DNA of 40,502 bases, taken from contig JAEOTP010000032.1 in NCBI GenBank assembly GCA_016839765.1, positions 1 through 40,502 of the forward strand. The letters run 5' to 3'. Source of the stretch: Promethearchaeota archaeon. GTDB taxonomy: Archaea; Asgardarchaeota; Lokiarchaeia; Sigyniarchaeales; SOKP01. A program made the position numbers and the translations under genes. Shown one piece after another: positions 1-40,502 of this stretch (positions are counted from its first letter, which is position 1; every line of letters starts with the position of its first letter). The notes under the pieces are model-generated. The model saw only the letters and a list, made by a program, of their open reading frames with translations. It was not told the DNA's origin and ran no database searches.

Positions 1-104
1 TAACAACCAGCCCAATCGGGATTATTAACAAATCCAATGTTATCGAAAAAATGTAAAAAATCTTCCATTAAATCTGAAGTTAAAGGTCTAATTATGATAT
101 CCAT
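1..104 (-). CDS. GNAT-family acetyltransferase, N-terminal part (runs off the left edge)
   Basis: Not in the ORF track. ATG at 104 reads MDIIIRPLTSDLMEDFLHFFDNIGFVNNPDWAGC, which resembles the 'IRPLT...FF...W.GCYC' N-terminus of a GNAT subfamily. Confidence 0.6.
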   Translation of the reverse strand, partial: MDIIIRPLTSDLMEDFLHFFDNIGFVNNPDWAGC

Positions 105-244
105 TATAATCTCACTTACTCTTAACTATTTAATTTTTATCATATTCATTAATAATTCTTATTATGATAAGTTTTAATTTCATGAACTGTAATTCCAAAG
201 AGAATGAAATTAAGATTAAAGAATTAAATAAAATCAGAGATTTA

Positions 245-1810
245 TTACTTTATAGCCCTGGTATTTACAATAGCATTTAGCATTACTTTAAGATTTTCAA
301 ACATCTGTTCTCTAAAGTCAAGACCGATTTTAAGAAATAGAATGGAAACTAACTTTTCCTCTAAATCTTCTTCGATATGGAATTGTTCCATTAGCCGAGA
401 TAAATTAATGTCATCGTTAACTCTTAATCCAACGATTATAACTCTCTTTTTTCTTATTTTTTTAATTATATCAATTAAAATGTCTTTCCATTTAGGATCA
501 ATATCTTTTTTATCCCGTGCATCAAAAATTACAAACGCACCATCTGTATTTGCAAGATTATAATTATCATAAGGAAAATTATTAATAATTAAACCATTTT
601 TATATGCATATAACTGTTCTTGAGCACTGTCTTTAATTTTTGAATATTCACCAAGTTTTTCTAACTCGGTTATAGTATGGAAACCAGGACTCCAATTCAA
701 GTTTTCAGTAATAAAGGATAATTCTAAAATAATAAGCTTTTTCAAGGTGGAAATTATGAGATCTGCTAATTCATCTTTAATCATATCTTTTTCTTTTTGC
801 TTTATTCTTAAAATATAATGATAAGCAATCAATTTAAAAGCATCTGAAACGTTGGTACCATCTAGAGCGCTCGTTTCTGTGTAAGATAATCCCTTTTCTG
901 AAAGAGCATTTGCCAAATCTTCTCCCTGTTGAAATGAAACTACTCTATGATCCTCTAAATCTGTTTTATTACCAGCGATCACCATAGGAATCTCTTCTTC
1001 TTTAATATATTCTGTTATTTCATCATACCAATTTTTAACATTATCATACGATTCGCGATTTGTGATATCATAAACAATAAAAGCTGCCTCAGCTCCAGAA
1101 TAATACAGCTTTCTGAACCTTTTAAAGTATTGCTGAGCTCCTATGTCCCATAATGTTAAATTAATTTCATTTCCTTGAAAAGTAAACGTATGGGCTAAAA
1201 TATTTAAACCGATAGTAGGTCTATAATCAAAAGCGAATTTTCGTTCTACAAATCTACGAATAATAGAGGTCTTACCAACTTCATGATCCCCAACAATAAC
1301 AAATTTAAATGAATATGCTCCTCTTTCTTCAAGATCACTAACTTGAAATATCTGTTGTTTTAGTTTTTCATGTCTGTCCACTTCCTCCTCAAAATTTGGG
1401 ATGGTTAATTGAAGTAAATCATCTTCCTGAGCGTGTAGGATCTGTGCTGACTTTTCGGCGAGGAAATAAGCATAAGGTGATATTTCGTCAATAGAGGCCA
1501 TGCTTGTCAAAACTAGGCTTAAAATTCTTTCTTGATCAATTGAAACAAATAATAATCTATATTCGTCAGTATCAAAACTAGCGGTACCAAATTTCTGAAA
1601 AGCAAATTCATTTCTTATTCTTTCAAGTACAGGATTAATTAAAGTAGTCAAGACGGAAACAATTTCAAGGTCACTGCTAATATCTTTTCTTTTTTCTCCA
1701 GCGATAATTAAACCTTCAACGTCAGATATAATAACTGCTTCCAGTTGCTGGAATCTATCTAAAAAACTACTTAATAACTCACGAAAAAGTTTATTCCTTT
1801 TAATTACCAA
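245..1810 (-). CDS. Roadblock/LC7-like domain + Rab-like small GTPase + C-terminal degenerate GTPase-like domain
   Basis: N-terminal 'LEAVIISDVEGLIIA' roadblock pattern. G1 GDHEVGKTS, G2 PTIG, G3 WDIGAQ, G4 NKTD, G5 ETSAL. The C-terminal ~160 aa echo the G-domain strand order. Confidence 0.85.
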   Translation of the reverse strand: MVIKRNKLFRELLSSFLDRFQQLEAVIISDVEGLIIAGEKRKDISSDLEIVSVLTTLINPVLERIRNEFAFQKFGTASFDTDEYRLLFVSIDQERILSLVLTSMASIDEISPYAYFLAEKSAQILHAQEDDLLQLTIPNFEEEVDRHEKLKQQIFQVSDLEERGAYSFKFVIVGDHEVGKTSIIRRFVERKFAFDYRPTIGLNILAHTFTFQGNEINLTLWDIGAQQYFKRFRKLYYSGAEAAFIVYDITNRESYDNVKNWYDEITEYIKEEEIPMVIAGNKTDLEDHRVVSFQQGEDLANALSEKGLSYTETSALDGTNVSDAFKLIAYHYILRIKQKEKDMIKDELADLIISTLKKLIILELSFITENLNWSPGFHTITELEKLGEYSKIKDSAQEQLYAYKNGLIINNFPYDNYNLANTDGAFVIFDARDKKDIDPKWKDILIDIIKKIRKKRVIIVGLRVNDDINLSRLMEQFHIEEDLEEKLVSILFLKIGLDFREQMFENLKVMLNAIVNTRAIK

Positions 1811-1948
1811 TTAAAGCGCCCCTTTTTTTTGATTTAGATCAATTTTAATCTTAAATTATACTTACAAATAATATAGCAACCCATATTTTTAAAAATGGTT
1901 ATTTATTAATCATTACTATCTACAGAAAAAGAAGGATATAAAATAGTT

Positions 1949-3517
1949 CTAACTTAAATCTTTGATTGTATTTAACATTACTTCCAGCTGATCATAGATT
2001 TCAAGGCGATATTCAATACCAATTTTAAAAAATAACAAAGAAATCATTTTATTCTCTATATATTTATTTATATTAAATTCTTCCAATATTTGAGACCAAT
2101 CACTTGCTTCAGATACTCTAATTCCTATTAGGGCTACTTTATTCTCAGTAATGTTATTTATAATATTTATCACAGTTTCTTTCCATTTTGGTTCAATATG
2201 CTCCTTTTCTCGGGCATCAAAAATTATAAATACTCCATCTGAATCAGAAATATCAATATTATCAAAGAGAAAATTCTTTATAACTAAACCATTTGAATAT
2301 TCATATACTCTCCTATCTTTATCATCTTTTACTTTCTCACAATCACATAGTTTATTAATTTCTGTTAAAATTTGTAATCCTGGACTCCAAAGAGGATTTT
2401 CAGTGATAAAAGAAATTACAAGTTTTTCATTTTTATCTAATATTGAATTTAATATATTCATCAAATCTAGCTTTAAACGTTGTTCCTCTATTTCTATACT
2501 TCTCATAATATAATGGTAAGCTATTAAATTAAAAGCATCTTCTATACTTTCTCCAGTTAACGCACTTGTTTCAATAAATGAAATTCCTCCCTCATATTGA
2601 CCACTTGCTAATTCACTTGTTAATTTTACACCATCTTCATAGCTTATTACTCTCTGGTTAGTTAAATCAATTTTATTTCCAATAATGACAATCGGTAATT
2701 GTTTATTCTCTAAGATTTTTCTTAATTCATAATACCAATCTTTTACATGGATGTAGGATTCTTGGTTTGTTACATCAAACACAATAAATCCTGCTTGGGC
2801 ACCAGAATAATAAGTTTTGCGGAATCTTTTAAAAAATTCTTGGGCACCCAGATCCCAAAAATTAAATGTAACTTGATTACCATAAGATTTAATACTATGA
2901 CTCATTATATTTAATCCTAGAGTAGGACGATAATCAAATGAAAATTTCTTTTCTACAAATTGTCGAATTATCGATGTTTTACCTACTTCATGATCACCGA
3001 TAAATATACATTTAAATTTATACTTACCACCTGAATCTAGTCTCATTTGATATATTTGTTCTTTTATCCTACCAGAATTTTCAGAGAGACTTACCTCAAC
3101 TTCAAAATTCGGTATTGTTAATTGAATGAGGTCTCCCTCTTTTGCATTTAATATTTGGGCAGTCTTCTCCGCTAGAAAATAACCATAGGGACTAACTTTA
3201 TCAATTGAACCTAGAGTATTTAGAACTATACTTAAAGTTGTAGTCTCATCAATGGAGATAAACAGCAATCGATAATTCTCAGTATCAAAGCTTGCAGTTC
3301 CAAATTTCTTAAAGGCGAATTCGTCCCTCATACGTTCTAAAATAGGTTGGATTAATCCAGTTAGAACCGACACTAATTCCAGATCTACACTAACTTTCTT
3401 CTCTCCCGCGATTACAAACCCTTCATGATCAGAAACAATCACTGCTTCGAGATCATCATCAATTTCCAAGAATTTGGTATATAATTCTTTGAAGAGTGGA
3501 TCAATATTTATTGCCAT
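1949..3517 (-). CDS. Paralogous roadblock + Rab-like GTPase + degenerate GTPase-like domain protein
   Basis: Colinear with 245..1810 over its full length: LEAVIVSDHEG, GDHEVGKTS, PTLG, WDLGAQ, NKID, ETSAL, DGVFIIFDARE. Confidence 0.85.
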   Translation of the reverse strand: MAINIDPLFKELYTKFLEIDDDLEAVIVSDHEGFVIAGEKKVSVDLELVSVLTGLIQPILERMRDEFAFKKFGTASFDTENYRLLFISIDETTTLSIVLNTLGSIDKVSPYGYFLAEKTAQILNAKEGDLIQLTIPNFEVEVSLSENSGRIKEQIYQMRLDSGGKYKFKCIFIGDHEVGKTSIIRQFVEKKFSFDYRPTLGLNIMSHSIKSYGNQVTFNFWDLGAQEFFKRFRKTYYSGAQAGFIVFDVTNQESYIHVKDWYYELRKILENKQLPIVIIGNKIDLTNQRVISYEDGVKLTSELASGQYEGGISFIETSALTGESIEDAFNLIAYHYIMRSIEIEEQRLKLDLMNILNSILDKNEKLVISFITENPLWSPGLQILTEINKLCDCEKVKDDKDRRVYEYSNGLVIKNFLFDNIDISDSDGVFIIFDAREKEHIEPKWKETVINIINNITENKVALIGIRVSEASDWSQILEEFNINKYIENKMISLLFFKIGIEYRLEIYDQLEVMLNTIKDLS

Positions 3518-3642
3518 CGTAAATCCTCAAGAGTAATGAATATTATTATCATATTAGAATGTAATATAAACATGGATAATGTTAAACAACATAAACTTAA
3601 AAATAGTAATTTTATATTTTATTAAAGCGTTTTCGGATTCTA

Positions 3643-4215
3643 ATGGTTAATTGTATTATCTGTCATTTGGGAATGAATGAAGTTGAGAGTTTTCAAGAAT
3701 GCCCAAATGGTCATCCGACTCATAGTGATTGTTTACGAGAATGGTTACTCCACTCTTCAAACTGCCCATTGTGTAATGAGCCATACCCTCAAATTATTAT
3801 CGACAAATTCAAAACTTATATTAACAAGAAGGAATTGGAAGATCAAAAAGCATTTGAAGAGGAACGCAAAAAAGAAACGGTAGAAAAAATAGAAAAGGTT
3901 ACTGATCAAATTGCATTTATGAAATTTACTGAATCTATTGACATTTTGATTGAACAAAAAGAATATGATTATGCATTCTCTAGATTAGAAATGCATAATG
4001 AACAAAATATATCGACCGAGAAAGGCAGGATGATTACTTTTCTTAAAGGTAAATTAAATTATTTAAAAGGCAGATATGATTTAGCAATCAACTTTTTGTT
4101 TAAATTAGTCAAGGAAAAATTTGATTATCCTGAAGGATTTCTTTATCTTGGTAAAGCATATGAGGCGCTTGGATTAGCTGATAAAGCACAATGGGCTTAT
4201 GAAAGAGTTAAATAA
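3643..4215 (+). CDS. RING-H2 finger + coiled coil + TPR protein (putative E3 ligase)
   Basis: C-x2-C-x12-C-x3-H-x2-H-x2-C-x3-W-x6-C-P-x-C, followed by TPR helices (FLKGKLNYLKGRYDLA; LYLGKAYEALGLADKA). Confidence 0.8.
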   Translation: MVNCIICHLGMNEVESFQECPNGHPTHSDCLREWLLHSSNCPLCNEPYPQIIIDKFKTYINKKELEDQKAFEEERKKETVEKIEKVTDQIAFMKFTESIDILIEQKEYDYAFSRLEMHNEQNISTEKGRMITFLKGKLNYLKGRYDLAINFLFKLVKEKFDYPEGFLYLGKAYEALGLADKAQWAYERVK

Positions 4216-4241
4216 GCCTCTAATTTTATAATACTTAGACG

Positions 4242-5636
4242 ATGAAAAATTTTTGCTTAACAATTGCAGGTTCAGATCCAACTTCTGGGGCCGGTATTCA
4301 AGCAGATATTAGAACCTTTGACAGATGTGGAGTTCATCCTTTTTCTGTTATAACAGCAATTACGTATCAATCAGCTACAAAATTCCTTGGATATAAATCT
4401 CTTTCAGATACTCTTGATTTTCAATTAGATGCTATCTTAAGCGTTTATCCGATTGAATATGTAAAAGTGGGTATGATTCCAGATGTAAAAGCACTTGACA
4501 TTATTGTTAATTTCATCAAAAGAGATAAACTATTTGTTGTATATGATCCTGTATCAATATCTAGCGTAGGAGAAAGACTTTCGAGTGAAGGATTAGAATT
4601 AGAAATTGAACGAAACCTATTTCCTCATGTGAGAGTTCTTACACCTAATCTCTCAGAGGCAGAATACTATTCTAATATGAATTTAAAAGACGTCAGAGTA
4701 GAAAACATGGATAAACTCAAGGAGTCAGCAAGGATTCTCTTAGAAAAACTATATGCTGATAAAAAAGTTAAGAATGAAGAAAAAGCGGTTGTAATTAAGA
4801 GTGTATTGAGTACTCAAAATGAAATCTATGATGTTATCAGCTTTATTAAAAAAGCAGAATTAGACTTTAACATTTTTAAAAAAAAGAAAATTTCAATTGA
4901 AAGAAATATTCACGGAACTGGATGTGTATTTTCCTCTGCTATAACGGCATTTCTTTCCAAAAATTATTCTATAATAAGAGCTATTGAAATGGCAGAGGTT
5001 TTTTTTGACGAAAAATTCCAATATTTTATTGAATTACCAGATGCAGGTCGATTACTTGATTTAACTTTCTCTGAAGAAAGATTAAAAGTTATAAATCAAA
5101 TCAAGGAAGTTTATAATTATATTTCCAATATTAAAAAATTTACACAATTAATTCCAGAAGTTAGGTTAAATATTTCATGTTCTCTACCACATGCAAAGGA
5201 TAAGTCTGAAGTTGCTGGAATAGAAGGTCGAGTAACAATCATAAACAAATTTCCAAAAGCTTCTGGTGAAATTAAATTTGGAATCTCAGATCATACTGCA
5301 AGATTAATCCTTGCTGCTAAAAAGTTTGATAATTCTATCAATTTTGTAATGAATTTAAAATATAATCCTGATTGGATATCTTTAATTCGAAATAATACGA
5401 CATTGAAATTACGTGAAATAAAAAGGGAAAAACAGCCTAAAGAAATAAAAGAGCAAGAATTTTCTACTATGCAGTGGTTAATTAAAGAGAGTATTAACGA
5501 ATCAGGAAAAATACCGGATATTATTTGGGATAAGGGATCTATAGGAAAAGAAGCTATTATCAGAGTTTTTGCTAAGGATTCAAAGGACATGATAAATAAA
5601 CTTCAAAATATTATAGAATTGATTGAAGATCACTAG
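4242..5636 (+). CDS. thiDN: Bifunctional HMP(-P) kinase / thiamine-phosphate synthase ThiD-ThiN
   Basis: ThiD motifs TIAGSDPTSGAGIQAD, VKVGM, TPNLSEA and HGTGC; ThiN motifs LIPEVRLN, FGISDH and PDIIWDKG.GKEA.IR. Confidence 0.92.
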   Translation: MKNFCLTIAGSDPTSGAGIQADIRTFDRCGVHPFSVITAITYQSATKFLGYKSLSDTLDFQLDAILSVYPIEYVKVGMIPDVKALDIIVNFIKRDKLFVVYDPVSISSVGERLSSEGLELEIERNLFPHVRVLTPNLSEAEYYSNMNLKDVRVENMDKLKESARILLEKLYADKKVKNEEKAVVIKSVLSTQNEIYDVISFIKKAELDFNIFKKKKISIERNIHGTGCVFSSAITAFLSKNYSIIRAIEMAEVFFDEKFQYFIELPDAGRLLDLTFSEERLKVINQIKEVYNYISNIKKFTQLIPEVRLNISCSLPHAKDKSEVAGIEGRVTIINKFPKASGEIKFGISDHTARLILAAKKFDNSINFVMNLKYNPDWISLIRNNTTLKLREIKREKQPKEIKEQEFSTMQWLIKESINESGKIPDIIWDKGSIGKEAIIRVFAKDSKDMINKLQNIIELIEDH

Positions 5637-5677
5637 GAAAATATTAAAAATAAAAAAAAAAGATAATTAGTTATAAA

Positions 5678-7576
5678 TTATAATGATGAACCTACAACAG
5701 TTGCAGTTGTTAAGAACCAAACAGTGATGACTGCTGCAAATATTGATCCAAGATATATCTTTCCCGTCTTACGGAAGAAATAAACCATCAAGAAATAGAT
5801 TAAGACAGATAGAGGTATTACTCCCATCAGCTGGAGAGGCATTATAGGATTAAAGTCCCAACCTTCAAATATATAATTTGCACCGAATACAGGTCCTAGA
5901 TATTGAATTAGAAAAACAACCAACAACCCAGTCAACATGGCAAAACAAGCTTTGATCGTCCAAATTATCTGAGTTTTATTAGGTGAGCTGGCCTCTTTTT
6001 GTCGAATTTCTGCAAATAAAAACACTCCACCATTTATGAGGAAAAATGGTAAAAATATTGGTAAATAAAGCAAGAATATCCAGAAACGCTCGATTGTAAA
6101 CATTTTCATAAAAGACCAGAAGATTCTAAATTCAATCATGAACCAAGTTTGGAAGATACTAACTAATAGATACAACCAAAAGAAAAGGATCATAACTATT
6201 AATAAGGTCTTTCCGAATATTCGCCAGTATGGTTTGCTCTTAAGGTTTTTTCCGAAACTATCTTCTCCATAGGTGGCCGCTAAATCATATAGTTTAATTC
6301 TATCTCTACCAGTATAATGGGAGATAAGTGCCCATACGATCACTAATGCTCCAGCGATAACTGCAGAGATGAGATAAAATCCAAGGAAATTATTCATCAT
6401 TCCCATTACAAGTGGGCTTGACGGGGAAGCTTGAAAGCCCCAATCCAAATCTGTGTGAGTGAAAAAGATATATACTACTCCTGCAATCGCTGCATTTACG
6501 GCAGCAACCGTCCACCACATCCATTTTTTCGTTGTAATCATGCTCACACGTGTAGGCATTGGTTGTGCGACTTCACTAAAATATTTTCTTGACATTAACC
6601 ATTGATATAAGAAGATCATTGAAATAAAGCTAAAAAGTAGAGCAATACCGCTGAAAATCTCCCCACCCAAGTAAAATTGACCTAAAGCAGCAACAGTATT
6701 CCAAGCCTCAGATTCATTGTATCCCTTTAAAGCTTGCAACATCCAAGCAACAGATTCTTGTTGGCATCCTAAATCCATAGTTAAACCAGGGTGAGTGGTG
6801 CCTCGAACTAAATGTTCTCGATAAGCATTACCAACTGAGAAGTCACCGTAAGTTGTATCTACTTCACCCGGCACCCCAGGACCTAATCCTGCATTTATTC
6901 CAGTAACGATTAATCCTTGTTCGATAACTTCATCCACCGTCATATCTGCAGTGATATTATTTGGTCCAACTATAGTCAAGTCAACAGTATACCATTCTTC
7001 GTATTCTGCCCATAAATGCAAAACATTTCTATGGACGAAAAAGTTTTGAAGACAAGGTGGGAATGTTTCAAAAATTGAAGCATTAGGAGCATACACATCT
7101 GCAGGAAAACCGTATAGTGGAAAATAAAAAGCAGATACATAGCCCATCGAATGACCATATACACCCATTCCTCCATCAACAAAAGATTGTCTTGCTAGCC
7201 AAACATAAGCCGTGCTGGCGCCTTCAATTTGAGTGGTAGTGGTAAATAACCCTTCAGAATCGCCATGACCTATTTGATCAATTGTCAAAACCACAAATCC
7301 AGCCCGTGCTAGTTCTAGAGCAGTTCCTCGTTGCACGTCCTTATCGTTATTATATCCATGGATACCAAGAATTCCAGGAGCAGGATTAGTATCATTTACG
7401 CCAATTGGTCGATATAGTTTCCCCACGATTTTTGTTCCATCGGTATGTGTTATTGCTACTTCCTGAATGTCAATAGTTCCAAAATTTGTTTGAAATCCAT
7501 AAGCCATAATTCCTGAAAAAAATACAATCACAACTGCAATAAAGAAAAATAGTCTAGTTTTTACTTCTTTTTCCAT
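5678..7576 (-). CDS. Membrane-anchored alpha/beta-hydrolase with a multi-TM C-terminal domain
   Basis: N-terminal TM, HGY oxyanion motif, GHGDS, nucleophile elbow GHSMG, and about 8 hydrophobic segments in the C-terminal half. Confidence 0.8.
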   Translation of the reverse strand: MEKEVKTRLFFFIAVVIVFFSGIMAYGFQTNFGTIDIQEVAITHTDGTKIVGKLYRPIGVNDTNPAPGILGIHGYNNDKDVQRGTALELARAGFVVLTIDQIGHGDSEGLFTTTTQIEGASTAYVWLARQSFVDGGMGVYGHSMGYVSAFYFPLYGFPADVYAPNASIFETFPPCLQNFFVHRNVLHLWAEYEEWYTVDLTIVGPNNITADMTVDEVIEQGLIVTGINAGLGPGVPGEVDTTYGDFSVGNAYREHLVRGTTHPGLTMDLGCQQESVAWMLQALKGYNESEAWNTVAALGQFYLGGEIFSGIALLFSFISMIFLYQWLMSRKYFSEVAQPMPTRVSMITTKKWMWWTVAAVNAAIAGVVYIFFTHTDLDWGFQASPSSPLVMGMMNNFLGFYLISAVIAGALVIVWALISHYTGRDRIKLYDLAATYGEDSFGKNLKSKPYWRIFGKTLLIVMILFFWLYLLVSIFQTWFMIEFRIFWSFMKMFTIERFWIFLLYLPIFLPFFLINGGVFLFAEIRQKEASSPNKTQIIWTIKACFAMLTGLLVVFLIQYLGPVFGANYIFEGWDFNPIMPLQLMGVIPLSVLIYFLMVYFFRKTGKIYLGSIFAAVITVWFLTTATVVGSSL

Positions 7577-7687
7577 AATAACACCGGTTAATTTTTTTAA
7601 TTAAATTTCTTCTTTTTCCTTAAAAAAAAAGAAGTCAATTTGTAATTTGAGAATTATATATATAATAGTTTCGTTAATGAAAAAAAA

Positions 7688-7873
7688 GATATAAAAGAAC
7701 ACGATTTTTCTACTATGGAGTGGTTAATTAAGGAAAGTATTAACAAAATTGGAAAAATTCCTGATATTCTATGGGATAAAGGGTCAGTAGGAAAAGAAGC
7801 AATGATAAGGTTATTTAGTAAAAATTCAAAAGAAATGATTAAGAAACTTAAAAAAATTATTAATTTGATTTAG
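7688..7873 (+). pseudogene. Orphan, diverged copy of the thiDN 3' end (about 61 codons)
   Basis: Reads DIKEHDFSTMEWLIKESINKIGKIPDILWDKGSVGKEAMIRLFSKNSKEMIKKLKKIINLI*, versus EIKEQEFSTMQWLIKESINESGKIPDIIWDKGSIGKEAIIRVFAKDSKDMINKLQNIIELI at 5442-5624. Confidence 0.9.
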
Positions 7874-7971
7874 AGTTTAATTTTCTTAGAATACTAGATT
7901 TAAAAAAAAAAGAGTTTTAGTTATAAAATTATTCACTCTAAGATTTATTACCGAACAGACTTAATGGCATG

Positions 7972-8003
7972 TTTTGGTAAAGATTGATTAATTTTTACCA
8001 AAA
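7972..8003. repeat. Inverted repeat downstream of thiC (hairpin or protein-binding site)
   Basis: TTTTGGTAAA-N12-TTTACCAAAA. Confidence 0.4.
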
Positions 8004-8048
8004 ATTGAATAATCAAGGTAAAATAATCTATATATACTTTTTCAATGG

Positions 8049-9362
8049 TTAAAATTCTTTTTTTAAGGCTTTTTTGTCTAAAGCATCTTTTAGAAGCTTA
8101 ATCGCACAAAATTCTCCGCACATACTACACACATCATCATCAATATTGCCATTTCTATAATGAGTTTCCCTCGAGAGATCGGGATCTATTGATTGCTTTA
8201 TCATTTCTTCCCAATCAAGATTTTTTCGCGCAAGGTCCATCTTATAATCCCAGTTTGAAGCTTTTTTACCATATTTAGCAATATTCACCGCATGAGCGGC
8301 TATTTTAGACGCAATAACACCTCTTTTTACTTCATCCTTATTTGGAAGTGCTAAATGTTCAGAGGGAGTGACGTAACATAAATAATCAGCACCTGCTAAC
8401 CCAGCAAGTACACCACCAATGGCACTAACAAGATGATCATAACCAGGAGCTATATCTGTGACCAATGGTCCCAATACGTAAAATGGCGCCCCATCACATA
8501 CAGATTTCATAATTTTAATATTTCTTTCAATTTCATGTGCAGGAATATGACCAGGCCCTTCAACCATAACTTGGACATTTTTATCTCTAGCTCGTTTAAC
8601 TAATTTCGATATTTCCATTAACTCTTGAACCTGAGCGTAATCTGTTGAATCAAAAATACAGCCAGGACGCATACCATCTCCAAGGGAAAGTGTAAAATCA
8701 TATTCTGTAGCCATTTCAAGTAAATAATCATAATTTTTATTAAAAGGGTTCTCCAAATCATTTTCGAGTATCCAAGCTGCCAAAAAGGTTCCACCACGCG
8801 ACACCACTCCCATGTGTCTTGGATGTTGTCTTAAATAATTAACTATCTCTTTAGTTACTCCTACATGTATGGTAAAGAAATCTACTCCTTCTTTAGCTTG
8901 TTCTTTAACTACATTAAATAAATCATCTTCATCAAAATTAATAATTGCCCCTTTTTTTTCAATAGCTCGTAAGGCAGATTGGTAAATAGGTACAGTGCCT
9001 ATAGGAATTTTTGTTTCGCTCAGTATTAAACTTCGAATTTTTTTAACATCTTCTTCAGTTACTCCAGTACTTAAATCCATAACTGTATCTGCTCCATACT
9101 TGACAGCTATTTTCGCTTTCTCTACTTCTCCTTGAATATCACACACTCTTTTACTTGAACCAATATTTGCATTAATTTTCACTAATAAGCCTTCTCCAAT
9201 TCCTAAAGGATCTGTGTCTCGTTGATTCGATTTAGGAATGATTATCCGACCGTTTGCTATGCCTCGTCTTATGAATTCTGATTCAACTTGTTCATTTTTG
9301 GCAACAATTTCCATTTCTTTAGTAATTCTGCCTTCTTTAGCATTTCTCACTAATGTAGTCAA
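8049..9362 (-). CDS. thiC: Phosphomethylpyrimidine synthase ThiC
   Basis: KINANIG, GADTVMDLS, VSRGG, SLGDGMRPG, EGPGH, GYDH, TPSEHL and the C-terminal CSMCGEFC cluster motif; adjacent to thiDN. Confidence 0.95.
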   Translation of the reverse strand: MTTLVRNAKEGRITKEMEIVAKNEQVESEFIRRGIANGRIIIPKSNQRDTDPLGIGEGLLVKINANIGSSKRVCDIQGEVEKAKIAVKYGADTVMDLSTGVTEEDVKKIRSLILSETKIPIGTVPIYQSALRAIEKKGAIINFDEDDLFNVVKEQAKEGVDFFTIHVGVTKEIVNYLRQHPRHMGVVSRGGTFLAAWILENDLENPFNKNYDYLLEMATEYDFTLSLGDGMRPGCIFDSTDYAQVQELMEISKLVKRARDKNVQVMVEGPGHIPAHEIERNIKIMKSVCDGAPFYVLGPLVTDIAPGYDHLVSAIGGVLAGLAGADYLCYVTPSEHLALPNKDEVKRGVIASKIAAHAVNIAKYGKKASNWDYKMDLARKNLDWEEMIKQSIDPDLSRETHYRNGNIDDDVCSMCGEFCAIKLLKDALDKKALKKEF

Positions 9363-9514
9363 ATCTATAGCCCCACTACAAGTTTATTGATATTACTATC
9401 TCTATGTTAAAGTAATTATTGTAGAATTAAATTGTTTTGTTTATTAAAAATAATCCTCTAAAATACTATCAAAGAATATGGGTTATAAATATGATTTCTA
9501 TCAAGGATCTATAA

Positions 9515-9985
9515 TTATTCAAAACCAATTTTTAACTGTTGTAATAGCTCAATTAAAGAATTAGTTAACTTATAGTTTTTTAACGCATCAAATGGGACAA
9601 ATTTAGCTTCTAATGCATCAGAATCAGGTATTGGTGGTTGATTTGGATCGCCTCCAACTTGTTCTACAAAATAATTGATTAAAACGTAGTGATATTCAAC
9701 TTTCCCCGCTTTATCATACATTACTTTATCAATTATTCCTGCCAATTTTGTAACTTTTACTTTAAATCCTGTCTCTTCAAAACCTTCTCTCTCAGCTGCG
9801 GTAATTACTTTTTCTCCAAGTTCTAAATGTCCACCTGGTATTGACCAATATCCGGCATCTGGATCATATTTTCTTTTTACTAATAATAATGATTTATTAC
9901 GAATTAGAAGAATTCCCACCCCCACGTGGGGTCGAACCGGGTATTTCCTTGTATCAAAAGCGGTTAATTTATCTTTGTTAACCAT
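9515..9985 (-). CDS. Nudix hydrolase
   Basis: Nudix box GHLELGEKVITAAEREGFEETG. Confidence 0.9.
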   Translation of the reverse strand: MVNKDKLTAFDTRKYPVRPHVGVGILLIRNKSLLLVKRKYDPDAGYWSIPGGHLELGEKVITAAEREGFEETGFKVKVTKLAGIIDKVMYDKAGKVEYHYVLINYFVEQVGGDPNQPPIPDSDALEAKFVPFDALKNYKLTNSLIELLQQLKIGFE

Positions 9986-10161
9986 ATAATCTCATTTTAA
10001 AATTGTTATCAAAATCAAAATCTTCTCTGGATTGAAATAATATTTTATTAATTTTTTATTAATTTTATCATACTTTTTTGACTAAAAATATAAATACTTA
10101 TATTGATATTAACTTGATAATTTCTACAATTATTATAAATAAATCTTAGGCGAAATTACAA

Positions 10162-13100
10162 ATGTATAGATTGAAAAAGAAGTTTAAAAGCATCTTTTTA
10201 CTAATATTCCTTACTTTAATATTATTGCTTTCATTTAATGCTCCTTCTAGCCTTTATAAATCTTCTAAAATGGATTTAAATTCTACTGATCAAGATTTAG
10301 TAAATTATAAGAATTCAGACCATACTTTTATCTATACTCTAAACGGTAATCAATATTTAGCAGAGTATATAACAAAAGATAAAATTGAGGAGATGAAAAA
10401 AGATGGAGTGTTTGAGGAAGCAAGAAGAAATTACAATGATATTATCGATGGTCATGGTACAGGATATTCTAAACCAACGGCAGATGATTTGGATTCTCTT
10501 GTTGGAAAAATATCATTATTAGGATTAGTTTCAGATTACAAACGAGGCTATAAAGCTACAGCAGATATTTCAACAGAAATATATTTTCCGGTAGTTGGAG
10601 ATCAAGGTAGGCAGGGTTCTTGTACCTCATGGGCTAATGTATATTATGCTTTTGGATATTTAGAAGCAAAAGATTATGGATGGGATGCAAGTTCGGGAAA
10701 TCCAAACTACTTATTAAGTCCAGCATGGTCATATAATAAAATAGCTGCTTATGATTATGGCTCAATACCTTCGGAAACTGCTGAACTTATAAAACAGTGG
10801 GGTGTAGCAACTTTAAGCACTATGCCTTATAATGATATGGATGTTAATAATTGGGGAAATGAAGCTGCTTGGCGAGAAGCTCCTTATCATAGGCCTCTTG
10901 ATTATAGTCTAATTACCTATGTAGGTAATTCCACCATTGATGTTATCAAAAGTATACTAGACAGTGGAACTCCAGTTACTATCGGAATTGATGCGAATCA
11001 ATTTTCCAATGGATTGAATGATACAGATTATATACTATCTTCAGATGAATATAATGTAGTTGGATTAAATCACGCACAATGTTTTGTGGGATATGATGAT
11101 TCCATTTCAGAAGGAAGTGATATAGGAGCATTTAGAGTGGTCAATTCATGGGGGGCTGGTTGGATGGACGATGGATATTATTGGTTAACCTACGATGCGT
11201 TTCACGAATTCGGAGCTGTTGGTGATCAGCAAATAGTTTTCCTAACCGATCGAATTGACTATAATCCTGATTTAATTGCTACATGGGAATTTAGTCCAGG
11301 ATCAACTAGAATGGGTGATATTTTAACATTAGGAGTTGGTCCACATGATACCCCATTAGATTATATAACTCCGCATTATGATGCTGATGTTAATAACTTA
11401 TTTCCGGAATTTATGGCATTCGATATTACAGACTTTTACACCTATTATAATATAAATAACGATGTATTTTTTTATCTTGAGATTGGTTCAGCTGATATTA
11501 ATGGAATAATATCATCATTTAAACTTGAAAGATATCTAGGGGGAATTCTCCAACAGATTTCCCAAGAATCACCTGATGTCCCAGAAAATACTCCGGGATA
11601 TGTAAATGCTACATTTATGATTTTTAATCACGAACTAAAACTGTGTTTAAAAGCTCCAACAGATCCTAAAATATACAATCCTTATCAGATTGAAGCGTTA
11701 GTAATCAATAATGGTGCTAGTGGTGAAACCAGCGTAGATTTTGATTTACTGCTCAATAATGTTCCAGTTCATTCAATTACTATTCCTAGTCTTTCAAGTG
11801 GAACAAATACAACTATTATTTATCTATGGACACCCACGGAATATGAGGTTTATAATTTCACCGCATATGTGCCTCCGGTGCCTGGAGAAACGTATAGATC
11901 TAACAATTATGCCTCTGAAATATTATATATACTAGGCCCAATTTTTTATGATGATTTTGAAAGTGGCTTATCTCAGTGGGTATCCATAACAGGGCTTTGG
12001 CATTTAACTGACAATAGTAGTGCATGGTTAAATCCATATAATTCACCGATTCATTCTATGTGGTTTGGTAATGAATCTACTGGTAACTATGAAACAGGTT
12101 TTCAAGAATTTGGAAGTATAACATCAACCTCCATTAACTTAATGACTATTGGTGTAGCTTTCTTAGAGTTTTACCATTGGCGAGAAGGAGAAGGACATGG
12201 GTATGATATTTCTTATGTATATATATCTATTGATGGTTTTATTTGGGATCTCATTTATCAAACTGATGAATATCACATTATGCCATGGGAAAAAGTATCT
12301 ATAGATATCTCTGCTTATACTGGAAATCCTTCAGTGCAAATAATGTTTGAGTTTGATACGATTGATAATATTGCAAATGATTATAGAGGTTGGTTAATAG
12401 ATGACATAGTAATTATGGGTACAGGAGTAGTTATACCACATGATTTAAGAGTTTCGCTAGATGTTCCTGAGTTTCCTACAATTTCTAATACTTACTCTAT
12501 TAATGCTACAATTACTAATACTGGAACGAGTGACGAATCGGATGTAGATCTATTCTTCTATTTAGATGGGATTTTGATAGATTCCATTTATATATCAAAT
12601 TTTCCTTCTGGGACCAGCCAAACCATTAATTATCTATGGACTCCCACTGACTATGGAGATTATAGTTTTAAGGCATATGCTCCACCAGTAATAGGGGAGA
12701 CTTATACAATGGATAATCTTAAATTGAAATTAATACCAATTCACGAGATAATACTTTTTGATGGATTAATACTCAACTACTCATTTACTATATCTGGTCA
12801 AACTTATCTTATGCAATGTGGATATTCATCTCTTTCAGAGAAAGATTTTCATGCTGATTACTCAATATATAATGGAAGTATTCTTCTCCTAAAAGGCTAT
12901 TGGGAGGTAAATAGTCAAACAAGAATTATAACTGATTCTTCTATTACAGGGTTTATTCTTCTGGATGTCGGATTACACACACCTTTATGGATCTTTACAG
13001 ATAGTTCAATCGGTGATGAAATTCCCATATCGGTTGCTGGTTCAGACCATATGTTTAACGTATCAGATGAATTAACTTATAATCTCTCTGATTTTGGATT

Positions 13101-13374
13101 AGTAGAGGTATGGGTGTTGGAAGATTTAAGTTTTCCAGGCGGTTTTGCGTGGTATGAGAAAAATTCAGGCCTACTATTAAATGGCACGTTTCTTTATGAG
13201 CTCGGGATGACAACTGTTAACTACTCACTTACTCTTGTTTATTCTAATTACTTTGAAGTTGAAGAAGAAGGAAAAGGTATCCCGGGCTATAACCTACTAT
13301 TTATTATTGCGTCTCTAGGTGTAATAATACTCCTCTCGGCAAAAGTGAAATTTAAAAAAATCAAGAATTTTTAA
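10162..13374 (+). CDS. Surface-anchored C1A (papain-like) cysteine peptidase with two CARDB-like repeats, a beta-sandwich domain and a Loki-CTERM tail
   Basis: Signal/TM N-terminus; DQGRQGSCTSWA (catalytic Cys), NHAQCFVGYDD (His), VNSWGAGW (Asn); repeated YLWTPT.Y..Y.F.AY.PPV.GETY; ends IPGY-TM-KVKFKKIK. Confidence 0.88.
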   Translation: MYRLKKKFKSIFLLIFLTLILLLSFNAPSSLYKSSKMDLNSTDQDLVNYKNSDHTFIYTLNGNQYLAEYITKDKIEEMKKDGVFEEARRNYNDIIDGHGTGYSKPTADDLDSLVGKISLLGLVSDYKRGYKATADISTEIYFPVVGDQGRQGSCTSWANVYYAFGYLEAKDYGWDASSGNPNYLLSPAWSYNKIAAYDYGSIPSETAELIKQWGVATLSTMPYNDMDVNNWGNEAAWREAPYHRPLDYSLITYVGNSTIDVIKSILDSGTPVTIGIDANQFSNGLNDTDYILSSDEYNVVGLNHAQCFVGYDDSISEGSDIGAFRVVNSWGAGWMDDGYYWLTYDAFHEFGAVGDQQIVFLTDRIDYNPDLIATWEFSPGSTRMGDILTLGVGPHDTPLDYITPHYDADVNNLFPEFMAFDITDFYTYYNINNDVFFYLEIGSADINGIISSFKLERYLGGILQQISQESPDVPENTPGYVNATFMIFNHELKLCLKAPTDPKIYNPYQIEALVINNGASGETSVDFDLLLNNVPVHSITIPSLSSGTNTTIIYLWTPTEYEVYNFTAYVPPVPGETYRSNNYASEILYILGPIFYDDFESGLSQWVSITGLWHLTDNSSAWLNPYNSPIHSMWFGNESTGNYETGFQEFGSITSTSINLMTIGVAFLEFYHWREGEGHGYDISYVYISIDGFIWDLIYQTDEYHIMPWEKVSIDISAYTGNPSVQIMFEFDTIDNIANDYRGWLIDDIVIMGTGVVIPHDLRVSLDVPEFPTISNTYSINATITNTGTSDESDVDLFFYLDGILIDSIYISNFPSGTSQTINYLWTPTDYGDYSFKAYAPPVIGETYTMDNLKLKLIPIHEIILFDGLILNYSFTISGQTYLMQCGYSSLSEKDFHADYSIYNGSILLLKGYWEVNSQTRIITDSSITGFILLDVGLHTPLWIFTDSSIGDEIPISVAGSDHMFNVSDELTYNLSDFGLVEVWVLEDLSFPGGFAWYEKNSGLLLNGTFLYELGMTTVNYSLTLVYSNYFEVEEEGKGIPGYNLLFIIASLGVIILLSAKVKFKKIKNF

Positions 13375-13553
13375 TTTATTTTTTTTTTATTTTTAATTCT
13401 TATGGATCTAAAAGAGTGAAAAAGATATTTGGCTCCTTTTAAAAACTATTTTATAACCCGCAATATCAAATTTCAAATTATTTAGTTAATTAGATAAATT
13501 GCAGTAAATTATCTAAAAATCATCTCAATCTAAAAATTAAGGTTAGAACAAAT

Positions 13554-14051
13554 TTGAATAGAATTTGGCCATGGTATTGGCCTAAAAATGGGATGCCTAA
13601 AAAAACTGAGCCATTTACTTGGATAATTAAGGGAAAAATGGCAGCCAGTTGGTGGCCAGACCTTCCTCTATATGGAATCTATAAGAAAGAAGGGATTTCA
13701 GTAATAGTAAATTGTTCTGAATTTGATAATCACAAAGATGTTCCTAAAAAATTTAAATATTACCATATTAATGTCCCTGATTATGGAATTCCAAGTAATA
13801 AGCAAATTGGCAAATTTCTTCAAATTTGTAAAATACATATTCAAAAACAGGAAGCAATAGTAGTTCATTGTGTAGCCGGATGTGGCCGAACCGCCCAATT
13901 TATTATCGTTTGGGCAGCTAGTACTGGATATATTCCAAATAGTATAGATCCTGTAAAATGGATACGAAAATTAAGACCTTGCAGTTTAGAAACTAAAGAA
14001 CAGATGGCTCAAGCTAGAAAATTAGTTAAAGCATATCAAATAAACCATTAG
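13554..14051 (+). CDS. Dual-specificity / protein-tyrosine phosphatase family protein
   Basis: HCVAGCGRT (CX5R), acid loop VPDY, and C-terminal RP.SLET.EQ. Confidence 0.9.
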   Translation: MNRIWPWYWPKNGMPKKTEPFTWIIKGKMAASWWPDLPLYGIYKKEGISVIVNCSEFDNHKDVPKKFKYYHINVPDYGIPSNKQIGKFLQICKIHIQKQEAIVVHCVAGCGRTAQFIIVWAASTGYIPNSIDPVKWIRKLRPCSLETKEQMAQARKLVKAYQINH

Positions 14052-14156
14052 TGAAAAGCTTATATTACATTACTTTTATATGTTTATTAAATTCTGAATT
14101 TATTTATTGCTATAAAAATATTATTTCAAAATGGAATTTAGATTTTAGGCTCGCTT

Positions 14157-15311
14157 ATGAATAAAACAGACTACCTTTATATGATTCTTGATAATATTCT
14201 GGTTTTTAATATAAAACTTCCACCAGAATTTCAAGGTAATGGATTAAACGGCCATCTTAATAAATTTGATGAATATGGATTAAAGGTAATAGCTGGATTT
14301 AATAAAAATTTCTTAGACCATTTCTTAAAAATCTCAAGAGGCAAGACTCAAAATGATATTAAAGATGCGTTAAAAAAGATGGAAAAAATTTCCTATATGG
14401 TTGGACCAATAGGAAACTTAAACTATTTAACACCTGAGCAGGTAGATCATATCCTTACAAAAATTCAAACTCTTAAATTTGAAGAAATTAATGAAGAAAA
14501 GATTGGGTTAGTAGCAGATGATTTATTGAGAGAGCAATTTGGTGCTCCTGGTAATTATAGTGCCGCCGATGCGTTGGAAAGTCAGCTTTCAAGCGCAGCA
14601 TTTTATTTAATGAATATGGGGTATTACAGTGAAGAAATTCAAGAAAAATTTAATGAGGTAAGGAGGCATCCTTCAAAACTGGGAGAGCTGTTTACACTTC
14701 CCCAGAAGGAGATCTACAGCATACCTACTGAGATAGAACAATCCTCTACGGTTTCTCCTCCTAGTAGCTCAGAATCAGAGGCAGATAATAATCAGAGTAT
14801 CAATGATGTTATTGCTCGTCATGTCCAATCAATTCACCAAGATATTACAGAAGAGAAAGCGCAAAAGGTGGATGAAATTCTCCAAGAGATAAAAGCTCAT
14901 GTTAAAGATAGTATGTCAGAATTGCAAGAAAAGGTATTTAGACAAATGCATCCTGATAGATTAAATCGTGCATTAAAAATGCTTAGAACTACTAAACGAA
15001 AATCAAAACGAATGCAACTTTTTCTCGAATGGTTTTCAGAAAGTTTTCTTCTTTCGAAAATTGAGTTAAAAGTAGAACACTGGCAAGTATCTTCTTCAGC
15101 AGGACATGGAAGTGCTGGAGTATATACTGCTGGCATTGATTTTTCCCGTTATGACAATATCATTAGAGAATTTCCAGACAATAAATTAACTAAGGTTGTA
15201 AATATAACTCGAAAAATATTGCAAAATCCTACGAAAAAAGCAATTCAGAAGCTAGGACAAGATCTCATAGCCGAAACAGGCTTCGATGAGCATCTCTATT
15301 TTACAGATTAA
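14157..15311 (+). CDS. Hypothetical protein, two helical domains joined by a Ser/Pro-rich linker
   Basis: 384-aa ORF with no recognised family motif. Confidence 0.7.
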   Translation: MNKTDYLYMILDNILVFNIKLPPEFQGNGLNGHLNKFDEYGLKVIAGFNKNFLDHFLKISRGKTQNDIKDALKKMEKISYMVGPIGNLNYLTPEQVDHILTKIQTLKFEEINEEKIGLVADDLLREQFGAPGNYSAADALESQLSSAAFYLMNMGYYSEEIQEKFNEVRRHPSKLGELFTLPQKEIYSIPTEIEQSSTVSPPSSSESEADNNQSINDVIARHVQSIHQDITEEKAQKVDEILQEIKAHVKDSMSELQEKVFRQMHPDRLNRALKMLRTTKRKSKRMQLFLEWFSESFLLSKIELKVEHWQVSSSAGHGSAGVYTAGIDFSRYDNIIREFPDNKLTKVVNITRKILQNPTKKAIQKLGQDLIAETGFDEHLYFTD

Positions 15312-15326
15312 TCTTCAATTGAAGAA

Positions 15327-16946
15327 TTAAAGATCCTTCTTATAAACTGTTTTTCCCCTTATAATTGTTGCCATAACTTGAATTTCTTTTATTCTTTCTT
15401 TTGACACGTTCATAGGATTTTTATTTAATACCACAAAATCAGCCAATTTTCCTACTTCAATAGATCCTTTTATATTTTCTTCAAAAGCAGCATATGCTGC
15501 ATTTATTGTATAAGTTTTTATTGCTTCTTCTATACTAATACATTGTTCTGGTATAAAATCATTGCGTGTTACCAGAGCATGGATTCCTAATATTGGGCTT
15601 GGATCCTCTATTGGACAATCAGAACCTGAGATTAACATTACTCCGGCATCAATTATAGATTTAAATGGATAAGTATACTTACATCGATCTTTACCCAAAC
15701 GCTTCTCTAACCACATGTATTCTGAATTTATAAATGGTGGTTGGCATGAAGCAATAATTCCATATTTTCGCATATCATTTATAACATCACTGGTTAACAT
15801 AGAAGCATGTTCAATTCTGTGTCTATGATTTTCTCGGGGGAATTCTTCTAGAAGCCTTTTATATAAATTCATCGCAACCCTATTTCCCTTATCTCCAATT
15901 GCATGAACTACAATCTGAAGACCTTTATTATGTGCCTGTTTCATTTTTCCATATATTTCTTCCTCTTCAATGACGCAAAATCCACACATATCTGGGGCAT
16001 CAGAGAAAGGTTCAAACATACAAGCGGTTTTTGCTCCAAAAGACCCATCAAGAAAAAGCTTCAATCCCCCTATTTTAAATTTACTGTCTTCTTTCTCTCC
16101 ATCAAAAAAGGATTTCTTAATTCTAAACAGTTTTCTTACTTTCTCAATATTAACCAAAATATAACAGTTCTGAAGTACTTTATCTTGTAAATGTTTAAAC
16201 AATGGCAATTCTACAGCACCAACGTCACCAAATTCACCACCTCTATCTGCACTGAGTATGACATGTAAGGAGGTGAGCCCTTTTTTAGCAAAGCTCTCAA
16301 AGGCTTTAGTAGCAGCGCTTTCTATTTCTTTTGCTTTTGGAAATTTTACTTTAGACAGAATTAAATTTATTGCTTTTTCAGTTATTATTCCATTAAGTTT
16401 TCCCGTGTGATCTCTACGAAATTCTCCACCATCAGGAATTTTTGTTCTTTCATGTATTTCAGCAAGCTCTAATGCTCTTGAATTCGCAATGCCAATATGA
16501 CTATCATATCTTAAGATAAATACAGGATGTTCAGGACAAGCATCATCCAAGTCCCAACGGGTAGGCAAAACAGGATTTTCAAATTTTTCCTCACTTAAAT
16601 TAAATCCTATTAACAATTCATTTTTGTTTTTTCCTTTAACAGATTCTTTTAAAAGAAAATCTAATTCTTCCAAGCTACTAACATTTGTTAAATCAGGAAA
16701 CAAGAAATATAATGTATACAAAATAGGATGAAGATGACAATCAGTGAACCCTGGTAAAAGTGTATAGCCATTTAAATTAATTAATTCAAAGCCTTCCTTA
16801 AGAATATTTTTTACATCACTTAGAGACCCAACAGCTATTATTTTTTCTCCATTAATACCAACAGCTTCGACTTTGGGTTGTGATTCATTTACTGTTAGAA
16901 TAGGTCCGCCATAAAAGAGTTTCTTCCTTAATTTTTGAGGATCCAT
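15327..16946 (-). CDS. Metal-dependent amidohydrolase (Amidohydro_3 / YtcJ-like)
   Basis: PGFTDCHLH, KLFLDGS, HAIGD, RIEHAS, GSDCP and GKLADFVVL. Confidence 0.9.
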   Translation of the reverse strand: MDPQKLRKKLFYGGPILTVNESQPKVEAVGINGEKIIAVGSLSDVKNILKEGFELINLNGYTLLPGFTDCHLHPILYTLYFLFPDLTNVSSLEELDFLLKESVKGKNKNELLIGFNLSEEKFENPVLPTRWDLDDACPEHPVFILRYDSHIGIANSRALELAEIHERTKIPDGGEFRRDHTGKLNGIITEKAINLILSKVKFPKAKEIESAATKAFESFAKKGLTSLHVILSADRGGEFGDVGAVELPLFKHLQDKVLQNCYILVNIEKVRKLFRIKKSFFDGEKEDSKFKIGGLKLFLDGSFGAKTACMFEPFSDAPDMCGFCVIEEEEIYGKMKQAHNKGLQIVVHAIGDKGNRVAMNLYKRLLEEFPRENHRHRIEHASMLTSDVINDMRKYGIIASCQPPFINSEYMWLEKRLGKDRCKYTYPFKSIIDAGVMLISGSDCPIEDPSPILGIHALVTRNDFIPEQCISIEEAIKTYTINAAYAAFEENIKGSIEVGKLADFVVLNKNPMNVSKERIKEIQVMATIIRGKTVYKKDL

Positions 16947-17134
16947 AATATTAAAAGATAATTTAGTGTGTTAAACCTAAATTTGACTAAAAATAATTAA
17001 AGATTTTAATTAAATTTTAATTTTTCAAATCTATAATGATATTTCTTAAGAAAGTTTAAAAAATTAAATTTAATTCTAAGGATCAACAATAAATTACTAT
17101 CAATTCTTAGAATTGTTGAATAGGCGAGCTAAAT

Positions 17135-19492
17135 ATGGTAAAAAAATCAGATCTAAAAAAACTAAATTCTATGATGGAACAGGCTGAAAAGCTAAAAACG
17201 GAAAAAAAGTATAATAAAGCAGTAGAGAAATATTTAGAATCTATTAGTTTTGTAGAAGAGAAAATAAGAGAAGATGAAGATAAAAAAGATGAAATTAATA
17301 ATATTAAAACCCTAATAGACCAAATCTATGCTGTTGAAATTATTGATATCCTTGAAAAGGCTAAGATATTAATAGATAAAAAGGATTTTAATGATGCTTT
17401 TACAACTTTTGATGAGGCTATCAGAATTGCAGAAAAAATTGAGGATTTTACTTTAAAAAATAGTGAACTTACTGATATTAATGCATTAATCACTTCTAAT
17501 AAAATAGAAGAATCAATTTACCAAGGAGAAAAATTACTTCAAGAAGAGAAATATGATAATGCGATTAGCTATTTAAGAGATACACTAGATGGAGCGGCGG
17601 AGGTTTATAAGACTAAACCAGGTCATGAAATTATCTCCAGAATAAAGGATATTATTAATCAAACTTATTCTAAAAAAATTAATAACCTTGTTGAACAAGG
17701 TAATCAGTCAAAAGTACTCGGAAATTCAGATTTGGCAATAAAATCGTATGAAGATGCTTTAAAAATTACTGAAGAGTTGTTTGAATCTAACCTTAAAAAT
17801 ACAGAGATTACTAATTTAAGAAATTCAGTAAATCAAATTTATAGTAATGATATTAAACCTTTAGTGGATAAGGGAAAACATTTTATTGAACAAAAATATT
17901 TTGAAGATGCAGTTAAAGAATTTGAAACCGCTTTAGATTTAGCCTATAAAATGTATGACTCTGAACAAAAGCAGAGAGAAATAAATCAAATTAATGAAGT
18001 AGCTGCTGATATTTTAAATCCGATTTATGAGGAAAGAATTAAACCCGTTTTAAATAAAGGAAAAGAATTAACTATCAAGGAGAATTATGCTGAGGATATA
18101 GTAATTGTTACTGAAGCTTTGGGATATTTTGAAAAGGCCTTGGAAATTGCGCGGAGAATGGCTGATTCAACAGAAAGTAGATTAAAACTAAAGGAAATTG
18201 AGGATTTAATGAATAAGACTTGCAAAGCTAGAATAGATTTAATAAGAGATAACGCTTTAAGGAAAACAGCTCAAAGAGACTTTGATGGAGCGGCTAGTGA
18301 ATTATATGGGGCAATTAGTATTGCAAAAAGAATGCCAATACCTGAAGAAGAGAATCAAGAACTTGAAAGTTTAAAGAGTGCTGTAAATAATGCATACTCC
18401 TCTCAAATTGAAGATATCCTTAGAGAAGGAAGAGCATTATTGGAACAAAAAGATTATGATAATGCTTTAGATATTTTTAATAAAGCTCTAGATCTTACTA
18501 ATAAGATGTACCTTGCTGAAGCCATGGAAAAAGAAGTAAATAAAATTAAAAGTCTAATTTATCAAGCCGAGCTAAAACATCTAGTAGGAAGAGGTGATTT
18601 AGTTGAAGAACAAAAGAAATTTGAAAAAGAACTTGAAAAATTAAACAAAAAAATGGAATATGCAAAGACAATTGATGACCCTGAACGAAGATTTGAGGAA
18701 ATGAACAAATTAAAAAAACAAATTGATGAAGTTCATCATTCTGAAATAAAATTACTTATTGAAAAAGCGGAACAATTAGCAGAAGAACGTAATTTCGATG
18801 AATCATTTGAGTTTTTTGAAAAAGCAATCTCTATTAATAATCTAATTGAAGAACCAGAATTCAAGGACAAAATACCAATTAAGACAAAATATAAAAATAC
18901 ACTAATTGATAAAGCAAAATTAGCTATTGGTGAGGATAACTATGATATAGCCATTGATGATTGTAAAAAAGCTCTTGGTTTAGATAGTGCCTTTATAGAA
19001 GCTTATTTCTACATAGGAATCATTAATACAGAAAAACAAGAATATGATATAGCAATTCAAAATTTCAGAAAAGCTCTGGATTTGAATAAAAAACACGCAA
19101 AATCATGGAATCACATGGGATTAGTGTATGAAAAGAAAAAAGAATACGATACTGCTATTGAATCTTATAAAAAAGCTGTTGAAATTGAGCCTTTATATGC
19201 TGAAGCATTTTATAATATGGGAAATTCTTTCAAATATAAAAAAGATTATAGTCGAGCTATAGATAATTACAAAAAAGCAATAGAAATAGAATCTGATTAT
19301 GCCTTGGCATATTTATTTATGGGTGATACATATCTAGATAGAAGAGATTACTATGCTGCAATGGAAAACATCAATAAAGCAGTTGATTTGAATGACTATT
19401 TAAGCTTAGAATTTTCTTCTCTTCTCGAAAGTTTTAAAGGTACTATTGATGAAATCAAAGAAAAATTATCCAATGAATTTGAAAATAAATAA
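17135..19492 (+). CDS. Large TPR / helical-repeat protein
   Basis: About 9 long TPR-like units, followed by canonical 34-aa TPRs (AYFYIG, SWNHMG, AFYNMG, AYLFMG). Confidence 0.85.
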   Translation: MVKKSDLKKLNSMMEQAEKLKTEKKYNKAVEKYLESISFVEEKIREDEDKKDEINNIKTLIDQIYAVEIIDILEKAKILIDKKDFNDAFTTFDEAIRIAEKIEDFTLKNSELTDINALITSNKIEESIYQGEKLLQEEKYDNAISYLRDTLDGAAEVYKTKPGHEIISRIKDIINQTYSKKINNLVEQGNQSKVLGNSDLAIKSYEDALKITEELFESNLKNTEITNLRNSVNQIYSNDIKPLVDKGKHFIEQKYFEDAVKEFETALDLAYKMYDSEQKQREINQINEVAADILNPIYEERIKPVLNKGKELTIKENYAEDIVIVTEALGYFEKALEIARRMADSTESRLKLKEIEDLMNKTCKARIDLIRDNALRKTAQRDFDGAASELYGAISIAKRMPIPEEENQELESLKSAVNNAYSSQIEDILREGRALLEQKDYDNALDIFNKALDLTNKMYLAEAMEKEVNKIKSLIYQAELKHLVGRGDLVEEQKKFEKELEKLNKKMEYAKTIDDPERRFEEMNKLKKQIDEVHHSEIKLLIEKAEQLAEERNFDESFEFFEKAISINNLIEEPEFKDKIPIKTKYKNTLIDKAKLAIGEDNYDIAIDDCKKALGLDSAFIEAYFYIGIINTEKQEYDIAIQNFRKALDLNKKHAKSWNHMGLVYEKKKEYDTAIESYKKAVEIEPLYAEAFYNMGNSFKYKKDYSRAIDNYKKAIEIESDYALAYLFMGDTYLDRRDYYAAMENINKAVDLNDYLSLEFSSLLESFKGTIDEIKEKLSNEFENK

Positions 19493-19653
19493 GTATTTCT
19501 TAAAAAGTTTTAATTTTTACTACTTTCTTGTATTTGCATAACCCTGTTATTGACTCTTCTATCAAATTTGAACTTATGATAATAATGTTAATTATTCCGT
19601 AATAGATTTGTACAAAAAAGTAGTTATTCACATTTTTTTGGTAAAAATAGGGA

Positions 19654-20919
19654 TTATTTTAACATTGCCTTGAAAAATCGAGGTCCTAATGTTAATTTTG
19701 AAAGTGTGGGAAGTGCACTAAATAACCGTTCCCCTACGTATCTATCTCGATCTGTATCATATTTCGAAAGATCTTGGATAGTATGGGCCTCATAAACATA
19801 TTTTCTAACAGTCTCATTTGTCAGAAGGAGATTTGTATATGTGCTCCAGAGAGACTTTACATAAGCCCCTCCGCCGTAAAACAAATACTCACACGCATCT
19901 CCATTTCTAAAATACCCTTTTAGAAGAATCTGAGAAATTTCTTGTTCATATTTGATTAATTCTGCTTTTGTAAAATTACTATTATTTTCTAATAATGTTT
20001 TAATTAAGTCACTTGCCACATCAGCACAAACTAAACCACATAGGATTCCTTCATAAAAATAAGCGGTTACTATTCCTGCCGCTTCTCCTAAAATAATCAT
20101 TCTATCTTTTGTAAATGATTTTATGGGGTGTTTTGAGATTGAACCGCTCACAAATTCATTTTTATTCCAGGAAAGCCCGTTCATAAATTTCTGGATCTTT
20201 TCATAATTCTGCAGGATACGATCTAATTTATCAGATAATTCGTTGTGAGATTCTTTGTTTCCCAAATATCCAGTAGAAACTCTTCCCTTTCCAACATTAA
20301 AAAAGAAAGGACCGTTTGGACTTATATTAGGATTCAAGTGAAACATATATTGAAAATTAAAATTTCCATCCAATAATTCCTCATCTGCAAAAATATTTGT
20401 ATAGATTCCCATATAGGAATCTGGGATCTCAAACCCCAGAGATCTTTGGAGATCAAATCCACGTGAACCTGTAGCTAATGCTAGCAGTTTACTTTTATAT
20501 GCTTCTCCTTTATCATTAATAATTTCGATGTAATCCTTATGTTTATTTACTTTAATAATTCTTTCATTATAATGTGCAGTACCACCTTGATTGTCAAAAT
20601 TATTCAAAAGTTTTTTAAGGAAAACCTCAGTATGAGAAATTTTTCCTAAAGGCGCACCGAACTCTTCTGAATTTAAAAGTCCATCATATTTATCACTCTT
20701 ATAATTCAGTTGTAGAAATGGTCGTGGAAAAATAGTTTGATCATTCCAAAATTTTTCTTCTATATAGGGTTTGTTATGCTCTGCAAATATGTTGGTTCTA
20801 ACTGGAATTTCTTTGTTATAATCCTGAGCTTCTATAAGTAGTGTTTCTGCAAATCTAGAGATTTTATTAGCAAAGGATGCGCCGGCTACCCCAGCTCCTA
20901 TGATAATTACATCATACAT
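19654..20919 (-). CDS. FAD-dependent oxidoreductase, geranylgeranyl-reductase-like
   Basis: YDVIIIGAGVAG dinucleotide-binding fold, LATG, and ILGEAAG (variant of GDAAG). Confidence 0.75.
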   Translation of the reverse strand: MYDVIIIGAGVAGASFANKISRFAETLLIEAQDYNKEIPVRTNIFAEHNKPYIEEKFWNDQTIFPRPFLQLNYKSDKYDGLLNSEEFGAPLGKISHTEVFLKKLLNNFDNQGGTAHYNERIIKVNKHKDYIEIINDKGEAYKSKLLALATGSRGFDLQRSLGFEIPDSYMGIYTNIFADEELLDGNFNFQYMFHLNPNISPNGPFFFNVGKGRVSTGYLGNKESHNELSDKLDRILQNYEKIQKFMNGLSWNKNEFVSGSISKHPIKSFTKDRMIILGEAAGIVTAYFYEGILCGLVCADVASDLIKTLLENNSNFTKAELIKYEQEISQILLKGYFRNGDACEYLFYGGGAYVKSLWSTYTNLLLTNETVRKYVYEAHTIQDLSKYDTDRDRYVGERLFSALPTLSKLTLGPRFFKAMLK

Positions 20920-21006
20920 ATTAAGAGTTTTAATCCTTAACCATAAAAAAAGATTATTTTTATATTGAATTTATTAATTAAGAAGAATATTTGTTAAAAA
21001 ATCAAT

Positions 21007-21759
21007 CTAAATAATATTTTCAATTGTCCTTGATATTTTATATAAATTTACTTCTGCCATTCCAAGCGAAACAGAAGATTCAAATAGCACTACTATTAAT
21101 AAAGGATCCAATTTCCAAGGAATTTTTATCATTTTGGAAAAAACCTTTTGCTCATTATCTAAACTATAAAATGTCGTACTAAATTCAGTGGCCACCCTAT
21201 AACGAATTTCTAATTCTTTTAAGGAGGATAATAATATTTCGTGGGGAAGAGAAGAATAGATTGTTGTTCCATTTATGTCAAAAAGAGCAGCTCCAAGAAT
21301 TTCATTTTCAAATACTAAATTTTTTATTAATTCAACTATTTTTCGAAATAGTGCGTGGCTTGCAGTAATCTCTTCTTCTCCAGCTATCATTGAATCTATT
21401 TTGGCATCAAATTCAGCATTATCAATTTGTTCGTATTCTTCAATTTCATTTACATCTAAAAAATCATCAAACACTTTGGCTATACCAGTTAATCGTGAAG
21501 TTATGAACAATAAACTAGAGCTAGAATCTGCTAAAATAGCAAAAATATGTTCTATTCCAAGTTTAAACACAAATCTAAAACCACCCATTTCAAGAACTTC
21601 AGGAGTTTTCTTAGATATAACATTCTCTGAAAAGGAAAATATTGCAGAAAAAAAAGGAGTTATCAAATTAGGTTCAAGATTTTCAAAATCATCCGTAAAA
21701 TTCCTACTATAAATGCAAACTCCGCTCTTAGTTAATATGAATAATGAATGAATTTTCAT
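21007..21759 (-). CDS. Longin-like + roadblock-like two-domain protein
   Basis: N-terminal longin pattern IHSLFILTKSGVCIYS...LITPFFSAIFSF; C-terminal roadblock pattern ILGAALFDINGTTIYS...VSLGMA. Confidence 0.7.
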   Translation of the reverse strand: MKIHSLFILTKSGVCIYSRNFTDDFENLEPNLITPFFSAIFSFSENVISKKTPEVLEMGGFRFVFKLGIEHIFAILADSSSSLLFITSRLTGIAKVFDDFLDVNEIEEYEQIDNAEFDAKIDSMIAGEEEITASHALFRKIVELIKNLVFENEILGAALFDINGTTIYSSLPHEILLSSLKELEIRYRVATEFSTTFYSLDNEQKVFSKMIKIPWKLDPLLIVVLFESSVSLGMAEVNLYKISRTIENII

Positions 21760-22013
21760 TTAAGTTTATACTCTAGAAGTCTATTAACTATTTCTCTATA
21801 GAAATATAGTTTTTTAAGTATTATTTAAATTTATTTTTCATAATATTTTGATTTCTTACACTTATTAATTATTAGGTTCTCAAAAAGGCTATATTTTTGT
21901 TTATTAATAACTAGTGTATTTAAATTTCATATATTTCGTGATTAAGTCGTGATTTTTACTACACAATAAAGACATTTAAATAGATTCTGTTATTTTTTTC
22001 AATTAAATAAGGA

Positions 22014-22032
22014 TGTGATAAGTAATATCACA
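22014..22032. promoter_or_regulatory. Candidate operator upstream of thioredoxin
   Basis: Perfect arms TGTGATA-N5-TATCACA, ending 32 bp before the ATG. Confidence 0.5.
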
Positions 22033-22064
22033 ACCTCAAACCCATTAGAAAATCGAGAAGAAAA

Positions 22065-22475
22065 ATGTCTGATGAAGAAATAGAAAAGATTCGAATGAAA
22101 AAAGCTGAGCTTTTATTAAATGTGCAAACTATGCCAAAACAGATCATAAAGATTCATTCAGCAGAGGAATTTGATAATTTATTAAAAAAATTCCCTAATA
22201 AAGTAATAATAATAGATTTTTGGGCAGTTTGGTGTGGACCATGTGTGATGTTTGCACCAATTTTTGAGAAGTTACAACAAGTTTATGGCGAGGAATTCAT
22301 ATTTGTAAAACTGAATGTGGATGAAAATCCTTCTATTGCGCAGAGATATAGAATTACAGGCATTCCAACAACATTATTTGTTAAAAGTGATAAAGTAGTA
22401 CATAAGGTTGTTGGAGCTGTAAATGCTGAATATATGGAACGTGTTTTAGAGAAATTAAAATCGTTTTCAAAATAG
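22065..22475 (+). CDS. trxA: Thioredoxin
   Basis: IDFWAVWCGPC and cis-Pro motif GIPT. Confidence 0.93.
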   Translation: MSDEEIEKIRMKKAELLLNVQTMPKQIIKIHSAEEFDNLLKKFPNKVIIIDFWAVWCGPCVMFAPIFEKLQQVYGEEFIFVKLNVDENPSIAQRYRITGIPTTLFVKSDKVVHKVVGAVNAEYMERVLEKLKSFSK

Positions 22476-22522
22476 TTTTATTTTTTAATTTTTTTTTGTA
22501 TATCTTTAATTAGTTTAATAGA

Positions 22523-22984
22523 GTGTTAAAAACCATGGAAAGTATTTCTGAACAGTTAAAAACTATTTTAGAGGAAAAGAAGATATTTAAAAGTGGGAAT
22601 TTATTTCGGTGTATTCTCGGTCTTAACGATATTGAATCCAATGTATTTACGTATTTACTTAAAAATGATAATGTAAGTACTATGGAATTAACAGAGATTT
22701 TAAATAAAGATAGAAGTTCAATTCAAAGAGCCTTAAAAGATTTACTTGATTTAAGAGTTATTAAAAGGTATTCTCTTTCGCTAAAAGAATATTGTGAACT
22801 TAAAGGTATAGCGGATAATAATAATAAAAGAGGATACTTATATGTGTATAAAGCAAAAGATTTGAATAAGGTTAAAGTTCAATTTAGAGATTTATTAGAT
22901 AAGTGGTATAGCTCTATGGTCAATTATATTGACAATTTAGATAGTTTATTTGACTGTTATGAAAAAAATGGAGAACTCTGTTAG
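22523..22984 (+). CDS. Winged-helix transcriptional regulator (archaeal TrmB/MarR-like)
   Basis: C(I)LGLNDIE..VF..LL, HTH 'TMELTEILNKDRSSIQRALKDL', and wing GYLYVY. The real start may be the ATG a few codons in. Confidence 0.8.
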   Translation: MLKTMESISEQLKTILEEKKIFKSGNLFRCILGLNDIESNVFTYLLKNDNVSTMELTEILNKDRSSIQRALKDLLDLRVIKRYSLSLKEYCELKGIADNNNKRGYLYVYKAKDLNKVKVQFRDLLDKWYSSMVNYIDNLDSLFDCYEKNGELC

Positions 22985-23030
22985 TTTCTACCAAAAGAAT
23001 ATTTCCTTTTTTAAAAGAAAAAAATGTAGT

Positions 23031-23444
23031 TTAAAATGGTAAAACTACAATAGTTATGTGTAATAATGCTCCAATTATTAAAGCTACGATTATATAGAGT
23101 AAAAATGCAAGGATTGTGACGATAATAGCATAAAGAAACCCAATGTTATGTCTGGCAGCTATAATTATCCATGTTATAATCAGAGCTACAATCCACGCTA
23201 ACCATCCCTCCAAAAAAAGGAAGATAATCGCAAAGAAGATAGTTATTATAAATGAAGTAAGAAAAACACTACCAAATTCCGTGTGACGAGCTTTACTGAA
23301 AAAACTTAAAGCAAGCTTCAGAAAAATTGCCATTATTAACAGAATGATCAAATATATCACTAAGAACCACATTATTTCTTCGAAAGTGTCTAATGATTCA
23401 AGCCAATCCTCATTAAAAATTTGAAATATCATTTCTTTAATCAC
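23031..23444 (-). CDS. Small four-TM membrane protein
   Basis: Four hydrophobic segments; no family recognised. Confidence 0.7.
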   Translation of the reverse strand: MIKEMIFQIFNEDWLESLDTFEEIMWFLVIYLIILLIMAIFLKLALSFFSKARHTEFGSVFLTSFIITIFFAIIFLFLEGWLAWIVALIITWIIIAARHNIGFLYAIIVTILAFLLYIIVALIIGALLHITIVVLPF

Positions 23445-23598
23445 TACTTAATTTTTAGTTTTTAATTCAATTTTATTAATGACTAATTTAAATTATGAAT
23501 TAATATTTTTGTTTTAAATTTTAATAGGACTATTAACAATTCAGGGGATTGAAAAAAAATGTGAATAAAAAAAGTATTAAAAAAAAATTTATTTTATT

Positions 23599-23955
23599 TT
23601 ATAAATAAATGCTTAATTTATCGATATCATCTTTTAATTTGGAAATACGTTTTATCTGTTTCTCTTCTTCGTCTAACCCTTGCAAATCTTCAGTTGAACT
23701 CATGCGTTCGTCTTCATAAGACTTTTCAACCATCATTCCATATCTAATTGCAAAAGCCACTAATTCGGGTATTATTGAAATCATGGTTTTAAAGCTAAAT
23801 ATTCCACTTAACGTACTCAAGATTGCTATCATCTCTCCAAAAGGGTCTATGTCAATTCCGGGTTGTTTCATCAACACCATTATCTTTTTAAAAAGAACAT
23901 CATAAATTAATTCAAGTTCTTCTTTATTAAGACTGTATTCATCACCCATTTTCAA
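23599..23955 (-). CDS. Hypothetical helical protein with a charged tail ending I-Y-L
   Basis: 118-aa ORF that fills the gap between neighbours. Confidence 0.65.
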   Translation of the reverse strand: MKMGDEYSLNKEELELIYDVLFKKIMVLMKQPGIDIDPFGEMIAILSTLSGIFSFKTMISIIPELVAFAIRYGMMVEKSYEDERMSSTEDLQGLDEEEKQIKRISKLKDDIDKLSIYL

Positions 23956-24035
23956 TTCCTCTATATTTTTTTATTTTTAAATTTCTAGTCATAAAACAAA
24001 TAAAAAAATGTACCCTTTTCTTTTCTAGAATCTAG

Positions 24036-24866
24036 ATGTTTTTAATGTCGATTAATATGATAAAAACAGAACAGAAGATTGTGAGGACAATACTTTACAA
24101 TTTTATAATTTTTTTGTTCTTTTTCTTCTGGTTTTTTTACTCCACATATGATAATGTTATTGGAGTAATCTTAATATGCTTTTCAATCATCATTTTGTTA
24201 CTTTACTCATCTATTTACAATAGTAAAATAAATAACAAGTTTTCCGTAAAATTTTTTCATTTAATCCTTATTTTAATTTCAATATTTTTTATAATAGAAG
24301 TTCTGTTTTTCTATAAAGCATTTTCACCTACAATTTTCATTTTATATAATAATTTAATTGGAATAGAGCATCAACATGATATTCTGTTATTTATTTTCTA
24401 TTTACTATTAACAATCTTAAAAGTATTACCAATTAGATTTTTTTATAATAAGCTAATTAATTTAATTAAAGAACCTCAACTGGATAATTATATTGGATAT
24501 TTTATTGAGGATTTTAATAAAAAAAAGTTGATTCTTTTAATTCTACTAGTTCCTATGGCTGCTTTTGTCGAAGAATTTATTTTTAGAAGTTTATTATTAA
24601 CTGTTATTGTAAATTATCTAAATTGGAACATCTTTATAGCTATTCTCTTCATATCATCAGTATTTGGAATTCTTCATTACTCCTCTTCAAGAAATTGGGC
24701 TCATTTTCTCTCTACGTTATTATCATCAATTATATACTTCTTTGCTCTAATTCAATTGGGGTTACTATATCCTTGGATATTACATTTGACGACAAATAGT
24801 CTTGCATTATTATTTTTTTATCAAAATCATAGAAAAAATACGAAAAAATACGAAAAATTAAGTTAG
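24036..24866 (+). CDS. CPBP (Rce1/Abi-type) intramembrane protease
   Basis: EEFIFR, FGILH and HLTTN motifs in a multi-TM protein. Confidence 0.88.
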   Translation: MFLMSINMIKTEQKIVRTILYNFIIFLFFFFWFFYSTYDNVIGVILICFSIIILLLYSSIYNSKINNKFSVKFFHLILILISIFFIIEVLFFYKAFSPTIFILYNNLIGIEHQHDILLFIFYLLLTILKVLPIRFFYNKLINLIKEPQLDNYIGYFIEDFNKKKLILLILLVPMAAFVEEFIFRSLLLTVIVNYLNWNIFIAILFISSVFGILHYSSSRNWAHFLSTLLSSIIYFFALIQLGLLYPWILHLTTNSLALLFFYQNHRKNTKKYEKLS

Positions 24867-24880
24867 AAATTAAGAGTGCT

Positions 24881-26653
24881 TTAATGATAGAGATATAAAA
24901 AACGTTCCATGTAGTACAGGAATATTTGTGTATAATATCCGGGATAATAAAAATCGCAACCATGTCCTCCTAAAGGCATCCAAATAATAGCACATTGTTT
25001 ATTATTTTGTGATAAATAGATGTCTCTGATATTAGTTGCTATACCGAAATAATTTAAAATATCATGAGTTCCTTGGAAAATTAAACAAGGAGGACTACTT
25101 TCTTCAATCAAAGTCTCAGGATTTTTAAATTCTTCTCTACCATCAATCCCAAACCAAGATGCCATCCCATTTGCCGGGTAATAAGGTATAATTCCTCTTA
25201 TTATAAGAGTGGAATTGAGAATGTCTGAATAATTACCGTTTGCTATAGCTAAAGCAGTAGCACACGTAAGATGTCCCCCCGAAGAACCTCCAGTAACAAA
25301 CACAGAATCCAAGTTAGCACCATATCTCTGTGCATTTTCAGCAAGATAATTTGTGAAAATGCCTATATGTCGTACCATATCATCAATATTAAAATCTCCT
25401 TTAGTATATCTTGGTGTAACTGGGTCTATTGGCGTTAGAAATGAATCAAATAAACCATATTGGATATCAAATACAATGTACCCTTGAGCTGCTAAATATT
25501 TATTAAATGGAATTCTGTCTGAGCCCCCCTTATCTCCCAATATCCAGCCGCCTCCATGGATGCTTAAAATCGTTGAGTTCTGTCCTGGAAGCCCCACTCC
25601 TTTTTTTAAGGGCATGTAAGCATCAAAATAAAGATTAATCCCCTCCTCATCATAAAATAATGTATGTTCTTCGACCAAGCAATCTTTGGGAGGAATTCCT
25701 AAAAAATATCCTGGGGTTGTAAACGGAGTTTTCAATAAGTAATTATTTACTTTGACAGGGATTCTACTTTGCCAATCATCGCCAAAAGCATTTGAAAAGT
25801 TTTTATTTGCAGCAAAAATTGTGAGATGCGTTAAAAATAAAGGTAAAAGCATTACAAATGAAATAACAAGCCCTATTATCGTTTTTCTTTTAATCTTTTT
25901 AGGCTTCCATTTGTGTTTCTTTAACTTGAAAAGTAAAAGCATATTAGCTAGAAAAATTAAAGAGAAAAACGCTCCAAATTGAGAAGAAAACATGGCAAAA
26001 ATAGTAGTGACTATTTCAAATGAGCCAAATAATGTAACAAAAGCGCATAAACCCCCAATAATGAAGGTAATACTACTGAGGATTGTCAGAATTCTTTTTA
26101 AGACTCTTTTTAAACCCCTATTAGAAACAGTTTTATCAATATTATTTTCTGAATTCCATAATATTCTATTGTTGATATTTTTAATATCAAATAAAGCAAT
26201 TAGAAAACTGAATGCAAATAAGCTGATAAAACAAAAATAAATTAAGAAATATCCCCCAAGGCTATTGATTATTGAATTTGTGTAACTTGCATAAATAATT
26301 AAATTTCCTCCGATAATACCCATTAATGCAAGAATCATGAATACTAAATACACATAGCAAATCAAATTTAACTTCTTACCTAATTTAGTCGCTTTATTCA
26401 CTTTAATAGAGCTAAGATAAACGAGTAAACCATTTACAAATAAAGTAACAATTATCAATATTCCAAATACATCCCAAAAAATTGTATAGATAGGCAGTAT
26501 CAAATATGAAATACCACAAATAATGCAAATTGGATTTAATAGTACAGAAAGATGACTAATCCTTTTAATAGTAAGAAAAGCTACAAGATTTTCGACTAAT
26601 ATTCTTGTACTTTTAAATTTGTAATCTATTTTGATAATTGATGGCTGTTCCAA
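24881..26653 (-). CDS. Multi-TM membrane-bound esterase/lipase (HSL-like alpha/beta-hydrolase)
   Basis: About 7 N-terminal TMs; HGGGW, GGSSGG, GTHD and GGH. Confidence 0.85.
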   Translation of the reverse strand: MEQPSIIKIDYKFKSTRILVENLVAFLTIKRISHLSVLLNPICIICGISYLILPIYTIFWDVFGILIIVTLFVNGLLVYLSSIKVNKATKLGKKLNLICYVYLVFMILALMGIIGGNLIIYASYTNSIINSLGGYFLIYFCFISLFAFSFLIALFDIKNINNRILWNSENNIDKTVSNRGLKRVLKRILTILSSITFIIGGLCAFVTLFGSFEIVTTIFAMFSSQFGAFFSLIFLANMLLLFKLKKHKWKPKKIKRKTIIGLVISFVMLLPLFLTHLTIFAANKNFSNAFGDDWQSRIPVKVNNYLLKTPFTTPGYFLGIPPKDCLVEEHTLFYDEEGINLYFDAYMPLKKGVGLPGQNSTILSIHGGGWILGDKGGSDRIPFNKYLAAQGYIVFDIQYGLFDSFLTPIDPVTPRYTKGDFNIDDMVRHIGIFTNYLAENAQRYGANLDSVFVTGGSSGGHLTCATALAIANGNYSDILNSTLIIRGIIPYYPANGMASWFGIDGREEFKNPETLIEESSPPCLIFQGTHDILNYFGIATNIRDIYLSQNNKQCAIIWMPLGGHGCDFYYPGYYTQIFLYYMERFLYLYH

Positions 26654-26677
26654 TTAAATAACCCTGTTATCCTATTA

Positions 26678-26699
26678 TAGACATTATTTGTAATGTCTA
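26678..26699. promoter_or_regulatory. Candidate operator upstream of the esterase
   Basis: Perfect arms TAGACATTA-TTTG-TAATGTCTA, about 25 bp from the start codon. Confidence 0.55.
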
Positions 26700-27040
26700 A
26701 AATTAATCATTTAAAGCACTCCTAATTAATCTCAAATTGACTTTTTAGGAGAATTAAATGGTAACTTATTAATGATAATTTTATTATTAAAAAAAGTTCG
26801 GAAATTTAATTTTACGTGATAGCAAAAAAGGACAAAAAAAAATAAATAGATTTTTATATCAATTTAATTACCAAATGAAAGTGTTCTCCCTAAATCAAGT
26901 ACAGGAATTTATAGGATCATTTTTATTGAAAATGAAAATAATGAAGTATAATTAAATAAGATCATAATATTATTAAATTTCCAATTAATGTTTGTTAATG
27001 AAAAAAGTTTTCATATACAAATATAAATTTAGAAAGAAAA

Positions 27041-27682
27041 TTGTTCTCTAATAACAAAATTGAAATTGAAAGCACTTTAAAATTTTTAAAGTGTTTTAAA
27101 TGTGAAGATAATAGGAATTTAATTCCTTATCCTATTGATAAGATTCACAAAAGTAAGATTAAGAAATTTAGAAAAAATAAATCAAATATCTATGTACCTA
27201 TTTGTTTAAAATGTAGTCTAGAATTCCAAAGATGGAATAGATTTAATAAAAATTACAAAAGGAAAAATATTGAATCATTTTTTTATATAATTACGACTTT
27301 TTCTTTAATGTGGGTTATAATTGAAAACTTTTGGGTTAATTTCTTTCTACTAATTTTAATTATTGGCATTTTAATAACATATAATTTTCAAAGTCGAAAA
27401 TATCTGAAGAAAATGGAATTTTACCCACAAAAATATATTTATTACTCGAAAAATGGAGTTATTTGCATAAAACCAGAAAATTCACTAGTTTGGATTCCAT
27501 ATCTAGAATGGATAAGAGAGATTATGTATGAGGGATATTATCAGGAAAAATGTGAGAAGGAATTCTACGAAATAAATCAGGATTCAAATATCTTAAAATG
27601 TATTCATTGCGGAGTAAAAATTAAAAGATATTACACTAAATGTCATAAATGTGGAAATTTATTACCTTTAAGACAAATTTAA
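27041..27682 (+). CDS. Membrane protein with N- and C-terminal zinc ribbons
   Basis: CFKC...CLKC, a TM hairpin, then CIHC...CHKC. Confidence 0.7.
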   Translation: MFSNNKIEIESTLKFLKCFKCEDNRNLIPYPIDKIHKSKIKKFRKNKSNIYVPICLKCSLEFQRWNRFNKNYKRKNIESFFYIITTFSLMWVIIENFWVNFFLLILIIGILITYNFQSRKYLKKMEFYPQKYIYYSKNGVICIKPENSLVWIPYLEWIREIMYEGYYQEKCEKEFYEINQDSNILKCIHCGVKIKRYYTKCHKCGNLLPLRQI

Positions 27683-27892
27683 CCATTACTGTTAGATTCG
27701 AAATTTATTATCTTAAGTTTAAATATTTTAATATCTATTCTTTTACTAACAAAGAGAAGATAACAGCAAAATTATTCCGCGAGAATGATTTTGTTATTAA
27801 TAACTAATCTAATAACCTAAATAGAAAGAAATATTTATTTTAAATCTAAGAATATAAGAATTTTAAGCAATAATTAAAGTAACTAGTTAATC

Positions 27893-28738
27893 ATGATTAT
27901 TTGGATTCTTGATAGTGATTCAGGAGTAAAATTATTATATAAATCATTTTTGAAAACTGATGCAGATGAAGATATAGTTTCTGGTTTTTTGACCGCCTTT
28001 CACCATTTTTCTGTGGAAGAGTTTCACCAATCGCTAGAATCTATAGAAATGGGGGGACTTAAATGGATATATACATTAGCACAAGATTATAATTTACTTT
28101 TTGTAGCAGCAGGGACAAAACTTATTAAAACAGAGATTTTAATGGGAAGATTAAACGCTATAAAAGAAGCCTTCATCAAAGAATTTGAACTAATTCTATT
28201 AAAGAGGATAAAAATCTGGGACGGAAATATCGGGGTTTTTGCGCCTTTTATTAATGTTATTGAAGATTATTACAATCAATGGGAGGAAGTAGAGACTTTA
28301 GCTCAAGTAGCTGATTTTTTCGATATTCTTGGAATATTTCAGCAAATACTCATTATAATTAGAAATATAATCGAAAATAAAATGTATACAAAATCTAAGA
28401 ATTTAATTCTAAACGGGATTGAAGAAAAATTTAAATCCTTAAAAAATCAAGAAGTGTTTAAAAATCAGGTTGAGATGAAAAATATAACTTTTTCTAAAAA
28501 ATCTTGGTTTAACATTATCGATGAGACACTAATTAAATGTGATATAGTTTTAGTTATTAAATATTTGAAATTATTACTTACTGATATTATTAACATTTTA
28601 AAGGATGTGAAAGGTAATAATTTATGTATGAAATATTTCAGTGAAGAAAATATGTATGCTTACCTCTTTAATAATTTGAAATTATTAAAAGATTTGAAAC
28701 TAGATACTTTTTTACTTGAGTTATTTTTATTATTATAG
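27893..28738 (+). CDS. Longin-like domain protein with a helical C-terminal domain
   Basis: IIWILDSDSGVKLLY...DEDIVSGFLTAF...LESIEMGG pattern typical of Asgard longins. Confidence 0.75.
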   Translation: MIIWILDSDSGVKLLYKSFLKTDADEDIVSGFLTAFHHFSVEEFHQSLESIEMGGLKWIYTLAQDYNLLFVAAGTKLIKTEILMGRLNAIKEAFIKEFELILLKRIKIWDGNIGVFAPFINVIEDYYNQWEEVETLAQVADFFDILGIFQQILIIIRNIIENKMYTKSKNLILNGIEEKFKSLKNQEVFKNQVEMKNITFSKKSWFNIIDETLIKCDIVLVIKYLKLLLTDIINILKDVKGNNLCMKYFSEENMYAYLFNNLKLLKDLKLDTFLLELFLLL

Positions 28739-28837
28739 TATCTAAAGTATATGAAAAATCCTTTATATCAATAAAATTATTATTATTAAAGAACGTATTT
28801 ATACAAAAACGTGATTTTTTTAGGAACTAAACTCATG
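28718..28837 (+). repeat. Direct repeat copy 1 (longin gene end + upstream region + start of acyltransferase 1)
   Basis: Near-identical to 29952-30071. Confidence 0.9.
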
Positions 28838-29929
28838 AAGAAAAGATTTAAGACTATAGACTTGCTACGTGGATTGCATATTTTTTTGATGATTTTTCTG
28901 CATCTAAGTGATTGGTGGTTAATGTATGAAGCTTATTGGCTAAGAGATATAATTTATTATATTTTTCTACCCATTGGTACTACGGGTTTTTTATTTATCT
29001 CAGGCGTTAGTGCTACCTTATCATATAAAAGTAATCAATTAAAGCTCAAAGATTCAAATGAATTAGATTGGAAAAAAATAAGAACTATATACATTTTCAG
29101 GGCGTTATTAATTCTGATATTTGGTTTATTGTATAATATTTTCATGGCTTTTAGATTCGGTGATATTTTAGATTTATGGAGTTGGAATGTATTACAAACT
29201 ATTGCATTCTCTCTCATTTTGGTATGGCCACTTCTGAAAACCTCGAAAATTTTTAGAATTTTTGTTGGGTTTATATTATTACTAATTAATGAATTACTCT
29301 TAGCATTTCTAAGAAATTTTGAAGGAAATTTCAATTTATATGGGATTTTATTTCACTTTTTATACAATCCTTTAACTGAATTTACGATCATTTCATTCTT
29401 TACTTTTTTTTTATTTGGCACTGTTGTCGGAGAGCTTGTTTTTGATATTATTCAGCTTAATAACGAGAAGGAAAGGAGAATTGCGGTTAAGAAGATTTTT
29501 TTAAGAAATACGTTAATTCCTGGGAGTATATTAGTAACACTTGGAGTATTATATCAGTTTCCGTCATTTTTTTTACATAATACATTTTCATCATTTATTT
29601 ATGCAATTGGAATTATTTTGGTTGCGTTTTCTTTGTTTATTTCAATAGAAGAATTCCAAATTATTAGAACGAAAAAGAATTATAATATTATGTTTTTTTA
29701 TTCATATTACTCATTTACCATCTATGTAGGGCATTTTTTATTATATTTTCTATTTTTGGGTCAATTAAATGCAGTAAATTTTTGGATCTTGGTTATTATA
29801 ACAATGAGCATTTTAACAGTTTTACTCAGAACCATGTATATAAAATTAGGCCCAAAAGTTTCTTTAAAAATTGCAATAAGCGCAGCAAGTTTCATTTTAG
29901 CAACTAAATTCAGGAAAAACAAAAATTAA
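28835..29929 (+). CDS. HGSNAT-catalytic / DUF1624-like membrane acyltransferase, copy 1
   Basis: RFKTIDLLRG...MIFLH, FLFISGVS, WNVLQTI. Start moved from 28811 to ATG 28835 by alignment with copy 2. Confidence 0.8.
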   Translation: MKKRFKTIDLLRGLHIFLMIFLHLSDWWLMYEAYWLRDIIYYIFLPIGTTGFLFISGVSATLSYKSNQLKLKDSNELDWKKIRTIYIFRALLILIFGLLYNIFMAFRFGDILDLWSWNVLQTIAFSLILVWPLLKTSKIFRIFVGFILLLINELLLAFLRNFEGNFNLYGILFHFLYNPLTEFTIISFFTFFLFGTVVGELVFDIIQLNNEKERRIAVKKIFLRNTLIPGSILVTLGVLYQFPSFFLHNTFSSFIYAIGIILVAFSLFISIEEFQIIRTKKNYNIMFFYSYYSFTIYVGHFLLYFLFLGQLNAVNFWILVIITMSILTVLLRTMYIKLGPKVSLKIAISAASFILATKFRKNKN

Positions 29930-29951
29930 GTTAAATTTTGATGTATTTTTT

Positions 29952-30071
29952 GAATTATTACTATTATTATAGTATCTAAAGGATATGAAAAATCCTTTAT
30001 ATCAATAAATTATTATTATTAAAGAACGTATTTTTAGACAAAAACGTGGTTTTTTAGGAACTAAACTCATG
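29952..30071 (+). repeat. Direct repeat copy 2
   Basis: Begins GAATTATTACTATTATTATAG (ELLLLL*, a relic of the longin C-terminus ELFLLL*), followed by the same upstream sequence. Confidence 0.9.
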
Positions 30072-31166
30072 AAGAAAAGATTCAAGAGTATAGACTTACT
30101 ACGTGGATTGCATATTTTTTTGATGGTTTTTCTTCATCTATGTGATTGGTGGTTAGTTTTTGAAGCTTATTGGTTTAAAGATTTAATACATATTATTTTT
30201 GAACCCATTGGTGCTACAGGTTTTTTATTTATTTCGGGTGTTAGTGCTGCTTTATCGTATAAAAGCAATCTGTTAAAGCTCAAAGATTCAAGTGAATTAA
30301 ATCGGAAAACTATAAAAAATATTTACTTTTTAAGAGCGGTAATACTTCTAATGATTGCTTTATTGTATAATGTTTTATTGGCTTTTAGATTCGGCGACAT
30401 ATCAGATATCTGGAGTTGGAATGTTTTGCAAACCATTGCAATCTCTCTCATTTTGGTGTGGCCATTTTTAAAAACCTCGAAACTAGTAAGGATTTTTATT
30501 GGAATAATATTATTACTGATTAATGAATTACTCTTAGCATTTTTAAGGAATTTTGAAGGAGTTTTTAATTTATATGGGATTTTATTTCATATTTTATACA
30601 ATCCTCTAAATCAATTTACAATCATTTCATTCTTTACTATGTTTTTATTTGGCACTGTTATTGGAGATTTCGTTTTCGACATCACTCTTCTCGATGATGA
30701 GAAGGAAAGGAAAATTATGGTTAGGAATAATTTTTTAATTGGAATATTAATACTCGGGGGCATATTAGTACCAATTGGAGTATTATTTCAGTTTCCTACT
30801 TTTATTTCACGTAATACATTTCCCTCATTTATTTATTCGATTGGAGTAATTTTGGTTATATTTTCTTTGTTAATTTCAATAGAAGAATTTCAACTTATTA
30901 GAACCAAAAAAAATTATAATATTATGTTATTTTTCTCATACTACTCATTTACCATCTATTTAGGACATAATTTATTATATTTTCTGTTTTTGGATCGATT
31001 AAACACAGTGAGTTTTTGGATTCCCATAATTATAACAATGAGCAGTTTAACAATTTTACTCAGAACCATGTTTATAAAAGTAGGACCCAAACTTTCTTTG
31101 AAAACTGGAATAAATGTATTAAGTTTTATAATTGCAACTAAAATTAATAGAAATAAAAAGTATTAG
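30069..31166 (+). CDS. HGSNAT-catalytic / DUF1624-like membrane acyltransferase, copy 2
   Basis: RFKSIDLLRG...MVFLH, FLFISGVS, WNVLQTI; closely similar to copy 1. Confidence 0.8.
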   Translation: MKKRFKSIDLLRGLHIFLMVFLHLCDWWLVFEAYWFKDLIHIIFEPIGATGFLFISGVSAALSYKSNLLKLKDSSELNRKTIKNIYFLRAVILLMIALLYNVLLAFRFGDISDIWSWNVLQTIAISLILVWPFLKTSKLVRIFIGIILLLINELLLAFLRNFEGVFNLYGILFHILYNPLNQFTIISFFTMFLFGTVIGDFVFDITLLDDEKERKIMVRNNFLIGILILGGILVPIGVLFQFPTFISRNTFPSFIYSIGVILVIFSLLISIEEFQLIRTKKNYNIMLFFSYYSFTIYLGHNLLYFLFLDRLNTVSFWIPIIITMSSLTILLRTMFIKVGPKLSLKTGINVLSFIIATKINRNKKY

Positions 31167-31198
31167 TTGTTTCAGTTTTGTCAATTTTCATAATATCT

Positions 31199-31232
31199 TT
31201 TACAAAAATGTAGCTTTTTACAAAATTGTAAA
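31199..31232. promoter_or_regulatory. Tandem palindromic boxes upstream of acyltransferase 3
   Basis: TTTACAA-AA-ATGTAGC and TTTACAA-AA-TTGTAAA, 18 bp apart. Confidence 0.4.
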
Positions 31233-31328
31233 TTAGAAAAGAGTTTTTCTTAAAACTTTAAAAAGCTGGATACTATTTCTTATTAAAGCTTAATAAAATT
31301 TCAGAATTTCAACTAATAATTCTGATGG

Positions 31329-32435
31329 TTGATGATTATAATGGAAAGAATTAAGGGTCTTGATACTATTCGGGGATTTTGCATGTGGATTATGATATAT
31401 GGACACATGATTGATTGGTGGCTAATACAAAGCGATGACTGGTTTCGTCAGTGGTTATTTGGTTTTTTAGAATCAGTTGGGGCTACAGGATTTTTATTCA
31501 TTTCAGGAGCAAGTGCTGCTTTAGCTTTTAGAAGCAATGAATTAAAACTTCAAGCTTTAAACGATTTTAATAAGCTCACAGTAAGAGATGTATACTTTTT
31601 AAGAGCCATTATTATATTATTAATCGGATTTATCTATAACTTTTTTGTGGCTGTCTTATGGAGGGGTGATATTACAGATCTTTGGAGTTGGCTTGTTTTA
31701 CAAACAATAGGTTTTTCGCTAATATTAACTTGGCCTTTTATGAGAACTAGTAGGACTTTCAGAATATTTACTGGAATTTTAATCTTTGTATTAAATTATT
31801 TTCTTTTAGGAATTTTATTACCTTATCAAGAGCAACCCAATTTTGGGGGAAGTTTATTTCATTTACTTTATAATCCCTTAACTCAATATCCCATTTTAAT
31901 GTATTTTAGTGTTTTTCTTATAGGAACTGCAGTAGGAGATAAAATTTCTGAGATAAACATTATAGAAGACCAAAATGAAAGGAAAATAATTTTTAAGAAT
32001 AAATTCATAATTCCTACTTCAATTATCGGAACAATAGTATTACTTTTTGGAATTATAAATTTCTTTCCAGATTTTTTGTTTTTTAATACAATTTCAGCAT
32101 TTGCTTATTCTTTAGGAATTATTCTAATTGCCTTATCGTTTTTTACGGCAATTCAGATATTTGAGCTCATTAAAACAAAAAAAAGTTATAGGTATCTATA
32201 CTTTTATTCATATTATTCATTTACAGTATACTTAGGGCATAATATTTTATATATTCTTTTTGTAGATCAATTAAATGTTATTACCATATGGATTCCTATA
32301 ATAGGAGGAAGTATACTATTTGGATTTCTATTTAGAGCAATGTATCTGAAATTGGGTGCAAAAGCTTCTATAAAGACGGGTATTAGCGCAATGAGCTTTA
32401 TTTTGGCAACCAAATTAAGAAAGAATAAAAAGTAA
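31329..32435 (+). CDS. HGSNAT-catalytic / DUF1624-like membrane acyltransferase, copy 3 (more diverged)
   Basis: RIKGLDTIRG...MIYGH, FLFISGAS, WLVLQTIG. The likely start is the MERIK ATG. Confidence 0.8.
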   Translation: MMIIMERIKGLDTIRGFCMWIMIYGHMIDWWLIQSDDWFRQWLFGFLESVGATGFLFISGASAALAFRSNELKLQALNDFNKLTVRDVYFLRAIIILLIGFIYNFFVAVLWRGDITDLWSWLVLQTIGFSLILTWPFMRTSRTFRIFTGILIFVLNYFLLGILLPYQEQPNFGGSLFHLLYNPLTQYPILMYFSVFLIGTAVGDKISEINIIEDQNERKIIFKNKFIIPTSIIGTIVLLFGIINFFPDFLFFNTISAFAYSLGIILIALSFFTAIQIFELIKTKKSYRYLYFYSYYSFTVYLGHNILYILFVDQLNVITIWIPIIGGSILFGFLFRAMYLKLGAKASIKTGISAMSFILATKLRKNKK

Positions 32436-32458
32436 ATTAAATTTTGAAATTTTGGTAA

Positions 32459-33922
32459 TTATTCTGGTTTGTCTCCATGAGTCCATGTTTCACCACTTAT
32501 AAAATCATAAATCATTTTGAAGTTTCTGTAATGGGAAATATATTTGAGATTTGACAGTATAATTCTCCATCTATAAATACTTCTTAGTGTTCGCAAATTT
32601 TGGTTAAAAATGTATTTTGGGCGCATTAGAAATTTAAAATAAGCATTCTTTACTTCTTTTTCTACCATTTCAAGAGGCGGGAGTAAGGTTTTAACACCAT
32701 TTTCCCAATATTTCTCAGGATCAATTTTGCCTTCACGAACTAAATTATCCCAGACTTCTGTTCCGGGAATAGCGCCATAAATATGAAATTGTGGAAAATC
32801 AATCTCTAATTTTTGGGCATAGACTAAAGTTTTTTTAATTTCTTCCAAAGTTTCAGTCGGCGCTCCAACAATAAAAGTGCCTAAAATAAAGTCAATATTT
32901 CTTTTTTTAGCCTTTTTAGTTGCTTCAATCGCCATTTTTGGAGTGATTCCTTTGTTAAAGTAATTAAGTATTCTTTGGTTTGCGCTTTCTATGCCAAAAG
33001 AGATTGATCGACATCCTGCTTTTCGCATTTCATAAAGTAATAAATCATTTACAATATCTACTCGTTGATCACAGACCCAAATAAAATCAAACTTATTCTT
33101 TTGAATTTCTCGAAATAACTTGATAGCTCTACGAGGATTATTAGTAAAATTATCATCCACCCAGTAGAGATTTGTGTAGCCTTCACTATCTAACCACTCT
33201 AGCTCGTCTATAACATAAGAAATTGATCTAGCTCTCCACTGCCGTTTAGATAATTTACATTGACAACAAAATGCACAGTTAAATGTACAACCTCGACTTG
33301 ATTGAATAGTGATAAATTTTCCGTAATCTGCGTTGAATCCACCATAATTTTGGAGATAATTAATATCTTTACAAGCATCTCTATCAGGAAATGGTAAATC
33401 ATCAAGATTTTTGATTAAAGGGCGGTCTGAATTAATTATAATCTTTCCATTATCACGATAAGTAATTCCTAAGACATTTTTCAAATCTCTATTCTTTTCT
33501 AAAGCTCTTACCAATTCATAAAATGTTATTTCTCCCTCTCCTCTAACACAAATATCTACAAAAGGATATTTCTTTAATATTCTGTTATGGTTAAAGGTAG
33601 CATGGCAGTTACCAAATGCAATTTTTACATTTGGATTCCATTCCTTTATGATTTTAGCTATAAAAGTAGCCCGCATGCCATGATTTATATCTGTCAATGT
33701 GTTAAATCCTATAATTTCAGGATCGATTTTTTTTACTCTTTCAAGAACTTGAGTAGTAGGAATTTTAGTTGCATGTTGATCGATAAGTGTACAATCATAT
33801 CCTTCTCTCTTAAGATAACCCATAACATAGAGAATTCCTAAGGGTGGATACGCCCCAGTAGTTTCATGTCCTCTTTCAGTTATATATGAACGAGGCGCTG
33901 GATTAATAAAACATATTTTCAT
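32459..33922 (-). CDS. Cobalamin-binding radical SAM enzyme (class B methyltransferase-like)
   Basis: PPLGILY, B12 domain (GNCHAT, RGEGE), SRGCTFNCAFC, DDNF and GIESANQRIL. Confidence 0.9.
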   Translation of the reverse strand: MKICFINPAPRSYITERGHETTGAYPPLGILYVMGYLKREGYDCTLIDQHATKIPTTQVLERVKKIDPEIIGFNTLTDINHGMRATFIAKIIKEWNPNVKIAFGNCHATFNHNRILKKYPFVDICVRGEGEITFYELVRALEKNRDLKNVLGITYRDNGKIIINSDRPLIKNLDDLPFPDRDACKDINYLQNYGGFNADYGKFITIQSSRGCTFNCAFCCQCKLSKRQWRARSISYVIDELEWLDSEGYTNLYWVDDNFTNNPRRAIKLFREIQKNKFDFIWVCDQRVDIVNDLLLYEMRKAGCRSISFGIESANQRILNYFNKGITPKMAIEATKKAKKRNIDFILGTFIVGAPTETLEEIKKTLVYAQKLEIDFPQFHIYGAIPGTEVWDNLVREGKIDPEKYWENGVKTLLPPLEMVEKEVKNAYFKFLMRPKYIFNQNLRTLRSIYRWRIILSNLKYISHYRNFKMIYDFISGETWTHGDKPE

Positions 33923-34139
33923 TTTCTTAATATTTTAAATATTTTTCATAAAATAAAAATGGTTTAAGAATTTCACCAATTCTAATACAATTTTGTCCAT
34001 TTTTTATTTCTATTAATTTATTTATACCTCAAAAAAGAATTCATTAAATTACTTCTAAACTAAAAAAATGGAGTTAAAAATTCAATATTACATCAACTCT
34101 ATGTTTATATATCCTAATTTTCTTTTAATACAAAGAGAG

Positions 34140-34487
34140 ATGAATAAGAATAAAGATTATTATGAACTTTTAGGGATTGAAAAAGACGCGACTGAAAGGG
34201 AGATTAAACTAGCATATAGGAAACTGGCCAAAAAATATCACCCAGATGTTAATAAGAGTGATCCTAATGCAAAGGATAAATTTATTGAAATAAAGGAAGC
34301 ATATGATACGTTAATCGATCCTATCAAACGTAGAATCTATGATCAAGCAGGATATAATCCTCGAAATATAGATTGGAACGATATTTTTAGAACAACTGAT
34401 TTTAGGACAATAAGAGAAATATTACGAGAGATGTATGGATATAGAACACCATACTATAAACCTCCTCCTGAAGGTATGTATATATAA
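34140..34487 (+). CDS. Small J-domain protein with a C-terminal PPPEGMYI tail
   Basis: [35 protein letters not shown]. Start placed at ATG 34140 because TTTATATA lies about 30 bp upstream. Confidence 0.9.
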
Positions 34488-34666
34488 CCAAATATTCAGC
34501 TTTTAGCCCATATTAAAAGGTAATATATATAGAAAGTATTGATTGAATAATTATCTTGTAGAGATTAAAAAATTTGAATATATTTATTTTAATCAAAAAT
34601 TTAACATAATCATAATTTAAAAGCATATTTTGAGATTTGTAGAACTTTTAGGTAGGAGAAGCCTTA

Positions 34667-35662
34667 TTGAATTCGAATGTTAATAGAAACCATGAAATTA
34701 TAGCATATATCTTATTAATCTTAACAGCTGTTATTTGGGGTGGTACTTGGCCATTAGGCCGCTGGTTAGTATCTGAAGAGGTTGGAGGAGCAACTATACC
34801 CCCACTGATGATAGCAGTGATTCGGTATTTTCTGGCTATAATTTGCTTTTTTCCCATTCTTAAATATAAAGAAGGATTATTGAATTGGAAATTTGCAAAG
34901 GAAAATTGGAGAATTTTAACTTTAATGGGACTATTATCTGTAACAATTTATCAGATAGGTTATCTTTTAGGTGAAATTTTCACTGCTGCAAGTGATGCCA
35001 GTATAATGGTCGCAACTAACGCTATTTGGGTTGTCATTCTTTCTACTAAATTCTTAAAAACAGAATTTTTTACCTGGAAAAAAGTTATTGGAACTCTTTT
35101 AGCATTCATAGCAGTTATTATTGTAGTAGGGTTTTCTCCGAATGTAGATGTCTCGAATCGTATTCTTGGAGATATATTAATATTGGTAGCCGCTTTTTCT
35201 TATGCTATATATACGGTAACTTCACGTTATTTTTTGAATAAAACCCAAGATAAGCCTAATGCTTATCAACCAAGCTCTTTATGGATAATAACATGGGTAT
35301 CTTTTTTCGGATTTTTAATAACCACCCCTATCGGATTACTTATTAGCCCGGAATTTTTTAATCCATTGGAATACCTAAGCATTCCGCCGCGAATATGGAT
35401 TGGGATTGCTTACTTAGCATTTCTCTCTACAGTAGGAGCATACACATTCTATTTAGAAGGTGTTAAACGTTTAAACGCTAGTAGAGCAGCAATTTTCCAA
35501 ACTTTAGTACCTTTATTTGGAGTAATCCTCTCTGCTATATTTTTAAAAGAAAAATTCGATATTTTTATCTATCCTTTTGCCTTATTTTTAGTAATATTGG
35601 GAATTTCACTTGTAAATCGTAAATCCTTGCATAAAAAGGGAGAAAAACCTAAAACAATTTGA
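34667..35662 (+). CDS. DMT/EamA family transporter
   Basis: IWGGTW...RY, GDILILVAAFSYAIY, P.FGVILSAIFLKE; about 10 TMs. Confidence 0.9.
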   Translation: MNSNVNRNHEIIAYILLILTAVIWGGTWPLGRWLVSEEVGGATIPPLMIAVIRYFLAIICFFPILKYKEGLLNWKFAKENWRILTLMGLLSVTIYQIGYLLGEIFTAASDASIMVATNAIWVVILSTKFLKTEFFTWKKVIGTLLAFIAVIIVVGFSPNVDVSNRILGDILILVAAFSYAIYTVTSRYFLNKTQDKPNAYQPSSLWIITWVSFFGFLITTPIGLLISPEFFNPLEYLSIPPRIWIGIAYLAFLSTVGAYTFYLEGVKRLNASRAAIFQTLVPLFGVILSAIFLKEKFDIFIYPFALFLVILGISLVNRKSLHKKGEKPKTI

Positions 35663-35748
35663 TTGCAGTATACTATAAATTTTTGATTTCATTATTATCT
35701 TTAATATAATATTGTTAAACATAATAAAAATACAATTAAGGCTATATT

Positions 35749-36018
35749 TTGGTTAAATCATCAAAATCAGACTTAATTAAGAAAATTCAGTCTGATTATA
35801 ATAAAAAGCTGAAAGATTTAGAGTCTAAATTAGCAGTGAAGCATAAAGAACTGAGTCAAATTGAAATTAATCTTGCCCATGAATTAAAAAAGATTGAGCG
35901 CTCTAATATTTCTATGTTAAAGTCAAAAAGGGCTAATTTAAATGCCATTATTATACAATTAAAAAAAGAAATAAAAAAAGTTAATAAAGAAAAAATTAAG
36001 AAACTCAGAAAATTATAA
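35749..36018 (+). CDS. Small basic coiled-coil protein
   Basis: 89 aa, Lys-rich, heptad pattern; TTG start. Confidence 0.55.
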   Translation: MVKSSKSDLIKKIQSDYNKKLKDLESKLAVKHKELSQIEINLAHELKKIERSNISMLKSKRANLNAIIIQLKKEIKKVNKEKIKKLRKL

Positions 36019-36096
36019 ATAAAATTATCTAGAAAAATAAGTAAAGCATTCAAATATCAAATTGAAAGAAAAATAATTCAGATTATTCTGGAAAAT

Positions 36097-37065
36097 TTAA
36101 AATAAATAGAAGGTTTGACCTTGGTATTCATTTGACTTTATCCTACCAGCAAATAATAGTTTAGTTAATACTCCATTGAGATTCTCTGCTAAATATTGCT
36201 TCCATTCCCGATTATCTAATTCATTCACAATACGCTTCATCATACTTTCTGGTGTAAATGCCTTGCCGGTGTTTTTTCTTAAGTAGTTTACTATGTAATT
36301 ATCAACTTCTTCAACTAATGCTAGTTTTTGGTCTCTTTCTTCCTTTTTTATTTCACCTTTTAGAGAACTTAATTCTTCAATATGATCCAATTCAGAACGG
36401 AACACATTACTCTTAAGTCCTCTCTCGATCCATTCTAAAGCACTTCCTTTATCACCCATACCTAAGGCAGATTGAGCATTTTTTATACACTCCATTGTGT
36501 AGGCTTCTCTAATATTTAAAATATAGTCGTAAAAATTCGTTAACCGATTATTGAAATTTTCCTCTGTCTCAAATTCGTGAAGAAAGTTAAATTTACTCTC
36601 AAATATAGAGTAAATATACATCTCTCCGTTCTTACGCAATGATATATCATTCCAAAAAATAAAATGAGGACTCGGAGCTTGTTTTTTATATCGGGTTTTT
36701 TTTTCTTTGTACTCAAAAGTTGGCAAATTTAACGCTACACCTTCAGGTGCGAATAATGCATCGGTGTAATAACTTCCGCGAAGATCGCGCAAGATTATTG
36801 AATCAAATAATTTTCCAATCATTACACCAGTAAGACCAGCCAAAAACCCGGCGGCCGAAGACCCCCCAAAACCACGAAAAAGCCAATACATAGCTCTAGG
36901 ATTAGATTTGGGTAATTGGTTAACATTAGTTATTTTGTAGTGAATATACAAGCTACTACTATAAAGTATTTGATTATCATGAGGGATAATATCTCCTAAT
37001 GATTGTCTATCGATTGGAACAAAATAATTAGATGAATAATCCTGATCTTGTTTATCTTGAGACAT
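36097..37065 (-). CDS. Hypothetical protein with a probable C-terminal winged helix
   Basis: Beta-rich N-domain with a Gly-rich hydrophobic insert, a TPR-like hairpin, and IVNYLRKNTGKAFT...LTKLLFAGRI...TFY. Confidence 0.7.
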   Translation of the reverse strand: MSQDKQDQDYSSNYFVPIDRQSLGDIIPHDNQILYSSSLYIHYKITNVNQLPKSNPRAMYWLFRGFGGSSAAGFLAGLTGVMIGKLFDSIILRDLRGSYYTDALFAPEGVALNLPTFEYKEKKTRYKKQAPSPHFIFWNDISLRKNGEMYIYSIFESKFNFLHEFETEENFNNRLTNFYDYILNIREAYTMECIKNAQSALGMGDKGSALEWIERGLKSNVFRSELDHIEELSSLKGEIKKEERDQKLALVEEVDNYIVNYLRKNTGKAFTPESMMKRIVNELDNREWKQYLAENLNGVLTKLLFAGRIKSNEYQGQTFYLF

Positions 37066-37212
37066 ACTTCTTACTCACTAAGATTGAGAAATTATTTTGA
37101 GATTGATTTCAATTTACTATTTGTTTAAAATATATATAAAGATTTAGGTTTAGAATATACTAATTCCAGTAGAGAAGAAACTCAGAAAAATATCTAAATG
37201 AGAGAAATAAGA

Positions 37213-37689
37213 TCATTCTGGAATAATAATAGAGGGGTCTTCTTTTATTCGATCTAATACAATTTGGGTTTTTACTTCTTCTACCCCAGGAAGATTCCGT
37301 AATTTTTCAATTAAGCTCATGGAATCATTATGATTGAGACATTTTGCCATTATAAAAATTGGATAATCCCCTGTTATCACATAAGCATACTTTACTGTTT
37401 CCATACCTTCTATTTTATCTTTTACTTTATCTAATGGTTCTGAAGAATTTACCCTCAAAGATGCCATTACCATTTCACGATACCCTAATTGACGACAATC
37501 GATTAAAGCTACATATTTCTTAATCAAAACTTTTTCTAATTTCTGAATTCTAGCCCTAACCGCTGTAGGGCTTTTATCAATTTTTTCTGCTATTGATGCT
37601 ATCGTTAATTTTGCATCATTTTGTAAAAGATCTAAAATTTGCTTATCAAACTCATCAATATCAATATTGTTTACTTTACTAATCGTCAT
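37213..37689 (-). CDS. Lrp/AsnC family transcriptional regulator
   Basis: IDEFDKQILDLLQNDAK, HTH, VITGDY and LPGVEEVKTQIVL. Confidence 0.93.
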   Translation of the reverse strand: MTISKVNNIDIDEFDKQILDLLQNDAKLTIASIAEKIDKSPTAVRARIQKLEKVLIKKYVALIDCRQLGYREMVMASLRVNSSEPLDKVKDKIEGMETVKYAYVITGDYPIFIMAKCLNHNDSMSLIEKLRNLPGVEEVKTQIVLDRIKEDPSIIIPE

Positions 37690-37906
37690 TCTATCTTCCT
37701 TGATTATTATAATTCTATAGAAATTTGAAAATTATAAAAATTTTCATTTAAAATATCTATTCTAATTAAATTTAAATATTAATCATATATAATTTTTTCC
37801 TCTAAAAAAATGTTTGACTTTAGATTAATTCGCTATATATTAAAGTGGTTTATAAATGAAAAAACTATGATTTAAATATGAATCTATATTTTAACCTACA
37901 ATAGAG

Positions 37907-37928
37907 ATCACAATTAAATTTTTGTGAT
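37907..37928. promoter_or_regulatory. Candidate operator in the lrp/tusA divergent intergenic region
   Basis: ATCACAA-N8-TTGTGAT. Confidence 0.45.
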
Positions 37929-37975
37929 TAAAATAACAAAAAAAATAGTGAAAAAAACTAAAAAAGTTGAGAAAA

Positions 37976-38218
37976 ATGTCAGATTTAACATTAGGCGAAG
38001 TGATAAAACTAGACTGTTTAGGTAAAAAATGTCCGATGCCTGTTTTAATGACAAAAAAAGAGCTTAAAAAGATGACATCTGGTCAAACTCTTGAATTAAC
38101 TGTGGATGATATTGGAGCTTTAAAAGATGTTCCTGCTCTTTTAAATAAGACTGGTGATGAATTAGTCGAGACTAAACAAGATAATGGTAAAATTACATTC
38201 ATAATACACAAAGCTTAG
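37976..38218 (+). CDS. tusA: TusA/SirA family sulfur carrier
   Basis: LDCLGKKCPMP (CPxP); ATG at 37976 preferred as the start. Confidence 0.9.
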   Translation: MSDLTLGEVIKLDCLGKKCPMPVLMTKKELKKMTSGQTLELTVDDIGALKDVPALLNKTGDELVETKQDNGKITFIIHKA

Positions 38219-38246
38219 AAACCAAATAATAAAGAGAGGTTATAAT

Positions 38247-38615
38247 TTGGCAACATATACATTCATGGTATCTACTGAACCATATAAATTTGAAGCAATG
38301 GACTCTCTACTTAATTTATGTAAAGCAGTTATAGAAAAAGGACGTTCAATTAAAGGAATTTTCTTCTATGGAAGTGGAGTTTACAATATAAAAAAAGATA
38401 TTGAAACTGGTATAACAGTTCGCAATTTGCCAACACGGTTGGAACAGTTTATTAAAGAACATAATATTCCTGTTGCTGGCTGTACGACATGGATTGGGTT
38501 ATGTGGATTGAAGGAACAGTGCTTTATTGATGGAGCAAAGGAAGAGGGCTTAGGTGAATTGTCAAACTGGACTGCTGAATCAGAAAAGTTAATTATGTTC
38601 GGAACAGGGGGATAG
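38247..38615 (+). CDS. dsrE: DsrE/TusD-like sulfurtransferase subunit
   Basis: PY, IFFYGSGVYN, active-site Cys in VAGCTT, GLGEL; SD-like GAGAGG upstream. Confidence 0.8.
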   Translation: MATYTFMVSTEPYKFEAMDSLLNLCKAVIEKGRSIKGIFFYGSGVYNIKKDIETGITVRNLPTRLEQFIKEHNIPVAGCTTWIGLCGLKEQCFIDGAKEEGLGELSNWTAESEKLIMFGTGG

Positions 38616-38620
38616 ACGCG

Positions 38621-38989
38621 ATGATTGAATCAGTTGTAATAGTGAGTGACCAATCTCCGATTGGAAAGAATTCTGCCCGCGAAGCTTTAAGGTTAGGCGC
38701 AGGATTTATGGGATTAGGGGAAGAGATTGACTGCAAAGTGGTACTTATGGGTGATGCGGTTTACTTAATAAGTAAACACGCAGACCCAACAATACTAGGA
38801 ATAGACTCTTTTGATGAACCATTAGAGATGGCAGAACTTTCAGATTTAGAAATCTTAGTACTTGATACAGCACTGGAGGACGCAGGCTTAACTGAACAAG
38901 ATCTCGTAAATTATGAAGGTTTATTGATAATTAATATTGAAGATCTTTCAAAATTATTTGACAATGCAGATACAATCTTTAGATTTTAA
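38621..38989 (+). CDS. dsrF: DsrF/TusC-like subunit
   Basis: SPIG...AREALR and VLMGDAVY; position between dsrE and dsrH. Confidence 0.78.
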   Translation: MIESVVIVSDQSPIGKNSAREALRLGAGFMGLGEEIDCKVVLMGDAVYLISKHADPTILGIDSFDEPLEMAELSDLEILVLDTALEDAGLTEQDLVNYEGLLIINIEDLSKLFDNADTIFRF

Positions 38990-39003
38990 GGTGGTGAATT
39001 AAG

Positions 39004-39345
39004 ATGGAACAAAATTTTGATATGATTTACTTATTTGGATTTAGCCCCAGATATGGAAATGAATTAAATCGATTATTACCAATTATTAGAAACCATTTAC
39101 AAAAAGGAAGCTCCATAGGAATGGTTCTAATTCAAGATGGAGTTATTGGCGCTTCTTCAAAAGGAAAAATGATAAACTCAATGAAGCAACTTGGAAACTT
39201 AAATTTTAAACTGTTTGTTATGAAACCAGATTTAAAAGCTAGAGGGATTCCATTAGAGCATACAAATGAAAATATTAAACCGATTGACTATACAGAGCTC
39301 GTTGATCTATTAGATAATTCTGGAAAAGTTATATCCTGGATGTAA
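39004..39345 (+). CDS. dsrH: DsrH/TusB-like subunit
   Basis: LIQDGV, DLKARGI, IDY.ELVDL and ISW. Confidence 0.85.
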   Translation: MEQNFDMIYLFGFSPRYGNELNRLLPIIRNHLQKGSSIGMVLIQDGVIGASSKGKMINSMKQLGNLNFKLFVMKPDLKARGIPLEHTNENIKPIDYTELVDLLDNSGKVISWM

Positions 39346-39414
39346 TTTAAGAAACTACAATATGATTTAAAGTTAGTATTATAAAAATTTTTTTAAAAAA
39401 AACCAATAATCATG

Positions 39415-39431
39415 GTTAACAATTTGTTAAC
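39415..39431. promoter_or_regulatory. Palindrome upstream of dsrE2-hdrC
   Basis: GTTAACAA-T-TTGTTAAC. Confidence 0.45.
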
Positions 39432-39469
39432 GCAAATTAGATAATAAATACAAAAAAAAGAAAAATAAG

Positions 39470-39895
39470 GTGAAAATTTTGGCTGAAACCGTAAATTTTA
39501 TTGTAAAGGATAAATCATTCGAAAAGTTCGCAATGATGATGATCCTTGGAACAACAGGTGATGCCATGGACACTAAAATGAATTTCTTCTTTACTTTTTG
39601 GGGATTAAATCTTTTAAAAAAGAAATTTAAACCTAAAGTTGCTGGAATGCCTGCTCCTATGAAAGGTATGGCAGCAAATATGTTTAAGAAAAGAATGAAA
39701 AAATTCGGAATAGAGGATCCATGGGGAATGATTAAAGACGCTGTTGATAATGGAAATATGAAGTTATATCCATGTCAAATGACTATGGATTTAATGGGAA
39801 TAAAAAGAGAAGAATTACTTGATTGGGTAGAAGAACCTGTTGGTGCCGCTTCATTTTTAGAAATGAGTGACGGAGGCAGAATAGTTTCATTATAA
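39470..39895 (+). CDS. DsrE2-like (DsrE/DsrF/DrsH-like) sulfur carrier
   Basis: FFTFWGL, PCQMTMDLMG and VGAASFLE. Confidence 0.88.
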   Translation: MKILAETVNFIVKDKSFEKFAMMMILGTTGDAMDTKMNFFFTFWGLNLLKKKFKPKVAGMPAPMKGMAANMFKKRMKKFGIEDPWGMIKDAVDNGNMKLYPCQMTMDLMGIKREELLDWVEEPVGAASFLEMSDGGRIVSL

Positions 39896-39945
39896 TAAAT
39901 AATAAATTATTTTTTTTTATTTTTTAACAAAAAAAGTGATGTTAA

Positions 39946-40502
39946 ATGTCTGATGTGAAAGAAGAACACCGTGAGTTTAAAACGGATGAAGATTTTGATC
40001 AAGATTTTTTTAAAAATATAGAAAGAAAATCAAATATTTGGCAGTGCATCCAATGTGGAACTTGTACAGCGAGTTGCGAAAGTGGGAGATGGACTGCTTT
40101 AAAGACGCGTTCAATTGTGAGAAAAGTAGTTTTAGGAGATTTATCGGTTTTAAAAGATCCAGATATTTGGCTGTGTACTACATGCTATCAGTGTTACGAG
40201 CGATGTCCACGTGATGTAAGACCTACCGATGTAATTATGGAGTTAAGAAATTATGCTACAAAACTAGGAAATATTTCTCCTAATCATAGGGCTGTTGTAG
40301 GTTATCTAAAAAACTTTGGACATGCTGTACCGATAAATGATGAGGTAAAAAAACAGCGCGTCGAATTAGGATTAGAAGAATTACCCCCTACTGCGTTTAA
40401 ATTTAAACAAGAGGGGGATGATAAAGATTTAAAGAATATTGAAGAACATATGTTCGATTTACCTCCAGTTAAGGAGGATAAAAAAGAAGAGGAGGAGGCA
40501 TA
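39946..40502 (+). CDS. hdrC: Heterodisulfide reductase subunit C-like 2[4Fe-4S] protein (probable stop codon cut by the window edge)
   Basis: Not in the ORF track. ATG 39946 reads MSDVKEE...WQCIQCGTCTASCESG...IWLCTTCYQCYERCPRDV.PTDVI..LRN...GHAVP...LGLEELPPT; the last in-frame codon begins TA. Confidence 0.9.
   Translation, partial: MSDVKEEHREFKTDEDFDQDFFKNIERKSNIWQCIQCGTCTASCESGRWTALKTRSIVRKVVLGDLSVLKDPDIWLCTTCYQCYERCPRDVRPTDVIMELRNYATKLGNISPNHRAVVGYLKNFGHAVPINDEVKKQRVELGLEELPPTAFKFKQEGDDKDLKNIEEHMFDLPPVKEDKKEEEEA

Follow-up and report, generated by a model that had tools for sequence, protein, structure and literature searches.

Within the window, a stretch of 40,502 nucleotides from a Promethearchaeota archaeon, two colinear genes lie on the minus strand, exactly as described in an earlier note on this DNA. 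Gene A (1949..3517; product P0002) starts with ATG and encodes 522 amino acids, and gene B (245..1810; product P0001) starts with TTG and encodes 521. Both have the same three-domain design, in which a roadblock/LC7 domain is followed by a Rab-like GTPase and then by a putative pseudoGTPase. Gene A is the copy adjoining a gene for a RING-finger protein with a TPR-like tail (3643..4215, plus strand; 190 aa; Pfam zf-RING_2, E 3e-7), which is transcribed divergently. The spacer leading from A to B (1811..1948, minus strand; 138 nt) contains a T-run past the stop codon of gene A and an AT-rich, TATA-like palindrome ahead of gene B, which could conceivably correspond to a terminator and a promoter. 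Aligned end to end, the two proteins are 52% identical, with 76% positives and 10 gaps; identity is highest in the roadblock domain (63%), followed by the Rab-like domain (55%) and the C-terminal domain (44%). Gene A has more than 1000 homologues, each of about 521 aa. With dN/dS of 0.02-0.25 across every domain of both paralogues (0.04-0.20 in all domains of gene B), all three domains are, by this measure, under purifying selection. The proteins have neither a transmembrane segment nor a lipidation cysteine, as the earlier note had also stated: the maximal Kyte-Doolittle 19-residue mean is 1.58 and falls in the roadblock helix, A and B have no cysteine among their final 120 residues, and P0001 contains none at all. 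The prenylatable C-terminal cysteine of eukaryotic Rabs is absent from both.

The N-terminal domain (3149..3517 in gene A, minus strand, aa 1-123; 1436-1810 in gene B, minus strand, about aa 1-125) escapes Pfam, since aa 1-160 of either protein match no family, Robl_LC7 included, even at E up to 10. Its identity as a roadblock was borne out when it was compared by hhalign with the PF03259 proteins of the same genome (96.6%, E 6.5e-10, 87 columns). A search of PDB sequences with its profile (hmmsearch) returned three matches in total, all of them Roadblock/LC7 (best 7yh1_D, E 1.2e-4). On these profiles the domain is a divergent member of the roadblock/LC7 family, detectable by profile-profile comparison only. 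In the AlphaFold2 (AF2) model of the whole chain (pTM 0.54), helix 5-17, strands 23-30 and 35-40, helix 47-66, strands 74-78, 83-88 and 93-99, and helix 105-123 follow one another, a predicted alpha-beta-beta-alpha-beta-beta-beta-alpha order identical to the order of elements in the roadblock fold. The central helix and edge strand (aa 57-86) form the best-conserved stretch of the domain, and this helix and strand, through which solved roadblock proteins dimerize, are near-identical between A and B. The block LER.R.EFAF.KFGTASFDT..YRLLF.SID, which had been singled out as strongly conserved, indeed occurs in both proteins at aa 59-91, within the best-conserved of the three domains. The central helix has low confidence in the whole-chain model (pLDDT 51-59) and may need a partner for its ordering.

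The roadblock is joined to the G domain by a linker of 40 residues (in gene A 3029..3148, minus strand; aa 124-163), of which aa 139-163 have pLDDT below 50. Despite this low model confidence, the linker region contains invariant residues, namely P136, F138, Q154 and Q157. Such invariance in a segment modelled as disordered would fit a roadblock that folds onto its own Rab-like domain through the linker and serves, in or out of a dimer, as its GAP, GEF or autoinhibitor, much as MglB fused to MglA would. According to the summary in Tran et al. 2024 (PMC10933270), small GTPases dock on roadblock and longin platforms in a conserved orientation, and these platforms have GAP or GEF activity. The same genome also encodes roadblock-Rab paralogues of two domains, which shows that this fusion recurs as a unit. 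However, an MglB dimer serves one MglA, so a lone roadblock acting in cis would be half a platform, and we consider this arrangement plausible but unlikely. It is nevertheless compatible with a three-module switch, the interpretation that we favour below, and not exclusive of it.

The central domain (2498..3028 in gene A, minus strand, aa 164-340; 803-1321 in gene B, minus strand, about aa 164-336) is recognized by Pfam Ras with E 1.7e-40 in A and 2.3e-48 in B (139-164 bits). The best Foldseek matches of the whole-chain model were Rab8a, Rab6B and Thor-Rab (E ~1e-13; TM to target 0.86-0.90), and the VIA fold search placed Rab3C (Z 24.2) and Rab6 (Z 23.4) far above MglA (Z 15.8). With the whole 522-residue model, both searches returned Rab and Ras proteins only and are thus uninformative on the outer domains. 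The motifs of gene A are G1 GDHEVGKT, switch I Thr199, G3 WDLGAQ, G4 NKID and G5 SAL, and both proteins carry GDHEVGKT, Thr199, NK[IT]D and ETSAL. G1, the switch I Thr, NKxD and SA[KL] are kept in 38 of 38 aligned homologues, with some substitutions inside the P-loop. The view that this is a complete Rab-like G domain holds insofar as all G boxes are present, but not for G3, which is non-canonical (DxGAQ instead of DxxGQ with Gly60). In both A and B switch II reads WD[LI]GAQ, with Ala at the position of Ras Gly60; GAQ is found in most family members and GGQ, AGQ or GSQ in a few, while the Asp and Gln of G3 are invariant. In Ras G60A and Galpha-s G226A, GTP binding is uncoupled from conformational change. 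Because the P-loop, the switch I Thr, the catalytic Gln, NKxD and SA[KL] are kept, the central domain should, as predicted from its motifs, bind and hydrolyse GTP.

The Rab core of gene A has a history of its own. Sliding-window identity and a two-breakpoint fit against three orthologues delimit a segment (2505..2941, minus strand; about aa 193-337) in which 24% of the nucleotides differ from the closest orthologues, compared with 5-8% in the flanks; dS is likewise raised within it. The core thus reads as a recombinant mosaic. Gene B was considered as a gene-conversion donor and discarded, since A-B identity in the segment does not exceed that seen in a relative which lacks the mosaic. A donor search among the sampled homologues found none closer than 79%.

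The C-terminal domain follows a connecting helix (aa 341-364; in gene A helix and domain, aa 365-522, occupy 1952..2497, minus strand; the domain of gene B lies at 248-730, minus strand, about aa 361-521). Pfam gave no match to the isolated C-terminal part even at E up to 10. Its AF2 model is confident (pLDDT 91.5, pTM 0.88), and the best Foldseek matches listed, down to rank 50, are GTPases throughout, at probability 1.0 (Arf1-GDP, E 7e-7). In VIA the domain aligns with HodArfR1 (Z 14.0, rmsd 3.4, 165 of 178 residues); XOAT1 and TIR score Z 10.6-11.0, and non-GTPase alpha/beta folds in general, receiver-like ones included, Z 9-11, so that generic flavodoxin-like folds lag only modestly behind in this one aligner. 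These scores little below those of GTPases, together with the silence of Pfam and one beta-alpha unit that departs from the canonical G fold in the AF2 model, are what one would expect of a generic flavodoxin- or Rossmann-like domain, binding a ligand or a protein, that came to resemble a G domain by convergence and never was a GTPase. We regard this alternative as distinctly unlikely, in view not only of the uniform Foldseek result but also of the sequence comparisons. The nine matches that the C-domain profile has among PDB sequences at E up to 10 all belong to small GTPases and share one register (best Rho6/Rnd1, E 9.5e-5), and in hhalign the domain pairs with the Rab domain of its own family (E 2.4e-4), keeping register over beta4-alpha3-beta5 and placing LIGIR over VGNK. 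CENP-M, Ras and Arf, its language-model neighbours, point the same way, as leads only.

On these comparisons the domain is a diverged G fold of the Ras superfamily from which the P-loop and NKxD were lost. GxxxxGK[ST], or indeed any GK[ST], occurs in none of 46 sequences. NKxD is missing in 44 of the 46; a stray [NT]KxD occurs in the other two, in one case distant from G4 and in the other at residues 123-126, beside the G4-equivalent strand. Gene A has ENPLWSPG where the P-loop would be and GIRVS in place of G4. Judged by its sequence, the third domain is therefore a pseudoGTPase, as had been proposed, and it is predicted not to bind nucleotide. The motif FDAR was considered as a G3 and rejected, since hhalign and the PDB HMM matches assign FDAR to beta4, and LIGIR to the G4 strand. 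Prompted by the LAMTOR-Rab-DENN operon (Liu et al. preprint), we also considered that the domain might be DENN-like or of another non-GTPase kind, and dropped the idea because no such fold is among the top Foldseek and VIA matches listed.

The family has a narrow distribution. In a survey across Asgard genomes, each of the 40 genomes sampled from one family (f1) had a match to the C-domain profile, always in open frames of ~520-560 aa bar contig-cut fragments; 160 genomes of other Asgard families gave two weak matches and none at comparable score. Among 1.84 billion (1.84e9) protein representatives, the C-domain occurs in only 44 clusters at 50% identity. The most divergent family members are P0144 and P0146. 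Clades A and B each span genera g1 and g2 (support 77/93 and 88/96), and in this phylogeny the duplication predates the split of these genera; a tree with A and B as one clade has p-AU 0.185, so that their monophyly is neither rejected nor demonstrated. Genera g5, g6 and g54, and some genomes of g2 and g4, have a single copy, most of the single-copy genomes being 97-100% complete. The pair is thus a lineage-specific duplication confined to two genera, with single copies elsewhere. Further duplications arose independently, in tandem in g4 and dispersed in g3. A RING gene adjoins one copy of the three-domain GTPase in six of six sampled genera, and in the sister family f2 it is present without the GTPase. 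An ancestral single gene adjoining the RING gene would then have undergone tandem duplication before the two genera split. The RING gene is a conserved neighbour, to which its position would allow, as a bare possibility, a functional link. A longer RING/TPR protein of f2, whose N-terminal 345 aa were considered as a hidden roadblock-GTPase, proved to be low-complexity and K/P/S/T-rich in this part (BLAST E 0.47).

The earlier note had proposed that A and B form a heterodimer through their roadblocks, possibly a Rag-like switch, or else carry a GAP/GEF in cis. In the strict form of the first idea, the two would be an obligate Rag-like heterodimer in which two nucleotide states are read jointly as in RagA/RagC and Gtr1/Gtr2, the roadblock being N-terminal. 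Indeed, A and B form a co-oriented tandem with a spacer of 131-169 nt in 11 genomes, this window included, from two genera; purifying selection acts on both copies, and roadblock heterodimers of an operon pair have been predicted for other GTPases of Ca. Prometheoarchaeum syntrophicum MK-D1 (PMC10933270). The retention of adjacent A and B with all domains conserved also fits a co-functioning pair. However, the A-B gap widens to ~3.3-3.4 kb in two genomes of the same genus, G057 and G071. The insert of G057, the only one examined, carries three opposite-strand ORFs, so an operon of A and B is not obligatory. Nor do the sequences hint at asymmetry or at a preference for the heterodimer, as both copies keep every catalytic motif in identical form, clades A and B have fixed differences at 2 of 522 positions, and the elements of dimerization are shared. 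The Ras score of the G domains exceeds by far that of Gtr1_RagA, which is marginal in P0002 (23.3 bits; cut-off 22) and missing in P0001. Moreover, single-copy genomes occur, and the independent duplications in g4 and g3 show that paralogy is frequent in this family and not tied to one fixed pair. An obligate Rag-like heterodimer is thus, in our opinion, unlikely.

We favour the interpretation, to which we would give a probability of about 0.6, that the product of each gene is a small-GTPase switch of three modules, complete in itself, and that A and B are paralogues rather than the two halves of an obligate asymmetric heterodimer. The roadblock would dimerize via its central helix and the next strand, as do the solved roadblock proteins of Asgard archaea, MglB and Ragulator. 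Because this interface is near-identical in A and B, both homodimers and mixed dimers are expected, and by analogy with these proteins roadblock-mediated dimers of either kind are likely. Such a dimer would offer the G domains, each on its 40-residue tether, a two-fold platform for docking. The pseudoGTPase, one long helix away from alpha5 of the Rab-like domain, may act as a nucleotide-free scaffold or as a partner-binding module. It is tempting to go further and to imagine a preferred mixed dimer of A and B with four G folds, two live and two dead, in which DxGAQ renders GTP sensing dependent on the roadblock and the output goes to the conserved, ligase-like RING/TPR neighbour. Although very improbable, such an arrangement would amount to a Rag/Ragulator-style module coupled to a ubiquitin-like system and invented independently in one Lokiarchaeial family.

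The switch that we propose resembles several known systems without coinciding with any of them. In the Rag/Gtr proteins (RagA/B-RagC/D and Gtr1-Gtr2), the roadblock domain mediates dimerization. The covalent union of a G domain with a roadblock is common to these proteins and to the present family, the domain order being reversed, as had been pointed out earlier: the roadblock is N-terminal here and C-terminal in the Rags. Unlike the Rags, the present proteins have a Rab-like G domain and an additional putative pseudoGTPase, and show no sign of two asymmetric subunit classes. They are confined to one archaeal family and, on present evidence, would not be ancestral to eukaryotic Rags. A literature search found no paper on LokiRagO/LokiRagM structures. 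In the MglA/MglB systems of Myxococcus and Thermus, a dimeric roadblock platform likewise exerts GAP- or GEF-like activity on a Ras-like GTPase. There, however, the roadblock protein and the GTPase are distinct chains that assemble 2:1, and MglA carries a sequence signature of its own, whereas here the two are fused and the structures closest to the G domain are Rabs. The pseudoGTPases CENP-M and p190RhoGAP pG1/pG2 have a G fold, have lost the P-loop and base-recognition motifs, and play scaffold roles. The C-terminal domain likewise appears to combine a G fold with the absence of these motifs; it has no detectable sequence relation to these proteins, and here the dead domain comes after a live Rab-like domain and a roadblock.

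A close parallel in architecture is offered by the roadblock-GTPase ('RG') fusions of MK-D1 (Tran et al. 2024, PMC10933270; PDB 3R7W is cited there for Rag/Gtr). These also consist of an N-terminal roadblock fused to a small GTPase, with dimerization through roadblock/longin domains predicted, in a Loki-type Asgard host with dozens of GTPase paralogues. The source genome of our window itself has three two-domain paralogues of the RG type. The three-domain family differs in adding, behind the GTPase, a G-fold domain without nucleotide motifs. Its DxGAQ switch II is specific to it, and its G domain is Rab-like, whereas the RG proteins stand with the Rag and Arf sequences in the structure-based alignment of PMC10933270. 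The supplement of that paper, which was machine-read with letter errors and from which architecture codes were taken and motifs left out, contains 'RG' codes only and no three-domain RG-plus code. More generally, our literature search found no description of a chain that unites a roadblock with a live Rab-like domain and a dead GTPase.

Small GTPases and roadblock/longin regulators have undergone large expansions in Asgard archaea that are poorly understood; eukaryotes employ the same parts in membrane identity and nutrient signalling. Because the three-domain family is restricted to a single Lokiarchaeial family, and its paired state is younger still, it carries limited weight for eukaryogenesis. 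It is, on the other hand, a compact, expressible system in which one could ask how a roadblock platform controls a fused GTPase, what effect a natural Ala at the position of Ras Gly60 has on switching, and what a pseudoGTPase adds.

Gene A (P0002; 1949..3517, minus strand; ATG start, 522 aa) and gene B (P0001; 245..1810, minus strand; TTG start, 521 aa) lie in DNA of about 29% G+C and encode proteins that align end to end with 52% identity. Pfam recognizes only Ras, Roc and Arf in them, at aa 169-333 (E 1.7e-40 for A and 2.3e-48 for B), leaving the first 160 and the last 190 residues unmatched up to E 10. For A, an AF2 model based on 38 homologues (pLDDT 75.7, pTM 0.54) consists of an alpha-beta-beta-alpha-beta-beta-beta-alpha unit (aa 1-123), a low-confidence linker (aa 124-163), the G domain (aa 165-340) and a single long helix (aa 325-363) leading into another alpha/beta domain that extends to the C-terminus. 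In A and B alike, dN/dS is 0.02-0.25 for each domain.

Modelled alone on 46 sequences, this last domain is predicted with confidence (pLDDT 91.5, pTM 0.88). Among the Foldseek matches listed, to rank 50, there are only GTPases, led by full-length Arf1-GDP and the Asgard HodArfR1-GDP (E 7e-7 to 1e-4, TM about 0.6, 8-16% identity). In an independent all-against-representatives alignment HodArfR1 reached Z 14.0 over 165 of 178 residues, followed by Sar1, Arf and Arl (Z 12-13), Loki Rag-like proteins (about 11) and MglA (10.7), the best non-GTPase folds scoring 10.6-11.0. All nine matches of the domain profile to PDB sequences are small GTPases in one register, with Rho6/Rnd1 first (E 9.5e-5), and across beta4-alpha3-beta5 hhalign matched the domain to the Rab domain of the same family (E 2.4e-4), with L-I-G-I-R lying over V-G-N-K. 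Yet a P-loop is present in none of the 46 sequences, and NKxD is missing from 44 of them. By the criterion of sequence, a GTPase fold with GTPase matches but without these motifs makes the domain a diverged Ras-superfamily pseudoGTPase, as the earlier note had proposed.

The N-terminal domain also bears out its assignment as roadblock-like. With E values of 10 or less, its profile (35 sequences) matched just three PDB sequences, all of them Roadblock/LC7 proteins (best 7yh1_D, E 1.2e-4), and hhalign joined it to 12 PF03259 proteins of the same genome over 87 columns (96.6% probability, E 6.5e-10). The conserved block that had been singled out within it occurs in both proteins, and the roadblock is the domain in which A and B are most similar (63%). 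In A its predicted topology is the same as in the Asgard RB homodimers whose structures Tran et al. determined, with a sheet of five strands, a single helix at the centre and a terminal helix pair (PMC10933270).

The structures closest to the central domain are Rabs, a Thorarchaeota Rab among them (Foldseek E about 1e-13, TM 0.86-0.90; VIA Z 24.2). The view that this Rab-like domain is complete holds for G1, the switch I Thr, the catalytic Gln, NKxD and SA[KL], kept in 38 of 38 aligned homologues, but not for G3, which reads D-x-G-A-Q in A, B and most of the three-domain family; GGQ, AGQ or GSQ occurs in a small number of members, and the three two-domain roadblock-Rab paralogues of the same genome carry canonical AGQ or GGQ. 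A precedent for altered GTP-driven switching comes from the mutants G60A of Ras and G226A of Galpha-s. By analogy, the Ala that naturally stands in place of Gly60 probably alters the GTP-driven response of switch II and may make switching depend on a partner. As noted earlier, both proteins lack a C-terminal Cys and any hydrophobic stretch of transmembrane grade. The window does encode an Rce1-like type II CAAX prenyl endopeptidase homologue (24036-24866, plus strand; E 7.6e-12), and the GTPases of the genome here lack CaaX tails.

Homologues of about 521 aa number more than 1000, nearly all labelled Promethearchaeota or Lokiarchaeota. Among 151 Asgard genomes the full-length protein occurs in the window's own family, f1, only, in 25 of 25 genomes. 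The profile of the C-terminal domain matched in 40 of 40 f1 genomes, always within open frames of about 520-560 aa bar a few contig-cut fragments. In 160 genomes of 26 other families it found nothing bar two weak matches, both in family f5 (G127:C15:29325-29606 and G074:C1:2045646-2045948; E 6e-5 and 4e-4); these cover profile positions 79-176 within ORFs of 313-321 aa and may be real GTPases or distant kin of the dead domain. Over 1.84 billion representative proteins the same profile retrieved 44 clusters only, comprising the same architecture, fragments thereof or a single form of 894 aa extended by TPR repeats at the C-terminus, and no true GTPase reached E 0.001. In this longer form, the metagenomic P0127 (ENA and JGI clusters), the pseudoGTPase is followed by TPR repeats over about 350 aa. 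NCBI organism labels of contigs carrying the gene look unreliable: many (Odin-, Hod-, Hermod- and Thorarchaeota), and one 'Nanopelagicaceae bacterium', are at odds with the genome grouping used (L084 and other loci), and a 6058-nt contig labelled Odinarchaeota appears to be G099:C188, from the window's own genus.

The proposal that A and B form a Rag-like heterodimeric switch finds no Rag-type asymmetry in the sequences. A maximum-likelihood tree of 51 full-length members and three two-domain outgroups puts A into a clade with genera g1 and g2 (ultrafast bootstrap 77, SH-aLRT 93) and B into a separate one with the same genera (88/96), so that the duplication is older than the g1/g2 split; a sister relation of A and B is neither supported nor rejected (p-AU 0.185). 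The pair is a lineage-specific duplication of g1 and g2 with one copy in several other genera, the first half of the outcome that the earlier note had counted against its own proposal. A single copy is present in genera g5, g6 and g54, as well as in some genomes of g2 and g4, most of them 97-100% complete; g3 and g4 underwent separate duplications, and g1, g2 and g4 also contain members of a third clade. Only two alignment positions are fixed differently between clades A and B, and both proteins keep all catalytic motifs. The roadblock elements that mediate dimerization are known from solved RB proteins (PMC10933270), and the interface expected from them is essentially the same in A and B; homodimers and mixed dimers are thus both predicted. 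The A-to-B spacer measures 131-169 nt in the 11 genomes with adjacent copies, the window included; in the window it holds a T-run and a TATA-like element. In two genomes of the window's genus the genes lie about 3.3-3.4 kb apart (L088 4969-11496 on G057:C13; G071:C26), the G057 insert comprising three ORFs on the opposite strand (a radical SAM/SPASM gene, one with a weak methyltransferase-like match, and a small one); A and B thus need not be co-transcribed.

Head-to-head with gene A, across a divergent spacer of 125 bp (3518-3642), lies a gene whose product has a RING finger (zf-RING_2) and a TPR-like tail (3643-4215, plus strand). The gene occurs once per genome, and in 25 of 25 f1 genomes it adjoins one copy of the three-domain GTPase, which is A in g1 and g2. 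Since the place beside it is occupied in every genus, it marks the ancestral locus, with B as the downstream tandem duplicate. The adjacency itself may be plain synteny, because ThiD/ThiN are likewise syntenic with the locus. In the sister family f2, where no three-domain GTPase was found, the RING/TPR part follows a 345-aa low-complexity extension and adjoins an ABC ATPase. In the g2 genomes G008 (G008:C59:63858-65408, L028) and G168 a single clade-B copy lies directly beside the RING gene, which suggests secondary loss of A. Elsewhere the window encodes a protein of 1070 aa that combines papain-like Peptidase_C1 with CARDB domains (10162-13374, plus strand), after which comes a gene resembling dual-specificity or tyrosine phosphatases (13554-14051, plus strand; 165 aa). 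It also encodes three tandem HGSNAT/Acyl_transf_3 membrane acyltransferase paralogues (28811-32435, plus strand; 372, 365 and 368 aa).

Gene A is itself a mosaic. Its roadblock, linker, P-loop and pseudoGTPase parts share 92-99% DNA identity with the closest orthologues, as against about 76% in the Rab core (about 2505-2941, minus strand; aa ~193-337); the three closest differ from it at 24% of positions in the core and 5-8% in the flanks. The dS of the core is also raised, and the pattern is absent when the relatives are compared among themselves. Gene B was rejected as donor, and no sampled homologue exceeded 79%. Three other A alleles (P0004, P0006 and P0008) have identities discordant from domain to domain, suggesting module-wise recombination; the G-domain core seems to have been swapped independently of the flanking domains.

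For MK-D1, Tran et al. (2024) modelled the complete set of 74 small GTPases, reporting the architectures G-R, R-G and L-G-R plus '?' domains, and one operon pair of Rag-like GTPases with a predicted heterodimer; their supplement lists four 'RG' proteins and no code for RG plus a third domain (PMC10933270). Other Asgard surveys mention roadblock and GTPase families in general only, and in the literature searched no paper combined pseudoGTPase with Asgard. The Asgard RG fusion is therefore the closest known kind, and the roadblock-Rab-pseudoGTPase design is a variant of it, new by its added third domain. The domain identities, motif states, selection and phylogeny come from the present analysis, and from them we infer how such a protein might work. 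The roadblock domains would dimerize, and the Rab-like domains would dock on this platform, in cis or in trans, via the 40-residue linkers, which carry invariant residues. Such docking would make the platform and the nucleotide state depend on each other, in the manner of MglB-MglA or of the Rag roadblock domains. The pseudoGTPase, which an unbroken helix connects to the Rab domain, would serve as a nucleotide-free scaffold.

Follow-up and report, generated by a model that had tools for sequence, protein, structure and literature searches.

A predicted degenerate G domain fused behind Roadblock-like and Rab-like domains in paired lokiarchaeal GTPases

The window, a stretch of 40,502 nucleotides, opens with two co-oriented minus-strand paralogues that are 52% identical end to end and whose relatives carry Promethearchaeota/Lokiarchaeota names. 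Paralogue A (245..1810, minus strand) has a TTG start and encodes 521 aa; paralogue B (1949..3517, minus strand) lies upstream of A, encodes 522 aa and has the same architecture, a Roadblock-like domain followed by a Rab-like G domain and a putative pseudoGTPase domain. The N-terminal domains (1427..1810 in A and 3140..3517 in B, minus strand) are 63% identical. That of A follows the order helix, two strands, helix, three strands, helix in a model with pLDDT 41-85, and Pfam Robl_LC7 matches in relatives are weak (E about 0.05); secondary structure and these scores tentatively suggest a Roadblock/LC7-like domain. The Pfam Ras match spans only residues 169-329/333 in both paralogues, and the last ~180 residues have no Pfam match at E<=1. 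A sequence-only reading had placed a second, degenerate G domain in this C-terminal part of both proteins. Both open reading frames exist, the motifs quoted from them lie where they had been located, and the coordinates given for the core agree with those found here, residues 360-519 of A (254..733, minus strand, read as 733-254) and residues 364-522 of B (1952..2428, minus strand, read as 2428-1952). The two cores, hereafter the dead domain, are 43% identical. A promoter scan stayed at chance level, and a search for RNA runs listed no RNA holder. Beyond the pair, a divergent RING-TPR gene and then thiD-thiN are found at 3643-4215 and 4242-5636 of the window, and in the metagenome loci L041 and L042 the GTPase genes have these neighbours as well.

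The first G domain looks active. In A (806..1318, minus strand) it has GxxxxGKT at G1, the G2 Thr, DxGAQ at G3, NKxD and ETSA; that of B (2501..3025, minus strand) was delimited by Pfam. G1, G2, G4 and G5 are present, the Pfam Ras match reaches E 2e-48, the TM score to Rabs is about 0.9, and G1 and NKxD are found in 107/107 full-length relatives. The DxGAQ motif, which has Ala at the position of Ras Gly60, occurs in both paralogues (window 1133-1150 and 2840-2857). This replacement is shared by 92/107 relatives, and the canonical DxGGQ is found in 13/107, which belong to distant families; since these distant members with a dead domain keep DxGGQ, the change at G3 is younger than the fusion. 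Neither paralogue has a Cys at its C-terminus, unlike prenylated eukaryotic Rab. One continuous helix of 39 residues (residues 321-359 of A; 734..850, minus strand) comprises, in the model of the whole protein, both alpha5 of the active G domain and the N-helix of the dead domain. The spacing from ETSA to the WxP of the dead domain is 61 residues in 93/107 relatives and 60-63 in 106/107. The pTM of the full-length model is only 0.66, so that the inter-domain geometry is not firmly predicted.

For the C-terminal domain, AlphaFold was given a 74-sequence alignment and returned a model with pLDDT 91.3 and pTM 0.89. It begins with an N-helix, beta1 and alpha1, continues with three strands in succession and a short loop at the switch II site, and ends with beta4-alpha3-beta5-alpha4-beta6-alpha5. 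Three of the seven strands follow in a row without helices and thus make up a beta2-beta3 hairpin, which is absent from receiver/flavodoxin folds. The best 50 PDB matches in Foldseek were all G domains, with Arf-GDP leading. VIA, a Foldseek-independent search of 48,161 chains, placed Asgard HodArfR1-GDP at the top (Z 14.2, rmsd 3.5, 165 aligned residues), and in a second VIA search, with Z up to 14.8, all of the best 50 rows were Arf, Arl or Sar. GTPase matches in VIA range over Z 14.2-14.8 across 162-165 residues, whereas the best non-GTPase matches, a B12-binding domain (Z 11.5, 136 aligned), TIR (10.6) and the receiver-like 2rjn (9.6), span 123-136 residues; flavodoxin superposes on the model with a TM of 0.53, below the GTPases. 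A separate Atlas model of a member of a distant clade, about 15-19% identical, also matches G domains. The small-GTPase fold proposed for both C-termini is therefore upheld by a model with pLDDT 91 and by top matches in Foldseek and VIA that are G domains. A receiver/flavodoxin fold, named beforehand as the contrary outcome, is ruled against by the seven strands, the hairpin and the lower scores.

The sequence signal is faint and has the same direction. Identity to GTPases is only 6-15%, profile-profile probabilities are 38-82%, and no PDB match had an E value under 0.17 when a single sequence was searched. A profile search against PDB sequences reached Rnd1 at E=0.01, a broad profile ranked the G-domain ORFs of the genome above other ORFs of similar length (p=1e-5), and the weak genome matches outside the fusion family were to Arf-like GTPases only. 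The C-terminal domain is very probably a G-fold pseudoenzyme.

The GTP-binding motifs of this domain have been lost, as had been claimed for GKT, DxxG and NKxD: GK[ST] and [NT]KxD are each found in 0/107 full-length relatives, and the G3 Gly and the G5 SA are also absent. Motif positions were mapped by the beta1-loop-alpha1 register in the model. The beta1-alpha1 loop has the length of an active P-loop (residues 366-376 of A; 683..715, minus strand), and in A the positions of Gly15, Lys16 and Thr17 are taken, by this register, by Trp, Ser and Pro. In the 74-sequence alignment, the Gly15 position is Trp or Phe in 74/74, the Lys16 position is Ser, Asn or Asp, and the Ser/Thr17 position is Pro in 74/74. 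G4 has become hydrophobic-Arg-x-Ser and G5 K-I-G; the Arg at the G4 Lys position (Arg463) occurs in 73/74 and is not kept in distant families. The switch II helix is missing from the model, and the switch II region is ~8-10 residues short in the own family and longer in distant families, which suggests that the decay was stepwise. These losses, as far as sequence can tell, argue strongly that the dead domain no longer binds nucleotide. Most of the conserved residues outside the core (Trp373, Pro375, Asp430, Arg432, Arg463, Lys494 and Gly496) lie by topology on the former nucleotide face. The replacement motifs had been described as conserved, and this holds within the own family; across three families, however, FITEN and PKWK are not kept and the P-loop Pro is the sole invariant residue. 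In paralogue B, a D-S-D-G string is located at the start of beta4 and not at G3.

The dead domain is kept by selection. Pooled over 10 independent, non-overlapping gene pairs, dN/dS amounts to 0.131 in the dead domain, against 0.128 in the active G domain and 0.087 in the Roadblock domain. This confirms the purifying selection suspected from the sequence, at a strength equal to that on the active G domain. The dead domain occurs in 124/134 genomes of its own family and in 4/4 and 1/1 genomes of two sister families of the same Loki order. In a fourth family belonging to that order it was found in 0/14 genomes, and among the 400 genomes searched from the phylum it has practically no other occurrence. 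One genome outside (family f16) has two copies of family-like identity on one small contig, possibly a binning artefact. Weak matches in family f13 were discarded as members, being Arf-like GTPases of the ordinary kind whose motifs are intact. When 1.8 billion representatives were searched with a profile, 44 proteins were retrieved, and those inspected were full fusions or fragments, one of them with a TPR tail.

Among relatives, the dead domain is always fused, and the short forms that were checked are partial or broken genes. Candidate standalone versions were rejected, since the short matches proved to be partial or broken genes, one having an in-frame stop in the linker and another a frameshift in the dead domain. 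In 23/29 other loci a second copy is directly adjacent. The upstream paralogue is broken in L041 (1445-3010, in-frame stop at the linker) and in L042 (1350-2911, frameshift inside the dead domain, in four contigs), by either pseudogenisation or assembly error. Proteins of a third paralogue class (P0100; G170:C3 and G205:C32) are about 895 aa long, the dead domain being followed in them by a coiled stretch and TPR repeats. In the distant families (L031 and L038), a single-copy gene lies beside genes that, from their translations by eye, are glutamyl-tRNA synthetase-like and IPP-isomerase-like.

The two paralogues have diverged mostly at the C-terminus. Identity between A and B, a comparison confounded by uneven sampling (95 vs 23 sequences), is 46% after residue 340 and 60-62% in the other domains, against 71-74% within each class, and 22/31 A/B-diagnostic columns lie after residue 340. 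The mean net charge of the alpha3-beta5 loop (residues 449-457; 440..466 in A, minus strand), which is polybasic in A only, is +5.2 among class A sequences and +0.7 among those of class B. A complex prediction with the G and dead domains of A and those of B, from which the Roadblock domains were omitted, scored 0.00 and speaks neither for nor against their association.

The origin of the dead domain was judged with the same pipeline applied to both G folds. In VIA the first G domain is Rab-like (Z 24.6 to Rab vs 18 to Arf) and the dead domain Arf-like (14.2 vs 10.1 to Rab). GerdArfR1 matches the dead domain better in its GDP form (Z 13.4) than in its GTP form (11.9), Arf chains without the N-helix still reach about Z 12, and the alignment to 8OUL joins residues 8-181 of the model with residues 2-186 of the chain. 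The predicted model has features of the Arf GDP state, a strand at switch I and an N-helix packed on the core, both of which have been described for ArfR1-GDP (10.1101/2024.02.28.582541). The Arf switch-II signature (WDxGGQ...R..W) and the G motifs are absent, as is the free N-terminal amphipathic helix of Arf, the helix instead continuing the preceding alpha5. Over short stretches only, hhalign gives probabilities of 77 to Arf/Rag-like, 77 to MglA-like, 42 to Rab-like and 43 to the own G domain, and BLAST of the C domain against the own G domain returned matches of only 34-72 residues (E 0.005-0.007). The notion that the C-terminus repeats the adjacent G domain therefore stands as regards the small-GTPase fold but not as regards its source: a dead domain that resembles Arf-GDP rather than its Rab-like neighbour makes a simple tandem duplication doubtful. 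That an Arf/Rag/MglA-like domain was captured seems likelier than a duplication, and convergence on an Arf-GDP-like shape is possible. In a tree of the Roadblock and G domains, all 25 dead-domain carriers group, but with support of only 82/82, which is compatible with a single gain.

The favoured reading of the function, which we hold with a modest preference, is that the dead domain serves, independently of nucleotide, as a docking or anchoring module with a rigid connection to the switch. Conservation as strong as that of the working domain makes a fixed docking module probable. The dead domain would be a class-i-like pseudoGTPase locked in an Arf-GDP-like shape with no GTP bound, which may offer a constant docking or anchoring surface, while the Rab-like domain would act as the sole switch. 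Dimers, either of A with B or homodimers, are probably formed through the Roadblock domain. The 39-residue helix, if rigid, would fix the position of the dead domain relative to the switch and so present a partner or a membrane at a set geometry. After the duplication, A, and not B, would have gained the polybasic loop and a basic tail, with an anionic membrane or an acidic partner as the likely target. The predicted fold, the motif loss, the selection, the fusion, the fixed linker and the paralogue divergence are findings; the absence of nucleotide binding, the docking role, the dimerisation and the membrane contact are what we infer. The analogue for the docking reading is AAGAB, in which a class i pseudoGTPase domain binds, without nucleotide, to a partner of longin/roadblock fold (PMC12490416).

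Other functions can be envisaged. The old pocket might have been repurposed as a ligand sensor that binds another anionic small molecule, such as a phosphorylated metabolite, a lipid head group or a nucleotide at low affinity, with the linking helix relaying the signal to the active GTPase. Arg432 (74/74; 28/33 across families), Arg463 (73/74) and, at G5, Lys/Arg494 and Gly496 come together by topology on what was the nucleotide face, and the P-loop has preserved its length, but two phosphate-holding positions are occupied by Trp and Pro, Arg463 is lost in distant families and the guanine-specifying Asn/Asp are replaced by hydrophobic residues and Ser, and we consider a sensor rather improbable. 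The same low probability is given to a built-in regulator, in which the dead domain would act on its own or the partner-chain G domain as an autoinhibitor or in a GDI-like or GEF/GAP-like manner, with DxGAQ as the matching change. The obligate fusion, the fixed spacing and the G3 Gly to Ala change in 92/107 relatives are consistent with it, and regulatory cross-talk has a precedent in tandem G-domain proteins such as Der/EngA and Miro; against it, DxGGQ is kept by distant dead-domain members (13/107), and a straight 39-residue helix leaving alpha5 would tend to hold the domain off the switch regions.

The remaining explanations deny the domain its G-domain ancestry or its function. A chance likeness to a G domain in an unrelated alpha/beta fold (Rossmann-, receiver-, flavodoxin- or B12-binding-like) would fit the 6-15% identity, the non-GTPase Z values of up to 11.5 and the profile-profile probabilities of 38-82%, yet GTPases score higher over longer alignments, the beta2-beta3 hairpin is present and three independent tests of what sequence signal is left all indicate GTPases, which makes this very improbable. 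A vestigial copy decaying without function is hardly credible: all catalytic motifs are lost, the distribution is lineage-restricted and broken copies occur occasionally, but a dN/dS of 0.13 refutes such decay, and the domain is retained in 124/134 genomes and two more families at near-invariant length. A bolder form of the docking proposal, in which a dead, GDP-state-locked Arf/Rag-like domain was grafted independently onto a Roadblock-Rab-like switch, the two proteins pair as a heterodimer through their Roadblock domains and the polybasic loop of A anchors the complex to a membrane, is speculative and unlikely as a whole. If true, it would reveal a eukaryote-style multidomain signalling protein in a Lokiarchaeal lineage and a prenylation-free membrane route for an Asgard Rab-like GTPase.

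Pseudo-GTPases have been reported from prokaryotes to humans (PMC12490416). Those of class i (the AAGAB/Irc6 N-domain, CENP-M, the dynein LIC G domain and p190RhoGAP pG1/pG2) have the same small-GTPase fold without G1-G5 motifs (PMC12490416 and references there). The dead domain shows no sequence link or preferential structural link to them; it is archaeal and follows, in one chain, a Roadblock domain and a Rab-like domain that looks active, and its origin is most likely independent of the eukaryotic pseudoGTPases. Clusters of CENP-M are among the language-model look-alikes at 0.87-0.89, which is a lead only. A G domain and dead G domains share one chain in p190RhoGAP. Two G folds in one chain are also found in Miro and Der/EngA, where both G domains bind nucleotide and the linkers differ from the one described here; the whole-chain superposition on Miro1 is poor (rmsd 19.8).

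Asgards are known to have Roadblock-GTPase (RB-G) fusions with the same first two domains (Tran et al. 2024, PMC10933270; Klinger et al. 2016 via PMC4917890); the extra C-terminal dead G domain sets the present proteins apart. The texts of PMC10933270 and PMC4917890 do not mention such a domain, and figure 1f of Tran 2024 includes '?' domains. A 340-aa RB-G paralogue without the dead domain is encoded in this same genome (G000:C25:33938-34957). Rag/Gtr heterodimers and the Lokiarchaeal Rag-like GTPases (8YL2, 9M28) also form a tandem paralogue pair with a Roadblock and a G domain, but in the reverse order, with the G domain N-terminal and the Roadblock C-terminal; here the switch is Rab-like and a third domain is present. 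Arf-GDP, including Asgard ArfR1-GDP (8OUL, 8OUN), is the best structural match, with its packed N-helix and its switch I as an extra strand, and differs from the dead domain in retaining the G motifs and a switch II that is here largely deleted, in a helix that is here an internal linker, and in sequence (6-15% identity). The literature search found no paper joining 'pseudoGTPase' and 'Asgard' and none on the Roadblock, Rab-like and dead G design; each of the two ingredients, pseudoGTPases and the Roadblock-GTPase fusions of Asgards, is known by itself, and their three-domain combination appears to be undescribed.

Asgard small GTPases do not have the lipid anchors of their eukaryotic cousins, and identified regulators and effectors are mostly lacking. 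A conserved, selected dead G domain provides an expressible module with which to study the positioning and the binding partners of Asgard switches, and suggests that the conversion of a GTPase into a nucleotide-free scaffold, as in CENP-M, AAGAB and p190RhoGAP, took place in archaea too. The weight of the case is limited by its occurrence in one Loki order only and by its not being a demonstrable ancestor of any eukaryotic pseudoGTPase.

About 75 ORFs of this genome have a small-GTPase match. Ras-like domains without G1 and/or G4 were noticed at C51:106890-107855, C39:372-1175, C65:2904-3698, C60:19754-20710, C54:4828-6279 and C54:7250-7789; in C54:4828-6279 two Rab-like domains stand in tandem, and NKxD is replaced by NRxN in the second. 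With these other motif-degenerate G domains, the fused dead domain would be one instance of a broader, under-described trend. A standalone protein of 205 aa (G000:C77:8205-8819; L044:1206-1820, minus strand) has a G-domain-like strand pattern and no Pfam match. GK[ST] and NKxD are absent from its 26 homologues, it is found in 118/134 genomes of the own family, and it shows a weak profile match to Rab/MglA-like sets. Considered as a donor of the dead domain, it was rejected, no relation being detectable; it is a candidate second pseudoGTPase family, and possibly corresponds to an unnamed Atlas cluster of 1136 members and 196 aa.

Follow-up and report, generated by a model that had tools for sequence, protein, structure and literature searches.

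We analyzed a window of 40,502 nucleotides, the whole stretch of contig JAEOTP010000032.1 presented here, from a Promethearchaeota archaeon whose assembled genome measures 3.3 Mb, has a GC content of 29.7%, and is 96% complete. At positions 34140 to 34487 (+), the window carries a gene that translates to a 115-aa J-domain protein with an HbYX-type tail (hereafter, the J protein). Its J-domain (residues 6 to 68; 34155 to 34343, +) is the only domain that Pfam reports (DnaJ, PF00226, E = 2e-26) and has its HPD codons at 34239 to 34247. The same strand then encodes a glycine-depleted remnant of a class-A DnaJ G/F region (residues 69 to 99; 34344 to 34436), a linker that varies in length and sequence among homologues and has low pLDDT (residues 100 to 106; 34437 to 34457), and a conserved tail, KPPPEGMYI, with the stop codon (34458 to 34487). 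The spacing of this PP-x-x-Hb-Y-X tail is fixed.

Translation of the gene most likely begins at the ATG at 34140, because an ATG 33 codons ahead of the HPD (31 codons in one case) is present in the 29 loci listed, nearly all of them from relatives. The DNA 5' of this ATG is unconserved across those 29 loci, which makes longer starts (139 aa from the in-frame ATG at 34068, or 128 aa) unlikely. A TATA-box-like TTTATATA (34104 to 34111, +), a match to consensus only, lies about 30 bases 5' of the start. The nearest relatives have a similar element at an equal distance, and we regard it as a candidate promoter of a stand-alone gene. The neighbours are a divergent B12-binding radical SAM gene and, 180 bases downstream, a co-oriented EamA transporter gene. 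Across the related loci compared, we found no conserved neighbour or operon for the tailed J gene, and no proteasome or chaperone genes near it. The EamA gene does stay nearby in nine loci of one sub-lineage, as does an 89-aa coiled-coil orphan (window 35749 to 36018, +) in five loci of one sub-lineage. Elsewhere in the window, three tandem membrane acyltransferase-3/HGSNAT-like genes occupy 28811 to 32435 (+). An assembly artefact or a pseudogene fragment is ruled out for the J gene, as 120 full-length homologues end alike and their stop codons vary at a fixed position.

The intact HPD J-domain reported in an earlier note on this DNA was borne out by the translated reading frame and by Pfam, and the HPD is kept in 121 of 121 sequences (the J protein and 120 homologues with 65 to 97% identity). 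The model of the J protein has the four-helix J-domain fold and superimposes on known J-domains, for example 5nro_B with Z 11.2 and an rmsd of 1.0 over 63 residues. Given the intact HPD and 57% identity to this DnaK-bound J-domain, we infer that the J protein would stimulate the DnaK ATPase. The earlier note had also described a single short helix and no G/F region after the J-domain. Neither description stands. AlphaFold places two helices there (79 to 85 and 88 to 99), ahead of an unstructured tail, and these are collinear homologues of the G/F helices of class-A DnaJ. Residues 2 to 98 are 58% identical (BLASTP) to the class-A DnaJ of the same Lokiarchaeia family, and the post-J part alone matches its G/F region (hhalign, P 88.8%, E 2.5e-6). 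Structurally, residues 4 to 100 of the model match the J and G/F parts of Thermus thermophilus DnaJ (4j7z_E; Z 10.2, rmsd 3.3, 86 residues aligned); the JD-GF of DNAJB1 (6z5n) aligned over the J-domain only. The presence of a G/F part matters because such helices and linkers can obstruct the site on Hsp70 or serve it as a pseudo-substrate; for class-A proteins, however, an absence of autoinhibition is reported (PMC12126530). The retained helices may thus tune DnaK binding, by autoinhibition or as a pseudo-substrate.

The family's class-A DnaJ is also the parent. In most genomes of the family, the tailed-J profile matched positions ~3 to 100 of a ~380-aa protein, and these proteins are class-A DnaJs with zinc-finger repeats (about 378 aa). 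In trees built without the tail, all tailed proteins form one branch (100/95), which groups with the family's class-A DnaJ (99/99) to the exclusion of other Asgard DnaJs and the 20 top hits from outside. Note that the tree alignment is short, its bootstrap was not fully settled, and a long class-B row, two tail-less paralogues, and three near-duplicates were left out. On the evidence of tree and alignment, we show the J protein to be the J and G/F part of a class-A dnaJ, duplicated, with its client-binding half replaced by a tail. By the same evidence, this happened once, in one Lokiarchaeia family. The trees lend no support to derivation from the class-B dnaJ on C64 or from a source beyond the family.

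Compared with its parent, the J protein ends at residue 115 and has no zinc finger, client-binding domain, or dimerisation domain. The G/F glycines are lost, the tail is new, and the gene has left the dnaK locus. The absence of a zinc finger and of a client-binding domain, as the earlier note had it, agrees with Pfam finding DnaJ alone in the 115 aa. Pfam likewise reports no ubiquitin-interacting motif, and we saw no oligomerisation domain. The G/F criterion of class A/B is thus present as a homologous, glycine-depleted remnant; because the client-binding domains are gone, the J protein, judged by its domains, is derived from class A without being a member of class A/B, and is class-C-like.

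The tailed form occurs in 38 of 68 other genomes of its family, in 5 of 9 genera. A profile search did not find it in 232 genomes of other Asgard families; presence was taken as a best E-value of 1e-42 or better, with the best 15 candidates at most scored per genome, and many of the genomes are incomplete. With such patchy presence, the tailed J protein is accessory. Homologues are mostly labelled Promethearchaeota. Three bear NCBI labels of other Asgard groups, two of which the tree places inside the tailed clade, and the labels appear to reflect either mislabelling or transfer. Two divergent tailed copies, ending in PPDTLYI and PPDSLYI, lie in a single genome (G180; L046 and L047). Two related genomes carry a second short J and G/F paralogue of 112 aa that is tail-less (L049:1871-2209, −; L050:1960-2298, +).

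The reading of the J protein as a proteasome partner had been made to depend on a conserved terminal tyrosine, and conserved it is. Among the 121 aligned sequences, position −2 is Y in 120 and F in one, position −3 is M in 120 and L in one, and P109 and P110 are invariant. The last residue varies (I, V, T, or S, and M too in a wider set), and linker residues 100 to 104 are ~50% conserved or less. When the alignment is extended down to 49% identity, only P109, P110, and Y114 remain invariant after position 67, and linker length differs from one sequence to another. A search of 1.84 billion representatives yielded the most distant members, whose ends read PPFGLYI and PPDSIYI. Variation across homologues therefore follows the HbYX pattern, with Hb as M/L/I, Y fixed, and X as I/V/T/S/M. 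Among 32 genomic copies, every possible Pro, Gly, Tyr, and stop codon occurs (four, four, two, and three, respectively), the position of the stop is identical, and the DNA 3' of it is unconserved. Variable synonymous and stop codons at a fixed stop position show selection at the protein level on a free C-terminal PP-x-x-Hb-Y-X peptide; the synonymous variation rules out a DNA- or RNA-level constraint on the tail.

A single Hb-Y-X ending means little, because 56 of 2970 open reading frames in the source genome (1.9%) have one, and published counts are alike. It is conservation that counts, and by this measure the tail is more than chance. Two cautions apply to the figure for Y114: penultimate residues are 25 to 100% conserved across 11 unrelated families of comparable divergence, and the tailed proteins have one common origin, so that the counts are not independent trials. 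No second PP-x-x-Hb-Y-X tail exists among the open reading frames of the source genome. When we searched 150 Asgard genomes with a DNA pattern for a tail donor or other such proteins, matches were at the level of the reversed control.

The tail could also serve to get the J protein degraded or parked on the proteasome, while its client-less J and G/F parts activate or sequester DnaK. We consider such a DnaK tuner quite improbable. The existence of tail-less short J and G/F paralogues in the same family speaks for it, and G/F linkers can be pseudo-substrates (PMC12126530). However, a degron would not obviously need a fixed PP-x-x spacing. To our knowledge, HbYX is a docking signal and not an archaeal degron.

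The host has the machinery that a docking tail would meet. Its genome encodes two proteasome alpha subunits, 44% identical to each other, and three beta subunits. Pro18, Gly20, and Lys66/67 (the equivalents of Pro17, Gly19, and Lys66) are invariant in both alpha paralogues, and judged by these residues the 20S alpha pocket for HbYX is intact. Both paralogues are found across the class, including genomes where the tailed J gene was not found. A partial extra copy, the C-terminal third of an alpha subunit, lies just downstream of an intact gene (C64:90428-90742). Four Cdc48 and two PAN-like host proteins end in MYR, IYR, LFV, FYK, LYS, and FFS; a seventh AAA protein, read as Vps4-like, has no HbYX-type end. 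Three PAC2-family proteins (C96:148703-149506, C96:116360-117154, and C91:21519-22340) end in YFQ, YFR, and LYI. Ubiquitin E2 domains are present. PUB and PUL domains also serve as receptors of p97-type tails, and neither turned up over the cut-off in this 96%-complete genome.

Two DnaKs are encoded. One belongs to a grpE-like/dnaK/class-B dnaJ/clpB-like cluster (C64:119765-126097), in which grpE and clpB are named by position and sequence appearance. The other has a divergent grpE-like gene (C43:52941-55967), so named by position and sequence appearance only. Class-A dnaJ adjoins orthologues of the C43 dnaK in the loci of relatives and was not found in the source assembly. This is likely an assembly gap, because contig C43 ends right past the small gene that precedes class-A dnaJ in a relative.

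By its sequence, the J protein qualifies as an HbYX partner, and we consider it probable that its tail docks between 20S alpha subunits. This reading and the route built on it are favored by the conserved HbYX tail with its fixed free C-terminus under protein-level selection, the flexible and variable linker, the intact alpha pockets, the HbYX-ended host ATPases, the lack of a PUB/PUL receptor in the genome searched, and the position of the parent dnaJ beside a C43-type dnaK. The archaeal 20S core is activated by HbYX peptides of 7 residues (PMC3493965). The same study found HbYX in 63 of 1484 Thermoplasma acidophilum proteins and expected few of them to gate the core without the avidity of a ring. 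The low avidity of a single tail is accordingly the main physical objection to docking, as no oligomerisation domain was seen. PI31 further illustrates that function need not depend strictly on HbYX, even where the motif is conserved and follows a Pro-rich stretch (PMC10319324). The PI31 case, the lack of a genomic link in the loci compared, the absent client-binding domain, the conservation of penultimate residues elsewhere, and the patchy presence all count against docking or against the route built on it.

We also predicted a complex of J-protein residues 86 to 115 with two copies of each alpha subunit. It scored 0.34 (runs of 0.36, 0.34, and 0.12) against 0.06 for the best control, a mark graded as weak support. 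The runs agree in at least 56% of contacts and the partner pLDDT is 49 to 54; the output gave no interface. Of 80 solved pairs, 58 attained the mark, as did 2 of 110 mismatched pairs; at 0.60 or below there were only 7 solved pairs and both mismatches. The pass may reflect memory of solved HbYX-20S complexes, because such complexes exist, and the prediction shifts the odds of docking only slightly.

These figures bear on a further explanation, by which the receptor of the tail is not the 20S core (but, for example, a TPR or other C-terminal-peptide binder, Cdc48, or the substrate site of DnaK) and the HbYX match is incidental. We regard this as unlikely. The complex score is weak, with one run at 0.12, and conservation covers K-P-P-P-E-G as well, beyond the three residues that the pocket needs; HbYX tails can also bind non-proteasome pockets, for example presenilin (PMC11475706). 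Yet tail variation obeys the HbYX rule exactly, the control in which one alpha paralogue was replaced fell to 0.06, and the source genome shows no PUB/PUL domain over the cut-off.

If the tail docks on the 20S core, it would insert into the Lys66 pocket where two alpha subunits meet, the prolines serving as a rigid spacer. The J-domain, on its 16-residue tether, would then stimulate ATP hydrolysis in a DnaK, most likely of the C43 type that adjoins the parent dnaJ, and DnaK would clamp chains at the alpha-ring face. That docking and DnaK activation occur there together we hold to be reasonably likely. In the last and weakest step, repeated clamping and GrpE release would unfold damaged proteins next to the gate, whose opening the tail assists. 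The result would be a route independent of PAN and Cdc48, and it would vie with these ATPases for their pockets. J-domains bind Hsp70 in its ATP state, not client-loaded ADP-DnaK, and induce it to capture a chain close by. For this reason, the J protein could not simply tow client-loaded DnaK to the proteasome, and the earlier note's idea of tethering DnaK and its clients agrees only in part with how Hsp70 cycles. Because J-domains trigger client capture and not delivery, client degradation is less sure than docking, and the whole route from chaperone to degraded client, though we prefer it to the alternatives, is a tentative proposal that may well be wrong.

The capture of nearby chains also makes DnaK acting on the proteasome itself a serious alternative, if an unlikely one. 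Here, docking is the same and the client differs: alpha paralogues would be folded or assembled into rings, off-pathway rings dissolved, or stalled chains pulled from the gate. An Hsp70 anchored at a pore draws chains in its own direction, targeting J proteins serve their own complexes, and for a J protein with no client-binding domain, the obvious client is the particle on which it docks. Two alpha paralogues are present in the host, PbaA/PbaB are cited in PMC3493965 as binding proteasome precursors via HbYX, and yeast Hsp70/Hsp110 promote early alpha-subunit assembly (PMC9855889). On the other hand, both alpha paralogues also occur in genomes where the tailed J gene was not found, and the host already has three PAC2-family chaperones.

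Known systems share single aspects of the J protein. PAN, Cdc48/VAT, AMA, and PbaA/PbaB resemble it in their flexible tail with a free Hb-Y-X at the C-terminus (PMC3493965), whereas the J protein has no AAA or PAC2 domain and no known ring or oligomer; any ATP-driven work would come from DnaK in trans. PI31 (PSMF1) has a Pro-rich C-terminal region ending in HbYX (PMC10319324) and has been described as an adaptor linking proteasomes to another machine (PMC6900516). We do not take the likeness in tail type as homology; PI31 has an FP domain and a long disordered inhibitor region in place of a J-domain. Human DNAJB2/HSJ1 (J, G/F, and UIMs) is described as coupling Hsp70 to proteasomal degradation (PMC5409130). 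The likeness would be in purpose and of independent origin: HSJ1 binds client ubiquitin, whereas the J protein lacks UIMs and would contact the 20S core itself.

In class-C J proteins such as Pam18, Sec63, Zuo1, auxilin, and HscB, a J-domain with a targeting element localises Hsp70, and the J protein would share this logic of a J-domain tethered at a pore or complex. We know of none among these five that targets the 20S core. An ESM Atlas search with the J protein returned generic DnaJ clusters only. We found no description of a J-domain with an HbYX tail in the titles and abstracts searched, with subscription papers mostly outside reach, and the ProEnd text mentions neither DnaJ nor Asgard.

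The hand-over of terminally misfolded proteins from Hsp70 to the proteasome has been worked out mainly in eukaryotes, with ubiquitin-based factors. If our reading is true, no coupling could be simpler than a 115-residue protein that places a J-domain directly on the 20S ring, and one duplication plus a nine-residue tail would have wired a chaperone system to the archaeal proteasome. Such coupling through a J protein could be reconstituted from a few purified proteins. Because the gene is found in one family only, the tailed J protein is a lineage-specific innovation and not evidence for an ancestral eukaryotic state.

The J protein may not be alone. From the same genome, we picked three other non-ATPase proteins because they end in HbYX, a small and hand-picked sample. 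A disulfide oxidoreductase with two thioredoxin folds (L160:478-1170, +; C17:102477-103169) ends in GGMYA or GMYS in 6 of 6 family genomes, whereas its tandem paralogue has no HbYX-type end. A 118-aa helical orphan in the window (23599 to 23955, −) ends in IYL; it was found in two genera only and keeps Hb-Y/F-L in all 9 copies found. That three unrelated host proteins keep Hb-Y/F-X or penultimate-Tyr ends points to one common receptor, which again tells against a tail that binds elsewhere, and their conservation suggests a common docking code in this lineage. The J protein might then provide a direct route from Hsp70 to the 20S core, independent of ubiquitin and PAN, as one of several non-ATPase HbYX dockers alongside the oxidoreductase paralogue and the two Pfam-less proteins. 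We think this conceivable, with doubt still the heavier side. If true, archaea would possess a previously undescribed layer of adaptors that converged with the Hsp70-proteasome triage factors of eukaryotes. The remaining protein, of 163 aa (L180:1501-1989, −; C39:8847-9338), has no Pfam, PDB, or Atlas match and a poor model (pLDDT 54). All 23 homologues, which come from eight Asgard families and reach as low as ~22 to 30% identity, nonetheless retain its penultimate Tyr, with the ends LYI, MYL, MYG, QYL, LYG, SYT, PYT, and PYC, which makes it a candidate 20S partner of wider distribution than the J protein.

Follow-up and report, generated by a model that had tools for sequence, protein, structure and literature searches.

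The contig analysed here ends in a sulfur-carrier gene cluster, tusA-dsrE-dsrF-dsrH-dsrE2, which is followed by hdrC on the same strand and is divergent from lrp (37213-40502; the window, 40,502 nucleotides, is the whole of contig G000:C4), and in related Lokiarchaeales this row continues into a heterodisulfide reductase (Hdr) module of methanogen type without a hydrogenase large subunit. All seven genes were found, and the order and strands given in the initial annotation were confirmed (Table 1). We propose, with a confidence of about even chances, that the carriers hand an S-S species, e.g. a persulfide, to a hydrogenase-free Hdr fed by NAD(P)H or F420H2. The proposal builds on which genes are present, on their synteny, on cysteines that are intact in the catalytic subunits and in the carriers, and on the absence of the classical acceptors. 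In a literature search, no paper describing this cluster was found.

Table 1. Features at the lrp-hdrC locus, in window coordinates
Feature	Position	Strand	Evidence
lrp, Lrp/AsnC-family regulator, 158 aa	37213-37689	-	PF13404 52.6 bits, PF01037 44.3 bits
Divergent control region	37690-37975		TATA-like boxes, inverted repeat
tusA, sulfur carrier	37976-38218	+	PF01206 84.7 bits; CPxP cysteine
dsrE/tusD-like	38247-38615	+	PF02635 46.2 bits; TIGR03012 50.9 bits, below cut-off 89
dsrF/tusC-like	38621-38989	+	PF02635 45.8 bits; TIGR03010 32.8 bits, below cut-off
dsrH/tusB-like	39004-39345	+	PF04077 55.3 bits; TIGR03011 63.5, above cut-off 49.2
dsrE2, DrsE_2 family, soluble, ~138 aa	39479-39895	+	PF13686 88.3 bits
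T9-A-T6 run in 50-bp dsrE2-hdrC spacer	39910-39925	+	GTGA Shine-Dalgarno-like motif follows
hdrC, methanogen-type Hdr subunit C	39946-40502	+	TIGR03290 176.8, above cut-off 160

The carrier cysteines of TusA, DsrE and DsrE2 are invariant. The open reading frame of tusA (37967-38218) opens at TTG 37967 and likely starts at ATG 37976, as in relatives, and every full-length sequence of a 32-row alignment has the CPxP cysteine of its product (two truncated fragments are without this region); an additional upstream cysteine of the host TusA is not conserved in relatives. In DsrE, the active-site Cys79, by alignment the counterpart of Cys78 in A. vinosum DsrE (2hy5_A) and the active-site cysteine known from TusD of the tRNA thiolation relay, is kept in 25 of 25 sequences. 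The position of dsrF is conserved in relatives. The translation of DsrH has no cysteine at all and is thus also without the conserved Cys20 of sulfur oxidisers. For dsrE2, the frame (39470-39895) opens at GTG 39470 with TTG 39479 as the likely start; the cysteine of its Y-P/A-C motif is invariant among 17 diverse Asgard sequences, and the nearest solved relative is 2qs7_A (61 bits).

The regulator combines an HTH domain with a RAM ligand-binding domain and reaches no NCBIfam equivalog cut-off, the best being LysM (74.9 vs 180). In the control region between lrp and tusA, TATA-like boxes are located at 37770 and 37870 (ATTTAAATA). Between TATA-like box and tusA start lies an inverted repeat, ATCACA-N10-TGTGAT (37907-37928). 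Among 16 aligned relatives ATTTAAATA hardly varies, and both arms of the repeat covary. These elements may serve as promoter, operator or leader hairpin, and the cluster is probably under Lrp control.

The assignment of HdrC to the methanogen type was upheld, its two [4Fe-4S] motifs being matched at equivalog score as in methanogen-type HdrABC. Its open reading frame (39946-40500) is complete up to the stop codon, from which the contig end, at 'TA', cuts off the final base. HdrC has 185 aa in the host vs 186 aa in relatives, is 91% identical to the orthologue in the related locus L021, and matches HdrC of 5odc and 9sfi at 137-143 bits (137 bits to 5odc_C; 136-143 bits across 5odc, 8rvu and 9sfi). 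Downstream genes, identified in L021 with Pfam and NCBIfam models, are hdrB, hdrA, mvhD, a gene for an MvhG-like iron-sulfur protein, an FrhB/NfnB fusion and, as the end of the row, a second tusA. Thus, the hdrB, hdrA and mvh genes that were to be looked for downstream do follow in relatives, and the host's own continuation, with an HdrA fragment and MvhD, was recovered on the reverse strand of contig C58 at 75-96% identity. Since the host hdrB lies in the assembly gap between C4 and C58, HdrB is described from orthologous loci; these proteins have two CCG domains, reach 377 with TIGR03288 (cut-off 345), match methanogen structures at 306-313 bits, and keep all ten CCG cysteines (C13, C45, C46, C82, C85, C158, C198, C199, C236 and C239) invariant in 24 sequences. 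HdrA is full-length (676 aa), with residues 23-664 aligned to 2-646 of 5odc_A at 634 bits (634-651 bits to methanogen HdrA), and is accompanied by MvhD (PF02662, 111 bits); with the sHdrA structure 6tjr_A, the alignment is limited to residues 342-587 (130 bits).

Accordingly, HdrA, HdrB and HdrC are close homologues of the subunits of MvhAGD-HdrABC from hydrogenotrophic methanogens (5odc, 8rvu, 9sfi), and both systems have MvhD, to which the Lokiarchaeial one adds an MvhG-like subunit. In contrast to the methanogen complex, there is no MvhA hydrogenase large subunit in the cluster; in its place stands an FrhB protein of 822 aa into which an NfnB/GltD-like NAD(P)H module is inserted (FrhB::NfnB). 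Moreover, six carrier genes flank the Lokiarchaeial cluster, and neither mcrA nor ComA was detected in the 95.9% complete genome, which agrees with the earlier description of the host as non-methanogenic and gives no indication that CoM-S-S-CoB is available.

Upstream of hdrC, dsrE2 or dsrE2-lrp was found in 23 of 23 Lokiarchaeales loci where the contig permits the check, and 12 genes are syntenic in every one of these junction-spanning loci, which come from at least three families (f1, f4, and f2 with Ca. Lokiarchaeum ossiferum, CP104013.1). The window carries the front half of this 12-gene unit. Because the order recurs in all 23, the arrangement is not due to chance, and the linkage is strongly conserved. 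In the loci examined, hdrC or lrp-hdrC always neighbours dsrE2. The adjacency survives rearrangement: besides the lrp placement in f2, G044 has a 3-kb insertion, and in family f7 (G060) a different Hdr (32-40% identity) with an embedded tusA lies directly downstream of dsrE2. The second TusA, whose 141 matches come from Lokiarchaeia/Promethearchaeota-type records only, always lies inside the Hdr half in the loci examined, normally as the last gene of the module (in G052 it is followed by a second donor gene); in G005 and G029, where the Hdr genes are absent, it is left as a 3' stub. DsrE2/TusA beside Hdr-type enzymes also recurs outside Asgard archaea, in Sulfolobales sHdr (L114) and in a Spirochaetia Qmo-like cluster (L077, L079).

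A different explanation, which we consider possible though on the unlikely side, is that two mechanistically separate units lie next to each other, one the Lrp-TusA-DsrEFH-DsrE2 relay for general sulfur trafficking or reactive-sulfur homeostasis and the other an Hdr that reduces a low-molecular-weight (hetero)disulfide of Lokiarchaeia, with adjacency reflecting shared regulation or history. Carriers plus Lrp stand free in other Asgard lineages: each Asgard locus examined, with or without Hdr, has lrp beside the carriers, and in Ca. Atabeyarchaeum deiterrae and families f8, f24 and f32 both are found among unrelated genes with no Hdr within 8 kb, so the relay has a function without an adjacent Hdr. 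In G005, of the same genus as the host, the Hdr genes were cleanly lost while all carriers were retained, and most bacterial DsrE2 genes pair with tusA only. Oligo-T is a termination signal in archaea, and at the dsrE2-hdrC junction a run of 7-15 T was seen in 13 aligned genus relatives, only one of which has fewer than 9 T; the dsrH-dsrE2 spacer also has a T-run, with a palindrome. The junction run may mark termination or an internal promoter, and together with the lrp of family f2, which is located exactly at this junction, it points to two transcription units instead of a single operon.

The HdrB pocket would also suit such separate units, as it resembles the CoM-S-S-CoB pocket. Among the CoM/CoB-contacting residues checked (Arg14, Gly46, Gly198, Arg201, Phe233 and Arg240; PMC13261682), four of the six M. 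thermolithotrophicus residues are kept in the cluster HdrB, i.e. Arg14, Gly46, Gly198 and Phe233. Arg201 is replaced by Lys and Arg240 by Thr/Ser, the latter position not being diagnostic because Hdr of 8rvv_B is also without this Arg and has Val there. The pocket is predicted to be a narrow, positively charged tunnel, which would suit a small anionic disulfide and not obviously a folded protein; a small disulfide seems to fit it no worse than one bound to a protein. Against separate units, the junction persists through several rearrangements in every checkable locus, the second TusA keeps its place at the distal end of the Hdr genes, no candidate small-thiol pathway was found (ComA is absent), and the same genome has another relay beside HdrC'B'.

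This other relay, dsrH-dsrF-dsrE-tsuA/yeeE-tusA, lies on contig C46 beside vhuG-vhuA-hdrC'-hdrB' and is a second, independent relay-Hdr pairing; 8 of 10 relatives retain it, and in G050 it is collinear. A second relay beside a hydrogenase-linked HdrC'B' argues that the pairing of relay and Hdr is functional, and, from established redox potentials, the hydrogenase partner makes the C46 system thermodynamically reductive-only.

Classical thiolation (tRNA 2-thiouridine or cofactor synthesis) by these carriers, or sulfur supply for Fe-S cluster assembly of Hdr, appears improbable. The carriers do resemble TusA/TusBCD at the domain level, DsrH, like TusB, is without the cysteine typical of sulfur-oxidiser DsrH, and maturation genes often adjoin those of the proteins that they mature. 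Moreover, the E-F-H gene order, the upstream tusA and the aligned DsrE cysteine are shared with DsrEFH/TusBCD (A. vinosum 2hy5, E. coli 2d1p). In contrast to these systems, however, the partners are missing, as had been noted for the window and as now holds across the genome (95.9% complete): DsrC/TusE (PF04358) gave no match at E<=1, siroheme sulfite reductase including DsrAB (NIR_SIR, PF01077) was not found, and the MnmA model (PF03054) matched nothing but N-terminal PP-loop regions, weakly and at 28 bits or less, none of them a true MnmA. A DsrC/TusE plus thiouridylase route elsewhere in the genome, or a Dsr pathway with DsrAB and DsrC, hence does not explain the carriers. Except for TusB, the Tus equivalog scores stay under their cut-offs, those of TusD and TusC included. 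In addition, contig C17 carries a biosynthetic relay, tusA-dsrE-iscS-iscU-CoADR::Rhd::TusA, so that the Hdr-linked cluster is not needed for a biosynthetic job. To our knowledge, methanogen hdr genes are not accompanied by a carrier relay, which also counts against supply to Hdr.

We regard as highly unlikely that TusA/YedF-like and DsrE-like proteins traffic selenium for selenoproteins with reducing power from Hdr. The organism probably makes selenoproteins, judging from three VhuD/MvhD genes with two in-frame TGA codons each, the second TusA and the C46 TusA score slightly higher with YedF than with TusA models, and in M. maripaludis selenium depletion raises TusA/TusD transcripts (PMC11097638). 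However, all YedF scores are far under the cut-offs (33-59 bits vs 79), the first TusA matches the TusA model better, the AIR-synthase-family gene close to the C46 relay encodes HypE and not SelD, and no selD, selA or selB is linked to the cluster.

Equally slight is the chance of an oxidative, sHdr-like system, in which carrier-delivered sulfane sulfur would be oxidised and electrons passed to NAD(P)+. The only TusA/DsrE-Hdr coupling studied experimentally, sHdr, is oxidative (PMC11094781, PMC6067878), and in sHdr-LbpA loci (Hyphomicrobium, Metallosphaera; PMC11094781, PMC4175335, PMC6067878) TusA/DsrE-family carriers (TusA, DsrE3, DsrE2B) directly adjoin hdrC-hdrB-hdrA, an arrangement that was observed in M. 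yellowstonensis (L114); Metallosphaera has dsrE2-tusA-hdrC1B1A. In contrast to the sHdr order hdrC1-hdrB1-hdrA-hyp-hdrC2-hdrB2, the Lokiarchaeial cluster has a single hdrC-hdrB pair followed by hdrA-mvhD, and it includes the full DsrEFH trio. Its HdrA is of the long bifurcating type with MvhD rather than the short, 349-aa sHdrA type without ferredoxin domains. The search for lipoate-binding proteins near the cluster, proposed earlier, found none linked (two GcvH-family genes are on C57 and C75), and because of this lack of a linked LbpA the cluster is not an sHdr system. Furthermore, the host is of a strict-anaerobe fermenter type, for which the reductive direction is likelier, no sulfite-handling enzyme was detected, and the C46 sister system carries a hydrogenase.

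Hydrogenase-independent Hdr enzymes are known in FlxABCD-HdrABC of Desulfovibrio and in the F420H2-dependent HdrA2B2C2 of Methanosarcina, where a flavoprotein module feeds HdrA via an MvhD-type domain. For Flx-Hdr, a disulfide other than that of CoM/CoB, on DsrC, has reportedly been proposed as substrate. Set beside literature descriptions of these systems, the Lokiarchaeial Hdr is likewise hydrogenase-independent with a flavoprotein donor; in contrast to them, this donor is FrhB::NfnB with an MvhG-like subunit, DsrC is lacking and sulfur carriers are in the cluster (Hdr variants are reviewed in PMC6019823). In DsrMKJOP-DsrC, a CCG-domain HdrB/D-like catalytic subunit reduces the protein-bound DsrC trisulfide (PMC10861901), so that there is a known case of a noncubane cluster acting on a substrate that a protein carries. 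DsrMKJOP differs in being a quinone-linked membrane complex, with a substrate borne by the flexible C-terminal arm of DsrC; no DsrC-like C-terminal arm is evident in TusA or DsrE2. In favour of the proposal, HdrB2C2 of M. voltae is 6-7 times more abundant on FeS2 than on sulfide (PMC9431491).

Hence, in the carrier-to-Hdr transfer that we favour, we infer the substrate, direction of the reaction, electron donor and bifurcation, and carrier-bound persulfides or disulfides are suggested as Hdr substrate by gene order. The carriers would take up sulfane sulfur as cysteine persulfides and offer HdrB a persulfide, polysulfide or carrier-linked disulfide; at the two noncubane [4Fe-4S] clusters of this subunit, the S-S species would be reduced to thiol and H2S. 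Electrons from NAD(P)H and/or F420H2 would pass through FrhB::NfnB, the MvhG-like subunit and MvhD to the HdrA flavin without a hydrogenase, and HdrA might bifurcate electrons to ferredoxin; it is uncertain whether bifurcation driven by NAD(P)H would be thermodynamically feasible if a persulfide is the acceptor. The hybrid system put forward in the initial annotation, in which such species replace CoM-S-S-CoB, thus gains from gene content, the methanogen-type Hdr, the non-methanogenic host and the conserved linkage, and is tempered by lone carriers, the T-run and the HdrB pocket. The system could act as an electron sink, or in the removal of reactive sulfur, in a fermenter of sulfidic sediments. 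Found in a non-methanogenic Lokiarchaeial Asgard archaeon, the cluster hints at what the substrate of Hdr may be in organisms that make no methane.

The best-supported reading, at about even probability, is that an Hdr complex without hydrogenase, with NAD(P)H and/or F420H2 as electron source, reduces S-S species supplied by the TusA-DsrE-DsrF-DsrH-DsrE2 relay. The relay would hand these species to the Hdr complex and their reduction would free H2S, with ferredoxin reduction at HdrA as a possible step. ORF listing and profile searches confirmed the seven genes at 37213-40502 and agree with the initial annotation that lrp is divergent from five co-oriented carrier genes and hdrC. The type of HdrC was judged by equivalog scores and comparison with PDB structures; its assignment as methanogen-type holds, with 176.8 against a cut-off of 160 for the NCBIfam equivalog of CoB-CoM heterodisulfide reductase subunit C, and 136-143 bits to HdrC in solved structures of methanogen complexes. 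The G+C content of the window DNA is ∼29%. The window is the whole of contig C4, which ends after the second base of the hdrC stop codon, and no overlap of its 3′ end with other contig ends was found at k = 15-127.

The downstream hdrB, hdrA and mvh genes that the initial annotation proposed to look for are present in a relative of the same genus (locus L021), where an unbroken row of the genes listed for L021 in the table follows hdrC. The continuation in the window's own genome, located by protein similarity, is the end of contig C58 (reverse strand), which covers hdrA (starting at residue 19) through tusA2 with 75-96% identity; only hdrB is absent, and it falls in a gap of roughly 1 kb between C4 and C58. 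No hydrogenase large subunit was found in the cluster. The best solved relatives of the 822-aa FrhB::NfnB donor protein are NfnA of 9n5u, NfnB of 4ylf and the Fsr N-terminus of 7np8. No fused forms of TusA2 were found among longer proteins, which is weak evidence, and prediction of an HdrB, HdrC and TusA2 complex gave neither support nor counter-evidence.

Features of the relay and Hdr cluster and of related loci (window, contig C4; other C numbers, contigs of the same genome; L numbers, loci examined)
Feature	Location	Description	Evidence
EamA-family transporter gene	window 34667-35662	1.5 kb past lrp	
Lrp/AsnC regulator gene (minus strand)	within window 37213-40502		profile searches
tusA, dsrE, dsrF, dsrH, dsrE2 (PF13686), hdrC, in order	within window 37213-40502	divergent from lrp	profile searches
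Two TATA-like boxes	window 37770 and 37870-37878	lrp-tusA spacer	
Inverted repeat ATCACA-N10-TGTGAT	window 37907-37928	3′ of the tusA-side box	
hdrB	L021	304 aa, two CCG domains	TIGR03288 377, cut-off 345
hdrA	L021	676 aa	end-to-end alignment with 5odc_A, 634 bits
mvhD	L021	after hdrA	
MvhG-like iron-sulfur protein	L021	411 aa	
FrhB::NfnB donor	L021	822 aa; NfnB/GltD-like NAD(P)H-flavin module splits FrhB N- and C-terminal parts	
tusA2	L021	79 aa, divergent second TusA	
Second relay and Hdr pairing (L059)	C46:13000-27000	hypD-hypE-dsrH-dsrF-dsrE-tsuA/yeeE-tusA, divergent from vhuG-vhuA-hdrC′-hdrB′	
Sulfur locus (L060)	C17:72000-84000	tusA-dsrE-iscS-iscU, then 796-aa CoA-disulfide-reductase::rhodanese::TusA::rhodanese fusion, then rubrerythrin and desulfoferrodoxin	
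Second canonical hdrC-hdrB pair (L058)	C13:10000-27000	also mvhD and 1648-aa open frame with MvhD- and GltD-like matches	HdrC TIGR03290, 178.5 bits
MvhD/VhuD-family genes	C43:12816-13181, C35:18970-19338, C59:58024-58389	two in-frame TGA each	

Of 36 genomes of the same genus, 26 gave a DsrE2 orthologue, as did 10 of 14 from a sister family, and the full 12-gene order is present in Lokiarchaeales families f1, f2 and f4, including the closed genome of Ca. Lokiarchaeum ossiferum. In all 23 loci whose contig extends upstream past the orthologous hdrC, that gene is preceded by dsrE2 (in f2, by dsrE2-lrp), and the linkage of carriers and hdrC is conserved. The natural variants of the cluster are also informative: genome G005 (L030) shows a clean excision of exactly hdrC through frhB::nfnB, with a 3′ stub of tusA2 beside dsrE2, two others (G029, locus L053, and G008) are reduced to tusA-dsrE2, and the donor protein of G032 (L017) has 384 aa and is without the NfnB/GltD insert. 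In G060, from another family, dsrE2 immediately precedes a different set of Hdr genes (32-40% identity), which includes a tusA.

In the 13 aligned genus relatives, the 50-bp dsrE2-hdrC spacer contains 7-15 consecutive T (9 or more in 12 relatives), and T-runs are an archaeal termination signal. Moreover, lrp is inserted at this same junction in family f2, and the dsrH-dsrE2 spacer contains a T-run and a palindrome. As judged from these spacers, two or three transcription units would be as likely as one operon. In the lrp-tusA spacer, a ATTTAAATA box is nearly invariant in the alignment of relatives, and the arms of the inverted repeat co-vary among genus relatives; the repeat may be an operator or a leader hairpin. 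The EamA-family gene also has orthologues near the cluster at two other loci (L016 and L073, 76-77% identity), and a link of this transporter to the Lrp regulator is possible.

Outside Lokiarchaeales, an Lrp gene adjoins tusA-dsrE-(F)-H-dsrE2, or dsrE2 alone, in Ca. Atabeyarchaeum deiterrae and in members of three further Asgard families; no Hdr gene was found within 8 kb of these loci, and their neighbours are unrelated. The relay and regulator are therefore an older, self-sufficient unit, which was joined to the Hdr module in Lokiarchaeales. A scan of genome contigs showed that most DsrE2 genes across prokaryotes simply pair with tusA, and among the 120 matches listed from a large protein collection only close Lokiarchaeial relatives of this DsrE2 appeared. 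In MAGs of Spirochaetia and an uncultured bacterium (L077, L079), the order arsR-tusA-mvhD-hdrA/qmoA-like-hdrA/qmoB-like-orf-qmoC-like-dsrE2 was observed, a further case of an Hdr/Qmo-type complex flanked by TusA and DsrE2.

Three carrier cysteines are invariant: that of the TusA CPxP motif, Cys79 of DsrE, which aligns with Cys78 of its A. vinosum counterpart, and the one in DsrE2. DsrH has no cysteine. The additional cysteines (CLGKKCP in TusA, CGLVCP in TusA2 and a second Cys in DsrE) were considered as a DsrC-like redox pair; they are not conserved among orthologues and therefore cannot define the mechanism. In HdrB, all 10 cluster-binding cysteines are invariant. With the substrate contacts of the M. 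thermolithotrophicus enzyme as reference (PMC13261682), the HdrB of the cluster keeps Arg14, Gly46, Gly198 and Phe233, and has Lys at the position of Arg201 and Thr/Ser at that of Arg240. Arg201 is kept in the second canonical HdrB of the same genome, and five of the six contact positions differ in the hydrogenase-linked HdrB′. Thus, with four of six contact residues kept, the predicted pocket is still that of a small-anionic-disulfide reductase; such a pocket would count against a bulky protein substrate and could still admit a persulfide, a short polysulfide or an exposed-loop cysteine.

The main rival holds that relay and Hdr genes are neighbours under common control and that the Hdr substrate is some other small disulfide, which we consider rather unlikely. 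The strongest argument for functional association is that one lineage has twice, and independently, combined a DsrEFH/TusA relay with an HdrBC-type reductase, both pairings being conserved. The second pairing, on contig C46, persists in 8 of the 10 relatives checked, with a collinear arrangement in one (G050); from its gene content it looks like a candidate H2-dependent sulfur-compound reductase. The AIR-synthase-family gene beside this relay was ruled out as SelD, since it encodes HypE (TIGR02124, 375 bits) and adjoins HypD.

In the whole genome (95.9% complete), mcrA, ComA, DsrC/TusE and siroheme sulfite reductase were not detected, and only PP-loop fragments were found for MnmA. The absences from the window of dsrC/tusE, mnmA and dsrAB noted in the initial annotation thus appear to extend genome-wide, and its view of the host as non-methanogenic stands. 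A linked lipoate-binding protein, also proposed as a check, was not found: both GcvH-family genes lie away from the cluster. Because the key genes were undetected and the GcvH genes are unlinked, none of methanogenesis, the Tus thiouridine pathway, Dsr and sHdr-LbpA accounts for the genes of the cluster. An oxidative, sHdr-like role and a role in classical thiolation or cluster maturation are minor alternatives, as is selenium trafficking by the carriers. The genome contains seven TusA-family genes and about two dozen CCG-domain proteins, and L060 looks like a persulfide-reductase or biosynthetic, Fe-S assembly locus. The in-frame TGA codons of three MvhD/VhuD-family genes would fit the use of selenocysteine in this Lokiarchaeon.

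Coupling of a carrier relay to Hdr has a precedent in the oxidative sHdr system, and Hdr complexes that use alternative donors are known as well. A cluster that combines a canonical bifurcating-type HdrCBA-MvhD, FrhB::NfnB as donor, two TusA proteins and the complete DsrEFH-DsrE2 relay appears to be undescribed, and a literature search (subscription journals outside its scope) found no published link between Asgard archaea or Lokiarchaeota and a TusA, DsrE or HdrABC cluster. Which substrate HdrABC reduces where CoM and CoB are lacking has long been asked, and the question is acute for Asgard archaea, whose genomes are rich in Hdr/Mvh modules. The conserved physical tie of a complete persulfide relay to canonical HdrCBA points to a specific candidate substrate that can be tested, and Ca. 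Lokiarchaeum ossiferum is a cultured carrier of the same cluster, which lies within 2,411,946-2,432,368 of CP104013.1. In the IJSEM description of MK-D1 (PMC11316595), the reported tests cover only sulfate, thiosulfate and nitrate. If the link between relay and Hdr is real, models of Lokiarchaeia metabolism, on which syntrophy scenarios of eukaryogenesis are based, must gain sulfane-sulfur reduction. A tentative extension of relay-fed Hdr reduction, which we consider unlikely, is that Lokiarchaeales bifurcate electrons from NAD(P)H/F420H2, reducing carrier-bound sulfane sulfur at HdrB and storing the energy in reduced ferredoxin; the sister H2-dependent relay with VhuAG-HdrC′B′ would be its non-bifurcating version, and cytoplasmic sulfur reduction would then serve the cultured relatives of the eukaryotic host lineage as a core electron sink and as a step that conserves energy. 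If true, this would be a previously undescribed flavin-based bifurcation.
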